Positions 1-64,000 of a DNA stretch of 64,000 bases are shown in pieces. The position numbers and the translations under genes were made by a program. The notes under the pieces were generated by a model. It ran no database searches. It saw nothing but the letters and a program-made list of their open reading frames with translations, and was not told the DNA's origin. The stretch comes from Enterocloster bolteae. GTDB taxonomy: Bacteria > Bacillota > Clostridia > Lachnospirales > Lachnospiraceae. The DNA lies in contig JAETNT010000005.1 of NCBI GenBank assembly GCA_021772025.1, positions 41,267 to 105,266 of the forward strand, in the 5' to 3' direction. Within the stretch, counting starts at the first letter, position 1; each line of letters starts with the position of its first letter.

Positions 1-686
1 CCTTTTCTAAATCCATCGGTCCGGTGTCTATAGATCCGGTCCGGTTTGATTGGGCTGAGAGGAAGAATAACCGTCTGTATATGCCGGATGCCCAGGCGGC
101 AGCAGAGGCGGAATGCTATCTGGAAGAGATGATGGCGAAAAAGGATTCTGCAGGCGGTGTAATAGAATGCTGGATGGAGGGACTTCCGGCAGGGATTGGA
201 GAGCCGGTCTTTGACAAACTAAGCGCCAGCCTGGCCAAGGCAATTATGTCTATTGGCGGGGTAAAAGGCTTTGAGATTGGAGATGGCTTTGAGGCGGCAT
301 CCTTGAACGGATCTGTTAACAATGATCCCTTCGGTATTGATAAAAATGGACGGATTTATAAAAAGACAAATCATTCAGGAGGCGTCCTGGGCGGCATCAG
401 CGACGGCAGCCGGCTTACCTTCCGGGCGGCTTTTAAGCCTACCCCTTCTATTGCTTCCATCCAGGAGACGGTAAAGCGTCAAGGAGAGGAGACTCGTATT
501 GAGATTAAGGGAAGGCATGATCCCGTTATCGTGCCGAGAGCAGTGGTAGTGGTGGAAGCCATGGCAGCGCTGACTGCAGTAGATTTGCTGCTTATGTCCA
601 TGACTTCGCGGTTAGATAAGATCCAGGCTTTTTTTGCCTACGGACAGGCTTTGGAAGAGGAGCAAAAAGAAAAGGAGAGGGACTGA
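1..686 (+). CDS. aroC: Chorismate synthase, C-terminal ~228 aa; 5' end lies upstream of the window
   Basis: ORF 24..686 is open to the window edge. Conserved chorismate-synthase motifs GRHDPVIVPRAVVVVEAMAALTAVDLLL and GGISDGS are present. Confidence 0.85.
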   Translation, partial: FSKSIGPVSIDPVRFDWAERKNNRLYMPDAQAAAEAECYLEEMMAKKDSAGGVIECWMEGLPAGIGEPVFDKLSASLAKAIMSIGGVKGFEIGDGFEAASLNGSVNNDPFGIDKNGRIYKKTNHSGGVLGGISDGSRLTFRAAFKPTPSIASIQETVKRQGEETRIEIKGRHDPVIVPRAVVVVEAMAALTAVDLLLMSMTSRLDKIQAFFAYGQALEEEQKEKERD

Positions 687-687
687 C

Positions 688-1128
688 ATGAAAATTGCAA
701 TGGGCAACGATCATACCGCAGTAGAGCTGAAAAATATTATTAAAGAATTTGTAGAAGAGAAGGGCTATGAAGTTCTGGACTTGGGAACCAATTCCTCCGA
801 GAGCTGCGATTATCCGGTATATGGAGAGAAGGTAGGACGCGCCGTGGCGTCCGGCCAGGCAGACTTGGGTATTGCCATCTGCGGTACCGGTGTAGGCATT
901 TCCTTGGCTGCCGGCAAGGTAAAAGGAATTCGTGCATGTGTATGCAGCGAACCATACACTGCCAGATTGTCCAGAATGCACAATAATTCTAACGTTTTGG
1001 CATTCGGAGCCAGAGTGGTGGGAAGTGAGATGGCCAAAATGATCACGGAAGAATGGCTGAATGCCCATTATGAGGGTGGCCGTCACCAGCATCGGGTGGA
1101 TATGCTGATGGAAATTGAGAATCATTAA
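688..1128 (+). CDS. rpiB: Ribose-5-phosphate isomerase B / galactose-6-phosphate isomerase LacB family
   Basis: MKIAMGNDHTAVELK...CGTGVGISLAAGKVKGIRACVCSEPYTA is typical of RpiB. ATG at 688 lies in frame within ORF 634..1128, 9 nt after AAAAGGAGAGGG. Confidence 0.85.
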   Translation: MKIAMGNDHTAVELKNIIKEFVEEKGYEVLDLGTNSSESCDYPVYGEKVGRAVASGQADLGIAICGTGVGISLAAGKVKGIRACVCSEPYTARLSRMHNNSNVLAFGARVVGSEMAKMITEEWLNAHYEGGRHQHRVDMLMEIENH

Positions 1129-1270
1129 TGTGTTTTTGCTAGGATGGCGTGTAAAGAAATGGAAACTGAATCGTTAGAATATCGTAAGAGTTTAGACGGG
1201 TAGTCATCTTGAATTTGCCGGATAAAAATGCTAAAATAGTTTCAGAGAGAAGAGAAAAGGAGTGATTACC

Positions 1271-1762
1271 ATGAGAAGGAAGCTATGGGCATTGTTGGTG
1301 ACTACGGTTCTCTTCGTCGGTATTTTGGGCACGGTGACTGGGCTGGCTGCTGAGGCAGCAGACAGTTTTAAAGCGGGAGAGGTAGAGATTTCCATTAACG
1401 GTGAAGCCGCACCGGTGCTTTCAGATTTAGGGAAGGCTGAAAATTACTACGAAGCGGAGAACTGCAGCCATCAGGGCAAAGAAAAGGTATATGTATATAA
1501 GGACTTTGAGATTTCTACCTATCCTATGGAGAAGAAGGACTGTATCAATTCCATCTATTTCAAGACCGGCGATGTAGAGACCTCCGAAGGGATTGCAATT
1601 GGTTCTACCATTGAGGATATGCAGAACATTTATGGCGGAGATTATACCCAATCCAAGGGTGTTTATAAATATAAGTGCGATCAATTCACCTTGACCTTTT
1701 ACAGCAATAAGGAAGGCGTCATTAACGGAATTGAATTTATCTCCGATAAAGAGTTAAAGTAA
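1271..1762 (+). CDS. Hypothetical secreted protein with N-terminal signal peptide
   Basis: ATG 9 nt after AAGGAG. Hydrophobic N-terminus LWALLVTTVLFVGILGTVTGLAAEA. No recognisable domain. Confidence 0.5.
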   Translation: MRRKLWALLVTTVLFVGILGTVTGLAAEAADSFKAGEVEISINGEAAPVLSDLGKAENYYEAENCSHQGKEKVYVYKDFEISTYPMEKKDCINSIYFKTGDVETSEGIAIGSTIEDMQNIYGGDYTQSKGVYKYKCDQFTLTFYSNKEGVINGIEFISDKELK

Positions 1763-1783
1763 TCTGGATTATCCATAGAAAAC

Positions 1784-1822
1784 AGGCACTGCAGCTTGGG
1801 GCTTCAAGCTGCAGTGCCTTTT
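1784..1822. terminator. Bidirectional rho-independent terminator between convergent genes
   Basis: GGCACTGCAGCTTG-gggcttc-CAAGCTGCAGTGCC followed by TTTTT. It overlaps the stop codon of the minus-strand lepB gene. Confidence 0.8.
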
Positions 1823-2409
1823 TAATGGATTGTTCCTATTTTATTAAACGGAAAATATCGGAACAGCACCTTGGCGATAATCTTATCTTCTTTTACCCAG
1901 GTGTTATCCCAGAACCGGGCATCCCAGGAGTCATTTCGATTATCGCCCATCATAAAGTAGCTGCCTTCCGGCACTTCATAATGAAGAGGACCGAAAAAGC
2001 TGGTCTCCATAGGTTCTTTTAAGTACGGCTCATCCAACGGGGTATCGGATCCGTTTAAGTAGACCCCCCCATCCCGGACATCAACCACATCTCCCGGAAG
2101 GCCGATAATCCGCTTTACATAATATGTTTTTCCGGTGGGGTCATCAGGATAATGGAAGATTACCACATCTCCCCGCTCCGGCTGGGAAAAGGCATAGGAC
2201 AGCCGGGATCCGATTACCCTGTCGTGGGCCATAATGGTATTTTCCATTGAGGAGGTGGGAACCTGACTGTTGGCAATGATACAGCTGTTTAAAAACAAAG
2301 CGATAAGGGCGGCCGCTATGATTACCTGTATCCAGCTAATCAGCTCGGATTTCCAGCTGACGGTCTCCTTTTCCGGAATATTGCTGCTATTATCTGAATT
2401 TTTTCTCAT
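1822..2409 (-). CDS. lepB: Signal peptidase I (S26 family)
   Basis: N-terminal TM helix and catalytic-Ser region SSMENTIMAHDRV. Conserved boxes YVKRIIGLPGD and MMGDNRNDSWDARFW. Confidence 0.9.
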   Translation of the reverse strand: MRKNSDNSSNIPEKETVSWKSELISWIQVIIAAALIALFLNSCIIANSQVPTSSMENTIMAHDRVIGSRLSYAFSQPERGDVVIFHYPDDPTGKTYYVKRIIGLPGDVVDVRDGGVYLNGSDTPLDEPYLKEPMETSFFGPLHYEVPEGSYFMMGDNRNDSWDARFWDNTWVKEDKIIAKVLFRYFPFNKIGTIH

Positions 2410-2686
2410 AATTTCCTCACTAAATCATTGAAAAGTTCTGCTGGTTTGCTAATCCACTAGCTAGAGATAAAGTTTATACGAGATTTCCGGTTTATGCAAG
2501 GGGTTTTACGAAAATATAAGAAAAATGTCAGGAAACCTTCAGGAGCTGAGCTGTATACGGAAATTTCCGGTTTGGGCTGCCTGCCATAGCAGAAGACGAT
2601 TTTGGTAACGATTCTGGAAAAAAATACATGGAAATTATCTGGTAAATACAGTAAAATAAAAAGAAAAGCAGCAGGAGAGGGAAGGT

Positions 2687-3757
2687 ATGAAGGAAAAAGT
2701 AAAAAAAGTCTGGCAAATTATCGCTGCAGCTGTACTTTTTTTGACATCATTATTGGGGATGGCCGGAGCCAGGGAAATAAACGGATTTGCAGATTGGTAC
2801 GGGACACGGATTTATCCGCTGCTGGCAGGGACCATAGGGAGGGTTTGCGGAGTTTTTTCCATTTCCGTTGCGGAGTTCGGCTTGTATCTGTTGATGGCCG
2901 GAGCTGCCGCTTACGGAATCCGGCATAGAAAAAATCCTGCGGTATTCCTGAAAAACGGAATTTTTTTAACATCGGTTCTGACATTTTTATATGTAATAAA
3001 CTGCGGCATCAATTATTCAAGAACCCCTCTTTCCCATACGATGGATCTGGAAGTGCGGGATTCTTCTGAGGAGGAGCTGTACCAGCTGTGTGAATTTTTA
3101 ACCGACAGGGTAATACAGGCATCAGAAACTGCCGGGGACAGGATTACCGCTACAGAAGCGATGACCTTTAAAGAGGCTTGGCGGCTTGGCCATGACGGGG
3201 TAAAAGCTATGGAGAAGCTGGGCGGCTCTTATCCGGCTTTGGGAGGATATTATCCTAATCCGAAACCGGTGCAGGTTTCCTGGATATTATCAGTACAGCA
3301 GCTGTCCGGAATTTACTCGCCCTTTACGGTGGAAGCAAATTTTAACCGAAAGATGACACCCTATAATATTCCTCATACGGTGTGCCATGAGCTGTCCCAT
3401 TTAAAAGGGTTTATGCGGGAAGATGAAGCAAACTTTGCCGGATATCTGGCCTGCATAGGGTCGGATTCGCCGGAATTCCAGTATAGCGGTTATCTGATGG
3501 GCTGGATTTATGCTACTAATGCACTATACAGGGAGAACCCGGAAAGCTATTTTCAGCTATATAACCGGCTTCCGCCCATAGTTATAGAAGATTTAAATGC
3601 CAACAGCATGTTTTGGGATCAGTATGAGGGGAAAGTGGCGGAGACCGCTACAAAGGTTAACGATACATACCTGAAACTTCATCAACAGAAGGATGGAGTA
3701 AAAAGCTATGGAAGAGTGGTAGATCTTATGCTGGCTTATTACCGATTCCCATTGTAA
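2687..3757 (+). CDS. DUF3810-family membrane protein with HExxH motif (putative zinc metalloprotease)
   Basis: N-terminal TM helices and the motif VCHELSHLKGFMREDEANFAGY. Strong RBS GGAGAGGGAAGG upstream. Confidence 0.6.
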   Translation: MKEKVKKVWQIIAAAVLFLTSLLGMAGAREINGFADWYGTRIYPLLAGTIGRVCGVFSISVAEFGLYLLMAGAAAYGIRHRKNPAVFLKNGIFLTSVLTFLYVINCGINYSRTPLSHTMDLEVRDSSEEELYQLCEFLTDRVIQASETAGDRITATEAMTFKEAWRLGHDGVKAMEKLGGSYPALGGYYPNPKPVQVSWILSVQQLSGIYSPFTVEANFNRKMTPYNIPHTVCHELSHLKGFMREDEANFAGYLACIGSDSPEFQYSGYLMGWIYATNALYRENPESYFQLYNRLPPIVIEDLNANSMFWDQYEGKVAETATKVNDTYLKLHQQKDGVKSYGRVVDLMLAYYRFPL

Positions 3758-3829
3758 TTTATAAGGAAAAATGGTAAACTATTTACAATAAATTTATAAA
3801 ACGAAAAGCATTCATAAGGGGGAAGGATT

Positions 3830-6331
3830 ATGGATAAAAAACTATATGATTTAATGGACTGGGCAGGCATTGAAGAGCTGGTTTATTCTGAGGCTGTAAA
3901 TCCGCACGGGATTTTGGGCCCCCATATCACAGAGGATGGGGTTCTGGTTCAGATGATGATGCCTACTGCCAAGGAGGCGGCAGTGGTAGTCGGCTCCAAA
4001 GAATATCCCATGGAGCTGGCAGATGAGGCAGGCTTTTTTGCTGCTCTGCTTCCAAGAAAGACCATTCCGGAATATACCTTAAAAGTTACCTTTGACAATG
4101 ACGTTACCAAAAAATTTAAAGATCCGTATGCTTTTGCACCTCAGATTTCCGAAACAGATTTAAAGAAGTTTGAGGCCGGAATCCACTATGAGATTTATGA
4201 TAAATTAGGTGCCCACCCCATGACCATTAATGGAGTGGCAGGCGTTTACTTTGCAGTTTGGGCGCCATGTGCTCTTCGCGTCAGTGTAGTGGGGGACTTT
4301 AACCTGTGGGACGGCCGCCGCAATCAGATGCGCCGCTTAGGAGACTCCGGAGTTTTTGAGATTTTTATGCCGGGGCTGCCTGAAGGAAGCTTATATAAAT
4401 ACGAGGTAAGATGTAAGAACGGCGATCCTATTTTAAAGGCAGATCCATATGCAAGCTATTCTGAATTGCGCCCCAATACGGCATCTGTTGTTTGGGATAC
4501 CAGTAGGTATCAGTGGAAGGATCAGGACTGGATGAAAAAGCGGGCAGGCGAAGATTTAAAGAGCAAGCCTATGGCTATTTATGAAGTACATTTGGGTTCC
4601 TGGATGCGAAAAGAACTTGCTTTGGATGAAGAAGGCAGGGAGATTATCGGCTCCGAATTTTATAATTACAGAGAGATTGCGGTAAAGCTGGCAGAATATG
4701 TGAAAGAGATGGGGTACACCCATGTAGAATTAATGCCGGTTATGGAGCATCCTTTGGATGCCTCTTGGGGCTATCAGGTTACCAGTTACTATGCGCCTAC
4801 CAGCCGTTATGGCACTCCGGATGATTTTATGTATTTTATGGATTACATGCACGGACAGGGGATCGGCGTGATTCTAGATTGGGTGCCGGCTCATTTTCCA
4901 AGAGATTCTTACGGCTTGGCTGCTTTTGACGGTACCTGCGTATATGAGCATGCCGATCCGCGCCAGGGCGCCCATCCTCATTGGGGAACTCTGATTTATA
5001 ATTACGGCAGGCCTCAGGTATCCAACTTCCTTATTGCAAATGCACTGTTTTGGGCGGAAAAGTACCACGCAGACGGCATCCGTATGGATGCGGTGGCATC
5101 TATGCTGTACCTGGATTATGGAAAAAATGACGGTGAGTGGGTCGCTAATATCTACGGCGGACATGAGAATCTGGAAGCAGTAGAATTCTTAAAGCATTTG
5201 AATTCTGTATTTAAAGGCCGTACAGGAGGGGCAATTCTCATCGCAGAAGAATCTACCGCATGGCCAAAGATTACAGGAGACGTAAAGGAAAATGGCCTGG
5301 GCTTTGATTATAAATGGAATATGGGATGGATGAACGATTTCCTGAATTATATGAAATGTGATCCGTATTTCCGCAAGAATAATTATGGGCAGCTTACATT
5401 TTCCATGCTGTATGCTTATAGTGAGAACTTTGTGCTGGTATTTTCCCATGATGAAGTAGTTCACGGGAAAGGCTCCATGATTGGCAAAATGCCCGGAGAA
5501 ACTTTGGAACAGAAGGCGGCTAATCTTCGGGTTGCATATGGTTTCTATATGGGGCATCCCGGCAAGAAGCTTTTGTTTATGGGGCAGGATTTTGCTCAGG
5601 TAGATGAGTGGAATGAGGATGTCAGTCTGGAGTGGGATCTTCTGCAATATCCGGTTCACAGCCAGACTCAAGCTTTTATGAAGGCTTTAAACGCTCTTTA
5701 TGCAAAATATCCGGCTCTGTCCCAGCTGGATTATGATCCGGATGGCTTTGAGTGGATGAATTGCTCTTATAATGAGCTGAGTATGGCGATGTTTGTAAGA
5801 AAAACGAAGAAGCCGGAGGATACACTGCTTTTTGTCTGCAACTTTGATAATATGGAACATAAAAAATTCCGGGTGGGAGTTCCCTTTGCAGGAAAGTATA
5901 AAGAAATTTTAAGCAGCGATGCAGCAGAATACGGCGGATCCGGCATGGTGAATGCCAGAGTAAAAGTTTCTAAAAAGATCGAATGGGATGAGCAGGAAAA
6001 TTCTATTGAGATTGACATTGCTCCTATGAGTGTCAGCATTTTTACCTGCGCTCCGGAGGAAGAGAAAAAGACAGAACAGACAAAAAGAACTAAAACGGCT
6101 CATGTCAAAAAAAGTACAGAGCCTGTAAAGAAGACGGCAGGAAAAACGGATAAACCCGTGACAAAAGTGGAGAAAGCTGTATCAAAAGCGGAGAAATCTA
6201 CAGAAAAAGTGGGAAAATTAGCAGTAAAAACAGAGAAACCAGCAACGAAAATGGGGAAACCTGTGGAAAAAGCGGAGAAGTCCGCAGGGAAGTCCGCACC
6301 GGCAAAGGCTGCAGGTAAGAAAAGAAAATAG
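3830..6331 (+). CDS. glgB: 1,4-alpha-glucan branching enzyme with atypical ~95-aa lysine-rich C-terminal extension
   Basis: GH13 branching-enzyme motifs (GVILDWVPAHF, GIRMDAVASMLY, AEESTAWP). It is 833 aa, about 100 aa longer than typical GlgB, ending in KxxK-type repeats. Confidence 0.9.
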   Translation: MDKKLYDLMDWAGIEELVYSEAVNPHGILGPHITEDGVLVQMMMPTAKEAAVVVGSKEYPMELADEAGFFAALLPRKTIPEYTLKVTFDNDVTKKFKDPYAFAPQISETDLKKFEAGIHYEIYDKLGAHPMTINGVAGVYFAVWAPCALRVSVVGDFNLWDGRRNQMRRLGDSGVFEIFMPGLPEGSLYKYEVRCKNGDPILKADPYASYSELRPNTASVVWDTSRYQWKDQDWMKKRAGEDLKSKPMAIYEVHLGSWMRKELALDEEGREIIGSEFYNYREIAVKLAEYVKEMGYTHVELMPVMEHPLDASWGYQVTSYYAPTSRYGTPDDFMYFMDYMHGQGIGVILDWVPAHFPRDSYGLAAFDGTCVYEHADPRQGAHPHWGTLIYNYGRPQVSNFLIANALFWAEKYHADGIRMDAVASMLYLDYGKNDGEWVANIYGGHENLEAVEFLKHLNSVFKGRTGGAILIAEESTAWPKITGDVKENGLGFDYKWNMGWMNDFLNYMKCDPYFRKNNYGQLTFSMLYAYSENFVLVFSHDEVVHGKGSMIGKMPGETLEQKAANLRVAYGFYMGHPGKKLLFMGQDFAQVDEWNEDVSLEWDLLQYPVHSQTQAFMKALNALYAKYPALSQLDYDPDGFEWMNCSYNELSMAMFVRKTKKPEDTLLFVCNFDNMEHKKFRVGVPFAGKYKEILSSDAAEYGGSGMVNARVKVSKKIEWDEQENSIEIDIAPMSVSIFTCAPEEEKKTEQTKRTKTAHVKKSTEPVKKTAGKTDKPVTKVEKAVSKAEKSTEKVGKLAVKTEKPATKMGKPVEKAEKSAGKSAPAKAAGKKRK

Positions 6332-6372
6332 CGGTCCATTGACAGGGAGGCCCAGGCAGGAGGTTAGAGTAC

Positions 6373-7275
6373 GTGGAAGAGACAGGGCAGGTGGCTGTAC
6401 AGGAGACTTTGGAAGTTAGTGCACAATTGGCAGAGGATATTGCTAAATTGAATCCTAATGTGGTATTAGAAACCATGAAGGGGTGGATGCCGGGACTTAT
6501 GAGCTTTGGATACCGGGTTTTTGTAGCCGCTCTGATTCTTTTAATAGGCAGCCGTATTATCAAACTAAATAGTAAGTTTCTTAAACGAACCCTGGATAAG
6601 ATGGGATTGGAAATTAGTATCAGCAGGTTTCTGGTATCCGTGGCGAATGCTTTCCAGTATGGAATCCTGATATTTATTGCTGCCGATAAAATTGGCATCA
6701 GTTCTGCGTCCATTGTAGCGTTGTTAGGCTCTGCAGGTATTGCTATTGGTCTTGCTCTTCAGGGAAGCCTGGCAAATTTTGCCGGTGGTGTACTGATTTT
6801 GGTGATGAAGCCTTTTAAAGTGGGAGATTATGTGATTACAGAAGGCGGCGAAGGCACAGTAGTGAATATCGGCCTGGTATATACAACGCTGGCCTCGCCG
6901 GATAATCGTAAGATTGTTATTCCCAACGGAAGTCTGTCTGATGCTCCCTTAACGAATGTAACAGGTATGGGCAAACGCCGTCTGGATTTGCTGGTAGGAA
7001 TCAGCTACAATGCAGATTTGAAGCTTGCCAAGGAGATTTTGCAGAAGCTTTTTGAGAAGCATCCGCTGGTATTAAAGGAAGAACCGATTCAGGTATTTGT
7101 AGACAGCCTGGGGGACAGCTCAGTCCTTATAGGAGGAAGAGCCTGGACCACCAGTGAAGACTATTGGCCTGCCCGATGGGATATTACTGAGGCAGTAAAA
7201 TTAGAATATGATAAAGCGGGAATTGAAATTCCATTTAGTCAGATGGATGTGCATATGATTTCCCGAAAAGAATAA
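6373..7275 (+). CDS. mscS: Small-conductance mechanosensitive channel (MscS family)
   Basis: Three TM helices followed by the MscS beta domain (GDYVITEGGEGTVVNIGLVYTTLASPDNRKIVIPN). GTG start 11 nt after AGGAGG. Confidence 0.8.
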   Translation: MEETGQVAVQETLEVSAQLAEDIAKLNPNVVLETMKGWMPGLMSFGYRVFVAALILLIGSRIIKLNSKFLKRTLDKMGLEISISRFLVSVANAFQYGILIFIAADKIGISSASIVALLGSAGIAIGLALQGSLANFAGGVLILVMKPFKVGDYVITEGGEGTVVNIGLVYTTLASPDNRKIVIPNGSLSDAPLTNVTGMGKRRLDLLVGISYNADLKLAKEILQKLFEKHPLVLKEEPIQVFVDSLGDSSVLIGGRAWTTSEDYWPARWDITEAVKLEYDKAGIEIPFSQMDVHMISRKE

Positions 7276-7287
7276 AGGAATTATAAC

Positions 7288-7340
7288 AGGAAAAGGATGG
7301 CTGAGAAAAGATGACTTCTTGCCGTCCTTTTCCTGTTCTT
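7288..7340. terminator. Bidirectional terminator between mscS and the convergent GNAT gene
   Basis: CAGGAAAAGGATGGC...GCCGTCCTTTTCCTG hairpin with a T-rich flank. Confidence 0.7.
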
Positions 7341-7403
7341 CCCGGCGGTGACAACTGCTTGTGAGAAAGCAGAACAATGCAACGTTCTTAATAAGGGGAT
7401 TTT

Positions 7404-7973
7404 TTAAAATTTGACAGGAGGCTGTTCATGCTGATGGGTTCCGATTATTTTTTCCACCCAAATCAGATTATACCAACGGCCGAATTTGTAGCCGCACTTA
7501 TGAAATTCTCCAACTTTTACGAACCCCAAATGTGCATGAAAATCTGCACTATTTCTGCTGAGATATTCATCTTCTGTTTCTGGATAGGCAATGGAGGCAT
7601 ATAGATTTAAAATTCCCATTTTCTGCAGCCTGTCTTCAAGCGTTTCATATAATTTTCGTCCCAAACCACACTTCTGCGCGGTCCGATCCAGATACACGGT
7701 GATTTCGCATGACCAATCACAGGCAGCCCGTCCTATAAAAGCCCCTGCATAAGCATAGCCTTGAATTATTCCGTTCTGTTCCACCACAAGATAGGGATAG
7801 TGTTTCAACGTATTCTCAATGCGTTTTTGAAATTCAGATAATGCTGGAATAACATACTCAAATGTAATAGCCGTATTTTTTACATAATATCCATAAATTT
7901 CCAAAAGGCGCTCTGCATCTTCAAGGGACGCAGTTCTGACTGTGGCAGAAGCGGCAATATCTGGCTTACTCAT
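7404..7973 (-). CDS. GNAT-family N-acetyltransferase (phosphinothricin/YncA-like)
   Basis: Acetyl-CoA-binding region LDRTAQKCGLGRKLYETL and PAT-like C-terminus HLGFVKVGEFHKCGYKFGRWYNLIWVEK. Confidence 0.8.
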   Translation of the reverse strand: MSKPDIAASATVRTASLEDAERLLEIYGYYVKNTAITFEYVIPALSEFQKRIENTLKHYPYLVVEQNGIIQGYAYAGAFIGRAACDWSCEITVYLDRTAQKCGLGRKLYETLEDRLQKMGILNLYASIAYPETEDEYLSRNSADFHAHLGFVKVGEFHKCGYKFGRWYNLIWVEKIIGTHQHEQPPVKF

Positions 7974-8241
7974 CGTATCCCTCCACCAATCGAATTGTAG
8001 CCGTTACATTTTGGACTATGTCCCCCGTATCCCGTATAATATCTTCCAAACGGGTCCTGAGGGGAAGATCAAAAGATTCTTCAAGCTCCAGGGTAATCCA
8101 GTTGATTTCAGCCTCTTTAGCCTGCTCCACAGCTTCTTCCATGGTACCGCCCTGGGCGCGGCAGCCTTCCAGATCCGGAAAGGTTACATGGATAATTCCG
8201 GCAGAATCCTTTTTAAAAACTGCAGGATATACAAATTTCAT
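7966..8241 (-). CDS. HicB-like (UPF0150) antitoxin-fold protein; no adjacent HicA
   Basis: MKFVYPAVFKKDSAGIIHVTFPDLEGCRAQGGTMEEAVEQAKEA matches the HicB/UPF0150 N-terminal fold. Its TAA stop is embedded in ATGAGTAAG, the start of the downstream GNAT gene (8-nt overlap). Confidence 0.6.
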   Translation of the reverse strand: MKFVYPAVFKKDSAGIIHVTFPDLEGCRAQGGTMEEAVEQAKEAEINWITLELEESFDLPLRTRLEDIIRDTGDIVQNVTATIRLVEGYDE

Positions 8242-8395
8242 AATAACACCTCAAATTCAATGATTTTTAATAATTATTGTACTATGGTTTTCTGAAATTC
8301 TCAATACAGAGGATTGCCGCCATGAATATATTTTTCTCTTTTCTTAATTAATTATTTGGGCTGAGCGGCTATCCGCTGCCGGATAATTATCTGCC

Positions 8396-8424
8396 TTGCA
8401 TTACATACCAGAAACTGGTATAAT
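8396..8424 (+). promoter_or_regulatory. Sigma-A promoter for malQ (TTGCAT-17-TATAAT)
   Basis: TTGCAT at 8396-8401, a 17-nt spacer, TATAAT at 8419-8424, about 70 nt upstream of the malQ start. A palindrome AGCGGCTATCCGCT lies about 20 nt upstream. Confidence 0.6.
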
Positions 8425-8496
8425 AGGAACACTTGGCAAGATACTTTCCGGCCTATAAACTACCAGATTTAAGACAAAACAGGGGAGGATTGTGAC

Positions 8497-9996
8497 ATGA
8501 GAGAGTGTGGAATGCTGCTTCCGGTATTCAGCCTGCCATCTAAGTACGGTATCGGCTCTTTTTCTAAGGAAGCTTACAAATTTGTAGACACCCTGCAGTC
8601 AGCAGGGCAGAAATACTGGCAGATATTGCCGTTGGGACCTACCGGTTACGGGGATTCCCCGTATCAGTCTTTTTCTGCCTTTGCAGGAAATCCGCTGCTG
8701 ATTGATTTAGAACAGCTGATTGAAAAAGGCCTTTTAACAAAAAAAGACTGTGATGAGACAGATTTCGGTAAGGATTTGCGGACAATCAACTATGATAAGG
8801 TTCACACCGGCAAAAGGCTTATGCTGAAAAAAGCCTATGAGAACTGGAAGAAAAAAGAAGGCGTTTTTGGGCCGGGGCAGGTCCATGAAAGGGCCAAGGC
8901 TTCCTTGATGGAGGATACCCTGGAATACTGCTTTTACATGGCGTTAAGGGAAGCTTTTCGGGATGTGGAGTGGAGCAAATGGGAGGAAGATATTCGTCTT
9001 CGTGTCCCGGAAGCCATGGACAAATATCGGAAAGAGCTGGAAGATGAAATAGGTTTTCATGAGTTTCAGCAGTTGGTTTTTATAGAACAATGGAGAAAAC
9101 TGAAAACTTATGCCAATGAGCGGGGGATCCGCATAATCGGGGATATTCCAATTTATGTCTCCTTTGACGGTGCTGATACATGGGCCCATCCGGAACTGTT
9201 TCAGTTTGATCATACAGGAACTCCCAAGGCAGTTGCAGGGTGCCCGCCGGATATATTTTCTGAGACTGGCCAGCTTTGGGGTAATCCTTTATATGATTGG
9301 GGTTATCACGAGAAAACCGGTTTTGGCTGGTGGATTCGCAGAGTAGATTATAGTTTTAAATTTTATGACGTGGTAAGAATCGATCATTTTAGAGGATTTG
9401 ACGAATATTATTCGATCCCTTATGGGGAGAAAACCGCTCTGAACGGACATTGGGAAAAGGGACCGGGAATGAAACTTTTTAACACTTTAAAAGGCTGGTT
9501 TAGAGAGCTTCCGGTTATTGCAGAGGATTTGGGTATTTTAACGCCAACAGTTTATGATCTTCTGGCGGCTACAGGTTTTCCGGGGATGAAAATATTGGAA
9601 TTTGCATTTGACGCAAGCGGTTCCAGTACCTATCTGCCTCATAATTATAAAGATCCCAACTGTGTAGTTTATACTGGAACTCATGATAACGATACGATTC
9701 GGGGCTGGTTTGAAAAGTTAGAAGGAGCGGATCTGCAGTTTACTACAGAATATTTGGACTTAAATAAAACGGAAGCTGCCCATGCCAATTGGAAATTTAT
9801 CCGTCTGGCTTTGTCCAGCATTGCGGATCTGGCAATTATTCCGGTGCAGGATTATCTGGGGCTGGATTCCAGCGCACGGATAAATGAGCCGGGTACGGTG
9901 GGAACAAACTGGAGATGGCGGATGATGGAAGGCGAGCTGACCAGGGAGATTGCTCAGAAGTGCCGCAGGATGGCAAGACTTTATGGCAGATATTAA
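8497..9996 (+). CDS. malQ: 4-alpha-glucanotransferase (amylomaltase, GH77)
   Basis: N-terminus MLLPVFSLPSKYGIGSF and GH77 blocks (GDIPIYVSFDGADTW, VVRIDHFRGF). RBS GGGGAGG. Confidence 0.9.
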   Translation: MRECGMLLPVFSLPSKYGIGSFSKEAYKFVDTLQSAGQKYWQILPLGPTGYGDSPYQSFSAFAGNPLLIDLEQLIEKGLLTKKDCDETDFGKDLRTINYDKVHTGKRLMLKKAYENWKKKEGVFGPGQVHERAKASLMEDTLEYCFYMALREAFRDVEWSKWEEDIRLRVPEAMDKYRKELEDEIGFHEFQQLVFIEQWRKLKTYANERGIRIIGDIPIYVSFDGADTWAHPELFQFDHTGTPKAVAGCPPDIFSETGQLWGNPLYDWGYHEKTGFGWWIRRVDYSFKFYDVVRIDHFRGFDEYYSIPYGEKTALNGHWEKGPGMKLFNTLKGWFRELPVIAEDLGILTPTVYDLLAATGFPGMKILEFAFDASGSSTYLPHNYKDPNCVVYTGTHDNDTIRGWFEKLEGADLQFTTEYLDLNKTEAAHANWKFIRLALSSIADLAIIPVQDYLGLDSSARINEPGTVGTNWRWRMMEGELTREIAQKCRRMARLYGRY

Positions 9997-10056
9997 TGAG
10001 GTATAAAGAAATAGAGAAATCGTCTTACTGACAGAATTTTATATAAGTGCAAACAT

Positions 10057-10098
10057 AAAAAGCGGATGCGGCAAACTTTTGCACGGCATCCGCTTTTG
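10057..10098. terminator. Bidirectional terminator after malQ
   Basis: AAAAGCGGATGC...GCATCCGCTTTT hairpin. Confidence 0.75.
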
Positions 10099-10125
10099 AA
10101 CGTCTATGGCTGAGAGCATAAAAGC

Positions 10126-10929
10126 TTACTGGGAGATTGTAATGGCAGGTGCCTGAGACTCTGTACTCCCCGCCTGAGAGGCTCCGGCTCCCGGCTCTGC
10201 TGCTCCTGCACTGTCTGCAGCAGAGCCGGTAATGGTCATATCGCTGGAAGTAGTGTTAAAATTAGCTTGAGTAGCATTACCGCACATATCTGCGGCATAA
10301 ACCGTAAGTCCGGTGGCATCAATCTCAAAGGAAACTCTGTTATTGATTTTATCAATAGTGGGAGGCACTGGAGTTCCCATGGAAGTGGTGGCGGAAATGG
10401 AAGTAAAATCCACACCAGACTGGCTGTCCTCAATGGTAAAGGTCAGAATATTGTCTTCAATAGTAAAACCTTCACCAATAGAAGGAGGAAGCTCGTCTAA
10501 AATGTCCACCGGTTCGTAGGAAGCGGTAATCATGCCGTTGATGCATGCGACAGTGACCTCAATAACGCCATTTTTATCAATGGCGGCAGTATATTTTCCG
10601 CGTCCTGCTTCTTCAAGCTCTAAAGGAACCGACTCCTGGGTTGTCACCATGCTTTTAATAGGAAGAAGGGACTTTACAGTAATGGAAACGGAAGTGGTCT
10701 TGTAGTCCTTGGTATTGCCTACGACAATTTCGACTTTTGGCTTAGCGGTTAAAAGGAAAAAGAGCAGGCCGTTAAAGACAATAAAGGGGATTATATAAAA
10801 AAGAAGGACATGAAGAAAATCATCCTGCTTTTTTGGAGTCTTATAGCCGTAACGGGGGGTTGATGTACGGCGTACATTGCGCTGTTCCATAGTGGGTACC
10901 TCCTGCAATTGATTTTTGACCTTAAGCAT
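10126..10929 (-). CDS. Hypothetical single-pass membrane protein with beta-rich extracellular domain and Ser/Ala/Gly-rich tail
   Basis: Basic cytoplasmic N-terminus, TM helix LHVLLFYIIPFIVFNGLLFFLLTA, C-terminal low-complexity SAADSAGAAEPGAGASQAGS. No recognisable domain. Confidence 0.5.
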   Translation of the reverse strand: MLKVKNQLQEVPTMEQRNVRRTSTPRYGYKTPKKQDDFLHVLLFYIIPFIVFNGLLFFLLTAKPKVEIVVGNTKDYKTTSVSITVKSLLPIKSMVTTQESVPLELEEAGRGKYTAAIDKNGVIEVTVACINGMITASYEPVDILDELPPSIGEGFTIEDNILTFTIEDSQSGVDFTSISATTSMGTPVPPTIDKINNRVSFEIDATGLTVYAADMCGNATQANFNTTSSDMTITGSAADSAGAAEPGAGASQAGSTESQAPAITISQ

Positions 10930-11031
10930 AACAGAAAATAAACCAACTTACAAGATTAACTTCTAAAATCTGTTGGAATGTGTTATGATTAAACTGTCTG
11001 TAAACGAAATACCAAGTCAAGGAGGAATCCC

Positions 11032-11580
11032 ATGATCAGAAAAGCAGCATTATTTGCGGCAAAGGCTCATGAAGGGGCAGTTAGAAAGGGTTCCAACATT
11101 CCCTATATCACTCATCCCATGGAAACAGCAGTCATTGTCTCCATGATGACAGATGATGAGGAAGTGATTGCAGCGGCATTGCTCCACGACGTTATAGAGG
11201 ACGCAGGAGTCAGTGAGGACAAGATTCGGGAACAGTTTGGCGACAGAGTAGCCTGGCTGGTGTCGAAAGAGAGCGAGGACAAGTCCCGTACTTGGGAGGA
11301 ACGAAAAGCTACTACGATAAAGAAACTGGAGACAGCAGAGAGGGATTCCAAGATACTGGCTTTGGGAGATAAATTGAGTAATTTGAGATGCACCGCCAGG
11401 GATTACATGCAGATAGGAGATAAAGTATGGGAACGCTTCCATCAAAAAGATCCGAAAATGCAGTGTTGGTATTATACAGGAGTTCTGAAACAGCTTGGAG
11501 AGCTGGCAGAGTTTCCGGCTTATCAGGAATATACGCTTCTCTGCGGTTTTGTTTTCGGCAGAAGGGAATATGAAATATAG
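11032..11580 (+). CDS. HD-domain phosphohydrolase (RelA/SpoT-type HD fold)
   Basis: H...HPMETAVIV...AALLHDVIEDAG is an HD motif resembling (p)ppGpp-hydrolase-type HD domains. RBS AAGGAGG. Confidence 0.65.
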   Translation: MIRKAALFAAKAHEGAVRKGSNIPYITHPMETAVIVSMMTDDEEVIAAALLHDVIEDAGVSEDKIREQFGDRVAWLVSKESEDKSRTWEERKATTIKKLETAERDSKILALGDKLSNLRCTARDYMQIGDKVWERFHQKDPKMQCWYYTGVLKQLGELAEFPAYQEYTLLCGFVFGRREYEI

Positions 11581-11602
11581 ATGATATAAGAGGTGATTCA
11601 AT

Positions 11603-12922
11603 ATGAGGGGAATATGGCGAAAAATAAGAAAAGCAGCAATAGTGTTTGCGGCAGCAGGCTCGATCTGGCTGGTTTCACCATTCACAGCAATGGCTGAGCA
11701 GCAGACCGGACCGGGAATTGAGTTGGAACAGAAGAACGAGGAAGGGCAGGTATCGGAGAACGAGCTGCAAGGGCAGGCTCAGGAGGGCGTAGAAATGGAG
11801 AATCAGGAGCAGCTCCGGACAGAGGAGCTTCCGGAACTTAAGACCGTCTGTCAAATATTTATGGCTGGCAGCGGATGGAGCGAGGAATATGGCGATAATT
11901 TTGAATGTGCCAAAGCCGGGGACTATCCGACGGCTATAAAAGCAACCCTTCAAGGACAACCGGAAGGAATGAGCGGAACTTTAACTTATCAGGTAAACGT
12001 CAGCGGGGCAGGCTGGCAGCCCTGGGTGGAAAATATGACGGAAACCGGTAGCACAGAAGCCGGAGCTGCTTTGGAAGCTGTCAGGATGGAACTGACAGGA
12101 GAATTGAAAGAAAACTATGACATTTATTATATGGTATATCAAAACGGAGCCTGGACGGACTGGGCGGCTAACGGAAGTCCTGCAGGTCAGGAAGGAGTGG
12201 GCCTGAGAGCGGACGGAATCCGGATGTCTATAATAAAAAAAGGCCAGGAGCCGCCGGCAGAACCGGAAAAGCTTCCCGGGGCGATTCTGCCGGCAGGAGT
12301 GGATCCCAACCGTCCTATGGTAGCGCTGACCTTTGATGACGGTCCCAAGGCATCTGTTACAAACCGGATACTTAATAGTTTGGAGGCCTGCGGCGGAAGG
12401 GCAACCTTTTTTATGGTGGGGACGAACATAAACAAGGGGACCGCCCCTACAATTCAGCGGATGATTTCTCTGAACTGTGAGGTGGCGAATCATACTGATA
12501 GCCATAAGTATTTAAGCAAGATTGGAGCCCAAGGAATTGTTTCACAGGTTCAGGCGGTAAATCAGAAACTTCAGAACGTTTGCGGAGTGGAACCCAAATT
12601 GGTGCGGCCTCCGGGAGGATACTATGATAAGGCATCTCTGAACGTGCTGGGAACGATGGGAATGCCCGCCATTATGTGGTCAATTGATACCAGAGACTGG
12701 CAGCACAAAAACCCATCCAGAACTATCAGCAGCGTTTTGGATCATGTAAAGGACGGAGATATTATTCTTATGCATGATATATATGGAACGACTGCCGATG
12801 CAGCCGAGGTGATTATTCCGGAACTAGTAAGAAGAGGATATCAATTAGTAACAGTCAGCGAACTTGGCGCCTACCGGGGAGGCATCACGGGAGGGCAGGT
12901 ATATAGCCGCTTCTACAAATAA
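11603..12922 (+). CDS. Secreted polysaccharide deacetylase (NodB/CE4 domain) with N-terminal unknown domain
   Basis: Signal peptide, then CE4 motifs VALTFDDGP, ANHTDSHKYL, LVRPPGGYYD and IILMHD. Confidence 0.8.
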   Translation: MRGIWRKIRKAAIVFAAAGSIWLVSPFTAMAEQQTGPGIELEQKNEEGQVSENELQGQAQEGVEMENQEQLRTEELPELKTVCQIFMAGSGWSEEYGDNFECAKAGDYPTAIKATLQGQPEGMSGTLTYQVNVSGAGWQPWVENMTETGSTEAGAALEAVRMELTGELKENYDIYYMVYQNGAWTDWAANGSPAGQEGVGLRADGIRMSIIKKGQEPPAEPEKLPGAILPAGVDPNRPMVALTFDDGPKASVTNRILNSLEACGGRATFFMVGTNINKGTAPTIQRMISLNCEVANHTDSHKYLSKIGAQGIVSQVQAVNQKLQNVCGVEPKLVRPPGGYYDKASLNVLGTMGMPAIMWSIDTRDWQHKNPSRTISSVLDHVKDGDIILMHDIYGTTADAAEVIIPELVRRGYQLVTVSELGAYRGGITGGQVYSRFYK

Positions 12923-12960
12923 ATACCTTCCCCATTGAAAGGAAAGGTTTCAGGGCACTA

Positions 12961-13016
12961 AAAGGGAATGGGTAAAATGAAAGTAAAAAGTTCATTTTGT
13001 CCATTCCTTTTCTATT
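12961..13016 (+). terminator. Nested stem-loop terminator after the deacetylase gene
   Basis: AAAGGGAATGG...CCATTCCTTTT outer stem encloses a perfect inner hairpin AAAATGAA-9-TTCATTTT, followed by TTTTCT. Confidence 0.55.
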
Positions 13017-13302
13017 CTCCCAAAAATCAAGTAAAAAGGTGATTATCCCTGCAAAGCATTTTCCCGCATTTCTTGAGGATTGCAACCCCTATTTACTACT
13101 AAGGATTATGAGCCGAAAGCAGGCGACAATAGAAATCTGCTCCCTTGTTATTCATCTGGCTTACATATTTTTCATAAAAGTAATGATAAATAAGAAAATG
13201 CCACGTAAAGTAGCAGAAAAAGCCGATATGTAATCTCTGCTTGCTTGTAATATAAAATACGCTTTCCTATACTGGGCATATCAAAATAAGGAGGTTATGA
13301 AC

Positions 13303-14190
13303 ATGACATTTGCAGAAAAATTGAAATCCATCCGCAAGCAGGCAGGAATGTCGCAGGAGCAGTTGGCGGAGAAGCTCGGCGTATCAAGGCAGGCGGTTAC
13401 GAAATGGGAAACGGAAGCAGGCATTCCCGACATCGAAAACATCATGGCCATTTCCGCACTGTTTGACATTTCCATTGACGAACTGCTTTCAAACAAAAGA
13501 AGGACGAAGAAGCCGGCGGACTATCTTTACGAGAGTATTACAGAGTACGATATTGACGGACAGAAACGCTATGACATGAAGTTTGGAGGGGCAAAACAAT
13601 TCTTACTATCGGGTTATCATGGTGAAAAAATCCGTGTCCGTCTGGCTTCCAACACCCTCGCCACACTTCAGAACGATTTTAAGGTGAAGATAGATGACAT
13701 TCGAAAGCGGATTGACGTGGATGTAAAACGCAGGAACGGCGTATCCGAAGCATCAGCAAAGGAAGCGGTCAGCATCTTCGTCCAACTTCCATCAATATAT
13801 ATCGGAAAAATTGAATGTGCGGTTAATGCGGAAACCGTAGAAATCCGTTCTCTGGAATGTGACAACATAGAGCTTAATGTAAAGACTCCGAATATCATTC
13901 TTGAGGACATTTCTGGAACGGTGGAGATAGACTGTAATCTTGATATGGAAGTAGTCTGTCATTCTTTAAGGGGGGAAATTGCAATCAATCAAGTGTCGGC
14001 AACCTCAAAAATCCATATTCCAGAAGATACCGTCTTTACTGCCGTTACAAAGGGCATCGGAACAAGCATCTCTTATGAAAAAGATAGGCGGCAGGCGGAA
14101 CGGTTTGATACGCCCGATGCAGAAAATATCATTGAGCTGAACGGTATCAAGAGCGAGCTTGTTATCTGTATGGATAGAGAAAGGAGCTAA
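13303..14190 (+). CDS. XRE-family HTH transcriptional regulator fused to DUF4097-like beta-repeat C-terminal domain
   Basis: Cro/C1-type HTH (MSQEQLAEKLGVSRQAVTKWETEAGIPDIENIMAISALFDISIDELL), then a beta-strand-repeat domain. ATG 8 nt after AAGGAGG; the in-frame ATG at 13297 is too close to the RBS. Confidence 0.7.
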   Translation: MTFAEKLKSIRKQAGMSQEQLAEKLGVSRQAVTKWETEAGIPDIENIMAISALFDISIDELLSNKRRTKKPADYLYESITEYDIDGQKRYDMKFGGAKQFLLSGYHGEKIRVRLASNTLATLQNDFKVKIDDIRKRIDVDVKRRNGVSEASAKEAVSIFVQLPSIYIGKIECAVNAETVEIRSLECDNIELNVKTPNIILEDISGTVEIDCNLDMEVVCHSLRGEIAINQVSATSKIHIPEDTVFTAVTKGIGTSISYEKDRRQAERFDTPDAENIIELNGIKSELVICMDRERS

Positions 14191-14196
14191 TTTTTT

Positions 14197-14448
14197 CTGA
14201 AACTAACCGTTTGGAATAGGTTTATCGAACCAATTAGCCTTGAAAAACATCTTGATGGCATTGAGCTTGTTGTGGTTGGCGGCGAATCGGACAGAAACGC
14301 CCGCCCTCTTGATTACGATTGGGTATTGGATATTAGAGAGCAATGTATTCGGAAAAAGGTCAAATTTGAGTTTTGCCAATGTGGTACATACCGCCGGATT
14401 TTTTTCGACAAAAGCAGACCTTGCAAACTAGACTGTGCCGGGCTATAA
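14197..14448 (+). pseudogene. 3' remnant of a DUF5131 (phage Gp37/Gp68-like) gene; no start codon or N-terminal region
   Basis: Frame +1 reads TVWNRFIEPISLEKHLDGIELVVVGGESDRNARPLDYDWVLDIREQCIRKKVKFEFCQCG, resembling the C-terminal block of DUF5131 proteins (LDGIDWVIVGGESGPGARP...DWVRSIRDQC...FFFKQWG). The listed ORF 14240..14431 is a different frame. Confidence 0.4.
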
Positions 14449-14569
14449 TACAACTTACTTACCATCTTAGAGTTCTCATGCAATGTTCAAAATGGGTGTA
14501 ATAGCATATCGGCCGACTGCAGCAGCATATTAACAGGTACGTTCCTGCATATTCCAGGATTTAAAAGGT

Positions 14570-15670
14570 GTGATAATGATTATAAAGAAAATGATTTTTT
14601 GGGGAATATGGGCTTTTATTTTGAGCCTTTTACTTCCAATCCGCATTGAGGCGGATACGCAAAAACTATCACCTGAGGAACCGCGGGTAGGCTTTGTCAC
14701 GGCCTCTTATATCTCAAGGACGGAATTATGGAGAAACAATGCTAAAACAGTATACGAAGACGAAGACTGGCCGGATATCACACGAATTATAGAATACGAA
14801 GGAGTGGAAGCTCAGACAGATATTCCGCAGGAGGTGGGCGGGGAGGCTTGGAGCCCAGAGCTGGAGACGGCAGGCCGCGGAAGTCTGGTTCTTACAGAAT
14901 TGAGAGAGTTGTCCAATGAGGACGGCAGTGCGAGAAGCCGGTGGCAGGATGACTTTTCCATGGTGGTTACTTTCCGGGATTATGGGGCAGAGACTTATGA
15001 ACTCAATGGAAAACGGATTTCACATCAGGAAGAAAGCCCGCCTCTTTGGGGAAGTGAAGAGGCTCTTTTGGGGCTGATAGGGGGAAGTACATCAGATTAC
15101 CAAATTACAGAGATAGAATGGCTGGGAGAGAGGTATACAGATGATTTTGGTATCTTATATCGGAACGCCAGAGTAACCGGGCTGCGTAAGGTCTCCGATT
15201 ATCGGGCGGTATATCAAGGGAAGGCAATCGCTCCCAGGATACTCCAGACAACGGAAAGAGAACAGAAAAACGTGGAAAGGGAAAAAGAGCCGGAAGAGTC
15301 CGAACCGAAAGAATTGGAACAGGAGAATGACGCTTTGGAAACTTTATTTTACGATGGGATGTCTGAGACAAAGCAGGGTCCTATTGCTGAAACAATATCC
15401 TATCAGGAGGAAAGCCTGCCGGACTCCTGCCTGCCTGAGGCAGCTTTGGACGGTGAATCCATGGGGCAGCCTTCACAAAATCTTTCTTTTGTTTCCGTCA
15501 AAAATGATTTAATCCGGTTATCCAAAAAGCTTGAGAGCTGGATTTACGAAAGACTGTCCATTTATATTCCGATACCCCTGATTTTGGGGACAGGAATGGT
15601 TTTTGGATCGGCGATTGCCTTTTGGAGGATTCGGGCAATAGACCGCCGTAAAGATAAGAATTCCTTGTGA
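14570..15670 (+). CDS. Hypothetical exported protein with N-terminal signal peptide and C-terminal TM anchor
   Basis: Signal peptide FWGIWAFILSLLLPIRIEA and C-terminal TM IPLILGTGMVFGSAIAFW, with an acidic Glu-rich linker. No recognisable domain. Confidence 0.5.
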   Translation: MIMIIKKMIFWGIWAFILSLLLPIRIEADTQKLSPEEPRVGFVTASYISRTELWRNNAKTVYEDEDWPDITRIIEYEGVEAQTDIPQEVGGEAWSPELETAGRGSLVLTELRELSNEDGSARSRWQDDFSMVVTFRDYGAETYELNGKRISHQEESPPLWGSEEALLGLIGGSTSDYQITEIEWLGERYTDDFGILYRNARVTGLRKVSDYRAVYQGKAIAPRILQTTEREQKNVEREKEPEESEPKELEQENDALETLFYDGMSETKQGPIAETISYQEESLPDSCLPEAALDGESMGQPSQNLSFVSVKNDLIRLSKKLESWIYERLSIYIPIPLILGTGMVFGSAIAFWRIRAIDRRKDKNSL

Positions 15671-15732
15671 AACCGTAGAGAATCCGGTATAATATAAGAT
15701 ATTTGAAAATATTATCCAAGGAGGAGCTCTAT

Positions 15733-16569
15733 ATGAACAATCCAGTATATGATAAGTTAGTAAAATGCTATGAGAGTATCAAGGCTCAAATTCCTTTTAC
15801 CCCTAAGGTAGCCTTGGTTTTAGGATCCGGCTTGGGAGACTTTGCAGATGGAATAGAGACTGAGGCCAGCATAGACTATAATTCCATTGAGGGATTTCCG
15901 GTATCTACTGTGCCGGGACATAAGGGCCGTTTTATTTTTGGCCATGTAAATGGGGTACCGGCTGTTATTATGCAGGGCCGAGTTCATTATTACGAAGGAT
16001 ATGCCATGTCTGATGTGGTGCTTCCGGTTCGCCTGATGAAGATGATGGGAGCGAAAATCCTGTTTTTAACCAATGCTGCAGGAGGCGTAAATTATGACTT
16101 TTCTGCAGGAGATTTTATGATTATCCGGGATCAGATTGCCTGCCTGGTTCCTTCCCCCTTAATCGGAGCCAATTTGGATGAATTAGGCCCCCGTTTCCCG
16201 GATATGAGCCAGATTTATGACAATGATCTGCGGCAGATTATCAAAGAGTGTGCGGCTAAAAGAGGAATCAAAGTACAGGAAGGCGTATACGTCCAGTTTA
16301 CCGGACCGGCCTATGAATCACCGCAGGAGGTAAAGATGAGCCGAATAATAGGTGGTGACGCAGTAGGAATGAGTACCGCTTGCGAAGCGATTGCCGCAAA
16401 CCATATGGGAATGAAAATCTGCGGGATTTCCTGTATTTCCAACCTTGCTTGTGGAATGACTGCTCAGCCTCTCAGTCACAAGGAAGTTCAGGAAGTAGCA
16501 GATAGGGTATCGCCGCTATTTAAACAATTGGTTACAGATTCCATTACCGCTTTTGGCGAATTGGATTAG
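15733..16569 (+). CDS. punA: Purine nucleoside phosphorylase (PunA/PNP-I family)
   Basis: LVLGSGLGDFAD, VPGHKGRFIFG and LFLTNAAGGVN are PNP family-I hallmarks. ATG 9 nt after AAGGAGG. Confidence 0.85.
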   Translation: MNNPVYDKLVKCYESIKAQIPFTPKVALVLGSGLGDFADGIETEASIDYNSIEGFPVSTVPGHKGRFIFGHVNGVPAVIMQGRVHYYEGYAMSDVVLPVRLMKMMGAKILFLTNAAGGVNYDFSAGDFMIIRDQIACLVPSPLIGANLDELGPRFPDMSQIYDNDLRQIIKECAAKRGIKVQEGVYVQFTGPAYESPQEVKMSRIIGGDAVGMSTACEAIAANHMGMKICGISCISNLACGMTAQPLSHKEVQEVADRVSPLFKQLVTDSITAFGELD

Positions 16570-16793
16570 AAAAAACGTGTAAAAAGAAAAACTTAAGATT
16601 TCCCCTCGTATTTATTAATGAAAAAGCAATGGTATTGAGCCGGGAAATGTAGTACAATATGGCGTATCACCACCAGAAGGCGATGCAATGATTTGGTGGG
16701 GCATGTTTTATTCTGTGCCCGGCTTGTTACATGAAGGTAACCATTCAGGGATGGTATTTTCTTGCGTGACTGTGCCGGACAAATAATAAATAG

Positions 16794-17654
16794 ATGAGGA
16801 GAAAGATTATGATGAAAAGAAAATATTTTTTGACAATGGCAGCGATAATGGTAATTGCAATGGGGGCAACCGCATGTTCCTACGGATCTAAGGAGACAAC
16901 TACAGCCGCCGCCGTTGAGGCTACAGCTGAGACTGAAACAAGTAAGGAAGAGACAACAGCCGAGGAGACAGAAGCTGAGAAAGAAGAGGATTACCTGGAC
17001 GGTACGATAATGGCCGTGGATGATACCGCAATGACCATTAAGTCCGATGAAGATGCAGAGGTAATCTTTGACATTACTAATGCAACTGTAAATAGCAACT
17101 TCCCATTAGGAGAAGGCGATGAGGTTTCTGTTCTTTACTATGTAGATGAGGCGGCAAAGAAGCAGGAAGCTGTGGAGATCGATGTAAACTATTCTGTTGC
17201 AGAGGAAAATTACGAAGGCGATCCCATAATGACCGGAATTGTGGAAAATGTGGGAGAGGACACCATTACCTTAAAGGATGCTTCTGATGATCAGAGCTAT
17301 ATTTTCTCTACAGCCATAGCGCAGATGGTTACCGGAGAAAATAAAATTGCAGCAGGTGATGAGGTTCAGATTACCTATTTAGGCGAAGCAGGAGACGAAG
17401 AATATCCGGGACTGGCTGTAAAGGTAGTAACTTCTGATATGTATGACAGCGATGAGGCTAAGATCAATACTCTAAGTGGAGTTGCCGCTTCTTTGGGGGA
17501 GGGTACATTAGACTTAGAGACTGCGGACGGTAACATCTTTAATTTCGTGGAAGCTGGCGCTGACTTCTCTATGACCAGCGAAGGGGATAAGGTTACTATT
17601 ATTTATGAAGGCAGCTTAGAAGAGCATGAAATTAAAGCTGTGGGAATGGAATAA
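16794..17654 (+). CDS. Acidic lipoprotein with three tandem ~60-aa beta repeats
   Basis: Lipobox MGATAC|S after a signal peptide. Very acidic (Glu/Asp-rich), with a three-fold internal repeat pattern. Confidence 0.6.
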   Translation: MRRKIMMKRKYFLTMAAIMVIAMGATACSYGSKETTTAAAVEATAETETSKEETTAEETEAEKEEDYLDGTIMAVDDTAMTIKSDEDAEVIFDITNATVNSNFPLGEGDEVSVLYYVDEAAKKQEAVEIDVNYSVAEENYEGDPIMTGIVENVGEDTITLKDASDDQSYIFSTAIAQMVTGENKIAAGDEVQITYLGEAGDEEYPGLAVKVVTSDMYDSDEAKINTLSGVAASLGEGTLDLETADGNIFNFVEAGADFSMTSEGDKVTIIYEGSLEEHEIKAVGME

Positions 17655-17810
17655 AAAATTCAGAGCAAACAGTAAAACAAGGGGTTGCCTTAAAAGCAGC
17701 CCCTATTTTTTTGTCCAAAGAAACCTTTACATTATTAAGAAACTAGTGTTATACTATTTTCCATGCCAAAATGTAAGAGTTCAGATGTGAAAATACATGG
17801 AGAGAATAGA

Positions 17811-19136
17811 ATGTTTACAAAAAAGGATTTAGTAAGGCTTCTGGCGCCGTTGATTATAGAGCAGATCTTAGCTGTGCTGGTGGGAATGGTAGACGTGGTT
17901 ATGGTAGCGGCTGTAGGGGAAACAGCGGTTTCCGGCGTTTCCTTGGTGGATGCTATTAATATGCTGATTATTCAAATGCTGGCAGCGTTAGCCACCGGAG
18001 GAGCAGTAGTTTCAGCCCAGTTTATTGGAAGGAAAGATACAGAAAAGGCCTGCAAGGCAGCAGGGCAGTTGATTTCCGTTACCATGATGGCATCCGTAGG
18101 TCTAATGATTTTTGCACTGATTACCAACAGAAGCCTTTTAAAGCTGGTGTTTGGAACTGTGGAAGAGGCGGTCATGGAAAATGCAGTAGTGTATTTTGCC
18201 ATCACGGCAGCATCTTTTCCTTTTTTAGCCCTTTATAATTCCTGTGCAGCACTATACCGCTCTATGGGAAATTCCAGAGTATCTATGACCGTTTCCATAA
18301 TTATGAATATGATGAATATCTTGGGAAATGCTGTCTGTATATTCAGGCTCCATATGGGGGTAGAAGGGGTGGCTTATCCTACGCTGGTTTCCCGCATGAC
18401 AGCAGCAATAATTATGCTTGCATTGATTCATAAGCCGTCTGATCAGATTTATCTGAAATCCTTTCGGGATTTGCGGCCCGATCGGCGGATGATTGGGAAC
18501 ATTCTTGGAGTAGGGATTCCTAATGGACTGGAAAACAGTATTTTCCAAGTGGGAAAATTGACTTTACAGAGCTTGGTATCTTCTTTGGGAACCACGGCCC
18601 TGGCCAGCTATGCAGTAGCGTCTAATGTAGTGACGCTCCAATATCTTCCGGGCAATGCTATTGGCTTGGGAATGATTACCATTATCGGCCAGTGCGTAGG
18701 AGCAGGGGAGATCCAACAGGCCAAAGGATATGCTAAGCTTCTGGTAAAACTAAATTATATCTGCCTGGTGGTAATCTGTACTGCCATGCTTTTGGGAGGC
18801 AGATATATAGTAGGTATATACAACCTTTCTCCGGCAGCAGCAGAGGAAGCCAGGCGGATGATGACTGCTCATGCCTGCGCTATGACTATTTGGCCCTTGG
18901 CCTTTGCCCTGCCCAATGCGCTGCGGGCCAGCCTGGATGCTAAGTTTACCATGCTGGTGTCTGTAAGTTCCATGTGGATTTTTCGGGTAGCATTGGCATA
19001 TTGGTTTGTAAAGGGCCTGAATTTGGGCATTATGGGAGTTTGGTATGGAATGTTTGCAGACTGGGGGTTCCGGGCGATTCTGTTTACCATTCGGTTTGCA
19101 AGCTTTGGAAAGAGAAAAATTAGAAAATTGGAATAA
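17811..19136 (+). CDS. MATE-family multidrug efflux transporter
   Basis: 12 predicted TM helices and MATE-like N-terminus LAPLIIEQILAVLVGMVDVVMVAAVGETAVSGVSLV. ATG after GGAGAG. Confidence 0.85.
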   Translation: MFTKKDLVRLLAPLIIEQILAVLVGMVDVVMVAAVGETAVSGVSLVDAINMLIIQMLAALATGGAVVSAQFIGRKDTEKACKAAGQLISVTMMASVGLMIFALITNRSLLKLVFGTVEEAVMENAVVYFAITAASFPFLALYNSCAALYRSMGNSRVSMTVSIIMNMMNILGNAVCIFRLHMGVEGVAYPTLVSRMTAAIIMLALIHKPSDQIYLKSFRDLRPDRRMIGNILGVGIPNGLENSIFQVGKLTLQSLVSSLGTTALASYAVASNVVTLQYLPGNAIGLGMITIIGQCVGAGEIQQAKGYAKLLVKLNYICLVVICTAMLLGGRYIVGIYNLSPAAAEEARRMMTAHACAMTIWPLAFALPNALRASLDAKFTMLVSVSSMWIFRVALAYWFVKGLNLGIMGVWYGMFADWGFRAILFTIRFASFGKRKIRKLE

Positions 19137-19356
19137 GCTGCCGGAATAGGAAAAGCCTGTTGCCTCAAATTTATTTCTGTCATAAGCGTTTGAGGCGGCA
19201 GGCTATAATTTTAATATTTTTAACTGCATGAGGTTTAGCTCCTTTACCAAATGCTCCAGAATTTTACAGAGAGAGACAAACGGTCTAAAATTTTTTGAAT
19301 GTTGGAGATAGTACTCTGAATTTCCTGAATATTATAATTTAAAAAGATAGGGTTCC

Positions 19357-19760
19357 TCAACCTTTTGAAGTTGGTCTGCCAACTGCTTTAAATTTATGGA
19401 CTTCTTTGGAGAACCTGTTTCCCCGGAATCTTTCCATTTTATTAGAGTCATCGTCGTAATCTATGGAAGGCAGGCCGATAGAGCCATAGCTATATTTCTT
19501 CCATTCATTTACCGAGGAAATCCCCTTGGTTAGATCATTATCGGTAACAGCCGCTATAAATGGCTTTGCGAGGAAAATTATTAAACTGCGTGGAGATCTT
19601 TCGTTTTTCCTGTTTTGACACAATGACATCACCAACACCGAAGTCAATTCTGAACAGTGTTCTGGTGTTCTTGACTCGTGCCACAAGGGAAACTCCGATA
19701 CCAGCATACTTTTTTGCAACAGCAATCGACGCAGGAACTCTCCCAGGGAGAAAAGCTGCG
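19357..19760 (-). pseudogene. Degenerate frameshifted gene remnant of unknown family
   Basis: Two protein-like reading-frame segments on the minus strand, AKKYAGIGVSLVARVKNTRTLFRIDFGVGDVIVSKQEKRKISTQFNNF then a frame switch to PFIAAVTDNDLTKGISSVNEWKKYSYGSIGLPSIDYDDDSNKMERFRGNRFSKEVHKFK. No start codon is found for the first segment. Confidence 0.25.
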
Positions 19761-19967
19761 GGCAGAGGTAATAAGTTCTGCCGCTTTCAGCGGCTTTGCT
19801 TTTCGGTCTTGCAAGCACAGACGCAGCAATATCAGCCATTCAAAAGCACCTCTATTACACCTTTTTACAGAATATGGCTACTTCATATTTTTAGATTTCT
19901 TCTCTTATATTGTTCCATAAAGAGAAATGTGCTATATTGTCGATATGGGAAAACCATAGAGCTAAAG

Positions 19968-20068
19968 GCGGGTATACCGATATGCCCGAAAAACAGGGCA
20001 AAAAGGAGGAAACACCCTGCGGGTATACCGATATGCCCGGAAAACAGGGCAAAAAGGAGGAAACAGAC
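19968..20068 (+). repeat. Two-copy 51-bp tandem direct repeat ending at the start codon of the downstream gene
   Basis: GCGGGTATACCGATATGCCCG[A/G]AAAACAGGGCAAAAAGGAGGAAACA occurs twice (19968 and 20019). Each copy carries the palindrome GGTATACC and an AAAGGAGG ribosome-binding site. Confidence 0.85.
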
Positions 20069-21985
20069 ATGTCGGAATTAAGATTTGAAAAAATGAAGAT
20101 ACAGGGGGCGGATCTGGGGGAAGAATCCTGCGTGCCTGATTTGCTGGGGGAGCATGTTCTTCAGAATCATTTGAGGTTTTGCTTGGATGAAGCAGATGAA
20201 ATATATGAAGGATACGGAAGCAGAAAAAATGCTTATCCATACCGGCAGTATAACAGCTACACAAGAAAATTGAAAGAAAAAGAGCTCAGAACAGCAGTAT
20301 TGGAAAATAAATATTTAAAAGCGGTTTTTTTACCGGAATATGGCGGCAGGCTCTGGGAATTATGGGATAAGGAGACGGGAACGAACCTTTTATATACCAA
20401 CGATGTCCTTAGGTTCAGTAATCTGGCCGTACGAAATGCATGGTTCAGCGGAGGTGTGGAATGGAATATTGGGATTATAGGCCATCATCCTTACACAGTC
20501 TCTCCTTTATATACAGCAGTGACGGAAACCAAAACAGGAGCCCCGGTTTTGCGTATGTATGAATATGAACGTATCAGGAAAGTGCCTTATCAGATGGATT
20601 TCTGGCTGGAAGAGGAAGATCGATCCTTGAATTGCAGAATGAGAATTGTAAATGAAAGTAATAAGGTTATCCCCATGTACTGGTGGAGCAATATCGCTGT
20701 TCCTGAATATGAAGGCGGACGAATCACAGTTCCGGCAGAAAAAGCTTTTACCAATAGAGACGGCACAGTTTTTAAAGTAAATATTCCCATAGTGGATGGG
20801 GCTGATATTACAGATTATAAAGAAATCCCCCAATCTGTAGACTACTTTTTTGAAATTGATGATAAAAAGCCCAAATATATTGCGAATTTAAATAAAGACG
20901 GTTATGGACTTTTGCATACGTCTACACAAAGACTAAAGAGCAGAAAGCTTTTCTCATGGGGGAAGGGGCAGGCATCTGACCATTGGCAGGAATTCTTAAC
21001 GGATAAAGCGGGAAGATATATTGAAATCCAGGCGGGGTTGGCAAAAACACAATACGGCTGTATTCCGATGGCTCCTCATACTGCATGGGAATGGTTGGAA
21101 CAGTATGGACCTGTAAAATTGACGGGAGGCTGTCAATCTCATCAGGATAGAGAACAACGGCTGACGGGTATTTTAGAGAATTTGAACAATGCAGAACATA
21201 TGGAAAGAAAACTGCAGGAAACGGCTGCTATGGCAAAGACAAAAGCGAGGGTTATTATGACAGGGAGCGGATACGGCGCCCTTGAGGAACGTGGAAAATG
21301 GTCTGAACACTTAGAATTTTTTATAACATCAGACTCTTTAAAACAATGGAAGCGCTTTTTTGAAACGGGAGCTTTGCATAAACCGCCTGTAAATAATATA
21401 CCGGATGAATTTCTTATAAACAGTGAGAATTTAGAATTTTTGGTAAAGACATTGGAAACTGTAAATAAAGAAAACTGGTATGCCTATTATCAGGCAGGCA
21501 TTGGATGCTTCTCAAAAGAAGATTATAAGAATGCAGAGAAATTTTTGCTTAAGTCCCAGAATATAGAGTCTAATCCATGGGCATGCCATGGCCTGGCATG
21601 TACGTATCTGCTTACAGGAAGGGATCAGGAGGCGGCCAAATGGATGCTGGAAGGTCTGAAAATAGAAAGCAGAATATCTTATTTGAAAGAAGGCTTAAGA
21701 ATATTATTCAGCTGTAAAGCATATACAGAAATTATTGATCTTTTTGAGAGACAAAACAGGGAAACCCAGGAGGTGGGAAGGATTAAGTTTTATTATATCA
21801 GCGCTCTTCACCGGCTTGGAGAAGATAGAAAGGCTTATGAAATTATGGAAGAGAAAGGGGGGATTGTCATTGATGATATTCGTGAAGGGGAGGAGTCGGT
21901 TTCTCAGCTCTGGAGCGAATTATATGAAAAGCTATATGCCGTAAAGGCGCCGGTTCCGTATAAGTACGATTTTAAGGCATCTTAA
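20069..21985 (+). CDS. Large soluble protein; N-terminal domain possibly DUF5107-like, C-terminal TPR-like helical repeats
   Basis: ATG at 20069 is 9 nt after the second AAAGGAGG copy. The listed ORF start 19910 reads through the duplicated leader and is unlikely. Family naming is uncertain. Confidence 0.5.
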   Translation: MSELRFEKMKIQGADLGEESCVPDLLGEHVLQNHLRFCLDEADEIYEGYGSRKNAYPYRQYNSYTRKLKEKELRTAVLENKYLKAVFLPEYGGRLWELWDKETGTNLLYTNDVLRFSNLAVRNAWFSGGVEWNIGIIGHHPYTVSPLYTAVTETKTGAPVLRMYEYERIRKVPYQMDFWLEEEDRSLNCRMRIVNESNKVIPMYWWSNIAVPEYEGGRITVPAEKAFTNRDGTVFKVNIPIVDGADITDYKEIPQSVDYFFEIDDKKPKYIANLNKDGYGLLHTSTQRLKSRKLFSWGKGQASDHWQEFLTDKAGRYIEIQAGLAKTQYGCIPMAPHTAWEWLEQYGPVKLTGGCQSHQDREQRLTGILENLNNAEHMERKLQETAAMAKTKARVIMTGSGYGALEERGKWSEHLEFFITSDSLKQWKRFFETGALHKPPVNNIPDEFLINSENLEFLVKTLETVNKENWYAYYQAGIGCFSKEDYKNAEKFLLKSQNIESNPWACHGLACTYLLTGRDQEAAKWMLEGLKIESRISYLKEGLRILFSCKAYTEIIDLFERQNRETQEVGRIKFYYISALHRLGEDRKAYEIMEEKGGIVIDDIREGEESVSQLWSELYEKLYAVKAPVPYKYDFKAS

Positions 21986-22102
21986 TGTTTTTATAAAACT
22001 TCAAACGGGTATAAGATGAAATTAGTCATTACTGTATGTTTTATCTAAAGGGGGAACTCTCACGAAAGGGAAATATCCGCCGTCAGCCAGCGGAATCGCC
22101 AG

Positions 22103-22137
22103 GCAGGGAACTTGAAAACAGGTTTCCTGCTTTTTTA
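22103..22137 (+). terminator. Rho-independent terminator
   Basis: GCAGGGAAC-ttgaaaaca-GGTTTCCTGC followed by TTTTTT. Confidence 0.7.
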
Positions 22138-22169
22138 TAATGACAGAACGGAAACTTTTTACAAATATT

Positions 22170-22212
22170 TTAGCACTCACCGCTTGACAGTGCTAACAAT
22201 AAGTGTTATATT
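22170..22212 (+). promoter_or_regulatory. CIRCE (HrcA operator) overlapping a sigma-A promoter upstream of clpB
   Basis: TTAGCACTC-N9-CAGTGCTAA (22170-22196) versus consensus TTAGCACTC-N9-GAGTGCTAA. TTGACA (22184-89), 17-nt spacer, TATATT (22207-12). Confidence 0.8.
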
Positions 22213-22268
22213 ACGCATAGAACAAATAAAAATTTTCTATTTTACATGTTCCGAAAGGAGGAGCAAGT

Positions 22269-24860
22269 ATGAATATCAATAAATTTACTCAAAAATCTCT
22301 TGCTGCTGTCCAGGGCTGCGAGAAGCTGGCTTATGAATACGGAAACCAGCAGATGGAACAAGAGCACCTGCTGGTCAGCCTTTTAACTTTGGAGGACAGC
22401 TTGATTTTAAAGCTGATTGCCAAAATGGAGATCCAGCCGGAGATGTTTACAGGAGAGGCGGAAAAGCTTTTAGAAAAACTTCCCAAGGTCAGCGGAGGCG
22501 GTCAGTTATATGTCAGCAATGATTTAAATAAAGTCCTGGTAAACGCAGAGGACGAAGCAAAAGCCATGGGCGACGAGTATGTGTCCGTGGAGCATTTGTT
22601 CCTGGCAATGGCAAAACAGCCGGACCATGCCATTAAGGAACTATTCCGGCTTTATAATATTACCCGAGAGCGGTTCCTTCAGGCCCTTTCCACGGTCCGG
22701 GGGAACCAGCGGGTAGTAAGCGATAACCCGGAGGCCACTTACGATACCTTAAATAAATATGGTTATGACCTGGTGGAGCGGGCCAGGGATCAAAAACTAG
22801 ATCCGGTTATCGGCCGTGACAGCGAGATCCGAAATGTAGTTCGTATCTTATCCAGAAAGACCAAAAATAATCCGGTTTTAATCGGAGAGCCCGGAGTTGG
22901 AAAGACTGCCGTGGTGGAGGGCCTGGCCCAGCGGATTGTCCGAGGGGATGTGCCGGAAGGATTGAAAAATAAGAAATTATTTGCCTTGGATATGGGGGCA
23001 CTGGTGGCAGGGGCCAAATACCGGGGCGAGTTTGAAGAGCGGTTAAAAGCTGTCTTAGAGGAAGTAAAAAAGAGTGAAGGACAGATTATTCTATTTATTG
23101 ATGAGCTTCACACCATCGTAGGAGCGGGAAAAACGGAAGGCTCTATGGATGCCGGAAATATGCTGAAGCCAATGCTGGCCAGAGGCGAGCTTCACTGTAT
23201 CGGTGCAACTACTTTAGATGAGTACCGCAAATATATTGAGAAGGATGCCGCCTTAGAGCGCCGGTTTCAGCCGGTTATGGTGGAAGAACCTACGGTAGAG
23301 GATACTATCTCTATCTTGAGAGGGTTAAAAGAACGCTACGAGGTATTCCATGGCGTTAAAATTAACGATTCTGCCCTGGTTTCTGCAGCGGTTCTTTCTA
23401 ATCGATATATCAGCGACCGGTTTCTGCCGGATAAAGCCATTGATCTGGTGGATGAGGCCTGCGCCCTTATCAAAACAGAGATGGATTCTATGCCTGCGGA
23501 GCTGGATGAATTGTCCAGAAAAACTATGCAGATGGAGATAGAAGAAGCGGCTTTAAAGAAAGAAACGGATCGCTTAAGTCAGGATCGACTGGCGGACTTA
23601 CAGAAGGAACTGGCGGAGCTCCACGATGAATTTGCCGCCAAGAAGGCTCAATGGGAAAATGAAAAAGCCAGTGTAGAACGTTTATCCTCCCTGCGGGAAG
23701 AAATTGAAAATGTAGGCCGTCAGATTCAGGATGCTCAGCAGAAGTATGATTTAAATAAAGCCGCCGAGCTTCAATATGGAAAGCTTCCGCAGCTTCAGAA
23801 GGAATTGGAAGCAGAGGAAGAAAAAGTCCGCAGTCAGGATTTAAGTTTGGTCCGTGAGAGTGTTTCGGAAGATGAGATTGCCAGAATTATCTCCCGCTGG
23901 ACAGGGATTCCGGTGTCCAAGCTGACGGAGAGCGAGCGCAGCAAGACGCTGCATTTAGATGAGGTTCTGCATAAGCGGGTTATCGGCCAGGACGAAGGAG
24001 TAGAGAAGGTTACCGAGGCGATTATTCGTTCTAAAGCCGGAATTAAGGATCCTACAAAGCCAATCGGATCTTTCCTCTTCTTAGGACCTACCGGCGTGGG
24101 CAAAACCGAACTTGCTAAAGCTTTGGCAGAGGCTTTGTTCGATGATGAGACCAATATGGTTCGTATCGATATGAGCGAGTATATGGAGAAACATTCCGTA
24201 GCACGGTTAATCGGAGCGCCTCCAGGATACGTAGGATACGAGGAAGGGGGACAGCTTACCGAGGCAGTAAGAAGAAAACCTTATTCTGTTGTTCTTTTTG
24301 ATGAGGTGGAAAAGGCTCATCCGGATGTATTTAATGTCCTTTTACAGGTGCTGGATGATGGCAGAATTACAGATTCCATGGGAAAGACGGTGGATTTTAA
24401 AAATACTATTTTGATTATGACTTCTAACATAGGTTCACAATACTTGTTAGAGGGAATTGATGAAATGGGAAATATCCGCTCTGACGCAGAGGACATGGTG
24501 ATGAATGAGCTGCGCGCCCATTTCCGGCCGGAGTTTCTGAACCGTTTGGATGAGACCATTCTTTTTAAGCCCCTTACAAGGGACAATATCAGCGGCATTG
24601 TGGATCTGCTGATTGCGGATGTGAACAAGCGTCTGGCGGATAAAGAATTAAAGGTGGAACTGACCATTCCGGCCAAAGACTTTGTCACGGAGCGGGGATA
24701 TGATCCGGTATATGGAGCCCGGCCTTTAAAGAGGTATCTCCAGAAACATGTGGAAACCCTGGCTGCCCGGCTGATTTTAAGCGACGGTGTCAGAGCCGGA
24801 AATACCATTGTTATTGACGTATCTGAAAATGGTGAAAAATTGATTGCTTATGCGGAATAA
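22269..24860 (+). CDS. clpB: ATP-dependent chaperone ClpB
   Basis: Clp N domain, two AAA+ modules ([16 protein letters not shown]), a long middle coiled coil, 863 aa. Confidence 0.95.
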
Positions 24861-24883
24861 AAAATCAAATGAAATACAGCCAA

Positions 24884-24923
24884 AGGAGGCGCCGGAAGCA
24901 GAATACCGGCGCCTCCTTTTTCG
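24884..24923 (+). terminator. Rho-independent terminator after clpB
   Basis: AAAGGAGGCGCCGG-aagcagaata-CCGGCGCCTCCTTT followed by TTCG. Confidence 0.85.
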
Positions 24924-25050
24924 ATCAGATATACATTTGGAAAAATCTATATATTTTGTAAGAGAAATGTAAGGCAAACTCGTTTCATTTATGGTAAGAT
25001 AGTAGCCAGATAGAGGCGATAGGCCAAAAGACCAATGAGGAGGAAAAGAC

Positions 25051-25761
25051 ATGGCTGAAACCAACATTTTAGTGGTAGATGATGAAAAAGAGATTGCGGA
25101 TCTGATTGAGATTTATTTAGTCAGTGATGGCTATAAAGTATTTAAAGCCAATAATGCCAGCGAGGGCCTGAACATTTTAGAAAAAGAAGAAGTCCACCTG
25201 GTCCTGCTGGATATTATGATGCCGGGTATGGACGGCTTGGAAATGTGCAAAAAAATACGGGAGACCAATAACATTCCGATTATTATGCTCAGCGCCAAGT
25301 CTACAGATTTAGATAAGATCCTGGGATTGGGAACCGGCGCTGACGATTATGTAACCAAACCCTTTAACCCCTTGGAGCTTACGGCAAGGGTCAAGTCCCA
25401 GCTTAGACGTTACACTCAGCTGAATCCCAGCAGTGCGGTTCACGCAGAGGCCAGTGGAAAAAACGAGATTATTATTCGGGGACTGACGATTAATAAAGAT
25501 AACCACAAGGTTTCCGTGTATGGAGAAGAGATTAAGCTGACTCCCATTGAATTTGATATTCTGTACCTGTTGGCTTCCAATCCGGGACATGTATTCAGCA
25601 CCGATGAAATTTTTGAAAAAGTATGGAATGAGAAGGTTTATGAAGCCAACAACACTGTCATGGTACATATCCGGAGATTGAGAGGCAAGATGAAGGAGGA
25701 CACCAGACAAAATAAGATCATTACAACTGTGTGGGGAGTAGGATACAAGATTGAAAAATGA
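25051..25761 (+). CDS. OmpR-family response regulator
   Basis: Receiver domain (VVDDE, LLDIMMPGMDG, KPF) plus winged-helix C-terminus. Confidence 0.9.
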   Translation: MAETNILVVDDEKEIADLIEIYLVSDGYKVFKANNASEGLNILEKEEVHLVLLDIMMPGMDGLEMCKKIRETNNIPIIMLSAKSTDLDKILGLGTGADDYVTKPFNPLELTARVKSQLRRYTQLNPSSAVHAEASGKNEIIIRGLTINKDNHKVSVYGEEIKLTPIEFDILYLLASNPGHVFSTDEIFEKVWNEKVYEANNTVMVHIRRLRGKMKEDTRQNKIITTVWGVGYKIEK

Positions 25762-26884
25762 TATGAGCGGGCGTTTTTATGCCCGGGTAGTCGCTAATAT
25801 TTTTTATAGTGCGGCCATCGCCTGCCTGGTGGAAATTTTTCTGGTAACAAACATCTCTATGATTACGGATTATCTGAGGGACAGCGGCAGAGGCGGCCGG
25901 CTTTTGGAAGGGACGGGAGCTGCTACAGTGGGAGTGCTGTGTTATGTCCTTTTGGGGATAGCAGTATTTTCAGTGGTTTTTCTGGTCCTCCAACGGAGAA
26001 CTCTGGAATACATTCACAAGCTTTACGAGGCCATGCAAAATATCTCGGAGGGGGATTTGACCACAGAGGTAGAGGTGGTGGGAGATGATGAATTTTCCAG
26101 CATGGCGGCCAGCTTAAACCAGATGACCCAGGATATCCGAAACCTTATGGACAAAGAGCGGGAGGCAGAGCGGACCAAAAACGAGCTGATTACCAATGTG
26201 GCTCATGACTTGCGAACTCCTTTAACGTCAATTATCGGTTATCTGGAGCTTCTGTCCACCGGAACGTCCATTCCTCCGGAAATGGAGAAAAAATACATTG
26301 ATATTGCCTATACAAAGGCAAAGCGTCTGGAAAAGCTGATTGAAGATTTATTTGGCTTTACCAAGCTAAATTACGGAAAGATTTCTATGAAGGTTTCCCA
26401 GGTGGATGTGATTAAACTTTTAAGCCAGCTTTTGGAAGAATTTTATCCCAGCTTTGCAGAGAAGAATCTTGTTTACGAATTACGCAGCAACGTACCTGCC
26501 AAGGTTATTACAGCGGATGGCAATCTTTTGGCAAGACTATTCGATAATCTGATTAATAACGCCATAAAATACGGAGCAGAGGGAAAACGAATTTTGGTAG
26601 ACGTGGAGGCGGATGAGACAATTGTCAAGATTTCCGTAACTAATTTCGGATATGTAATACCGGAAAAAGAATTGCCTATGCTGTTTCATAAGTTTTACCG
26701 GGTAGAACATTCCCGATCTTCGGCTACCGGGGGCACTGGTCTTGGACTTGCTATTTCTAAGAATATTGTGGACATGCACGGAGGGGACATTTATGTTTCC
26801 AGCGATTTAAACGGTACAGTGTTTACGGTAAAGCTTAAGGTGGATTTTGACATTAATAAAGAAAATTTTGGTAAGATTGGATGA
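25751..26884 (+). CDS. Sensor histidine kinase (2 TM, HAMP, HisKA, HATPase_c)
   Basis: H-box NVAHDLRTPLTSI and N/G boxes NLINNAIKYG, GGTGLGLAISKNIV. Overlaps the response-regulator stop by 11 nt. Confidence 0.9.
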   Translation: MKNDMSGRFYARVVANIFYSAAIACLVEIFLVTNISMITDYLRDSGRGGRLLEGTGAATVGVLCYVLLGIAVFSVVFLVLQRRTLEYIHKLYEAMQNISEGDLTTEVEVVGDDEFSSMAASLNQMTQDIRNLMDKEREAERTKNELITNVAHDLRTPLTSIIGYLELLSTGTSIPPEMEKKYIDIAYTKAKRLEKLIEDLFGFTKLNYGKISMKVSQVDVIKLLSQLLEEFYPSFAEKNLVYELRSNVPAKVITADGNLLARLFDNLINNAIKYGAEGKRILVDVEADETIVKISVTNFGYVIPEKELPMLFHKFYRVEHSRSSATGGTGLGLAISKNIVDMHGGDIYVSSDLNGTVFTVKLKVDFDINKENFGKIG

Positions 26885-26891
26885 GCAATAT

Positions 26892-29438
26892 ATGAGAATA
26901 AAAGAGAAAGGAGGCCTTTTAAAAGGCAAAAGCTCCGGGAATCATGGAAGGCTGCAGGCTCGCCGGGCTGCAGGCGCAGGAAAGGCCGCGCTTGTCTGCC
27001 TTCTGGCTTTTGCGGCTTTTTTTATGGCGCCGGAAGGATTGGGAAAGGCTCAGGCAGCTGTGCTTCAGGGGAATTTTGGATATGAATATGGGGAGCCTGC
27101 CGTGACAATGGAAGCCGGGTATGGTTTTGATAATATGGCCAAAGGAGGCCGGTATCTTCCGGTGTATGTGACTTTGGCGAACCAAAAGGAAGAAGTCTTT
27201 GCCGGAAGTCTTCGGGTGGTTTCTATGGAATCGGATTACAATGTGTATCAGTATGAATTCCCGATAACTCTGGAAGGCAGGGAGAGCCGCCAGAAAAATT
27301 TAGACATTCCGCTGGGGGTCAAAGCGAATCAGCTCTATGTCGGGCTTTATGACGAGGAAGATCAGCTTATTGTGCAGAAACGCCTGCAACTAAATACCAG
27401 AGAGGACATTCCGGAGCTGCTTATCGGAGTCGTCAGCGATACCCAGGACCAGCTGCAGTATTTTAATGATATCGGCATTAATTACAGCACTTTAAAGACC
27501 CGCCTTTGCCGCATGGTGGCCGGAAGTGTGCCGTCTCAGGCGGCAGGTCTGGATCAGCTGGATGTGCTCTTGATTACCAATTATGATGTGCGGAGAATGT
27601 CAGAAGATCAGATAGCAACCATTCGGGAATGGGTAAACCGGGGCGGCGTGCTGCTTCTGGGAACCGGGGCGAGAGGGACGGATATTTTAGACGAATTTTT
27701 GGGAGGCAATCCGGAATCGGTCCTGAATTATCTGGGACCTGTTCTGGTGGATATGGGAGACGGCTACTTGTTTTCAGAGACAGGAAGCTCAGAGATTCTG
27801 CTGGAATGTAACGATATTACCTTGTCAGAAGGTACGGTTTTACTAGAAAGCGATGGAATACCATTGTTGACAGCAATAGCCAGAGAAAATGGCATTATCG
27901 CGGCGGCGGCTTTTGACTTTGCCGATTTGGCCGGATTTTGCCAAGAAAATCCGGCCTATATAGATCGGCTTTTGACAGAGCTTTTGGGAGAGACCCGGAT
28001 TACCAGATTGTCCGATTATATCTATAGCGGAACTTCTAATACCTATTGGGCGGTTCAGAGCATTATTAATGTGGGAAGCGTGGAAAAGCTGCCGCAGATT
28101 GGTCTTTACGCAGTAGTGATTATTAGCTATATTCTGTTGGCAGGGCCGGGTCTTTACTTCTTTTTTAAGCAGAGAGAGATGGGGGAACATTATCGGACCA
28201 GCGTGGTGCTTCTTTCCCTGATTTGTACGGGAATTATTTATGTGATGAGTGAAAAAACCCGGTTTACCGATACCTTTTTTAACTATGCGTCTGTCCAGGA
28301 TGTCTCGGATACCGTAGTAACAGAGTCTACCTATATTAACATGCAGGCGCCCTACAACCGGCCTTATTCTGTCAGACTGGATCCCAGCTATACGGTGCGC
28401 CCGGTGACCAGAAATGCATATTACAATGCGGAGCAAACGCCAAAATTTACCGGGGAAGAAAAGCCGAATATTACCATCCGCTATGACGAGGATGCCACCA
28501 GACTGGAAGTTCAAAATATGGCGGCCTTTACTTCTAACTATTTTCAGCTGGAAAAACGTTTTGATAATCAATCCGGACAGGGGATCGATGCCGAAGTCCA
28601 CTATTTTGAAGGGGTTTTGAAGGGGCAAATTACCAATAGAATGGACTGCCCTGTAGAAGATGCAGCAGTGCTTTTGTATGGGACTTTGACAGTAGTAGGC
28701 GATTTGGAGCCGGGGGAAACAAAAAGCTTAGAAGGGCTTCCGACGCTGAACTATCCGGTGGATTCAGATTCTGCCAGAGCTACGGCAAAGCAGATTACCG
28801 GCGGATGGAAATATAAAGAAGTTGATATCTCGGATCCGGAATATATGAAAACGATGGCAAAAACTAGTCTGCTGGAGTTTTACCTTACCCAGTACCTTAC
28901 CGGATACCAGCCGGGAGCGCGTATTGTGGCATTTCGGGGAGGAGAGGATGAGGTGTCTTTTCTCCTGGAAGATTATGAGATTTCCGGCCTTACCATGTTC
29001 ACGGCTTCTGCAGAAACAAATATGAGAGAAGAAGGGCGGGTATACCGTCCGATTATGATGAAAGCTCCTAAGGTTATCAACGGCATCTATCAGGCAGCCA
29101 GCAATACCATATCCGGCATGACACCGGTAACTCTGGAATACAGCCTGGGCAGTGATCTGTATATTGAAAAGCTGACTTTCGGATTCCTTTCTAATGCATT
29201 TATGGAGGACAGTTCTTTTGGCAGTTTAAGGCCTTTTGAAGGAAGCATGTATTTTTACAATTACGAAAAGGGAGACTTTGAGCTGATAGACGGCAGCCGG
29301 ACAGAATTTGTAGACTGGCAGCTGGACTCCTACCTGGCTCCGGGAAATACTATTACAATCCGGTATGTATGCGACAATACGGAGGAATATGGGGATGTAG
29401 TGCTTCCGATTTTATATGTAACAGGGAGGGAATCATGA
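26892..29438 (+). CDS. Hypothetical large bitopic membrane protein; N-terminal signal/anchor, two central TM helices, two ~400-aa extracytoplasmic domains
   Basis: Starts just after the kinase stop. TM segments IGLYAVVIISYILLAGPGLYFFF and SVVLLSLICTGIIYVM. Its stop overlaps the start of the downstream ABC ATPase (ATGA). Confidence 0.5.
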   Translation: MRIKEKGGLLKGKSSGNHGRLQARRAAGAGKAALVCLLAFAAFFMAPEGLGKAQAAVLQGNFGYEYGEPAVTMEAGYGFDNMAKGGRYLPVYVTLANQKEEVFAGSLRVVSMESDYNVYQYEFPITLEGRESRQKNLDIPLGVKANQLYVGLYDEEDQLIVQKRLQLNTREDIPELLIGVVSDTQDQLQYFNDIGINYSTLKTRLCRMVAGSVPSQAAGLDQLDVLLITNYDVRRMSEDQIATIREWVNRGGVLLLGTGARGTDILDEFLGGNPESVLNYLGPVLVDMGDGYLFSETGSSEILLECNDITLSEGTVLLESDGIPLLTAIARENGIIAAAAFDFADLAGFCQENPAYIDRLLTELLGETRITRLSDYIYSGTSNTYWAVQSIINVGSVEKLPQIGLYAVVIISYILLAGPGLYFFFKQREMGEHYRTSVVLLSLICTGIIYVMSEKTRFTDTFFNYASVQDVSDTVVTESTYINMQAPYNRPYSVRLDPSYTVRPVTRNAYYNAEQTPKFTGEEKPNITIRYDEDATRLEVQNMAAFTSNYFQLEKRFDNQSGQGIDAEVHYFEGVLKGQITNRMDCPVEDAAVLLYGTLTVVGDLEPGETKSLEGLPTLNYPVDSDSARATAKQITGGWKYKEVDISDPEYMKTMAKTSLLEFYLTQYLTGYQPGARIVAFRGGEDEVSFLLEDYEISGLTMFTASAETNMREEGRVYRPIMMKAPKVINGIYQAASNTISGMTPVTLEYSLGSDLYIEKLTFGFLSNAFMEDSSFGSLRPFEGSMYFYNYEKGDFELIDGSRTEFVDWQLDSYLAPGNTITIRYVCDNTEEYGDVVLPILYVTGRES

Positions 29439-30385
29439 TGCTGAAAATAAAGGGATTAAAAAAATCCTTTGGCAAATATCATGCCCTTTCTGGCCTGGAT
29501 ATGGAGATACCGGATGGGGCGCTGTTTGGATTTGTAGGACCTAATGGGGCAGGAAAAACCACAACAATTAAGATTATTTGCGGCCTCTTAACGCCGGATT
29601 CGGGAACAGTGGAGGTAGGAGGCTGGGATATCCGGCAGGATCCCCGAAAAGTGAAAGGAATGATCGGGTATGTGCCAGACTATTTCGGGGTTTATGACAA
29701 TTTGAAGGTGTCTGAATATATGGAGTTTTTTGCTGCCTGCTATGGGATGGATGGATTAAAGGCAAGGACCAGAATTATGACTCTGCTGGAGCAGACAGGC
29801 CTAGAAGAACGAATCGACTTTTACGTAGACGGCCTTTCCAGAGGAATGAAGCAGAGGCTGTGTCTGGCCAGGTCATTGATCCATGATCCTGACATTTTGA
29901 TTTTGGACGAACCTACCTCAGGGATGGATCCCAGAAGCCGGTTTGATTTTAAAGAGATTATCCGAGAACTTCATGAGCAGGGAAAAACCGTTGTGATCAG
30001 TTCTCACCTGTTGTCGGATCTGTCAGAAATATGTACGGATTTGGGGGTTATTGATCAGGGGCGAATGGTTCTTGGAGGGAGCATGCAGGAAATCCTGGAG
30101 CGGGTGGATGTCTCGAGGCCTTTGGCGATTACGGTAAACGGCCGTCCGGAAAAGGCTATGGTGATTTTACGCAGTCACCCAAAGGTTCAGACGATTTCTG
30201 TCAAGGATTCGGATATTATGGTGGGTTTTGCCGGGAACAGGGAGGATGAGGCTCAGCTGCTGCAGCAGCTGGTGGACGCAGAGGTTCCGGTGTGCGGTTT
30301 TTTCAGGCTGCGGGGAAATCTGGAAACCTTATTTATGCAGATTACTGATAAAGATGAGAAGGTGGTGCTGGTACATGAGGGCTAA
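29435..30385 (+). CDS. ABC transporter ATP-binding protein (ABC-2 / DrrA-like)
   Basis: Walker A GPNGAGKTT, signature LSRGMKQRL, Walker B ILILDEPTSGMD. RBS GGGAGGG. Confidence 0.9.
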   Translation: MMLKIKGLKKSFGKYHALSGLDMEIPDGALFGFVGPNGAGKTTTIKIICGLLTPDSGTVEVGGWDIRQDPRKVKGMIGYVPDYFGVYDNLKVSEYMEFFAACYGMDGLKARTRIMTLLEQTGLEERIDFYVDGLSRGMKQRLCLARSLIHDPDILILDEPTSGMDPRSRFDFKEIIRELHEQGKTVVISSHLLSDLSEICTDLGVIDQGRMVLGGSMQEILERVDVSRPLAITVNGRPEKAMVILRSHPKVQTISVKDSDIMVGFAGNREDEAQLLQQLVDAEVPVCGFFRLRGNLETLFMQITDKDEKVVLVHEG

Positions 30386-31280
30386 TCCGATTTATAAAAA
30401 AGAAGTAAAGACAAGCTCGCGAAGCATGCGCCTGCCAGTCATTCTTATGGCATTTAATGGTATCCTGGCAGTGGCGGCGCTTTTAAATATGTATTCCGTA
30501 CTGTACCGGGTATGGGCCACGGCGGAGATTCAATATTCCGGTTTTCTGGAGATGTATGTGCTGGTAACGGCGGTAGAGTTCGTATTGCTCCTATTTATCA
30601 TGCCTGCCATTGCGGCAGGAAGTATCAGTGGGGAGAGAGAGCGTCAGACACTGGAGCTTTTATTGGCCACTCAAACCACCTCCAGACAAATTATTCAGGG
30701 AAAGCTTATGGCATCTCTAAGTAATATGCTGTTAATCCTTGTTGCCAGTTTTCCGGTGGTGGCGCTGGTGTTTGTTTATGGAGGAATCACCTGGAAAGAT
30801 TTAGTTGTGCTGTTGTGCTGCTTTGCAGTAGCGGCACTGCTGGTGGCAGGGATCGGGATATTTTGCTCGACTCTGTTTAAGAGAACGATTTTGGCGGTCT
30901 CAGCTTCCTATGGAGGGCTTATCTTGCTAATCGGCGGGACTTATGCAATTAACCAATTTGCTCTAAGTATTTCTACTATGCGCTGGAACAGCTATATGAA
31001 TCAGATTGGAAGCGTAGCCAGCCAGGCGAGCTCCGGAGGATTTTTGTATTTTATGCTCCTTAATCCCGCCATGACCTTTTATTCCATTATCAGCAGGCAG
31101 ACAGGGACAGATATGACCTTGAGAGCGGTATCTCAGTGGTTTGGTTACCACGAAACAAGTTTTTTAACGGAATACTGGGCGCCGGTCAGCATGACAGTGC
31201 AGCTTTTGACAGCAGTGGTTTTGATGTGGGCTGCAGTGGGATTGGTTGATCCAGCGGCGAAGAGAAAGCCGCAGCAATAA
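30375..31280 (+). CDS. ABC-2 family transporter permease
   Basis: Six predicted TM helices. Start overlaps the ATPase gene by 11 nt. Confidence 0.7.
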   Translation: MRANPIYKKEVKTSSRSMRLPVILMAFNGILAVAALLNMYSVLYRVWATAEIQYSGFLEMYVLVTAVEFVLLLFIMPAIAAGSISGERERQTLELLLATQTTSRQIIQGKLMASLSNMLLILVASFPVVALVFVYGGITWKDLVVLLCCFAVAALLVAGIGIFCSTLFKRTILAVSASYGGLILLIGGTYAINQFALSISTMRWNSYMNQIGSVASQASSGGFLYFMLLNPAMTFYSIISRQTGTDMTLRAVSQWFGYHETSFLTEYWAPVSMTVQLLTAVVLMWAAVGLVDPAAKRKPQQ

Positions 31281-31348
31281 AAACAGGAGAATACCCTGCG
31301 GGCATCCCTGTATGCCAAAAAGCAGGGAAAAAACTAGGAGGAAGAAAG

Positions 31349-32653
31349 ATGGGAATTATAAAAGCAGTGGCAACGGCAGTAAAAGGCGGTCTTAGCGATC
31401 AGTGGCTGGAGATTATGGAGGCCGGAGATATGGGCGGACAGACCGTATTTACAGCAGGCGTAAAGATTCGAAAAGGATCTAATGAAAAAGGAACAGACAA
31501 TACGGTGTCCAATGGCTCCGTGATCCATGTTTATCCCAATCAGTTTATGATGCTGGTGGACGGCGGACGGGTAGTGGACTATACGGCGGAGGAAGGGTAC
31601 TATACGGTGAATAGTTCTTCCATGCCGTCTTTATTTAACGGCCAGTTTGGGGAGGCATTAAAGGAATCCTTTGCAAGAATTAAGTTTGGAGGGGGGACTT
31701 CCCTGGCTCAAAAAGTATTTTTTGTCAATCTTCAGGAGATTAAAGGAATTAAGTTTGGAACCAGAACGCCTATCAACTATTTTGATAATTTTTACAATGC
31801 GGAATTGTTTCTCCGAACCCATGGAACCTATTCTGTCAAAGTGACAGATCCGCTGAAATTTTACCGGGAGGTTATCCCGAAAAATGCCAGCAAGGTGGAA
31901 ATTGATCAGATTAACGGCCAATTCCTGGATGAATTTTTAGAGGCGCTGCAAAGTTCTATTAATCAGATGTCGGCAGACGGTATCCGGATTTCCTATGTTT
32001 CTTCAAAAGGCCGGGAGCTGGGGAAGTATATGGCGGAAACTCTGGATGAAGAGTGGAAACAGATGCGAGGGATGGAGATCCAGTCCGTGGGGATCGGAAG
32101 CATTTCCTATGACGAAGAATCCCAGAATTTGATTAATATGCGTAACAAAGGGGCTATGATGGGAGATCCTCTTGTAAGAGAAGGGTATGTTCAGAGCACC
32201 GTAGCGGAAGGCGTAAAGGGGGCCGGTTTAAATTCTTCCGGAGCAGTATCCGGATTCATGGGAATGGGCCTGGGAATGCAGGCAGGAGGCGGTTTTATGA
32301 ATACGGCTTCCAACACCAACCTTCAGCAAATGCAGATGAATCAAGCGGCCCGGATGGCTCAGGAGAGCCAGGCTTCTGGAGGAAATCAGATGAATCGGCC
32401 TGTGGGAACGGGACAGATAAATCAGCAGCCCGGCACGGAACAAACCGCTTGGCAGGAAGCAGGGAGACCGGCAGGAGGAAAGACACCAGGAGGAACTTCG
32501 TGGTTTTGCCCTAACTGCGGGACGCAGGGAACAGGTAATTTCTGCAGCGAATGCGGTGAACCAAAACCGGCTCCGGCCCAGTGGACCTGCTCCAAATGCG
32601 GAAACGTAAATACAGGAAAGTTCTGCTCCAACTGCGGAACACCCAGAGGATAA
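31349..32653 (+). CDS. SPFH-like (YdjI-type, virion-core-protein-like) protein with Met/Gln-rich linker and C-terminal double zinc ribbon
   Basis: Same architecture as B. subtilis YdjI: SPFH-like core, low-complexity MGMGLGMQAGG...QQMQMNQ, then CPNCG...CSECG and CSKCG...CSNCG. Confidence 0.6.
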   Translation: MGIIKAVATAVKGGLSDQWLEIMEAGDMGGQTVFTAGVKIRKGSNEKGTDNTVSNGSVIHVYPNQFMMLVDGGRVVDYTAEEGYYTVNSSSMPSLFNGQFGEALKESFARIKFGGGTSLAQKVFFVNLQEIKGIKFGTRTPINYFDNFYNAELFLRTHGTYSVKVTDPLKFYREVIPKNASKVEIDQINGQFLDEFLEALQSSINQMSADGIRISYVSSKGRELGKYMAETLDEEWKQMRGMEIQSVGIGSISYDEESQNLINMRNKGAMMGDPLVREGYVQSTVAEGVKGAGLNSSGAVSGFMGMGLGMQAGGGFMNTASNTNLQQMQMNQAARMAQESQASGGNQMNRPVGTGQINQQPGTEQTAWQEAGRPAGGKTPGGTSWFCPNCGTQGTGNFCSECGEPKPAPAQWTCSKCGNVNTGKFCSNCGTPRG

Positions 32654-32671
32654 ACCAGGAGTAAAAAGAAT

Positions 32672-33700
32672 ATGCCAGCAATTACCTATCAATGCCCTAA
32701 CTGCGGAGGAGGACTGCTGTTTGATCCGGAGTCCCAGAAATATAAATGTGAATACTGCCTGAGTTTGTTTTCTGAGGCGGATTTAAAAGATTTGTTTGAG
32801 AAAGAAGAGAGCCGGAAAGAACCTCAGGCCATGGTGATTTATAATTGCCCAAGCTGCGGGGCAGAGATTGTTACGGATGATACGACAGCGGCCTCCTTCT
32901 GCTATTACTGCCACAATCCGGTGGTTCTTTCCGGGCGACTGGAAGGACAGTTTGCTCCGGATCAGATTATTCCGTTTGCCATTAACAGAGAAAAGGCAGT
33001 AGAAATCTTTAATCAGTGGATCGGCAGAAAGCGCTTTGTATCCAAATCCTTTTATTCTCCGGATCAGATCGAAAAAATTACCGGAGTATACTTCCCTTAT
33101 TGGCTCTATAGCTGCCAGGTTCACGGGGAGCTGAATGGAGTGGGAGATCAGATAGAGGTACATACTCTGGGAGGAGTCCGCAGTACGGAAACCAGGCGTT
33201 ACCGTATCCGCAGAGAGGGAGAAATGGATATAAACAATGTGCCCCGTAATGCATTAAAGAAAGCAAACCATGAAATTATTGAAGGGGTGCTGCCGTTTCA
33301 TACAGGAAGGCTGAAGCCCTTTTCTATGGGATATCTAACCGGCTTTTTCGCTGAAAAGAGGGACATAGAGTGGGAAGAATTCCAGAAGGAAATGACGGAG
33401 GAGATGAGACAATATGCCACGGAATCCCTGCGGGCCAGCGTAGAAAACTATAGCCAAATTCAGGTAGAGGGAACAGATATCCGGATAACAGAAGAAAAAT
33501 GGCATTACGCTCTGCTACCCGTCTGGACGCTGACATACCGGGATGAAAAGGACGGAAAAGTGTACTACTTTGCCTTAAACGGAGACAGCGGAAAGGTCTG
33601 CGGCCGTCTGCCGGTAGATAAAAAGCGGCTGCTGGGATTGTTCGCTGCCGTCTTCTTTCCCGTGTTTATTGCTCTGCTGATAGGAGGGTATCTGATATGA
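32672..33700 (+). CDS. Zinc-ribbon membrane protein (YdjG-like): two N-terminal Cys4 ribbons, C-terminal TM helix
   Basis: CPNCGG...CEYC and CPSCG...CYYC. C-terminal TM LLGLFAAVFFPVFIALLIGGYLI. Confidence 0.6.
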   Translation: MPAITYQCPNCGGGLLFDPESQKYKCEYCLSLFSEADLKDLFEKEESRKEPQAMVIYNCPSCGAEIVTDDTTAASFCYYCHNPVVLSGRLEGQFAPDQIIPFAINREKAVEIFNQWIGRKRFVSKSFYSPDQIEKITGVYFPYWLYSCQVHGELNGVGDQIEVHTLGGVRSTETRRYRIRREGEMDINNVPRNALKKANHEIIEGVLPFHTGRLKPFSMGYLTGFFAEKRDIEWEEFQKEMTEEMRQYATESLRASVENYSQIQVEGTDIRITEEKWHYALLPVWTLTYRDEKDGKVYYFALNGDSGKVCGRLPVDKKRLLGLFAAVFFPVFIALLIGGYLI

Positions 33701-34590
33701 AAAACAGAGAGAGTGAAAAAACAGCTGCAGCTATCGTCTGGGGGATGATTCTGACGCTGGCTTTCGGGATAACGGCATGGGCTGCTTCTGCCCCGGAAGA
33801 AGGGGAAATTTCTTTACGACAGAGGGTTTACGATATGGCCGGGATTTTTTCTCAGGCGGAAGAGAAGAGCCTGGAGGATATGGCGGCCCGGATATCCGAA
33901 GAAAACGGGGCAGAACTGATCATTGCCTCTACAGATGAAACAGGAGGAAAGACCACAGCGGAATTTGCGGATGATTTTTATGAGCAGGGCGGATTTGGAG
34001 CCGGAAAAGACCACAGCGGAGCCTTGTTTTTAATTGACATGGAAAACCGGTATTATTGGATTTCTACAGAAGGAAAAATGACCCGGTATCTGACAGACAG
34101 CCGGATAGAGTCTGTTTTAGACGGAGATGTAGCGGAATTTATGGCTGACGGCAGATATGGGGATGCGGCGGAAGCATTTTTAAAGGATACCGAAAGCTGG
34201 ATTCGGAAAGGGATCCCAAAAGGTCAATATCTTTATGACGAAGAAACAGGGAAAATAAGCGTATACCGGAGTATTACCTGGTATGAGGCGTTGTTTGCCT
34301 TTGCTGCTGCCTGCGGAGCCGGAATTTTGGCCTGCCGCGGCGTAATAAAGGAATATGCCCTGAAGGCAGATCCCAGAGCCAGGCGGAATCAGGATTTGGC
34401 TTACCGCGCAGAAGCTGCGTATGCACTCCTTCCCTTTACGGATCAATTGATTGATCAGAAGGTGATTCGCCAGGCCATTCCCCGTTCCCATCCATCTGGA
34501 GGCGGGACAGGAGGAAGTCGCCCGGGTCGGACTACTGTGCATCATTCCAGTAGCGGGAGAAGCCATGGAGGAGGGGGAAGAAAGTTTTAA
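33697..34590 (+). CDS. TPM-domain (TLP18.3/Psb32/MOLO-1) protein with signal peptide, TM helix and Gly-rich tail (YdjH/YgcG-like)
   Basis: Signal peptide; TPM-like region AELIIASTDETGGKTTAEFADDFYEQGGFGAGKDHSGALFLID; C-terminal GGGTGGSRPG...GGGGRKF. Overlaps the upstream gene by 4 nt. Confidence 0.65.
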   Translation: MKNRESEKTAAAIVWGMILTLAFGITAWAASAPEEGEISLRQRVYDMAGIFSQAEEKSLEDMAARISEENGAELIIASTDETGGKTTAEFADDFYEQGGFGAGKDHSGALFLIDMENRYYWISTEGKMTRYLTDSRIESVLDGDVAEFMADGRYGDAAEAFLKDTESWIRKGIPKGQYLYDEETGKISVYRSITWYEALFAFAAACGAGILACRGVIKEYALKADPRARRNQDLAYRAEAAYALLPFTDQLIDQKVIRQAIPRSHPSGGGTGGSRPGRTTVHHSSSGRSHGGGGRKF

Positions 34591-34602
34591 CAGAATAGGG
34601 AT

Positions 34603-34653
34603 AAAGAATGCAGGAGCTGTCGATTATGTTTTTCGGCAGCTCCTGCATTCTTT
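34603..34653. terminator. Bidirectional terminator between the TPM gene and convergent feoB
   Basis: AAAGAATGCAGGAGCTG...CAGCTCCTGCATTCTTT, a 17-bp perfect stem. Confidence 0.85.
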
Positions 34654-34674
34654 ATGAAGTTTCGGCAGCAATTT

Positions 34675-36555
34675 TTAAAATGCATGAAATACTGCCGTGA
34701 TTCCGATACACAGAGTGATTCCTAAAAGAGTAGGTAAAAGTATTGCTGCTGCAGTCCATTTATAAGATCCGGTTTCTTTCCGGATAGTTAGTACCGTAGT
34801 GGAGCATGGCCAGTGGAACAGGGAAAAAACCAGCATGGAAACTGCTGTCTGCCAGGTCCAGCCCTGAGCAAGAAGAAGATTCTTGAGAGCCATATTGTCA
34901 TTCATTTCCACCAAAACCCCGGATTGAAGATAGGCCATAAGGATAATAGGAAGTACAATCTCATTTGCCGGAAAGCCCAGCAGGAATCCAACCAAAATTA
35001 CCCCGTCCAATCCCATAAGCCGCCCCAAAGGATCGAAAATTCCTGTAAGAACAGTAAGAAGAGCGGGAGCAGATTCTGCAGTTTCCTGTCCGGTCAGGGC
35101 AAAATACCCGCACTGGGGACCGACATAAGAGATATTTGCCAATACCCAGATAAAAAGCCCGGCCGGGGCCGCAATTGCAACTGCTCTTCCAAGCACAAAC
35201 AGAGTTCTGTCGAAAATAGACCGGATAATCACTTTTCCGATCTGAGGCCGCCGGTAGGGCGGAAGCTCCAAAGTAAAGGAAGAGGGAATTCCTTTTAGCA
35301 GTGTGTGAGATAAAATCCATGAGGCCCCCAATGTGGCAAAGATTCCCAGAAGGATCACTGCGGTTAAGCATAAAGCTGCTGAGAGAGAACCCCAAAAAGA
35401 GCCCTGAAACCCTGCAACAAAAAACAGAGTAATCATCGTAAACAGTGTAGGAAAACGTCCGTTGCAGGGAATCATAGAGTTGGTCAAAATGGCAATAAGC
35501 CGCTCTCTGGGAGAATCAATAATTCGGCATCCCACTACTGCCGCCGCATTGCATCCCAATCCCATAGCCATAGTCAGGCACTGCTTTCCACAGGACTTGC
35601 ACCGTTCAAAAGCTCTGTCCATATTAAAAGCAACCCTGGGAAGGTATCCCAGATCTTCCAGAAGGGTAAACAGAGGAAAGAAAATAGCCATAGGAGGCAG
35701 CATTACCGAGATCACCCAGGCCAGAACACGGTAAATCCCGTAAACCAGACATCCGGTAAGCCACTCCGGCGCATGGAAGGCAGCCATCAGAGCTGCCAGC
35801 TTCCCTTCCATTTGGAATAAGGAATCCCATAATAACCGGGAAGGATAATTAGCTCCGCTCATAGTAAGCCAGAAAATCAATAAGAGCAGACCGATCATAA
35901 TCAGCTTTCCGCTTATTTTTCCGGTGACAATCCGATCTATCAGCTCTTCCCGTCTGCGGATGCTTGAACTGTCACAGGATACGGTTTCTGCTGCCAGAAT
36001 TTTGGGAGAAAAATCCAGGCAATCATAAGAGAACCTTTGACTGCAGGCTTCTAAAACGGCCTGCCGGATATACAGGAGGGATTGGCTGTCTCTGGCACAG
36101 CAGGGAACCACCGGGATTTGAAGCACATCCTGAAGCAGAAGAAAGTCAATAGAAATCCCCTTTTTTGCCGCTTCATCACACAGATTCACACACAATACAA
36201 TAGGAGTGCCCTGCTCCTTTACATAATCTAAGCGAGTAATTTGAGATAAAAGATGCAGGCCCCGTTCCAGACAGGTAGCATCGCAGACTACTACGATGAT
36301 ATCTGCCTGGCCGGAGCAGATATACTCTTTGGCAATCTCCTCTTCCTCCGAATGGGCGTTAAGAGAATATGTTCCGGGAAGATCCACCAGAAGAAATTCC
36401 TTCCCGCCATATTGATAAGTACCCTGAGCGGAAGCGACGGTTTTTCCGATCCAATTTCCGGTGTGCTGTCTCAGACCGGTAAGACCATTGAAAATGCTGC
36501 TTTTTCCCACATTAGGATTCCCGGCCAAAGCTGCGATAATGCGTCCGTCCTCCAT
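34675..36555 (-). CDS. feoB: Ferrous iron transport protein B
   Basis: N-terminal G domain GNPNVGKSSIFN, DLPGTYSL, then a polytopic permease domain. No feoA upstream. Confidence 0.9.
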   Translation of the reverse strand: MEDGRIIAALAGNPNVGKSSIFNGLTGLRQHTGNWIGKTVASAQGTYQYGGKEFLLVDLPGTYSLNAHSEEEEIAKEYICSGQADIIVVVCDATCLERGLHLLSQITRLDYVKEQGTPIVLCVNLCDEAAKKGISIDFLLLQDVLQIPVVPCCARDSQSLLYIRQAVLEACSQRFSYDCLDFSPKILAAETVSCDSSSIRRREELIDRIVTGKISGKLIMIGLLLLIFWLTMSGANYPSRLLWDSLFQMEGKLAALMAAFHAPEWLTGCLVYGIYRVLAWVISVMLPPMAIFFPLFTLLEDLGYLPRVAFNMDRAFERCKSCGKQCLTMAMGLGCNAAAVVGCRIIDSPRERLIAILTNSMIPCNGRFPTLFTMITLFFVAGFQGSFWGSLSAALCLTAVILLGIFATLGASWILSHTLLKGIPSSFTLELPPYRRPQIGKVIIRSIFDRTLFVLGRAVAIAAPAGLFIWVLANISYVGPQCGYFALTGQETAESAPALLTVLTGIFDPLGRLMGLDGVILVGFLLGFPANEIVLPIILMAYLQSGVLVEMNDNMALKNLLLAQGWTWQTAVSMLVFSLFHWPCSTTVLTIRKETGSYKWTAAAILLPTLLGITLCIGITAVFHAF

Positions 36556-36683
36556 AAAATACCTCCATAATTACCACTAATATCCCGCTATAGGGACACA
36601 GTGGAAGCCTTATTGTTTAAATATGAAGGGGGACAGGAGAGAGTGCTATTCCGAGAATGCTTTCATGCAGTAATCTGTCGCCT

Positions 36684-36712
36684 TTGACAAAACTCCCGCT
36701 CAAGTATATGAT
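36684..36712 (+). promoter_or_regulatory. Sigma-A promoter (TTGACA-17-TATGAT) upstream of the TetM-like GTPase gene
   Basis: TTGACA at 36684-89, 17-nt spacer, TATGAT at 36707-12, about 58 nt upstream of the start. Confidence 0.6.
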
Positions 36713-36769
36713 ATTGTTAGTCATAGGAACCTGCCCAAGATGTTATGAATCAGAGAGGAAATGAAATCT

Positions 36770-38785
36770 ATGAGAAAGACCTTTGGAGTCCTGGCCCACG
36801 TAGATGGCGGAAAAACTACATTTTCGGAACAGCTTTTATACCATGCCGGAGTAATCCAGGCAGCAGGCCGGGTGGATCAGGGAAATACGGTAATGGACAA
36901 AGACGCGGTGGAAAAGGCCAGAGGCATCACGATTTATGCAGATCAGAGCCGGTTTGAATACGGCGGGGATGAGTATTATTTTTTAGACACCCCGGGGCAT
37001 GTGGATTTTTCGGCGGAGACGGAACGGGCGGTGACAGTTTTGGACTATGCCATTCTGCTGGTAGATGCATCCTCCGGCGTGGCGGCCCATACGGTTACTC
37101 TGTTTCGGATGCTGAAACGGTTCCAGGTGCCGGTATTTTTCTTTTTGAATAAAACAGATTTGAATACGGCCGATTTGGAACGCACTATGAACGAAATAAG
37201 GCAACGGCTGACAGAAGATATTATTCTGGTGGAAGCGCCTTTGGATAAGGAGATACCGGAAGAACTGACTGAGTTTGCCGCCGGGCGGGATGAAAACATA
37301 ATGGAAGACTACCTGGAAGGGCGTCTTATTGAAAGAGAGCGTATTCTGGCATCTCTAAAAAAGATCATCAAAGAGAGAAGCGGTTTTCTCTGTATGAAGG
37401 GCTCTGCTTTAAAAGATCAGGGAGTGGCAGAATTTTTCCAAGTATTCCATCAACTGACAGAAACCGGCTATCAGGAAGAAACCCCCTTTTTCGGCCGGGT
37501 GTATAAGGTACGTCATGACCCGGATGGACAGCGTATCGTATATATCAAGGTTCTGTCCGGCAAACTAGAGATACGGGATCCGATCTATGTGCTAAAAGAA
37601 GGGATAGACAGCGAAACAGAGAACCAGGCTGCATTATCAGGTGAAAAGATTCATCAGATCCGGATTTATTCCGGGAAGAAAAGCCGGACAGCGGATAAGG
37701 CCTTGGCAGGCAGTCTTTGTGCAGTTACGGGATTAAGCCAGCCAAAGTGCCAGGACATGGTAGCCGGATTAAAGGAGACGGGGATACAGGAAGCCATTAG
37801 GATGCGGCCTCAGCTTCAGATGCGCCCGGCTTTCCAAGCGCAGGCGACCCCAGGGAATACGGACAGCCACACCCTGTTTACTCAGCTGAAGCTTTTAGAG
37901 GATGAGGAGCCCGGGCTGTCTGCTGAGTGCGGGGAAGACAGGAGCCTGCTGGTAAGCGTAATGGGAAAGATCCAGCTGGAGGTTCTGGTTCAGGTGTTAA
38001 AAGAGCGGTTTGGCACAGATGCTGCATTTTCCCCTCCAAAGGTTTCTTACCGGGAAACCATTGCCGCGCCGGTAATGGGTTTTGGCCACTATGAACCGCT
38101 GCGCCACTACGCGGAAGTTCATCTGCGCCTGGAACCTGCACCAAGAGGAAGCGGCATTGCCTTTACCAGCGAATGCCATGTAGATACCTTGGGGATAAAC
38201 TATCAGAATCTGATTAAAACTCATGTATTTGAGAAGGTTCATAAGGGCGTACTTACGGGATCCCCGCTGACAGATGTAAAAATTATCCTTACTGCCGGCC
38301 GTTCTCATTTAAAGCATACCGAAGGCGGCGACTTCAGAGAGGCAACCTATCGGGCTGTCCGCCAAGGCCTGGAGAAGGCTGAAAATATTCTTTTGGAACC
38401 CTGGTACCGGTTTGAAATTGCTGCTCCGGAGGAATATACAGGAAGGCTTATGGCGGATATTCAAAAGCGGTCCGGAATATTTGAAACGCCTGAACACGGC
38501 GGCGGTACAGTGTCAATATCAGGGAGCGGTCCGGCTGCTGCTTTTATGGATTATGGAGTGGAGCTGGCGGCAGCTACCAGAGGATCCGGCAGCATTTCTA
38601 TGGTTTGGGAAGGCTATCGGGAATGTCACAATACAGAAGAAGTGCTTGCGGAATATGATTATGATAAAGGAGCAGACAAAGAAAACACCTCATCTTCGGT
38701 TTTCTGTTCCCATGGAGCCGGATTTGTGGTAAACTGGAATGAAGTAGAACAATACATTCACCTGCCGGCGGAGAACATTGATTAG
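36770..38785 (+). CDS. TetM/TetO-like translational GTPase (ribosomal-protection-protein family, distant member)
   Basis: G-domain motifs GVLAHVDGGKTTFSEQLLY, DTPGH and NKTD, with EF-G-like domains II-V. By my alignment the G domain is about 45% identical to Tet(M). ATG at 36770 is 11 nt after GAGAGG; the ATG at 36761 is too close. Confidence 0.75.
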   Translation: MRKTFGVLAHVDGGKTTFSEQLLYHAGVIQAAGRVDQGNTVMDKDAVEKARGITIYADQSRFEYGGDEYYFLDTPGHVDFSAETERAVTVLDYAILLVDASSGVAAHTVTLFRMLKRFQVPVFFFLNKTDLNTADLERTMNEIRQRLTEDIILVEAPLDKEIPEELTEFAAGRDENIMEDYLEGRLIERERILASLKKIIKERSGFLCMKGSALKDQGVAEFFQVFHQLTETGYQEETPFFGRVYKVRHDPDGQRIVYIKVLSGKLEIRDPIYVLKEGIDSETENQAALSGEKIHQIRIYSGKKSRTADKALAGSLCAVTGLSQPKCQDMVAGLKETGIQEAIRMRPQLQMRPAFQAQATPGNTDSHTLFTQLKLLEDEEPGLSAECGEDRSLLVSVMGKIQLEVLVQVLKERFGTDAAFSPPKVSYRETIAAPVMGFGHYEPLRHYAEVHLRLEPAPRGSGIAFTSECHVDTLGINYQNLIKTHVFEKVHKGVLTGSPLTDVKIILTAGRSHLKHTEGGDFREATYRAVRQGLEKAENILLEPWYRFEIAAPEEYTGRLMADIQKRSGIFETPEHGGGTVSISGSGPAAAFMDYGVELAAATRGSGSISMVWEGYRECHNTEEVLAEYDYDKGADKENTSSSVFCSHGAGFVVNWNEVEQYIHLPAENID

Positions 38786-38860
38786 GGATACTTTCAGTGG
38801 ATACAAACGAAAGGACGGAGTTAATACCCCACTGAAAACAGCAGGGGAACGGAGAAACAA

Positions 38861-40909
38861 ATGGAAACATCGGATTACTTAGGAAATTATTACGAAGAAC
38901 TGTTTTTTGGACATGTGAATCGCCGGTATCGTGCCATGACCACCGGCGAAATGAAGAAAAGAGCGGAAAAGCTATGTCAGGAGACATTGGACGGAATTGG
39001 AAAGGCCAATGAGCTAAGCGATATCCACGCCATGCTGTCAAAGGTCTGCGCTTACCTGATGCACAAGGAGCATACGGTTCGGACGGGTGAGCAGAAGGCG
39101 GCAATTGAAGCCTACACAATCCAGGCAAAAGAATTTTGCCGTCTCCTGGCAGAGACGGATTTACAATTCCTTCCTCCATTAAGCATAGAGGAACTGGAAC
39201 AGGTTTTAAAAATGCAGGGGATCCGCCGTTACCTGCTGACGAATTCTCTGGAGCGTGCTTATCAGCTCTTTTATATTCCCAAGACCATTGAGAGAGGAAT
39301 TTCCGCCTCCATGGAAAAACGGCCGGAGGATGAATATCCGGAGGCCAGGGCAATGAAACGGAAATTTGTCCTCCATATCGGACCCACCAACAGCGGAAAA
39401 ACTCATGATGCACTGGAGCGGCTAAAGCAGTCCTCCCACGGCGCTTATTTTGGACCTTTGCGCCTTCTGGCTTTGGAGGTTTATGATAAATGCAACGGGG
39501 AACAAGTTCCCTGCTCTATGATAACCGGAGAGGAGACTATTGAAGTGCCTGGTGCGGTCTGCCAATCCTGCACTGTGGAGATGCTCAATGATCATGAATA
39601 TTTTGATATTGTGGTGGTAGATGAGTGCCAAATGGTAGGAGATCCTTACCGGGGGCACAACTGGACCCGGGCTATTTTAGGGCTTCGCGCGGAGGAGATT
39701 CACCTTTGCATGGCTCCTGAAGCGGAATCCATTATTACGCAGATGATTAAGCGCTGCGGCGACAGCTACAGGATTGTACGCCACAAAAGGAATACCCGTC
39801 TGACCGTAGAGCGGCGGCCTTATTCTATGGTAAGCGATCTGAGAAAAGGCGATGCCCTAATCGTATTTTCAAAAAAATCAGTACTGGCTTTGGCGGCTCA
39901 CCTGGAAAAACAAGGGATTTCCTGCAGCGTGATTTACGGGAGCCTTCCGCCGGCTACACGCAGGGAACAGGTCCGAAGATTTTTGGAAAAAGAGACGGAT
40001 ATCGTAGTCAGTACCGATGCCATTGGAATGGGCTTAAATCTTCCTATCCGCCGTATTGTCTTTGTAGAAACCGCTAAATTTGACGGTGTGGTAAAACGTA
40101 CCCTGGAGCCGACAGAAATCAAGCAGATTGCCGGCCGGGCCGGCCGCTTCGGTATTTATGAGGAAGGATTTGTCGCTGCCATTGATGGGATTGAGATTAT
40201 TGAGGACGGCCTTTCCCGCCTTCCTGTGCCGATTATGAAAGCCTATGTAGGATTTCCTGAGCAGCTTTTGGAACTTCCGGCGGAGATTGACAACTTGATT
40301 AAGATTTGGGCTTCCATGGATGCACCGGCCATTTATCAGAAGATGGAGGTTGATGAGCTTTTAGCCCTGTACCAGCATTTTCTTATGGTTCATCGGGACA
40401 GACTGAACGAATTTGCCAAGCCGGAGATTTATAAGCTAATTACCTGTGCCATTGACATTAACAATAAGCTGGTAGTGGATCTGTGGAAGGATTACTGCCG
40501 GGAATACCGGGAGGTGGACGAACTGGAATTTCCCTACAGCCCCGGCCCGGATTTATATGACTTGGAGAGCTATTACAAGATGCTGGATCTGTACTTCCAG
40601 TTTTCCAGAAAGGCGGGACTGCCTGTTCAGACTGAAAATCTTACACAGGAGCGCCATGAGACGGAAGAAGAAATCAGCCGCATCCTGAAAACCGAGTGCG
40701 GCAGCTATTCCCGGAAATGCTCTGCATGCGGCAGGGAGCTTGCATGGGACTATCCCTTCTCTATCTGTGAAAAATGCTTTGAGCGCGGTAAGAACGAGAG
40801 ACCCAGACGGGGGCACCGCTATGGAAATGGAGGAAACCATGGCTCCCATAACGGAAATTCCGGAAGGGAAGGCGGTCAGGGCCGCGGGCGGCGGTATGGG
40901 CATAGGTAA
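38861..40909 (+). CDS. Suv3-like SF2 RNA helicase with N-terminal unknown domain and C-terminal zinc ribbon plus Gly/Arg-rich tail
   Basis: Motif I GPTNSGKTH, motif II VVVDECQMVGDPYRGHNWTRAILGL (human SUPV3L1 has IDEIQM...RGWAWTRALLGL), motif VI QIAGRAGR. C-terminus CSACGRELAWDYPFSICEKC then RPRRGHRYGNGGNHGSHNGNSGREGGQGRGRRYGHR. Confidence 0.7.
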   Translation: METSDYLGNYYEELFFGHVNRRYRAMTTGEMKKRAEKLCQETLDGIGKANELSDIHAMLSKVCAYLMHKEHTVRTGEQKAAIEAYTIQAKEFCRLLAETDLQFLPPLSIEELEQVLKMQGIRRYLLTNSLERAYQLFYIPKTIERGISASMEKRPEDEYPEARAMKRKFVLHIGPTNSGKTHDALERLKQSSHGAYFGPLRLLALEVYDKCNGEQVPCSMITGEETIEVPGAVCQSCTVEMLNDHEYFDIVVVDECQMVGDPYRGHNWTRAILGLRAEEIHLCMAPEAESIITQMIKRCGDSYRIVRHKRNTRLTVERRPYSMVSDLRKGDALIVFSKKSVLALAAHLEKQGISCSVIYGSLPPATRREQVRRFLEKETDIVVSTDAIGMGLNLPIRRIVFVETAKFDGVVKRTLEPTEIKQIAGRAGRFGIYEEGFVAAIDGIEIIEDGLSRLPVPIMKAYVGFPEQLLELPAEIDNLIKIWASMDAPAIYQKMEVDELLALYQHFLMVHRDRLNEFAKPEIYKLITCAIDINNKLVVDLWKDYCREYREVDELEFPYSPGPDLYDLESYYKMLDLYFQFSRKAGLPVQTENLTQERHETEEEISRILKTECGSYSRKCSACGRELAWDYPFSICEKCFERGKNERPRRGHRYGNGGNHGSHNGNSGREGGQGRGRRYGHR

Positions 40910-41096
40910 TGATGCCGAACCTGAACTATGATGTCCCCCAAGATAAACTGGATGCTCAGATAGAATGATAAGGAACCCTCTGTCAGACGGTACATGAGAA
41001 CGTCTGATAGGGGGTATTTATCATGTACCTTTGCACTTTTATAATAATTAGAGAGTGTTCAATGTCTTTTCATTTTGCTAATCCCCGCCTGCTCAA

Positions 41097-41657
41097 TCAT
41101 CCGTATATTGCAACTCCAAGTACCGCCGATATGATAATAGTCATAATAGGAGATACTTTTTTCTTTTTTATCACTTTTCCCCCCCATAAGAGAACCGCCA
41201 AGATTATTGTCAGGATGAGGGGCTGTGTTTTTACAGATATTTCACCTGACAATGTAATTAAATTGCCAAGAATCATATAAACGCCAGTAGCAAGGATGAT
41301 TCCCACAACACAGGGTTTTATCCCCTTCAGGATTGCCTGGACATATTTGTTTTTAATCAGCGTTTTCAGCGCTGCCGTTACAAGAAGAATAATGATATAA
41401 GAGGGGAGAATTACTGCTGATGTAGCAATAATTGAACCCCAGAGCCCTCCCTGGCTGCTGCCGATGTAGGTGGCAAGATTCACCATAATAGGGCCGGGGG
41501 TGCTTTCGCTGACTGCAATCATATAGGTCAGGGTGTCTTCGTTCAGCCAGCCATAAGACAATACAACATCGCGGATAAGGGGGATGGCGCCGTATGCACC
41601 GCCAAAGGCGAAACAGCCTACACGCAGAAAGCCGAGAAACAGATCAAGATAAATCAT
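41097..41657 (-). CDS. Chromate transporter family protein, short-chain CHR half, second gene of pair
   Basis: ChrA-like hydrophobic protein MIYLDLFLGFLRVGCFAFGGAYGAIPLI. Start overlaps the upstream partner by 4 nt (ATGA). Confidence 0.75.
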   Translation of the reverse strand: MIYLDLFLGFLRVGCFAFGGAYGAIPLIRDVVLSYGWLNEDTLTYMIAVSESTPGPIMVNLATYIGSSQGGLWGSIIATSAVILPSYIIILLVTAALKTLIKNKYVQAILKGIKPCVVGIILATGVYMILGNLITLSGEISVKTQPLILTIILAVLLWGGKVIKKKKVSPIMTIIISAVLGVAIYG

Positions 41658-42241
41658 TGCTCTGCACCGCCTTTCTGCATAGAGGTGTCTTTCACAATAA
41701 GTGCCATAAGGCTGATTACAGCCGCAATCAACATTAAGCGAATGGACGAAAAATTCCAGGAGAAGATGTTGACCAGCAGCATAACCGCAAACGAGCAAAT
41801 CATAATGATTTTCGGAAATATCTTCTTATGCATTTTCTTTACCATTGTAATGGCGGCGTCTAAAATCAACATGCCGACGGCAATTTTAATTCCTTTGAAG
41901 GCATTTGCGATAACCGTAATTTCAAGAAAATTGTCCAAAAACATGGAAATCAAAAAAATGATGATAAACGAGGGAAGCACAATCCCTAAAGTCGCAATAA
42001 GCGAGCCGGGAAATCCGGCCTGCTGGTAGCCGACAAAAGTCGCACAGTTAATGGCAATGGGGCCAGGGGTGGATTCTGCAATAGCCGCAATATTCATCAT
42101 GTCATCATGAGTAATCCAATTTTTCTTTTCTACACAACTGCTTTCTATCAGAGAAATCATAGCGTAGCCGCCGCCAAAGGTAAACAGTCCTATTTTCATA
42201 AAGGTTAACAGTAAATCCGGCAATATTTGATGCTTTTTCAT
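41654..42241 (-). CDS. Chromate transporter family protein, short-chain CHR half, first gene of pair
   Basis: LLTFMKIGLFTFGGGYAMISLIE and AIAESTPGPIAIN are CHR-family hallmarks. Confidence 0.75.
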   Translation of the reverse strand: MKKHQILPDLLLTFMKIGLFTFGGGYAMISLIESSCVEKKNWITHDDMMNIAAIAESTPGPIAINCATFVGYQQAGFPGSLIATLGIVLPSFIIIFLISMFLDNFLEITVIANAFKGIKIAVGMLILDAAITMVKKMHKKIFPKIIMICSFAVMLLVNIFSWNFSSIRLMLIAAVISLMALIVKDTSMQKGGAEQ

Positions 42242-42268
42242 GTGGTATCAATGCTCCTAATGCAATCA

Positions 42269-42508
42269 TTATTTTTGAGAAACCAATATTTCTACTGCAT
42301 TTTTGTCCCGTAGGGCAATTACTGCACAGCGTACCAGATAAGCGGACATGGATCCGTTTTTTCCTTTCAGTACGCAGGTTACCGTTTCTCCGGGGACAAA
42401 GCCCAGGTCGTAGAGACGGAGAGAAATGCTGTCATCACCGGCAAGAAAAGCCACTTGAGCCTGCTGACCGGCTTCTATTTGATTTAATGGAAGAACCATG
42501 GAATTCAC
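42269..42508 (-). CDS. feoA: FeoA-domain protein (SH3-like small iron-transport-associated protein)
   Basis: LNQIEAGQQAQVAFL...LRLYDLGFVPGETVTCVLKGKNGSMSAYLVRCAVIALRDKNAVEILV fits the FeoA pattern. Confidence 0.7.
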   Translation of the reverse strand: MNSMVLPLNQIEAGQQAQVAFLAGDDSISLRLYDLGFVPGETVTCVLKGKNGSMSAYLVRCAVIALRDKNAVEILVSQK

Positions 42509-42577
42509 ATCGCAGAAAAGTCAGTTACTAATATGGTATGGAGGAAAGGAAACTTTCGTGCATGGCAGGCGGCCTGT

Positions 42578-43330
42578 CTATCTCAGCCGTACCGGCACTG
42601 GGGAGTCAATCTCCATAGAATCTTTTGTGACCCGGCAGTCCATAGCCAGAACAGTTACTCCGGCATCGGCTGCTGCTGCCAAGGCATCTGCAAAGGCCGG
42701 GTGAGTCTGCCGGTTTGGGGTGAAACAAGAGATTTCTTTCATTTGAATCACAAACAGGATAAAGCAGGAGAAGCCTTCCCGGGAGGCTTTCATGAGTTCC
42801 TTAAGATGGCGCACACCCCGCTCTGTAGGAGCATCGGGAAACATGGCCAGGCCGTTTTGCTCTAAGGTTACGCCTTTTACCTCCATAAAAGCGGGCAGTT
42901 CGTCTAAAACAAAGGCCAGATCAAACCGAGACTGCTCATAGGTAACTTCCCGCCGTACATTGGTGACGTGGAGTGGATGAGCCGAAGACTTTCGCTCTTT
43001 ACTTTGGGCGTTCAGCTGTTCCAGCCCCTGACCGAAAACCCACTCCCATGCAGCCAGATTAGGCGCCTGGGAATCCATGTTGATAAGGAGGGGAGGCCGG
43101 CTCTCCCTTGTTTTCCATACGCCAATAAGGGAATAGGAAGTTTTGCGGCCTTTGTCGGCAGCGTCTTTGTGATATTCCAATAAAACTTTTACGCCGGGGA
43201 TCAGCAGCTCCCGGCAGCGCCCGGTATTTTTGACGTGACAGACCACGGTCTGGCCGTCCAGATCCACATGGGCGATAAAGCGGTTCGGCCGGGCCAGGAA
43301 GATGCCGGTGACGATAGAATCGTAGTGCAT
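42578..43330 (-). CDS. sfsA: Sugar fermentation stimulation protein SfsA
   Basis: N-terminus MHYDSIVTGIFLARPNRFIAHVDLDGQTVVCHVKNTGRCRELL. Confidence 0.85.
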   Translation of the reverse strand: MHYDSIVTGIFLARPNRFIAHVDLDGQTVVCHVKNTGRCRELLIPGVKVLLEYHKDAADKGRKTSYSLIGVWKTRESRPPLLINMDSQAPNLAAWEWVFGQGLEQLNAQSKERKSSAHPLHVTNVRREVTYEQSRFDLAFVLDELPAFMEVKGVTLEQNGLAMFPDAPTERGVRHLKELMKASREGFSCFILFVIQMKEISCFTPNRQTHPAFADALAAAADAGVTVLAMDCRVTKDSMEIDSPVPVRLR

Positions 43331-43346
43331 AGATAAAATTTCCTCT

Positions 43347-43529
43347 CTATTTCAAAGGAGTTGTTTTCAACTCCCGATACATGGAAGGCGTCATTTTGTA
43401 CAACGCCTTAAACTTTTGATAAAAACCAAGATTATTATACTCTAAGGGCTGGGAAAAAGCCAGAGGAAGCTTCTGTTTTCCATTGCCTTTTCTCCAAAAG
43501 TATGGGATATTTATTAATGATATAAGCAA
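43347..43529 (-). pseudogene. Remnant of an AraC-family regulator; only the second HTH of the C-terminal domain is retained
   Basis: LAFSQPLEYNNLGFYQKFKALYKMTPSMYRELK matches AraC HTH2 (GF.s.syFs..Fkk..G.TPs.YR). The preceding 20 aa are unrelated and there is no N-terminal sensor domain. Confidence 0.4.
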
Positions 43530-43550
43530 AAGAAGGTTGGGGGAGACAAC

Positions 43551-45287
43551 ATGGGCAGTATATTAAAAAGGATTCAGAAGACCGTCCAAAAATATGCGGA
43601 TATTATGGCGGAGATTTCCGGAATTGATGTAGAAGTAGCAGATTCGTCTCTTTACCGGGTAGCGGGAACGGGACTCTATGCAGACCAGATTAACCAGGAT
43701 ATGACAGGGGAAGGTCACGTGTACCGGTATGTAATGCAGACCGGCCAGACCAGGGTTATTACAGAACCGGGGCGGGACGCTTTATGCATCAATTGCAGCC
43801 AGCGGGAGAACTGCAGGGAGACGATAGAAATTTCCAAACCTATTCGCATGGGGACCGAGATGATCGGCGTTATCGGTCTTGTGGGCAGCACTTCCCATCA
43901 GCGGGAAAACGCTTTAAAAGGTCTGGGAACTTATTTGGGACTTCTGGATCAAATAGCGGAATTTATTGCCGCCAAAGCCGGAGAGCAGCAGGAAACCGAG
44001 CTTCGCACGTCGATTATCAGCGCTTTGGATCACACCATCAACCATATGGAACAGGGAGTCTTGGTGCTGGGAAAAGACGGAACTGTCACCACGGCCAATA
44101 ACAGTGCCAGAAAGCAGCTGAGGATTGATATTTTAGAAGGAATCCCGGTGATTATTACGGCTACTGGGGATCGCATCAATGGCGGACGGGAGTATAAGCT
44201 GGAACTGGAGGGGAAAAAGTATACGGTTTTTGGGAAGACTTCCGATTTAAAAGAGCCTACCGAACATTTTGCCAGGATTTTAATTTTCAGCAACAGCCAC
44301 GAATTGACAAAAAAGATGTATGACATGACCCGGACAGATAGAAATCTGGAGCTCAGCAGCATTATTGGAAGCTCTTTCAGCACCCGGAAGCTGAAGGAGG
44401 AGATTGTAAAAATCGCCGGAAGTACATCTACAGTGTTGATTACGGGAGAAAGCGGAACGGGTAAGGAGGTGGCGGCTTCCGCCATTTGGAAGATGAGCAA
44501 TCGAAAGAAGAAAAAATTTGTGGCCATCAACTGCGGCGCCATTCCGGAAGCACTTTTGGAAGCGGAACTGTTCGGGTATGTAAAAGGCGCTTTTACCGGA
44601 GCAGATCCGGGAGGCCGTATCGGGAAATTTGAATTGGCGGATCAAGGGGTTTTATTTTTGGACGAGATTGGGGACATGCCATTATATCTTCAGGTAAAAC
44701 TTCTGCGTGTGCTCCAGGAACGGCAGATTGTGCGGATTGGATCCAATCAGCTGATTCCTATTGATGTGAGGATTATCGCTGCCACTAACCGGGATTTAAG
44801 GGAAATGATAGAGGCAAAAAAGTTTCGAGAGGATTTGTATTATCGGTTAAACGTTATTCCTCTAAAAATAGAGCCGCTTCGCAGGCGGCCTGATGATATT
44901 GAGGATTTGGCTTATTTCTTTGCCAAACGGTATGCCGAAAAGTTCGGCAAAGAATTCCGCACTATTACCGGAGAAGCCATGATGGCCCTGAGGACTCATC
45001 CCTGGTACGGAAATGTGAGAGAGCTGGAGAATACCATGGAATTTATGGTTAATATGATGGAGGAGGGAGTTTTGGACTTGGGAACTCTTCCGGCAGACTT
45101 TGATGAGCAGCAGTCCGGGGGAAAGCAAAGGGAGGAATACCTGACCTTAAAAGAACTGGAAGCCCTGGCTATCAACCGGGCCCTGGAACGGTTCGGGACC
45201 ACCACAGAAGGGAAAAAAGAAGCTGCCAGAAGTTTAGGGATAAGTCTGGCAACTTTGTACCGGAAAATGGATGATTTCTCAAAATGA
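43551..45287 (+). CDS. Sigma-54-dependent transcriptional activator (bEBP): N-terminal sensor domain, PAS-like, AAA+ sigma-54 interaction domain, Fis-type HTH
   Basis: ESGTGKEVAASAIW (Walker A), GAFTGA loop, GKFELADQGVLFLDEIGDMP, and the C-terminal HTH EAARSLGISLATLYRKM. Confidence 0.85.
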   Translation: MGSILKRIQKTVQKYADIMAEISGIDVEVADSSLYRVAGTGLYADQINQDMTGEGHVYRYVMQTGQTRVITEPGRDALCINCSQRENCRETIEISKPIRMGTEMIGVIGLVGSTSHQRENALKGLGTYLGLLDQIAEFIAAKAGEQQETELRTSIISALDHTINHMEQGVLVLGKDGTVTTANNSARKQLRIDILEGIPVIITATGDRINGGREYKLELEGKKYTVFGKTSDLKEPTEHFARILIFSNSHELTKKMYDMTRTDRNLELSSIIGSSFSTRKLKEEIVKIAGSTSTVLITGESGTGKEVAASAIWKMSNRKKKKFVAINCGAIPEALLEAELFGYVKGAFTGADPGGRIGKFELADQGVLFLDEIGDMPLYLQVKLLRVLQERQIVRIGSNQLIPIDVRIIAATNRDLREMIEAKKFREDLYYRLNVIPLKIEPLRRRPDDIEDLAYFFAKRYAEKFGKEFRTITGEAMMALRTHPWYGNVRELENTMEFMVNMMEEGVLDLGTLPADFDEQQSGGKQREEYLTLKELEALAINRALERFGTTTEGKKEAARSLGISLATLYRKMDDFSK

Positions 45288-45328
45288 GAACTGCTTTCGA
45301 AAAAAAGAGGCTAAAATAGGAAAAAGCC

Positions 45329-45375
45329 TTGAATATTCAATGATTTCTCAATTTGACAAAAATTCTCAAATTGAG
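45329..45375 (+). promoter_or_regulatory. Candidate enhancer (UAS) palindromes for the bEBP
   Basis: Perfect palindrome TTGAATATTCAA (45329-40) and inverted repeat CTCAATTTG-N11-CAAATTGAG (45347-75), about 150-190 bp upstream of the -24/-12 promoter. Confidence 0.45.
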
Positions 45376-45445
45376 AAGAAGCATAAGGCGGCAGGTAAGT
45401 CTTATAGAATAAAAATCAGGTAAAGACCTTTAAATAAATTGAAAA

Positions 45446-45482
45446 AAGAGCCGGAATCAGATGTCCGGCTCTCTTTTTTTGA
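45446..45482 (+). terminator. Rho-independent terminator after the bEBP gene
   Basis: GAGCCGGA-atcagatg-TCCGGCTC followed by TTTTTTTTG. Confidence 0.8.
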
Positions 45483-45517
45483 TAAAAACCCATAAAATTT
45501 TATTAAAATTTAAGAGT

Positions 45518-45533
45518 TGGCACATCTATTGCT
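45518..45533 (+). promoter_or_regulatory. Sigma-54 (-24/-12) promoter
   Basis: TTGGCACATCTATTGCT is a perfect match to TGGCAC-N5-TTGCW with GG-N10-GC spacing, 37 nt upstream of the dpaL GTG start. Confidence 0.85.
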
Positions 45534-45569
45534 ATAATGATTAGCAGAAAACGATAGGAGGTAGGAAAC

Positions 45570-46775
45570 GTGAAAGAAGAATTTAAATTAGTTCACCGGG
45601 AGCGGAAGGCTGGGCCGAAATACGGCCTGGAATTCTTAAATAAAGAAACCGTAAGTAAGGTATGCGGTTTTCATCAAAGCTTTCCGGTTTATGAAAAGAC
45701 TCCATTAGCAAACTTAGACGGATTGGCAAAAGAACTAGGAATCGGAGGACTTCGGGTTAAGGATGAGTCTTACCGCTTCGGATTAAATGCATTTAAGGTA
45801 TTGGGCGGCAGCTTTGCAATTGGCAATTACCTGGCACAGAAACTGGGAATGGACATTTCTCAGCTGCCCTATGACAAGATGGTGTCAGATGAGGTTCGGA
45901 AAAAGTTAGGAGAAATTACTTTTGTGACTGCCACTGACGGCAACCATGGAAGAGGCGTTGCCTGGACGGCGAATCAGTTAAAGCAGAAAGCGGTTGTTTA
46001 TATGCCCAAGGGAAGCGCTTTGGAGCGTCTTAATAATATTAAGGCAGAAGGAGCAGACGCGTCTATTACCGATATGAACTACGACGAGGCCGTAAGGCTG
46101 GCAAACAGCCAGGCTGAAAAGAACGGCTGGGTTATGGTTCAGGACACTGCCTGGGACGGTTACGAAGACATTCCTACATGGATTATGCAGGGTTACGCAA
46201 CCATGGGATATGAGACCTTAGAGCAGCTGGAGGAAAAGCCCACCCATATCTTTTTACAGGCAGGGGTCGGTTCTTTGGCAGGAGCGATAACAGGTTTATT
46301 TTCCAGTGTTTACGGAGAGAACCGCCCGGTCATTACGATTGTAGAGCCTAATAAGGCGGACTGCTTATTCCAGACCGCAAAAGCAGACGACGGCCGGCTT
46401 CATTTTGTAACCGGAGACATGAACACGATTATGGCCGGTCTGGCATGCGGCGAGCCCTGCAGCATAGGCTGGAAAGTATTAAATGATTATGCGGACAATT
46501 TTATTTCCTGCCCGGATTACGCAGCGGCAAAGGGAATGAGAATGTTGGGCAATCCGCCTAAGGGAGATGACAGGGTGATTTCCGGAGAGAGCGGAGCGGC
46601 AACTGTGGGATGCATTGCAGAGATTTTAACGAATCCGGCGCTGGCTCATATCAAGGAGACATTAAAATTGGATGAGAATTCCAAGGTTCTCTGCTTCAGT
46701 ACAGAGGGCGACACGGATAAGGAAAACTATAAAGCGATTGTATGGGATGGCAAAGATTCCAGTTATAACAAATAG
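45570..46775 (+). CDS. dpaL: Diaminopropionate ammonia-lyase (PLP-dependent, YgeX-like)
   Basis: 401 aa with the PLP fold-type II lysine region FKVLGGSFAIGNYL. GTG start 9 nt after AGGAGG. Confidence 0.8.
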   Translation: MKEEFKLVHRERKAGPKYGLEFLNKETVSKVCGFHQSFPVYEKTPLANLDGLAKELGIGGLRVKDESYRFGLNAFKVLGGSFAIGNYLAQKLGMDISQLPYDKMVSDEVRKKLGEITFVTATDGNHGRGVAWTANQLKQKAVVYMPKGSALERLNNIKAEGADASITDMNYDEAVRLANSQAEKNGWVMVQDTAWDGYEDIPTWIMQGYATMGYETLEQLEEKPTHIFLQAGVGSLAGAITGLFSSVYGENRPVITIVEPNKADCLFQTAKADDGRLHFVTGDMNTIMAGLACGEPCSIGWKVLNDYADNFISCPDYAAAKGMRMLGNPPKGDDRVISGESGAATVGCIAEILTNPALAHIKETLKLDENSKVLCFSTEGDTDKENYKAIVWDGKDSSYNK

Positions 46776-46787
46776 GAGGGGAAAGAA

Positions 46788-47972
46788 ATGTTAGAAAACA
46801 AGAGACAGGAAGAAGTTATTGCATTGTGCCGGAAACTGATTCAGGCAAAAAGCTATTCCGGCGGTGAGGATAAGGTATCCGCTGCTATCAAGGAAGCTAT
46901 GACTGAAAAAGGATTTGATGAAATTACCATTGACAAGTACGGAAATATTATCGGATGCATAAAGGGAAAACGCCCGGGCAAAAAGATTTTATTTGACGGA
47001 CATATTGATACGGTTCCGGTAACTGATGAAACGGCTTGGGAATTCCCGCCATTCGGCGCCGAGATCCACGACGGCAAGATTTACGGGAGAGGAACCAGCG
47101 ACATGAAGGGCTCTGTAGCCGCTTTTATCTGCGCGGCCGCCAATTATGCAGAAGATACGGGAAGAGACTTTCCCGGAGAGATTTACGTGGCAGGCGTTGT
47201 GCATGAGGAGTGTTTTGAGGGAGTTGCAGCAAGAGAGATCAGCAGTTTTGTAAAGCCGGATTATGTAGTAATCGGTGAGGCCTCCCAGTTAAACTTAAAA
47301 ATAGGCCAGAGAGGCCGGGCCGAGATTGTAGTGGAAACCTTTGGCAAACCCTGCCACTCTGCCAATCCGGAAAAGGGAATTAACTCGGTTTACAAAATGG
47401 CAAAGGTTATTGAAGCAATCCGTACCTTAGAACCCACCCGCCATCCTGTGCTTGGGGACGGCATTTTAGAGTTGACAGACATTAAGTCTTCTCCGTATCC
47501 GGGCGCTTCTGTAGTTCCGGAATACTGCCGTGCAACCTATGACAGGCGGCTGCTGGTAGGCGAGACTAAGGAGAGTGTATTAGCTCCTATTCAAGAGCTG
47601 CTTGATAAGCTGATGGCAGAGGATCCGGAATTAAAAGTAAAGGCTTCCTATGCAGTGGGAAAGGAAATGTGCTATACCGGCAACCAGATTGAAGGCGAGC
47701 GTTTCTTCCCGGGATGGCTCTACGATGAGGATGCAGACTTTGTGCAGGCGGTATACGGCCAGTTAAAAGAGATGGGATTTGACCCCTCTATTACGCAGTA
47801 TAACTTCTGCACCAACGGCAGCCACTACGCAGGTGAGGCCGGAATTAAGACCATTGGTCTTGGCCCGTCCAGAGAAAACCTGGCTCATACCGTAAACGAG
47901 CACATTGAGATTGACCAGCTCTGCAAGGTAACCGAGTGTTACTACGGAACCATGAAGGCTTTGCTGAAATAG
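46788..47972 (+). CDS. ygeY: YgeY-family M20 peptidase/hydrolase
   Basis: M20 metal-binding motifs HIDTVP and GRGTSDMKG with a dimerisation domain. Gene order is dpaL-ygeY as in E. coli ygeX-ygeY. Confidence 0.8.
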   Translation: MLENKRQEEVIALCRKLIQAKSYSGGEDKVSAAIKEAMTEKGFDEITIDKYGNIIGCIKGKRPGKKILFDGHIDTVPVTDETAWEFPPFGAEIHDGKIYGRGTSDMKGSVAAFICAAANYAEDTGRDFPGEIYVAGVVHEECFEGVAAREISSFVKPDYVVIGEASQLNLKIGQRGRAEIVVETFGKPCHSANPEKGINSVYKMAKVIEAIRTLEPTRHPVLGDGILELTDIKSSPYPGASVVPEYCRATYDRRLLVGETKESVLAPIQELLDKLMAEDPELKVKASYAVGKEMCYTGNQIEGERFFPGWLYDEDADFVQAVYGQLKEMGFDPSITQYNFCTNGSHYAGEAGIKTIGLGPSRENLAHTVNEHIEIDQLCKVTECYYGTMKALLK

Positions 47973-48041
47973 ACAATTGTGGCAAAAATTCAGAAAAAGA
48001 GGCTCCCTGGAGCTAATAAATAACAAATCGGGGGAATAAAA

Positions 48042-49523
48042 ATGAGCAGTAAACAAGTTACCGCATTGGCGATTATTTTTATCTACATGATTGCTACTAT
48101 TATTTTAGGATTGGTCGTATCCAAAAGCAAGCAGAAAAAGGCGGAAAAGCAGAGCAACGACGACTTTCTGATGGCCAGTAAGTCTTTAGGCCCGGTAGTG
48201 CTGGCAGGCACTCTGTTCGCGGCAAATACCGGCGGAGCAAGTACCACGGGCATTGCGACCAATGTTTACACCTACGGCTTATCCGCCTGCTGGTACGTAA
48301 TTGCTGCAGGTATTGGATTCGTATTAGTATCTTTTATCGCGCCTTATTTCCGTAAAGCGCAGGCCAGCACGGTTCCGCAGATTATTGAGAAACGTTACGG
48401 CAAGGCATCCCATATTTTTACCGCCTTTACTTCTATCGCCGCGCTGTTTATGGCAACCGGGGCCCAGATTATCGCAACCGCATCGATCATCAACGTAGTA
48501 ACCGGCCTGGAGTTTGCGATTGCTGCGTCTGTTATCACAGTTGTAGTTATTATTTACACCATGGTAGGAGGGTTCCAGTCTGTAGCGGCAGCGAACCTGA
48601 TGCATGTATTCTTTATCACTATCGGTATGACTATCGCTATGTTTGTAATGGTAAACAGCGGAGCAGTAGGCGGTTTCTCCAGCCTGTTTGCACAAGCTGA
48701 GACCATTGCAGATGCAAGCGGAAATAATTTAGACCTGCTGAGCATGACTAAGGTGGGAGCAACTACCATTATCGGCTATATTGCAATGTATTTTATGACC
48801 TTCCCTACCGGGCAGGAAATCGTTCAGACTTTCTGCTCCGCAAAGGATGGAAAATCCGCGAAACTGGGTTCCTTAATTGCTGGTATCTTATCTGCGGCAT
48901 ATGCAATTGTTCCTGCGATTATCGGCTTAATGGCCTACACCTGCATTGACGGCTACGCAGCAAACGGCGCACAGAAGAATGCATTAGCAGACGCAACGAT
49001 GCAGTTTGCGCCCGCCATTATTGCCGGTATTGTATTGGCCGCTGTAGTAGCGGCTACCATGAGCAGCGCTTCCGGCAACATGATCGGAACAGCAACCATG
49101 TTTACTAACGACGTGTTCCGTCCCTACATCAACAAGGGCAGACAGGATGACCAGAAGGAAATCTGGATCTCCAGAGTTATCATGGTAATCGTAGGCGGCG
49201 TAGGCTTGACTATCGCATTAACTGCTTCCAATATTATCAGCGTTATGATGGGTGCGTTTGCACTGAGAAGCGCCGGTCCTTTCGCGGCATTTATTTGCGG
49301 CCTGTTCTATAAGAACGTAACGAAGAGAGCCGGTTTTATCTCCATCGTAGTTGGTACTATCGTAGCGGCGGTTTGGATTTACGGTTTCAATACTCCCTGG
49401 GGCTTAAGTGCAATGGTTCCAGGCGGTATCGTAGCATTTATTGTAATCTTTGCAGTATCCGCAATAGACCGGGCGGCCGGTGTTCCCGCAGCTCCGCCTA
49501 TTGAATTTGACAGCGAAGCTTAA
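48042..49523 (+). CDS. Sodium:solute symporter family transporter
   Basis: 13-14 TM helices and SSS-like N-terminus ALAIIFIYMIATIILG...DDFLMASKSLGPVVLAGTLFAANTGGASTTG. Confidence 0.8.
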   Translation: MSSKQVTALAIIFIYMIATIILGLVVSKSKQKKAEKQSNDDFLMASKSLGPVVLAGTLFAANTGGASTTGIATNVYTYGLSACWYVIAAGIGFVLVSFIAPYFRKAQASTVPQIIEKRYGKASHIFTAFTSIAALFMATGAQIIATASIINVVTGLEFAIAASVITVVVIIYTMVGGFQSVAAANLMHVFFITIGMTIAMFVMVNSGAVGGFSSLFAQAETIADASGNNLDLLSMTKVGATTIIGYIAMYFMTFPTGQEIVQTFCSAKDGKSAKLGSLIAGILSAAYAIVPAIIGLMAYTCIDGYAANGAQKNALADATMQFAPAIIAGIVLAAVVAATMSSASGNMIGTATMFTNDVFRPYINKGRQDDQKEIWISRVIMVIVGGVGLTIALTASNIISVMMGAFALRSAGPFAAFICGLFYKNVTKRAGFISIVVGTIVAAVWIYGFNTPWGLSAMVPGGIVAFIVIFAVSAIDRAAGVPAAPPIEFDSEA

Positions 49524-49615
49524 TTCGGCGGTTTCTGGCGCCGCAAAAAAGACGGCGCCGGATTTTAAGAAGGAGAATCAGGTTTGCCCTCGGGGCGAGA
49601 AAGGGGTTATTTCAT

Positions 49616-51217
49616 ATGAAAAAATTAATCGTAAACGGAACTATCGTAGACGGCAGCGGCAGGGCCGGTTATCAGGCAAACGTTTTAATTGAGGACGAGA
49701 GAATCGCAAAAATCGGCGATATTCAGCCGGAAGAAGGCGTAGAAGTTATCGACGCAAAGGGTTTGATAGTAGCTCCCGGCTTTATTGACACTCACAGCCA
49801 CAGTGACTTACAGATTTTGGAGAACCCGGAGATTCTGCCTAAGGTGCGTCAAGGCGTTACCACCGAGGTATTAGGCCAGGACGGTATCTCCATGGCTCCC
49901 CTTCCCATCAGGTACATCAGCCCGTGGAGAAAGAATTTGGCCGGTCTGGACGGAGACAGCGATAATATCAACTGGGAGTTTGAGACCACGGAAGGGTATT
50001 TAAAGATGATTGAGGACGCAAAGCCCGGACTAAACGAATGTTACTTAGTTCCTCACGGAAATATCCGCATGGAAGCTATGGGCCTAGACAACCGTCTGCC
50101 CAATGATGAAGAATTAAAGGCAATGTGCGACATTACCCGCAGAGAGATGGAAGCAGGGGCTGTGGGCCTTTCTACCGGCCTGATTTATATGCCCTGTGCA
50201 TATTCGGAGTCCAAAGAAATCATCGAAATGTGCAAAGTCGTTGCAGAATATGATGGTATCTTTGTTATTCACCAGAGAAGCGAGGCTGACACCATCTTAG
50301 ATTCCATGGAAGAGGTTATCAAAATTGGCCGGGAGTCCGGAGTTAAGATTCACTATTCCCATTTCAAGGTTTGCGGAAAGAAGAACTGGGATAAGATTGA
50401 CAAGGTCATTGAACTGTTAGAGAAGGCAAAAGCAGAAGGCATCCGGGTATCCTTTGACCAGTATCCTTACGTTGCAGGCAGCACTATGCTGGGCGTTATC
50501 CTTCCTCCCTGGGTACACGACGGCGGTACTGACAAAGTGGTAGAACGCCTGGCGGATCCCGAGCTTCGCAAGAAAATGGTTTATGACATTGAGCATGGTA
50601 TTCCCGGATGGGATAACTTCGTTGAGTTTGCCGGTTTAGATGGTATCTTCGTTACCAGTGTTAAGACGCAGAAGAACCAGGATGCTATTGGCTTAAGCCT
50701 GACCCAGCTTGGAAAGTTGAGAGGAAAAGATGCTTATGAGGCAACCTTTGATCTGCTGTTAGAGGAAGAAAACGCAGTTGGTATGGTAGACTTCTACGGA
50801 ACCGAAGAGCACGTTCAGCTGTTTATGAAGCGTCCGGAAATGAATGCATGCACCGACGGCCTTCTAGGCGGTAAGCCTCACCCCAGAGTATACGGCGCGT
50901 TTACCAGAATCCTTGGCAAGTACGTAAGAGAAGATAAAGCTTTGTCTCTGGAAGAGGCTATCTACAAGATGACCAAGAAGCCGGCAGAAACATTCCTCAT
51001 TACGGATAGAGGCCAGATTAAGGAAGGATACTTTGCGGATATTACCATATTTGATAAGGACACGGTAATTGACAAGGGAACTTTTGTCGATCCCATCCAG
51101 TATCCGGAAGGCATTAAGTATGTACTGATTAACGGCCAGACAGTAATTGCAGGCGAAAATCATACCGGCGTAAGAAGCGGCAAAGTACTTCGGATGAAGG
51201 ATAAGGCAGTGAAATAA
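49616..51217 (+). CDS. Amidohydrolase-family protein (N-acyl-D-amino-acid deacylase / D-aminoacylase-like)
   Basis: MKKLIVNGTIVDGSG...VAPGFIDTHSHSD is the metal-binding HxH of the amidohydrolase superfamily. Confidence 0.7.
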   Translation: MKKLIVNGTIVDGSGRAGYQANVLIEDERIAKIGDIQPEEGVEVIDAKGLIVAPGFIDTHSHSDLQILENPEILPKVRQGVTTEVLGQDGISMAPLPIRYISPWRKNLAGLDGDSDNINWEFETTEGYLKMIEDAKPGLNECYLVPHGNIRMEAMGLDNRLPNDEELKAMCDITRREMEAGAVGLSTGLIYMPCAYSESKEIIEMCKVVAEYDGIFVIHQRSEADTILDSMEEVIKIGRESGVKIHYSHFKVCGKKNWDKIDKVIELLEKAKAEGIRVSFDQYPYVAGSTMLGVILPPWVHDGGTDKVVERLADPELRKKMVYDIEHGIPGWDNFVEFAGLDGIFVTSVKTQKNQDAIGLSLTQLGKLRGKDAYEATFDLLLEEENAVGMVDFYGTEEHVQLFMKRPEMNACTDGLLGGKPHPRVYGAFTRILGKYVREDKALSLEEAIYKMTKKPAETFLITDRGQIKEGYFADITIFDKDTVIDKGTFVDPIQYPEGIKYVLINGQTVIAGENHTGVRSGKVLRMKDKAVK

Positions 51218-51228
51218 ATAGCAGAAAT

Positions 51229-51270
51229 AGGCAGAATCCATAGATTACGGGTTCTGCCTGTTTTGTTTTT
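51229..51270 (+). terminator. Rho-independent terminator ending the sigma-54 operon
   Basis: AGGCAGAATCC-atagattacgg-GTTCTGCCT followed by GTTTTGTTTTT. Confidence 0.85.
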
Positions 51271-51350
51271 GCAAAATTGCTTTATGCTGATGCTTTTATT
51301 TGCTTTGTGTGTGCAAAACAGACAAATGTACGCCTGCCGCAATATTCGTC

Positions 51351-51379
51351 TTGCGTCCGGACACAAAATGTGCTAGAAT
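51351..51379 (+). promoter_or_regulatory. Sigma-A promoter for thrC (TTGCGT-17-TAGAAT)
   Basis: TTGCGT at 51351-56, 17-nt spacer, TAGAAT at 51374-79, about 50 nt upstream of the start. Confidence 0.55.
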
Positions 51380-51427
51380 TTCCACAAATCATTTTCAAAC
51401 CATTATTTAAGAAAAGAGGATGCAACC

Positions 51428-52915
51428 ATGGCATTATCATATCAGAGTACACGAGGCAGGGAGAACGGCGTAACTGCTTCTCAGGCAGTTTTAAAGGGAT
51501 TGGCAGAGGACGGCGGCCTGTTTATGCCTGCTGAGATCCCGGCGCTCTCCATCCCCATGAAAGAGCTTGCCGGGATGTCCTATCAGCAAACTGCTTATGA
51601 GGTGATGAAGTTGTTTCTCACCGACTACACCGAGGAGGAACTGAAAGATTGCATTGCCAGAGCCTATGACAGCAAATTTGATACAGAAGAAATCGCACCT
51701 CTGGCCAAGGCGGGCGGTATGTATTTCCTGGAGCTGTTTCACGGAAAAACTATCGCATTTAAAGATATGGCTTTGTCCATTCTCCCTCATCTTATGACCA
51801 CTGCGGCTAAGAAAAACGGCGTAGATAAAGAGATTGTTATCCTGACGGCAACCTCCGGAGACACCGGAAAAGCGGCTATGGCAGGTTTTGCGGATGTGCC
51901 GGGCACTCGGATCATCGTGTTTTATCCCAAAGGCGGCGTCAGCAAGGTGCAGGAGCTGCAGATGCGGACTCAAAGGGGCGATAATACCAGCGTAGTTGCT
52001 ATCCACGGCAATTTTGACGATGCTCAGACCGGCGTTAAGAAGCTGTTTGGCGACAAGGAATTTGCAAAAGAGCTGGCTGATAAGGGCTTTCAGTTCTCCA
52101 GCGCCAATTCCATTAACATAGGCCGTCTGGTTCCTCAGGTGGTTTATTATGTATATGCTTATGCCAAGCTGCTGGAAAACGGCGAGATTGAGGACGGCGA
52201 GATTATTAACGTTACGGTTCCTACCGGCAATTTTGGGAATATTTTGGCCGCTTACTTTGCAAAGCACATGGGTGTGCCAATCGGAAAACTGATCTGTGCT
52301 TCCAATGAAAATAAGGTGCTTTATGATTTCTTTGCTACAGGCACCTATGACAGAAAGAGGGAATTTATCCTGACCAATTCCCCGTCTATGGATATTCTGA
52401 TTTCCAGCAACCTGGAGCGCCTGATCTACTTAAGTGCAGGCTGTGACGCAAAAAAGAACGCTGAGCTGATGGCGGATTTAAGCCGGACCGGTGAGTACAC
52501 CATTACTGAAGAAATGAAGAAAAATATGGAAGGCTTTATAGGCGGCTTTGCAACCCAAGAGGAAGACGGCGCTATAATCCGTGAGATGTTTCGAGAATGC
52601 GGGTACCTTATGGATACCCATACCGGAGTAGCCGCTGCGGTTTACCGGCAGTATAAAGAGAAAACGGGAGATACTGCTAAAACCGTAATCGCATCTACTG
52701 CCAGTCCTTATAAATTTTCCAGAAGTGTAATGGAAGCCATTGCAGGGCATCAGGAGACAGATGACGAGTTCGCTCTTATCGATGAGATGAGCCGCCTGTC
52801 CGGAGTACCGGTGCCCCAAGCCGTTGAGGAGATCCGTACTGCCCCTGTCCGTCATAATCGGGAGTGCGATGTGGACGGAATGAAGGCAGAGGTTAGGGAT
52901 ATCTTAGGAATGTAA
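51428..52915 (+). CDS. thrC: Threonine synthase (long form)
   Basis: MALSYQSTRGRENGVTASQAVLKGLAEDGGLFMP and a PLP-binding lysine region; 495 aa. Confidence 0.9.
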   Translation: MALSYQSTRGRENGVTASQAVLKGLAEDGGLFMPAEIPALSIPMKELAGMSYQQTAYEVMKLFLTDYTEEELKDCIARAYDSKFDTEEIAPLAKAGGMYFLELFHGKTIAFKDMALSILPHLMTTAAKKNGVDKEIVILTATSGDTGKAAMAGFADVPGTRIIVFYPKGGVSKVQELQMRTQRGDNTSVVAIHGNFDDAQTGVKKLFGDKEFAKELADKGFQFSSANSINIGRLVPQVVYYVYAYAKLLENGEIEDGEIINVTVPTGNFGNILAAYFAKHMGVPIGKLICASNENKVLYDFFATGTYDRKREFILTNSPSMDILISSNLERLIYLSAGCDAKKNAELMADLSRTGEYTITEEMKKNMEGFIGGFATQEEDGAIIREMFRECGYLMDTHTGVAAAVYRQYKEKTGDTAKTVIASTASPYKFSRSVMEAIAGHQETDDEFALIDEMSRLSGVPVPQAVEEIRTAPVRHNRECDVDGMKAEVRDILGM

Positions 52916-52992
52916 ATAAATACTTTTCAATCGAGGAAAAATGCGCTATAATAAATTCAAGATGTTATCACAATGTGAGGGAGGTTTTTCCA

Positions 52993-53856
52993 ATGTTAGT
53001 TTCAGCAAAAGAGATGCTAGAGAAGGCAAGAGACGGGAAATACGCAGTAGGTCAGTTTAATATCAACAACTTAGAGTGGACCAAGGCTATTCTGCTTACC
53101 GCAGAGGAGTTAAAATCCCCGGTTATCCTGGGCGTATCTGAGGGCGCAGGCAAATATATGACCGGTTATAAGACCGTAGCAGCTATGGTTTCCGCTATGA
53201 TCGAAGAGTTAAAGATTACCGTCCCGGTAGCCCTCCACTTAGACCACGGCTCTTATGAGGGATGCTATAAGTGTATTGAGGCAGGATTCTCATCCATCAT
53301 GTTCGACGGTTCCCATTATCCCATTGAAGAGAACGTTGAGAAGACGAAAGAGCTGGTTGCCGTTTGTGCGGAAAAAGGCCTGTCCTTAGAGGCGGAGGTC
53401 GGCTCCATCGGCGGCGAGGAAGACGGTGTTGTAGGCATGGGCGAATGTGCGGATCCTAACGAGTGTAAGATGATTGCAGATCTGGGCGTAACCATGCTGG
53501 CTGCAGGCATTGGCAATATCCACGGAAAGTATCCGGCAAACTGGGCCGGCTTAAGCTTTGAGACCTTAGAGGCAGTAAACAAGGCAGTGGGCAATATGCC
53601 GCTGGTTCTTCACGGCGGTACCGGTATTCCGGCCGATATGATTAAGAAGGCAATCAGCCTTGGCGTTGCTAAGATTAATGTAAACACTGAGTGCCAGTTA
53701 TCTTTCGCTGCTGCCACCAGAGAGTATATTGAGGCTGGTAAGGATCAGCAGGGCAAGGGCTTTGACCCCAGAAAGCTGTTAGCACCCGGTACTGAGGCCA
53801 TTAAGGCAACAGTAAAAGAGAAAATGGAACTGTTCGGCTCCATCGGAAAAGCTTGA
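52993..53856 (+). CDS. fba: Class II fructose-1,6-bisphosphate aldolase
   Basis: MLVSAKEMLEKARDGKYAVGQFNINNLEW, LHLDHG and HGGTGIP. ATG 9 nt after GAGGGAGG. Confidence 0.9.
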   Translation: MLVSAKEMLEKARDGKYAVGQFNINNLEWTKAILLTAEELKSPVILGVSEGAGKYMTGYKTVAAMVSAMIEELKITVPVALHLDHGSYEGCYKCIEAGFSSIMFDGSHYPIEENVEKTKELVAVCAEKGLSLEAEVGSIGGEEDGVVGMGECADPNECKMIADLGVTMLAAGIGNIHGKYPANWAGLSFETLEAVNKAVGNMPLVLHGGTGIPADMIKKAISLGVAKINVNTECQLSFAAATREYIEAGKDQQGKGFDPRKLLAPGTEAIKATVKEKMELFGSIGKA

Positions 53857-53931
53857 TTTTGCATATTTAAGCATAACAAGGGCTGTCCTGGTAAATTGGG
53901 ACAGCCCTTTGCTGCTAAAAGGAGAACATAT

Positions 53932-54663
53932 ATGCCAATTGGAATTATCGTAAACTGTGCCGCCATTGTTCTGGGAGGCGCCGCAGGGACTGCAGCCGGG
54001 CATAAGATTCCGGAACGGCTGAAAGCATCCCTGACCATGGTATTCGGAACCTGCGCCATGTGCATTGGGATTTCTTGCATTGTCAAGATGGCGACTCTTC
54101 CCGCCACGATTTTGTCGGTGGTAGTGGGTCTGATTATCGGAGAACTGCTGGATTTGGACATCTGGATTCAGCGGGGGATCCGCCAGGTGCAAAAGCCCAT
54201 GGCAAAAATTATGGGCTCAGGCTCTAAAACCTCAGAAGAACAGGAAACCTTTATGGAAAGCTTTATCAGCATCCTGATCTTGTTCTGCGCCAGCGGAACG
54301 GGAATTTTCGGATCCATGCAGTCCGGAATGACCGGTGATCACAGTATCCTGCTGGCAAAATCCATTCTGGATTTATTTACTGCCGCCATTTTTGCCGCAA
54401 ATTTAGGAGGCCTGGTATGCCTGGTATCCATTCCGCAATTTTTGATTATGATGCTGTGCTTTCTGGGGGCCGGCTTTATCATCCCGTTAACTAACGAGGC
54501 CATGTTGGGAGACTTCTCCGCCGTAGGCGGAGTCCTGACTCTGGCAACCGGTTTTCGCATTGCAGGAATTAAAAGCTTTCCGGTAGCAAACATGATGCCT
54601 GCAATGGTTTTGGCCATGCCTTTATCTTATTTGTGGAATGCCTGGGTGGTTCCGCTTTTATAA
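53932..54663 (+). CDS. DUF554-family integral membrane protein
   Basis: About seven TM helices and a YqgA/DUF554-like N-terminus MPIGIIVNCAAIVLGGAAGTAAGHKIPERL. ATG after AAAGGAG. Confidence 0.55.
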   Translation: MPIGIIVNCAAIVLGGAAGTAAGHKIPERLKASLTMVFGTCAMCIGISCIVKMATLPATILSVVVGLIIGELLDLDIWIQRGIRQVQKPMAKIMGSGSKTSEEQETFMESFISILILFCASGTGIFGSMQSGMTGDHSILLAKSILDLFTAAIFAANLGGLVCLVSIPQFLIMMLCFLGAGFIIPLTNEAMLGDFSAVGGVLTLATGFRIAGIKSFPVANMMPAMVLAMPLSYLWNAWVVPLL

Positions 54664-54963
54664 AGCGCAGTTATCACAAGCGGGATTATGAAGGTGCTGA
54701 TAATGATATTGCCACTTCAGGGCTGTATGGCTGCGGGAAAGGCGGCTGCCGCAACTTATCTTAAAGAAAATGTTCCGCAATAATTTTGTAAGATTCTGTA
54801 AAAGAAATTTCAGGATGATCCAAAAGTTGTAAAGAACATGACAGTAAATAAAGAAAATTGACCAGGAACCGTCAGACAAAAGACACACTTCGGACACAAT
54901 CTCCTAATAAAATAATCATGTAAACATAAAGACAACAACGGACAAAGAAAAGGAGACGTGTTT

Positions 54964-56475
54964 ATGAGAAGAAGAATAAAAACCGCAGCCGCGCTGACCG
55001 CAGGCGCAGTGATGACTATAGGGGTATATGGTGTGGCATTTGCCGCAGCCGCACATTGGGAGCAGGAAGGTGAAGACTGGGTATATTTAGACAGCGATGG
55101 CGACCGTGTTACTGACACCTGGAAAAAGAGCGGAAACAACTGGTTTTATTTAGACAGCGACGGCTATATGGCAAGAGATACCATTGTTGTTTCCGGTTCC
55201 AATGATGATAAATATTATGTGGATTCTAACGGAGCGAAGGTAACAAACACCTGGGTATCGGTAGATAACGAAGGAGACAATGAATGCTCTGATCAGGAGG
55301 ACAGTTCTACAATCTGGTACTTTTTTGATTCCAGCGGAAAAGCCAAGAAATCAGACGGCGGAGCCAAAGTGTTTACGAACATTCCTTACGGCACTGATGG
55401 AAACTTAAAAGGAACGTATGCCTTCGACGAAGATGGCCATATGCTCAGCGGCTGGCAGGATATTGAACTTTCCAGCGGAAATACGGCTACCTATTATTTC
55501 GGCGATGAGAATCAGGGCTGGGCGGCTACAGGCTGGCAATATTTAGAAAAGCCGGAGGAGGCCTATGAAACAGACGATGAACCGGAAGACAGCGAAGCCT
55601 GGTACTATTTCGGCACCAACGGACGGGCTGTAAAAAATCAGAATAAATATATTAACGGTTTTTACTACACCTTTGACGAAAACGGCATCATGGATGATAC
55701 CTGGGTAGTAGGAACGCCCGGAGTTTCCAGCGGAACTGTACAGATTGCTACAGATGCGGCCGCCTTCTATACAGAGGATATCGGATATAGAAGAAGCGGT
55801 TGGATTTATACCTTTGACCCGGAAGATAAAGATCAGGAAGGCGACGAATACTGGTTCTATTTAAGCGCCAAAGGCGAGGCTTATAATGATGAAGGGAAGG
55901 ATGCCATAGCCCAGAAGGCAGAGGGCGTTACCGCCACCAACCTTTATGATGGGGAGATCTATGAAAATGTAGCGGCAAAAGTCATAAAGAATAAGACATA
56001 CTTGTTTGACGGCAATGGTCATGTCCTTACGGGAGTGCTGCGTCTTGACGGTGAAGCGTACCGCTCAGGAGGAAGCAAACTGGCAGACGGAGGAATCTAT
56101 TTCTTCAGTGAAAAAGAGGGATCCGAGAACGGCCAGATGCAAACCGGCAGAACTGCCTATGACAATGAGGGCGAAAATGTGACATATTACTTTAAGAAAA
56201 ACGGTCAGGCATATACCAATGCTTTGGTAGGAGGAGCCATCTATGATGAGGAAGGCAGACGGGTAGACGCTGAAGACGGCGGCACCTATATGCTGTATAC
56301 TACTACCCATGATATTACTGACGGTGACAGCAGCAAGGTAGTAATTGAAGCTGGAACCCAGGTAGCTGTAAACCGCAGCGGTACTGTAAAGAAAAGCGGA
56401 ACAGTAGACATTGATGGCGTGAAATATACCGTTAATAAGGACTCCTATGAGGCGTCGGAAAAAATTGAAAGTTAA
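54964..56475 (+). CDS. Secreted protein with putative cell-wall-binding (choline-binding-type) repeats
   Basis: Signal peptide plus repeated WxYLDSDGxM motifs (WVYLDSDGDRV, WFYLDSDGYMA, WYFFDSSGKA, WYYFGTNGRAV), characteristic of the CW_binding_1 repeat. Confidence 0.7.
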   Translation: MRRRIKTAAALTAGAVMTIGVYGVAFAAAAHWEQEGEDWVYLDSDGDRVTDTWKKSGNNWFYLDSDGYMARDTIVVSGSNDDKYYVDSNGAKVTNTWVSVDNEGDNECSDQEDSSTIWYFFDSSGKAKKSDGGAKVFTNIPYGTDGNLKGTYAFDEDGHMLSGWQDIELSSGNTATYYFGDENQGWAATGWQYLEKPEEAYETDDEPEDSEAWYYFGTNGRAVKNQNKYINGFYYTFDENGIMDDTWVVGTPGVSSGTVQIATDAAAFYTEDIGYRRSGWIYTFDPEDKDQEGDEYWFYLSAKGEAYNDEGKDAIAQKAEGVTATNLYDGEIYENVAAKVIKNKTYLFDGNGHVLTGVLRLDGEAYRSGGSKLADGGIYFFSEKEGSENGQMQTGRTAYDNEGENVTYYFKKNGQAYTNALVGGAIYDEEGRRVDAEDGGTYMLYTTTHDITDGDSSKVVIEAGTQVAVNRSGTVKKSGTVDIDGVKYTVNKDSYEASEKIES

Positions 56476-56634
56476 TAAAAAGACATTTTTAACCCTTGAA
56501 TCCTAAAAAGAGAGAGTCCCGTGAAATTCAGGCTGTTCAAGCCTTTGCTATATCACGGGATTCTCCTTTTTCTTTACTGTTAAATGATAAGCCGTATAGC
56601 TGCTGTTTTAGTAAAGAAAATTTCGGATTTCTCT

Positions 56635-56663
56635 TTACATTTTCCATAAGAGCCATTACAATG
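56635..56663 (+). promoter_or_regulatory. Sigma-A promoter for glnN (TTTACA-17-TACAAT)
   Basis: TTTACA at 56635-40, 17-nt spacer, TACAAT at 56658-63. Confidence 0.55.
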
Positions 56664-56720
56664 AAAAACAGATTTTATGACTTTCACTAATAAATCCGTT
56701 TGCCGGAAGGAGAAAATCTA

Positions 56721-58838
56721 ATGAATGATTTTATCAATGTATCAGAGCTCTTTGGCAAAAATGTATTTAACGACGCAGTTATGCGGGAGCATCTGCCTAA
56801 GAATGTATATAAGAAGCTGAAAAAGACCATTGAAGATGGCGCTGATCTGGATTCTACCATTGCAGACGCAGTTGCCCATGCGATGAAGGAATGGGCCATT
56901 GAGCGGGGAGCGACTCACTATAGCCACTGGTTCCAGCCTCTTACAGGGATTACGGCAGAAAAGCAGGACTCCTTTTTATCCGCTCCGGATTCTAACGGAA
57001 AGGCTATTATGGAATTTTCCGGAAAAGAGCTGATAAAAGGAGAACCGGATGCCTCCTCCTTTCCGTCAGGGGGACTTCGGGCAACTTTTGAAGCCAGAGG
57101 CTATACCATGTGGGACTGCACTTCACCGGCATTTTTAAAAGAGGATGCCATCGGCGTTACCTTGTGTATTCCTACTGCCTTTTGCTCTTATAAAGGGGAG
57201 GCTTTGGATAAGAAGACGCCTCTGCTGCGTTCTATGCAGGCGGTGGAGGAGCAGGCGCTTCGGATCCTGCGGCTTTTTGGAAACACTACCGCAAAGAGGG
57301 TAGTGCCGTCTGTAGGGCCGGAGCAGGAGTACTTTTTAGTGGATCATGAAAAGTATATGCAGAGAAAAGATCTGATTTATGCAGGCCGTACCCTGTTCGG
57401 CGCTATGCCGCCTAAGGGACAGGAGATGGATGATCATTATTTCGGAATTATCCGGGAAAGGGTCGGCTCCTTTATGCGGGAGCTAAATATTGAACTGTGG
57501 AAACTGGGAGTTTCCGCCAAAACCCAGCATAACGAGGCGGCTCCGGCCCAGCATGAGCTGGCTCCCATTTATGCGGAAGCCAACGTAGCAGTGGATCACA
57601 ATCAAATGACCATGGAAACTCTGAAAAAGGTAGCGGAGCGTCACGGCCTTAACTGCCTCCTTCATGAAAAACCGTTTAAGGGCGTTAACGGCTCCGGCAA
57701 GCATAATAACTGGTCCCTGATTTCCGATGACGGAATCAACCTGCTAAATCCCGGGGATACTCCTCATGAAAATATTCAATTTCTTTTGGTTTTGGCCTGC
57801 ATTCTAAAGGCTGTAGATGTTCATGCGGATTTGTTGAGAGAATCCGCCGCCAATCCGGGCAATGATCAGCGCCTGGGCGCTCAGGAAGCGCCTCCGGCCA
57901 TTATTTCCGTATTTTTGGGGGAGCAGCTGGAAGATGTGATTGACCAGTTGTGCAGCACAGGAGAAGCTACTCACTCCAAAAAGGGCGGTACTTTAAGAAC
58001 CGGTATTAAGACTCTTCCTGATTTATATAAGGATGCTACCGACAGAAACCGAACTTCCCCCTTTGCCTTTACAGGTAATAAATTTGAATTTCGCATGCTG
58101 GGGGCTTCCGACTCTGTAGCCTCCCCCAATATTGTGCTGAATACTATTGTAGCCGAAGCGTTTAAAGAAGCGGCGGATCGTCTGGAAAAGGCGGAAGACT
58201 TTGAGATGGAAGTCCACGATTTAATCAAGGAGCTGTTCCACCAGCACCGCAGGATTATCTTTAACGGCAACGGCTATTCGGAAGCCTGGGTGGAAGAGGC
58301 AGCCCGCCTTGGCCTTCCCAATATACGCTGCAGCGTGGATTCCATTGAAACCCTGACTACAGATAAGGCAGTGAAATTGTTTGAGGAATTCCATGTTTTT
58401 ACCAAAGCGGAATTAGAATCCCGGGTAGAGATCGAATATGAAGCTTATGCGAAAACCATGAATATTGAGGCGCGGACTATGCTGGATATGGCGGGAAAAC
58501 AGATTATACCTGCTGTAATCAAATATACTGCTCAGCTTGCCCGATCTATTCAGGCGGTAAGAGGAGCCTGTCCGGAGGCGGATGTCAGTGCCCAGACCGA
58601 TCTGCTGTTAAAGACTTCTGAGCTTTTGGCAGAGATGAAAAGGGAGCTGTCCCGTCTTTCTGATATTACTGAGACATGCGCTGCTATGGAAGCCGGGGAA
58701 GCCCAGGCTAAGGCCTATTACAGCCAGGTGGTTCCCGCCATGGATCGCCTGCGGGATCCGGCAGATAAACTGGAGATGATTGTAGACAAGGAGCTGTGGC
58801 CATTTCCAAGCTACGGAGATTTGATTTTTGAAGTATAG
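56721..58838 (+). CDS. glnN: Glutamine synthetase type III
   Basis: 706 aa, typical GS-III length, with N-terminus [37 protein letters not shown]. Confidence 0.9.
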
Positions 58839-59043
58839 GGAAGACTGACAGAAAATCTGACAAAATGTGTCATTAACGTGAGCTGCCGGATATTCTGTAA
58901 TCAGAAGGGTGCTGTAAAATGAAGGCTGCAGCTTTCGTTTTGCAGCATTCTTTTTGACACAGTTACCCGAAAGTGCCTGCTTTACAAATGGGGGAAACCG
59001 CGATAAACTGAGGAAGAAATATCGGGAAAAGCAAGAATAGAAA

Positions 59044-59700
59044 GTGGAAATTATGATTGAATTTATAAAAGAAGTAATTGGATTATATATAGAAAGAGGT
59101 CCATGGTTTTTAGAGCTGTTGGCGGCCCATGTCCGCCTGTCCCTGATGGCAATCACCATTGCGGGAATTCTGGGACTTTTGATTGGGCTCCTGCTGTCAG
59201 AGCACCGTAGGGCGGCGCCGGTGGTTATTGGGATTTGCAATGCATTTTATACCATTCCTTCTATATCTATGCTGGGAATTCTAATTCCTCTGCTGGGTAT
59301 TGGGGATCAAAATGCAGTAACTGCCATTTCCATTTACGCCCTTATGCCCATGGTGCGAAATACCTATACAGGATTGACTACAGTGGACAAGGATATTTTA
59401 GAAGCGTCCAAGGCAATGGGAAGCACACGGCTGCAGACTTTGACTCGGGTTACTTTGCCGCTGGCTTTTCCGGTGATTTTAACCGGGCTTCGCAGCATGA
59501 CGGTAATGGCGATCTCCATGTGCGGCTTGGCATCCTATATTGGCGCCAGCGGCTTGGGAAAGGCTATTTATCGAGGAATCAGTATTTACAATCCGGCTAT
59601 GACCTTTGCCGGAAGTATTGTAATCGCCTTACTGGCCCTGACGGCAGATATGCTGCTGGGGATTGTAGAAAAATTATACAAAAATAAAAGGAGAATGTGA
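59044..59700 (+). CDS. Glycine betaine/carnitine/choline ABC transporter permease (OpuCB/OpuBB-like)
   Basis: ABC permease EAA-like loop LEASKAMGSTRLQTLTRVTLPLAFPVILTG and five to six TM helices. Confidence 0.85.
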   Translation: MEIMIEFIKEVIGLYIERGPWFLELLAAHVRLSLMAITIAGILGLLIGLLLSEHRRAAPVVIGICNAFYTIPSISMLGILIPLLGIGDQNAVTAISIYALMPMVRNTYTGLTTVDKDILEASKAMGSTRLQTLTRVTLPLAFPVILTGLRSMTVMAISMCGLASYIGASGLGKAIYRGISIYNPAMTFAGSIVIALLALTADMLLGIVEKLYKNKRRM

Positions 59701-59705
59701 TAATC

Positions 59706-60755
59706 ATGAAAAAATCAAAGTGGATAGCAGCAGTAATTTTATCCGGAGCTATGGCATTATCTCTGGCAGCATGCAAAGGAAATGAATCAGATAATGGAGC
59801 GGTTTCGGCCCAAACCACGGCAGCCGGTCCTTCAGGGGAGACCAAAGGCCAGGATGCCCCCGACGCTCCTTCTGCCGGAGAGGAACCGGCAGAGACAGGT
59901 GCTATGGCTGCGCCTGGAGGTGGAATCAAAGATCCTATTGAGATTGCAACCAAGCCTATGACAGAGCAGTATATACTGGCGGAAATGTTAAAACTTCTTA
60001 TTGAGGACAGCACCGATTATACTGTTAATATTACACCGGGTATCGGCGGAGGCACTTCCAATATTCATCCGGCTATGGTAGAGGGGGAGTTTGACCTGTA
60101 TCCGGAGTATACTTCCAGCGGTTATGTCATGGTGCTGGGACACGATGCAGTAGGAGTGTCCGACGATGAGATCTGGGAAACCTTACAAGCTGAGTATCAC
60201 GACAAATTCGGTATGACTTGGGTGGGACTTTACGGATTTAACAATACCTTTACCGTTGCCGTAAGAAGCGATGTGGCAAAGGAGAATAATATTGTTACCA
60301 CCTCCGACCTGGCGGCAATAGCCGGTGATTTAACTTTTGGCGGCAATCCGGACTATATTGAACGGGCAGACGGTTTTAACCTGCTATGTGACACTTATGG
60401 CCTGAAATTTAAAAAGGTTATGGATATTGATATTGGACTTAAATATCAGGCTATGGAAAACGGAGAAATTGACGTTACCAACGGCTATACCACAGATGCC
60501 CAGCTGGGCACAGAGGATGTAGTGGCACTGGAAGATGACAAGCATTTGCAGGCCAATTATTTCTGTTCTACTGTGGTAAGAGAAGACACCTTGGCCGAGT
60601 ACCCGGGACTGGAGGATGCCCTGATGAAGATGGACGGCATTTTGACAGATAAGGACATGGCAGCATTAAATTACAAACTGGAAGCAGAGGGCATGGATGA
60701 AAAACAGATTGCCATAGATTACCTGACAGAAAAGGGATTGATTAGTAATGAATAA
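59706..60755 (+). CDS. Osmoprotectant-binding lipoprotein (OpuAC/OpuCC-type substrate-binding protein)
   Basis: Lipobox LSLAAC|K and an OpuAC-fold SBP. ATG 12 nt after AAGGAG; the in-frame GTG at 59697 is too close to the RBS. Confidence 0.8.
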   Translation: MKKSKWIAAVILSGAMALSLAACKGNESDNGAVSAQTTAAGPSGETKGQDAPDAPSAGEEPAETGAMAAPGGGIKDPIEIATKPMTEQYILAEMLKLLIEDSTDYTVNITPGIGGGTSNIHPAMVEGEFDLYPEYTSSGYVMVLGHDAVGVSDDEIWETLQAEYHDKFGMTWVGLYGFNNTFTVAVRSDVAKENNIVTTSDLAAIAGDLTFGGNPDYIERADGFNLLCDTYGLKFKKVMDIDIGLKYQAMENGEIDVTNGYTTDAQLGTEDVVALEDDKHLQANYFCSTVVREDTLAEYPGLEDALMKMDGILTDKDMAALNYKLEAEGMDEKQIAIDYLTEKGLISNE

Positions 60756-61494
60756 AGAACAAACTCCAGATACCATTGTCCGGTTTGAAGGGGTGTCTCT
60801 GTCCTACGGGAAGAGCCAGATTTTAAAGGATATTTCCCTGGAAGTTCCCCGAGGGCAGTGCTTGACCATTATTGGAAGCTCTGGCTGCGGTAAGACTACC
60901 ATGTTAAAATTGATAAACGGCCTTTTAACGCCGGATACCGGACGGATTTTGGTGGATGGCAAGGATATCGGCCAGACGGATCTTACCGCCCTTCGCCGGG
61001 GTATCGGCTATGCCATTCAGAATGTTGGATTGTTTCCTCACATGACGGTAAGACAAAACGTTGCCTATGTGCCTTCTCTGTCAAAACAATGGGATAAAGA
61101 GACGGAGCGGCGCCGGGTGGCAGAGCTTTTAAAAATTGTCGGATTGGATGAGACAATGGCAGGACGATATCCTTCTGAGTTGTCCGGCGGCCAGAAGCAG
61201 CGGGTGGGAATTGCCAGGGCATTAGCCGCAAAGCCATCCCTGATGTTGATGGACGAGCCTTTTGGCGCTGTGGATAATATTACCCGAAAAGGGCTCCAAA
61301 AGGAGTTAAAGCGCCTTCACAGAGAACTGGGGCTCACGATTCTGTTTGTTACTCACGATATTCGGGAAGCTATGGCGCTTGGGGATCGCATTCTGATTAT
61401 GGAGGCGGGGAAAATCCTCCGCTTAGATACTCCGGAAGCGGTAAAAGCAGACCCGGGAAGTGAATTCGTGGCCCGATTATTGGAAGAAAATTAA
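60748..61494 (+). CDS. ABC transporter ATP-binding protein (OpuCA-like, no CBS domains)
   Basis: Walker A GSSGCGKTT, signature LSGGQKQRV, Walker B LMLMDEPFGAVD. Overlaps the SBP gene by 8 nt. Confidence 0.85.
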   Translation: MNKEQTPDTIVRFEGVSLSYGKSQILKDISLEVPRGQCLTIIGSSGCGKTTMLKLINGLLTPDTGRILVDGKDIGQTDLTALRRGIGYAIQNVGLFPHMTVRQNVAYVPSLSKQWDKETERRRVAELLKIVGLDETMAGRYPSELSGGQKQRVGIARALAAKPSLMLMDEPFGAVDNITRKGLQKELKRLHRELGLTILFVTHDIREAMALGDRILIMEAGKILRLDTPEAVKADPGSEFVARLLEEN

Positions 61495-61508
61495 AGGCAA
61501 AAGATTGT

Positions 61509-61552
61509 AAACCGCTGCACATAAGGGTTCTCCTGGCAGCGGTTTTTTTTTG
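61509..61552 (+). terminator. Rho-independent terminator
   Basis: AAACCGCTGC...GCAGCGGTTTTTTTTT. Confidence 0.85.
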
Positions 61553-61668
61553 CTTTGTTGTTTCTGAGAAAAAGTATTAAGTTTCTGGTAAAGATTCTTT
61601 AGGAAAAAAGTAACAACATCGAAAGAAAAGGGTGCTATACTGGATTGGACAGGGGGGAAAAGAAAAAT

Positions 61669-62799
61669 ATGACAGCAATTTACGGAGCGGCTCACTTTTT
61701 GGTGGATTTTGCCTGTGCCTATCTGATGTTTTCGGGGATTTACAAGGCGGAGAATTGGTATCTCTGTCTGCTTTTATACAATTTTTGCGCCTTTGCTATA
61801 CAGATGCCTATGGGTGCTTTTGCGGATTGGAGAGACCGTAATAGCCTTTTGGCAGTGTGCGGGTGCGTGTTGACGGCAGCGGCCTATGTGCCGGGAGTTG
61901 CCTTGATACATTGGGAATGGAATGAAATTGCGGCCGGACAAGGAATTGCCTTGGCAGCGGCAGTGACGGCCGGTCTTGGAAACGGTCTGTTTCACGTAGG
62001 AGGCGGCTTAGATACTTTAAACAAAAGCGAAAGATTTTCCGGTCTTTTGGGAATATTTGTAGCACCTGGCGCACTGGGGATATTTTTTGGAACCGCCATG
62101 GGAAAGGGCGCGGAAAAACCTGATATGTGGCCTTCTTTCCTTCTCTTTCTGGCGGCTTTTTGTATTGCAGAGAGAGCAAAGAAAAAGGAGATTTGGCGCT
62201 GCTCCGGTAATGCTTCTGTCTTTTATCACAACATAAGGGAAAAAGGGGCGGGGACGGCAGTGATTTGCTTGTTCCTGGTGGTGGTTCTCCGATCTTATTT
62301 GGGAATGATTCAGAACTTTCCCTGGAAAGATAATTTGGGAGCAGGGATGATTTTGGTAAGCGCCACTGCCATGGGAAAGGTGGCAGGGGGATTCCTTGCA
62401 GATATAGCAGGAATGAAAAAGACGGCTTTTGGGTCAGTTTTTGCTGCGGGAGTCCTGTATATGTTTTCCGACTATCCTGTTGCCGGAATTCTGGCAGTAT
62501 TTTTCTGGAACATGACTATGCCGCTTACTTTGTGGGCAGTGGCCAGGGTGCTTCCCGGAGCCAAAGGATTTTCTTTTGGCCTTCTGACGTTTGCTTTGTT
62601 TCTGGGCTTTTGCCCGTCTTACCTGCATGCGGAAGCCCTTACCGAATTATTTCAGAGTCAGGAACTGGGCCTGGGGATTCTCTGCGGAATTTCCCTAGTA
62701 CTTTTACAGGGAGGGATGTATTGTGCCGGAAAGCGCATGGATAGGAACATGGATATTTGCAGCGATGGCAGTGTCCCTGGGACTTACCCTGATTATTGA
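61669..62799 (+). CDS. Polytopic membrane transporter, probably MFS-type
   Basis: About 12 TM helices and an MFS motif-A-like GGFLADIAGMKKTAF. The ATG at 61669 is preferred over the TTG at 61645. Confidence 0.55.
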   Translation: MTAIYGAAHFLVDFACAYLMFSGIYKAENWYLCLLLYNFCAFAIQMPMGAFADWRDRNSLLAVCGCVLTAAAYVPGVALIHWEWNEIAAGQGIALAAAVTAGLGNGLFHVGGGLDTLNKSERFSGLLGIFVAPGALGIFFGTAMGKGAEKPDMWPSFLLFLAAFCIAERAKKKEIWRCSGNASVFYHNIREKGAGTAVICLFLVVVLRSYLGMIQNFPWKDNLGAGMILVSATAMGKVAGGFLADIAGMKKTAFGSVFAAGVLYMFSDYPVAGILAVFFWNMTMPLTLWAVARVLPGAKGFSFGLLTFALFLGFCPSYLHAEALTELFQSQELGLGILCGISLVLLQGGMYCAGKRMDRNMDICSDGSVPGTYPDY

Positions 62800-63115
62800 G
62801 CTGGCATTTGCCTTTTTCTGGCGTCTTCAGAATCCCAGAGAGTTTTTGCTGGTAGCGGCAGTAAACCTGCTTACCAATCCGGCCGTAGTGGCTGGGTACT
62901 ACCTGGCCCGCTGGCTGATTCTGGGAAATTTCTTGGGAATACCGGGGATGAAAAGGCTCTGGATATTAAAAGGAATAAAGATTTTTCTGGAAGCTGCCGC
63001 CATAAGCACGGAGGCGGTTTGCTACCGCTTGGCCAGCCGGGATATTCGTCGCCCATGGTTGTTTTCCCTGCTGGCCAACAGTCTTTCTTACTTTATAGGA
63101 AAGCAGATTGTTTAA
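62723..63115 (+). CDS. Hypothetical small membrane protein (3-4 TM) overlapping the 3' end of the upstream transporter gene
   Basis: Hydrophobic ORF with a 77-nt out-of-frame overlap. It may start at an internal Met (~62765) or be spurious. Confidence 0.3.
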   Translation: MPESAWIGTWIFAAMAVSLGLTLIIELAFAFFWRLQNPREFLLVAAVNLLTNPAVVAGYYLARWLILGNFLGIPGMKRLWILKGIKIFLEAAAISTEAVCYRLASRDIRRPWLFSLLANSLSYFIGKQIV

Positions 63116-63137
63116 AATAGACAAGGAGGAGAAGTTT

Positions 63138-64000
63138 ATGAAACGAGTATCTTTGACGGCACGCATACTGCCTGCCTTATGGAGGTCCGGAAGGAAGACC
63201 GCCGCCTGTTTGTTTTTTGCCGCTGTTCTGGTATCGGGCACCGGGACGGCCCGTGCGGATGTGATTTGGGAACCGAATGATCCCTTTTACACTGCAAAAT
63301 ATATGGAAGAGATAAGCCGGGATGAATTTGTTCTGAATAACCGGAATTATTTTACCAACGGGAAATTGGGCTATATTTACGTTACAGACGATCCGGAGAA
63401 AGAGACCATTGCAGATGCCCTGGAAAATGGCATTCGGGTTTTTGTGTCCTTCACCTATGTAAACAGCGAAGGGGAAGAATGGGGAGTGATCCAGTATGAA
63501 CAAGGGGAGGACGGACAGATTATCCCCAGCTATCGGTATGCAGAGGATGGAAGTGTAAAGACAGGCTGGATCCGCATGGAAGAGCTGTCCTTAATTTATG
63601 ACAGCGAAGAATTTAAAAAGGATCATGAAGAGGAGATTAAGGTCAATGACAGAACAGCTGAGATTCGGCTGAAACCTGGGGAAGAGCTGCAATATTGGAG
63701 TTATCCTGGCTCCGGAAACATTATCGGAAGTACACCTGACACAGACAAACTTACCATTGAACAGGTTTACACCGATGAGGACGGAGAACAGTGGGGCTAT
63801 GTGAACTATTATTATGGGATTAGGGATGTTTGGGTCTGTATTACTCATCCGTCGGCGGTGGATTTGCCGGTGCGGGCTCCTTCTCCGCAGGAACAGGTAG
63901 CCCCGGCAAAAATTCCTGAAAATCTGCCGGAAACCATGGATGATGCGTTAGGGGAACAACATGCGGGAAAAGAAGGAACAACCAGGCCTAGGACCAGTAC
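63138..64000 (+). CDS. Hypothetical secreted protein, 5' partial (continues beyond window); not in the ORF track because no stop is reached
   Basis: ATG 8 nt after AAGGAGGAG. The frame stays open to the window end. Signal peptide AACLFFAAVLVSGTGTARA|DV. Confidence 0.5.
   Translation, partial: MKRVSLTARILPALWRSGRKTAACLFFAAVLVSGTGTARADVIWEPNDPFYTAKYMEEISRDEFVLNNRNYFTNGKLGYIYVTDDPEKETIADALENGIRVFVSFTYVNSEGEEWGVIQYEQGEDGQIIPSYRYAEDGSVKTGWIRMEELSLIYDSEEFKKDHEEEIKVNDRTAEIRLKPGEELQYWSYPGSGNIIGSTPDTDKLTIEQVYTDEDGEQWGYVNYYYGIRDVWVCITHPSAVDLPVRAPSPQEQVAPAKIPENLPETMDDALGEQHAGKEGTTRPRTS

Follow-up and report, generated by a model that had tools for sequence, protein, structure and literature searches.

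By its sequence, the locus is predicted to be an operon of two genes on the chromosome of a Lachnospiraceae bacterium (Enterocloster/'Clostridium' group) and encodes a translational GTPase and a Suv3-type RNA helicase within the window, i.e., the whole 64-kb stretch of DNA that was analyzed (Table 1). Both open reading frames were confirmed as co-oriented and separated by a gap of 75 bp, as an earlier, sequence-only reading of this DNA had described, and alignment with relatives favors the ATG at 36770 (MRKTFG...) as the likely true start of the GTPase. A -10-like element is found in relatives at the position equivalent to that of the upstream promoter-like site; across the region, promoter-like sites are not commoner than expected (8 found versus 6.0 in shuffled sequence). 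A simple scan detected no terminator-like site on the plus strand of the 75-bp gap, and the spacer folds weakly (z -1.6). The same scan skipped the hairpin that follows the helicase gene because its loop measures 11 nt; this hairpin has a z of -3.87, and none of 200 shuffled sequences (0/200) was equally stable. The near-consensus site upstream, the negative scan of the gap, and the strong hairpin after the helicase bear out the earlier claim of one promoter and a terminator-free gap, and the layout fits a single transcript. The base composition of the locus is unremarkable, and its context is chromosomal and non-mobile.

Table 1. Predicted features of the GTPase-helicase locus (positions in the window).
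Feature	Position	Strand	Details
Promoter-like site, sigma-70-type	36684..36712	+	TTGACA-17 nt-TATGAT; 11/12 match, best of the region
GTPase ORF	36761..38785	+	674 aa; likely start ATG 36770
G domain	36794..37414	+	intact G1 AHVDGGKT, G2 RGITI, G3 DTPGH, G4 NKTD, G5 GSALK
Domain-IV tip loop	38312..38338	+	KHTEGGDFR; family signature; replaces Tet(M) YSPVSTPADFR
Family-specific C-terminal extension	38621..38785	+	CHN...SVFCSHGAGF...W..E.YIH; absent from Tet(M) and EF-G
Intergenic spacer	38786..38860	+	75 bp; GGAG ribosome-binding site; from sequence, terminator scan, and fold
Helicase ORF	38861..40909	+	682 aa
N-terminal all-helical domain	38861..39310	+	aa 1-150; helices at high pLDDT
Helicase core	39323..40153	+	DEXQc_Suv3 (aa 155-307), Helicase_C (aa 328-431); Pfam, motifs GPTNSGKT, DECQ, QIAGRAGR
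SUV3_C domain	40553..40690	+	aa 565-610; Pfam 34.4 bits vs cut-off 27
Putative Cys4 zinc ribbon	40718..40777	+	aa 620-639; motif CSAC-12 residues-CEKC
Gly/Arg/Asn/His-rich low-complexity tail	40781..40906	+	aa 641-682; composition
Probable intrinsic terminator of the operon	40975..41022	+	15-bp hairpin then UAUUUAU; -37.6 kcal/mol

The downstream protein is, as judged by Pfam scores, predicted fold, and motifs, a bona fide Suv3-family SF2 RNA helicase, and the earlier assignment to this family was therefore upheld. Pfam profiles for DEXQc_Suv3 (215.9 bits), Helicase_C, and SUV3_C were matched, the TRAILG motif accompanies those of Table 1, the core motif columns are invariant in the family alignment, and a PDB sequence search matched SUPV3L1 (6e-73). 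The AF2 model (pLDDT 88.6) was most similar in Foldseek to human Suv3 (3rc3; E 7e-42, TM 0.65/0.73; 28% identity over 630 columns), with Ski2 and Mtr4 as the next-best folds. The N-terminal region, which is variable in sequence across the family and has no Pfam match, had been described as a ~170-aa domain of unknown function; the confident helical prediction and the 630-column alignment indicate instead that it is probably equivalent to the N-terminal domain of Suv3, not an unrelated one. The C-terminal cysteines and Gly/Arg-rich tail were both found as described: conservation of C620, C623, C636, and C639 reaches at least 90% among 32 relatives, down to 35% identity; of the 42 tail residues, 13 are Gly and 10 are Arg, and the tail is disordered in the model (pLDDT <50 from residue 648), is unconserved in length and sequence, and is missing from the majority of distant relatives. 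Suv3/SUPV3L1, the mitochondrial degradosome helicase (3rc3, 6f4a), has the DEXQ-box RecA core, SUV3_C, and multi-domain fold in common with the window helicase; however, the latter is bacterial and cytoplasmic, shows no sequence similarity in its N-terminal domain, adds the putative zinc ribbon and tail after SUV3_C, has no PNPase/Dss1 partner encoded nearby, and in some lineages is paired with a translational GTPase. The earlier reading had also called Suv3-type helicases characteristically organellar/eukaryotic or alphaproteobacterial, and the argument from their rarity in Clostridia did not hold: 2308 clusters (50% identity, E<=1e-30) were found in Firmicutes and the fetched loci were mostly from Lachnospiraceae.

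The upstream protein has the five-domain architecture of EF-G (Pfam GTP_EFTU, EF-G_D2, EFG_III, EFG_IV, and EFG_C), its G1-G5 motif columns show little or no variation in the family alignment, and the top 50 PDB folds matched by its AF2 model (pLDDT 84.8) are all EF-G or EF-G paralogues. The sequence-only reading had placed it with Tet(M)/Tet(O) at ~45% G-domain identity; the identity to Tet(M) is 34.9% over residues 8-277 and 28-29.5% over the full length. Membership in the EF-G/Tet superfamily stands, but the narrower label does not: the protein is about as near to EF-G (~27% identity) as to Tet(M/O/W/S/B(P)) (28-30%), and it does not reach any of the curated NCBIfam cut-offs for Tet or EF-G (382 bits versus 775 for tet_protect, the best model; 276 versus 1100 for TetM/W/O/S; 353.6 bits versus 583 for EF-G). 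Over domains IV-V, EF-G outscores Tet, and Tet alignments end near residue 620. Tet(M)/Tet(O) have in common with the window protein the EF-G-like five domains and a short G' region, with a single full-length alignment to Tet(M); however, the tetracycline-dislodging domain-IV loop III is not conserved, and an additional 50-aa C-terminal extension is encoded by a gene that is chromosomal and off mobile elements. The KHTEGGDFR tip is invariant in the family alignment and, containing a His, aligns with the His loop of EF-G. EF-G and EF-G2 paralogues have the same fold, whereas the window protein differs from EF-G in its shortened G' region and in an extension unique to its family, modeled as helix, beta-hairpin, and helix (pLDDT ~70). 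On these comparisons, the GTPase belongs to a distinct clostridial 'Tet-like' subfamily of the EF-G/Tet superfamily, with the KHTEGGDFR tip loop and the C-terminal SVFCxHGAGF extension as its signature.

In most other lineages, the GTPase is extended by an NYN endoribonuclease domain of the Rae1/YacP type, and in sister lineages a linker and the NYN_YacP domain join at the C-terminal extension. PF05991 was present in 120/120 top clusters related to one such fused protein (locus L013) and in 67/80 metagenomic members of the GTPase family, and NYN_YacP scored 166-167 bits in the proteins of L013 and L016. The window GTPase is 40-45% identical to the fused proteins, with KHTEGGDFR, GHYEPLRH, and SVFCxHGAGF in common; it is of the same subfamily but stops before the NYN domain, ending after the extension, and no NYN gene was found in the 64-kb window. 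The strong match to Rae1/YacP of B. subtilis lies in the fused sister proteins and not in the window; Rae1 itself is a single-domain protein, whereas the sister lineages tether the domain to a GTPase. Clostridial 'Tet'-NYN_YacP fusions were noted by Atkinson 2015 (PMC4342817), who assigned them to the Tet subfamily, and by Matelska 2017 (PMC5499597), and neither paper mentions linkage to a Suv3 helicase. Relatives of the GTPase carry the NCBI name 'TetM/TetW/TetO/TetS family...'.

The pairing recurs in two lineages, but for either gene it is absent from the majority of relatives. A GTPase lies beside the helicase in 6 of 80 helicase-centred loci (~65 informative), a helicase beside the GTPase in 1 of 80 GTPase-centred metagenomic loci (~53 informative), and the pairing was seen in 0/3 annotated genomes (Agathobacter rectalis, Monoglobus, and Ligilactobacillus). 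The gene pair is kept in related genomes and in a second, distant clade, but with 74/80 helicase loci and 79/80 GTPase loci unlinked its conservation is not general. The helicase lies directly 3' of the GTPase in two well-separated clades: clade A, with an unfused GTPase and FeoB upstream, comprises the window, L001, L087, and L089, together with L010 and L097, where a PDDEXK_2 gene is inserted; clade B, whose GTPase is NYN-fused and whose gene pair is preceded by CobS or asparaginase and followed by ACPS-SpoVAD, comprises L013, L064, L016, L081, L083, and L085. The gap between the genes is 7-110 bp in most loci and 267 bp in L085. Both proteins co-diverge within each clade. The GTPase evolves far faster than the helicase (70% versus 92% identity). 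Helicases of close relatives are 76-81% identical, yet the GTPase is missing from the equivalent locus. No other neighbor of related function was recurrent for either gene across the loci examined; in 4 loci, a gene for a SpoU rRNA methylase occurs close to the helicase. The locus has also been a repeated target for the insertion of PDDEXK-type selfish genes.

The main rival explanation, which is judged unlikely, is coincidental synteny: two functionally independent housekeeping or accessory genes, one for a general RNA-decay helicase and one for a translation factor acting alone, would by chance have become adjacent and co-transcribed in some Lachnospiraceae. The majority of both families is unlinked, each gene usually stands alone amid unrelated neighbors, and the GTPase was lost or replaced at the equivalent locus in near relatives such as L009 and L002, all of which coincidence would explain. 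However, adjacency, orientation, and order are the same in two clades that are distant in both trees and differ in their flanks, the intergenic gaps are short, and the proteins co-diverge. By the author's rough estimate (~1 in 6000 per lineage, ~50 lineages), two independent events would have P <1e-4. The trees are simple NJ trees, in which one ancient linkage with many losses looks the same as two gains; a single ancient linkage kept to ~45% identity would itself imply selection.

The reading preferred here, tentatively and with a probability of about 0.42, is that the GTPase and the helicase form an accessory module for ribosome-associated mRNA surveillance. Rae1 cuts mRNA where ribosomes have stalled or collided, and its action feeds into rescue by tmRNA (PMC12407103, PMC13622287); the presence of a second clade whose GTPase bears a Rae1/YacP NYN domain gives independent weight to this reading. 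A rescue or surveillance module had been proposed from the sequence in part on the rarity of the helicase; that argument fails and the pairing is not general, but the proposal gains from the paired clade with the NYN-fused GTPase. In the proposed mechanism, the GTPase would dock on ribosomes that have stalled or collided, in their factor-binding site and A site, like EF-G, Tet(M), and Hbs1/Ski7-type factors. In the NYN-fused lineages it would position a Rae1-type nuclease on the mRNA, while the unfused window GTPase may partner a separate nuclease or do no more than remodel or mark the ribosome. Next, the Suv3 helicase would load onto the freed 3' single-stranded mRNA and unwind or pull it, the mRNA would be cleared by exonucleases, and the ribosome would be recycled, e.g., by tmRNA. 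We infer that such a module would be accessory rather than essential.

It should be noted that a GTPase without a nuclease domain, a window without an NYN gene, and a linkage that is exceptional count against the surveillance reading.

By functional analogy, Ski2-Ski7/Hbs1-Dom34 non-stop/no-go decay would likewise bring together a factor of the translational GTPase family with an endonuclease and a 3'-5' helicase related to Ski2, and E. coli HrpA would correspond as a helicase pulling the mRNA out of stalled ribosomes; homology of either with the window system is claimed to the superfamily level only. HrpA, the known bacterial collision helicase, overlaps little with Rae1 in its distribution over phyla, and the phyla for which its conservation is reported do not include Firmicutes (PMC13622287).

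A role in ribosome biogenesis or bulk RNA turnover, with the GTPase as an assembly- or hibernation-type factor and the helicase as a degradosome-like partner of PNPase or an RNase, is improbable. In mitochondrial RNA decay, Suv3 does have PNPase or Dss1 as its partner (PMC5818665, PMC10253155), operon context first tied YacP/NYN to rRNA/tRNA processing (PMC5499597), and the SpoU methylase gene near the helicase would suit such a role; however, experiments now tie Rae1 to translating, stalled ribosomes (PMC12407103, PMC13622287), and RNase, PNPase, and assembly genes are never recurrent neighbors. More doubtful still is an abortive infection-like, anti-phage or stress-triggered shutdown of translation, in which the GTPase would sense the ribosomes of infected cells and an RNase and the helicase would destroy RNA. 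The patchy distribution with frequent losses, the divergence of the GTPase outpacing that of the helicase, the repeated selfish insertions, and the RNase domain of sister lineages would agree with such a system, but the PADLOC search gave no match for the GTPase and only generic Helicase_C-level matches for the helicase, the genes keep a stable chromosomal synteny beside FeoB or CobS with no defence-island neighbors, and the base composition is ordinary, so that the anti-phage role raised earlier found no support. A tetracycline ribosomal-protection determinant of the Tet(M)/Tet(O) kind with an accessory helicase is very improbable in spite of the best NCBIfam model, the NCBI names, and the published Tet assignment, since the ~29% identity to Tet, the sub-cut-off scores, the EF-G-like domains IV-V, the non-mobile context, and the invariant SHLKHTEGG in place of the Tet(M) loop YYSPVSTPA led to the rejection of a Tet(M)-type resistance protein and leave the suggested antibiotic-tolerance role unsupported.

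Under the ribosome-associated surveillance reading, the GTPase-helicase pairing may point to a so far undescribed system for the ribosome-linked clean-up of RNA.

Open reading frame calling and a terminator scan bore out that the GTPase gene and the Suv3-family helicase gene (the pair) are co-oriented, lie 75 bp apart and have no + strand terminator-like site between them, as the sequence-only reading had described. In an upstream alignment with three relatives, it is the second ATG (36770, MRKTFG...) that is conserved as the likely GTPase start; promoter consensus-like sites, the strongest of which is entered in the table, are overall no more frequent in the region than in shuffled sequence. 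The spacer between the two genes folds weakly (z -1.6), and a 15-bp hairpin followed by UAUUUAU lies directly 3' of the helicase stop (z -3.9). No Rfam family matched across 36400-41300 at E<=1, which indicates that this interval holds no leader or riboswitch, and a tRNA scan found no tRNA genes in the window. The pair is bordered upstream by FeoB and downstream by two chromate-transporter genes, FeoA and SfsA, all of them on the opposite strand. This layout, together with the ordinary chromosomal neighbours, fits a self-contained bicistronic operon, in which the two genes would be co-transcribed. A horizontal-transfer island was rejected because the base composition of the window is unremarkable and the flanks are housekeeping genes.

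Features of the locus and of related loci; positions without a locus handle (L002 and the like, fetched genome loci of relatives) refer to the window
Feature	Position	Strand	Remark
GTPase ORF	36761-38785	+	674 aa
Helicase ORF	38861-40909	+	682 aa
Promoter-like site	36684-36712		TTGACA-17-TATGAT, strongest of the region
Antisense ORF	38598-39413	-	271 aa
FeoB	34675-36555	-	
FeoA	42269-42508	-	
Three-gene run	31349-34590	+	upstream of FeoB
Split FeoB region	L091/L092:1344-8376		
Genes with public Tet label	L093:5989-8790, L094:5968-7902		
DUF6483 gene	L004:5500-5895, L010:5567-5959, L097:5995-6387, L089:7176-7571		also in L005, L006, L008, L090
PD-(D/E)XK-type genes	L010:4391-5314, L009:4493-5542, L002:4376-5953		also in L097, between GTPase and DUF6483
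SpoU-family methylase gene	L038:3578-4423		also in L042, L046, L053

The antisense ORF runs from the GTPase gene end across the spacer into the first part of the helicase gene; lying within real coding sequence, it is most likely spurious. FeoB and FeoA stand ~5.7 kb apart, with the pair and the two chromate-transporter genes between them; in two related loci (L091 and L092), FeoB is broken into two pieces, FeoB_C and FeoB_N, with genes for a serine recombinase, a Sel1 protein and the GTPase between them, suggesting a recombinase-mediated rearrangement. Of the three co-oriented genes upstream of FeoB, one encodes an SPFH/Band-7 protein, another a 342-aa protein that has zinc-ribbon-like CxxC pairs in its N-terminal part and a membrane helix at the C-terminus, and the third a TPM-domain protein whose tail is Gly-rich; together they may form a membrane-associated module.

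Pfam searches recovered the five-domain architecture of EF-G in the GTPase; EFG_III, at 23.9 bits, fell short of its gathering cut-off (27), and the other four domains exceeded theirs. Motifs G1-G5 are intact (including AHVDGGKT, DTPGH and NKTD), and the top 50 fold matches to the structural model are all EF-G or EF-G paralogues. By its G domain, its domains II-V and its predicted fold, the GTPase is thus assigned to the EF-G/EF2 superfamily. The description of the protein as TetM-like proved imprecise, and the ~45% G-domain identity did not hold: over residues 8-277, the G domain is 34.9% identical to that of Tet(M), and the NCBIfam cut-offs for tet_protect (382.4 bits against 775), TetM/W/O/S (276.2 against 1100) and Tet(M) (234 against 1420) were not reached. 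The curated EF-G models also scored below cut-off (353.6 against 583 and 285.9 against 659.4 bits). The protein shares 28-30% identity with the annotated Tet(M), Tet(O), Tet(W), Tet(S) and TetB(P) and ~27% with fusA; domains IV-V score 81 bits with EF-G, against 61 with Tet(O) and 53 with Tet(M). Loop III of domain IV, which in Tet(M) reaches the tetracycline site (PMC4342817), differs between the two proteins when they are aligned directly: Tet(M) has ...YYSPVSTPADFR where the GTPase has ...SHLKHTEGGDFR, and SHLKHTEGGDFR is invariant in the GTPase family alignment A2. Furthermore, Tet(M) lacks the last ~50 residues of the GTPase. A Tet(M)-type protein in the strict sense was ruled out by the sub-cut-off scores, the 28-30% identity, the replaced loop and the EF-G folds.

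The motifs GH[YF]EPLRH and KHTEGGDF and a C-terminal SVFCxHGAGF extension are all present in the window GTPase and invariant in both GTPase family alignments (A2 and A5). On these sequence features, the GTPase is a member of a distinct clostridial Tet-like subfamily, defined by GH[YF]EPLRH, the domain-IV loop and the C-terminal extension, and found in Lachnospiraceae, Subdoligranulum, Monoglobus, Paenibacillus and Ligilactobacillus. The public label 'TetM/TetW/TetO/TetS family tetracycline resistance ribosomal protection protein' is carried by the related proteins P0408, P0412 and P0455 and by genes in two fetched loci (L093 and L094), and within the subfamily it also covers fusions to NYN_YacP (PF05991), a Rae1/YacP-type endoribonuclease domain. 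The label is probably an over-annotation, the window member being far below the curated cut-offs and without the Tet(M) loop.

Orthologous GTPases in three relatives (L013, L064 and L016) are 949-1005 aa long and carry NYN_YacP at the C-terminus (166-167 bits); the fusion is common, with PF05991 present in each of the 120 best-matching clusters for the L013 protein and in 67 of 80 family members from metagenomes, the other 13 being without it. The window GTPase ORF stops at the end of the C-terminal extension, without NYN_YacP, and no NYN domain matched anywhere in the window; this GTPase is accordingly placed in the unfused branch of the subfamily. Two papers, Atkinson 2015 (PMC4342817) and Matelska 2017 (PMC5499597), mention the fusion, neither with a functional test. 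Rae1/YacP of B. subtilis has more recently been found to cut mRNA at stalled or collided ribosomes, feeding tmRNA rescue (PMC12407103, PMC13622287).

The identification of the second gene as a Suv3-type helicase was confirmed by Pfam profile search and predicted fold. The DEXQ-box RecA1 domain DEXQc_Suv3 (PF22527) matched over 1-153 of 154 positions at 215.9 bits (gathering cut-off 27), SUV3_C at 34.4 bits (cut-off 27) and Helicase_C at 60.6 bits (cut-off 23.5). The closest solved relatives by sequence are human SUPV3L1 (6e-73) and yeast Suv3 (1.6e-70). An AlphaFold2 model built with 32 relatives as input (pLDDT 88.6, pTM 0.80) had human Suv3 as its top PDB fold (E 7e-42, TM 0.65/0.73, 630 aligned columns); human and yeast Suv3 folds ranged from 7e-42 to 5e-27, with Ski2 and Mtr4 far behind (3e-15). 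The protein is therefore classed as a Suv3 family member by RecA1 domain, SUV3_C, Helicase_C and predicted fold, and its catalytic motifs are intact. The N-terminal 150 residues, helical and variable in sequence among relatives in the helicase family alignment A1, probably correspond to the N-terminal domain of Suv3. DUF6483 showed no similarity to this N-terminus or to the window. A search for informative fusions in nine helicase homologues of 958-1189 aa found no Pfam domains in their long N-terminal extensions.

The cysteines C620, C623, C636 and C639 each reach 90% conservation or more among relatives as distant as 35% identity, so that the predicted zinc ribbon is a hallmark of the bacterial Suv3 clade to which the window helicase belongs. 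The proposed C-terminal Cys4 ribbon thus extends across the family, whereas the Gly/Arg-rich tail proposed alongside it, although present and predicted to be disordered, differs in length and sequence even between close relatives and is missing in most distant ones. Firmicutes contain a very large number of these helicases (2308 clusters at 50% identity, E<=1e-30), and the suggestion that a clostridial Suv3 is exceptional was wrong. The fetched helicase loci come mainly from Lachnospiraceae, and also from Oscillospiraceae, Butyricicoccus, Erysipelotrichaceae and one Bacillus; source names for the homologues are 'helicase-related protein' or 'SUPV3L1/SUV3'.

Conservation of the pair in related genomes held in two clades, but most loci are unlinked. 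Among 80 helicase-centred genome loci obtained via A1, ~15 of which had too little upstream sequence to judge, the GTPase was within 6 kb of the helicase in six, every time upstream and on the same strand. Several relatives with 76-81% identical helicases are missing the GTPase at the locus, and two FeoB...helicase loci have a YhcG-type nuclease gene (L009) or an AAA-ATPase/PDDEXK_9 gene (L002) in its place. Look-ups centred on close relatives of the GTPase found the helicase next door in five of six, directly adjoining for the related proteins P0136, P0449, P0408 and P0472 and with one small DUF6483 gene between for P0211. A metagenome scan with family-specific GTPase motifs found the helicase in one of 80 loci (~53 informative), and none of three annotated genomes (Agathobacter rectalis, Monoglobus and Ligilactobacillus) had it next to the GTPase. 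Neighbours clustered over 80 helicase and 80 GTPase loci included no other recurrent, functionally related partner for either gene; the recurrent ones were unrelated housekeeping genes (ACPS, YitT, permease, SfsA, CobS, MatE, LacI).

In neighbour-joining (NJ) trees, the linked GTPases form two separate clades, each nested among unlinked relatives: an unfused clade A (window, L001, L087, L010 and L089) and an NYN-fused clade B (L013, L016, L081, L083 and L085). The linked helicases likewise form two clades, with unlinked helicases interspersed. The flanks are FeoB in clade A and CobS or asparaginase plus ACPS-SpoVAD in clade B, and the gaps between linked genes are short. Within each clade the two proteins have co-diverged, the GTPase faster; comparison of window 36761-40909 with L001, L087, L010 and L089 gave GTPase and helicase identities of 70% and 92% for window/L001 and of 59% and 76% elsewhere, with the G motifs kept. 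Two histories are possible, either independent gains in the two clades or a single ancient linkage that persisted to ~45% identity while the flanks changed; under either, chance would hardly account for the association, its probability being, by our rough estimate, <1e-2 if there was one event and <1e-4 if there were two. The linkage is clearly facultative and often lost. Coincidental synteny, in which the two genes would be neighbours with no shared function, is the main rival explanation; with linkage so patchy on the one side and its recurrence in two clades on the other, we regard it as possible, if on balance unlikely.

Several other genes occur directly upstream of the helicase. In one sub-clade, a 131-aa DUF6483 gene, absent from the window, abuts or overlaps the helicase start, with or without a GTPase further upstream. 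PD-(D/E)XK-type genes of differing kinds (PDDEXK_2 transposase-like, YhcG/DUF1016 and AAA-ATPase_like+PDDEXK_9) split the pair or replace the GTPase in several close relatives, and this position seems to be a hot spot for insertions. Four loci have a gene for a SpoU-family rRNA methylase ~1.5 kb upstream of the helicase; besides the GTPase, no other translation-related neighbour was seen.

The reading we favour, at a probability of roughly 0.4, is that the pair is an accessory module for ribosome-associated mRNA surveillance. The predicted fold of the GTPase is that of ribosomal A-site-binding factors, sister proteins have a Rae1-type nuclease tethered at the GTPase C-terminus, and the helicase is a Suv3/Ski2-type enzyme. 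Tet(M)-ribosome structures place the C-terminus of such factors near the decoding centre, so a tethered NYN domain would be close to A-site mRNA. The GTPase would target stalled or collided ribosomes, where the mRNA would be cut by a nuclease that is fused or, in the window organism, supplied in trans; the helicase would then load on the 3' fragment, unwinding or extracting it for exonucleolytic clearance and ribosome recycling. Eukaryotic Hbs1/Ski7 with Ski2, and E. coli HrpA, are works-like analogies for such a pair. Across phyla the overlap between HrpA and Rae1 is limited, and the phyla in which HrpA is reported as conserved do not include Firmicutes (PMC13622287). By analogy, the GTPase, with NYN fused or in trans, and the helicase could be a bacterial counterpart of the Hbs1/Ski7, endonuclease and Ski2 pathway, in which stalled or collided ribosomes are recognised and the mRNA is cut, extracted and cleared, with a helicase role like that of HrpA; this stronger proposal we hold to be doubtful.

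A role of the pair in ribosome biogenesis or bulk RNA decay appears improbable; no PNPase or RNase R gene adjoined the helicase in 80 loci. The anti-phage role raised in the sequence-only reading found no specific defence-system match for either protein in PADLOC-DB, the GTPase having none at all and the helicase only weak ones (<=41 bits) to DpdF and HamB, through their generic helicase C-domain, and a defence-like role is judged quite improbable. With the curated Tet cut-offs not reached and domain-IV loop III not kept, tetracycline ribosomal protection by the GTPase is highly improbable.

Both gene families, and the GTPase-NYN fusion, are already known; neither of the papers noting the fusion ties it to a helicase. 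Searches of the accessible literature found no account of the Tet-like GTPase subfamily being recurrently linked to a Suv3 helicase in bacteria, of a zinc ribbon shared throughout the bacterial Suv3 clade, or of a reinterpretation of 'Tet-like' proteins in light of Rae1 biology. The lead is testable and of moderate-to-good interest, tempered by the patchy linkage and by a window copy without the nuclease domain. As these GTPases are routinely labelled as Tet resistance proteins despite failing the curated criteria, resistance-gene counts in gut metagenomes may be inflated, which matters for resistome surveys. How Gram-positive bacteria rescue collided ribosomes is only beginning to emerge, with Rae1 and tmRNA reported in 2025-2026, and that work has reported no helicase arm like E. 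coli HrpA in Firmicutes. The locus joins a large, abundant and uncharacterised gut-bacterial family of EF-G-like GTPases, often fused to Rae1, to an uncharacterised bacterial Suv3 helicase, and thereby offers a concrete, genetically testable hypothesis.
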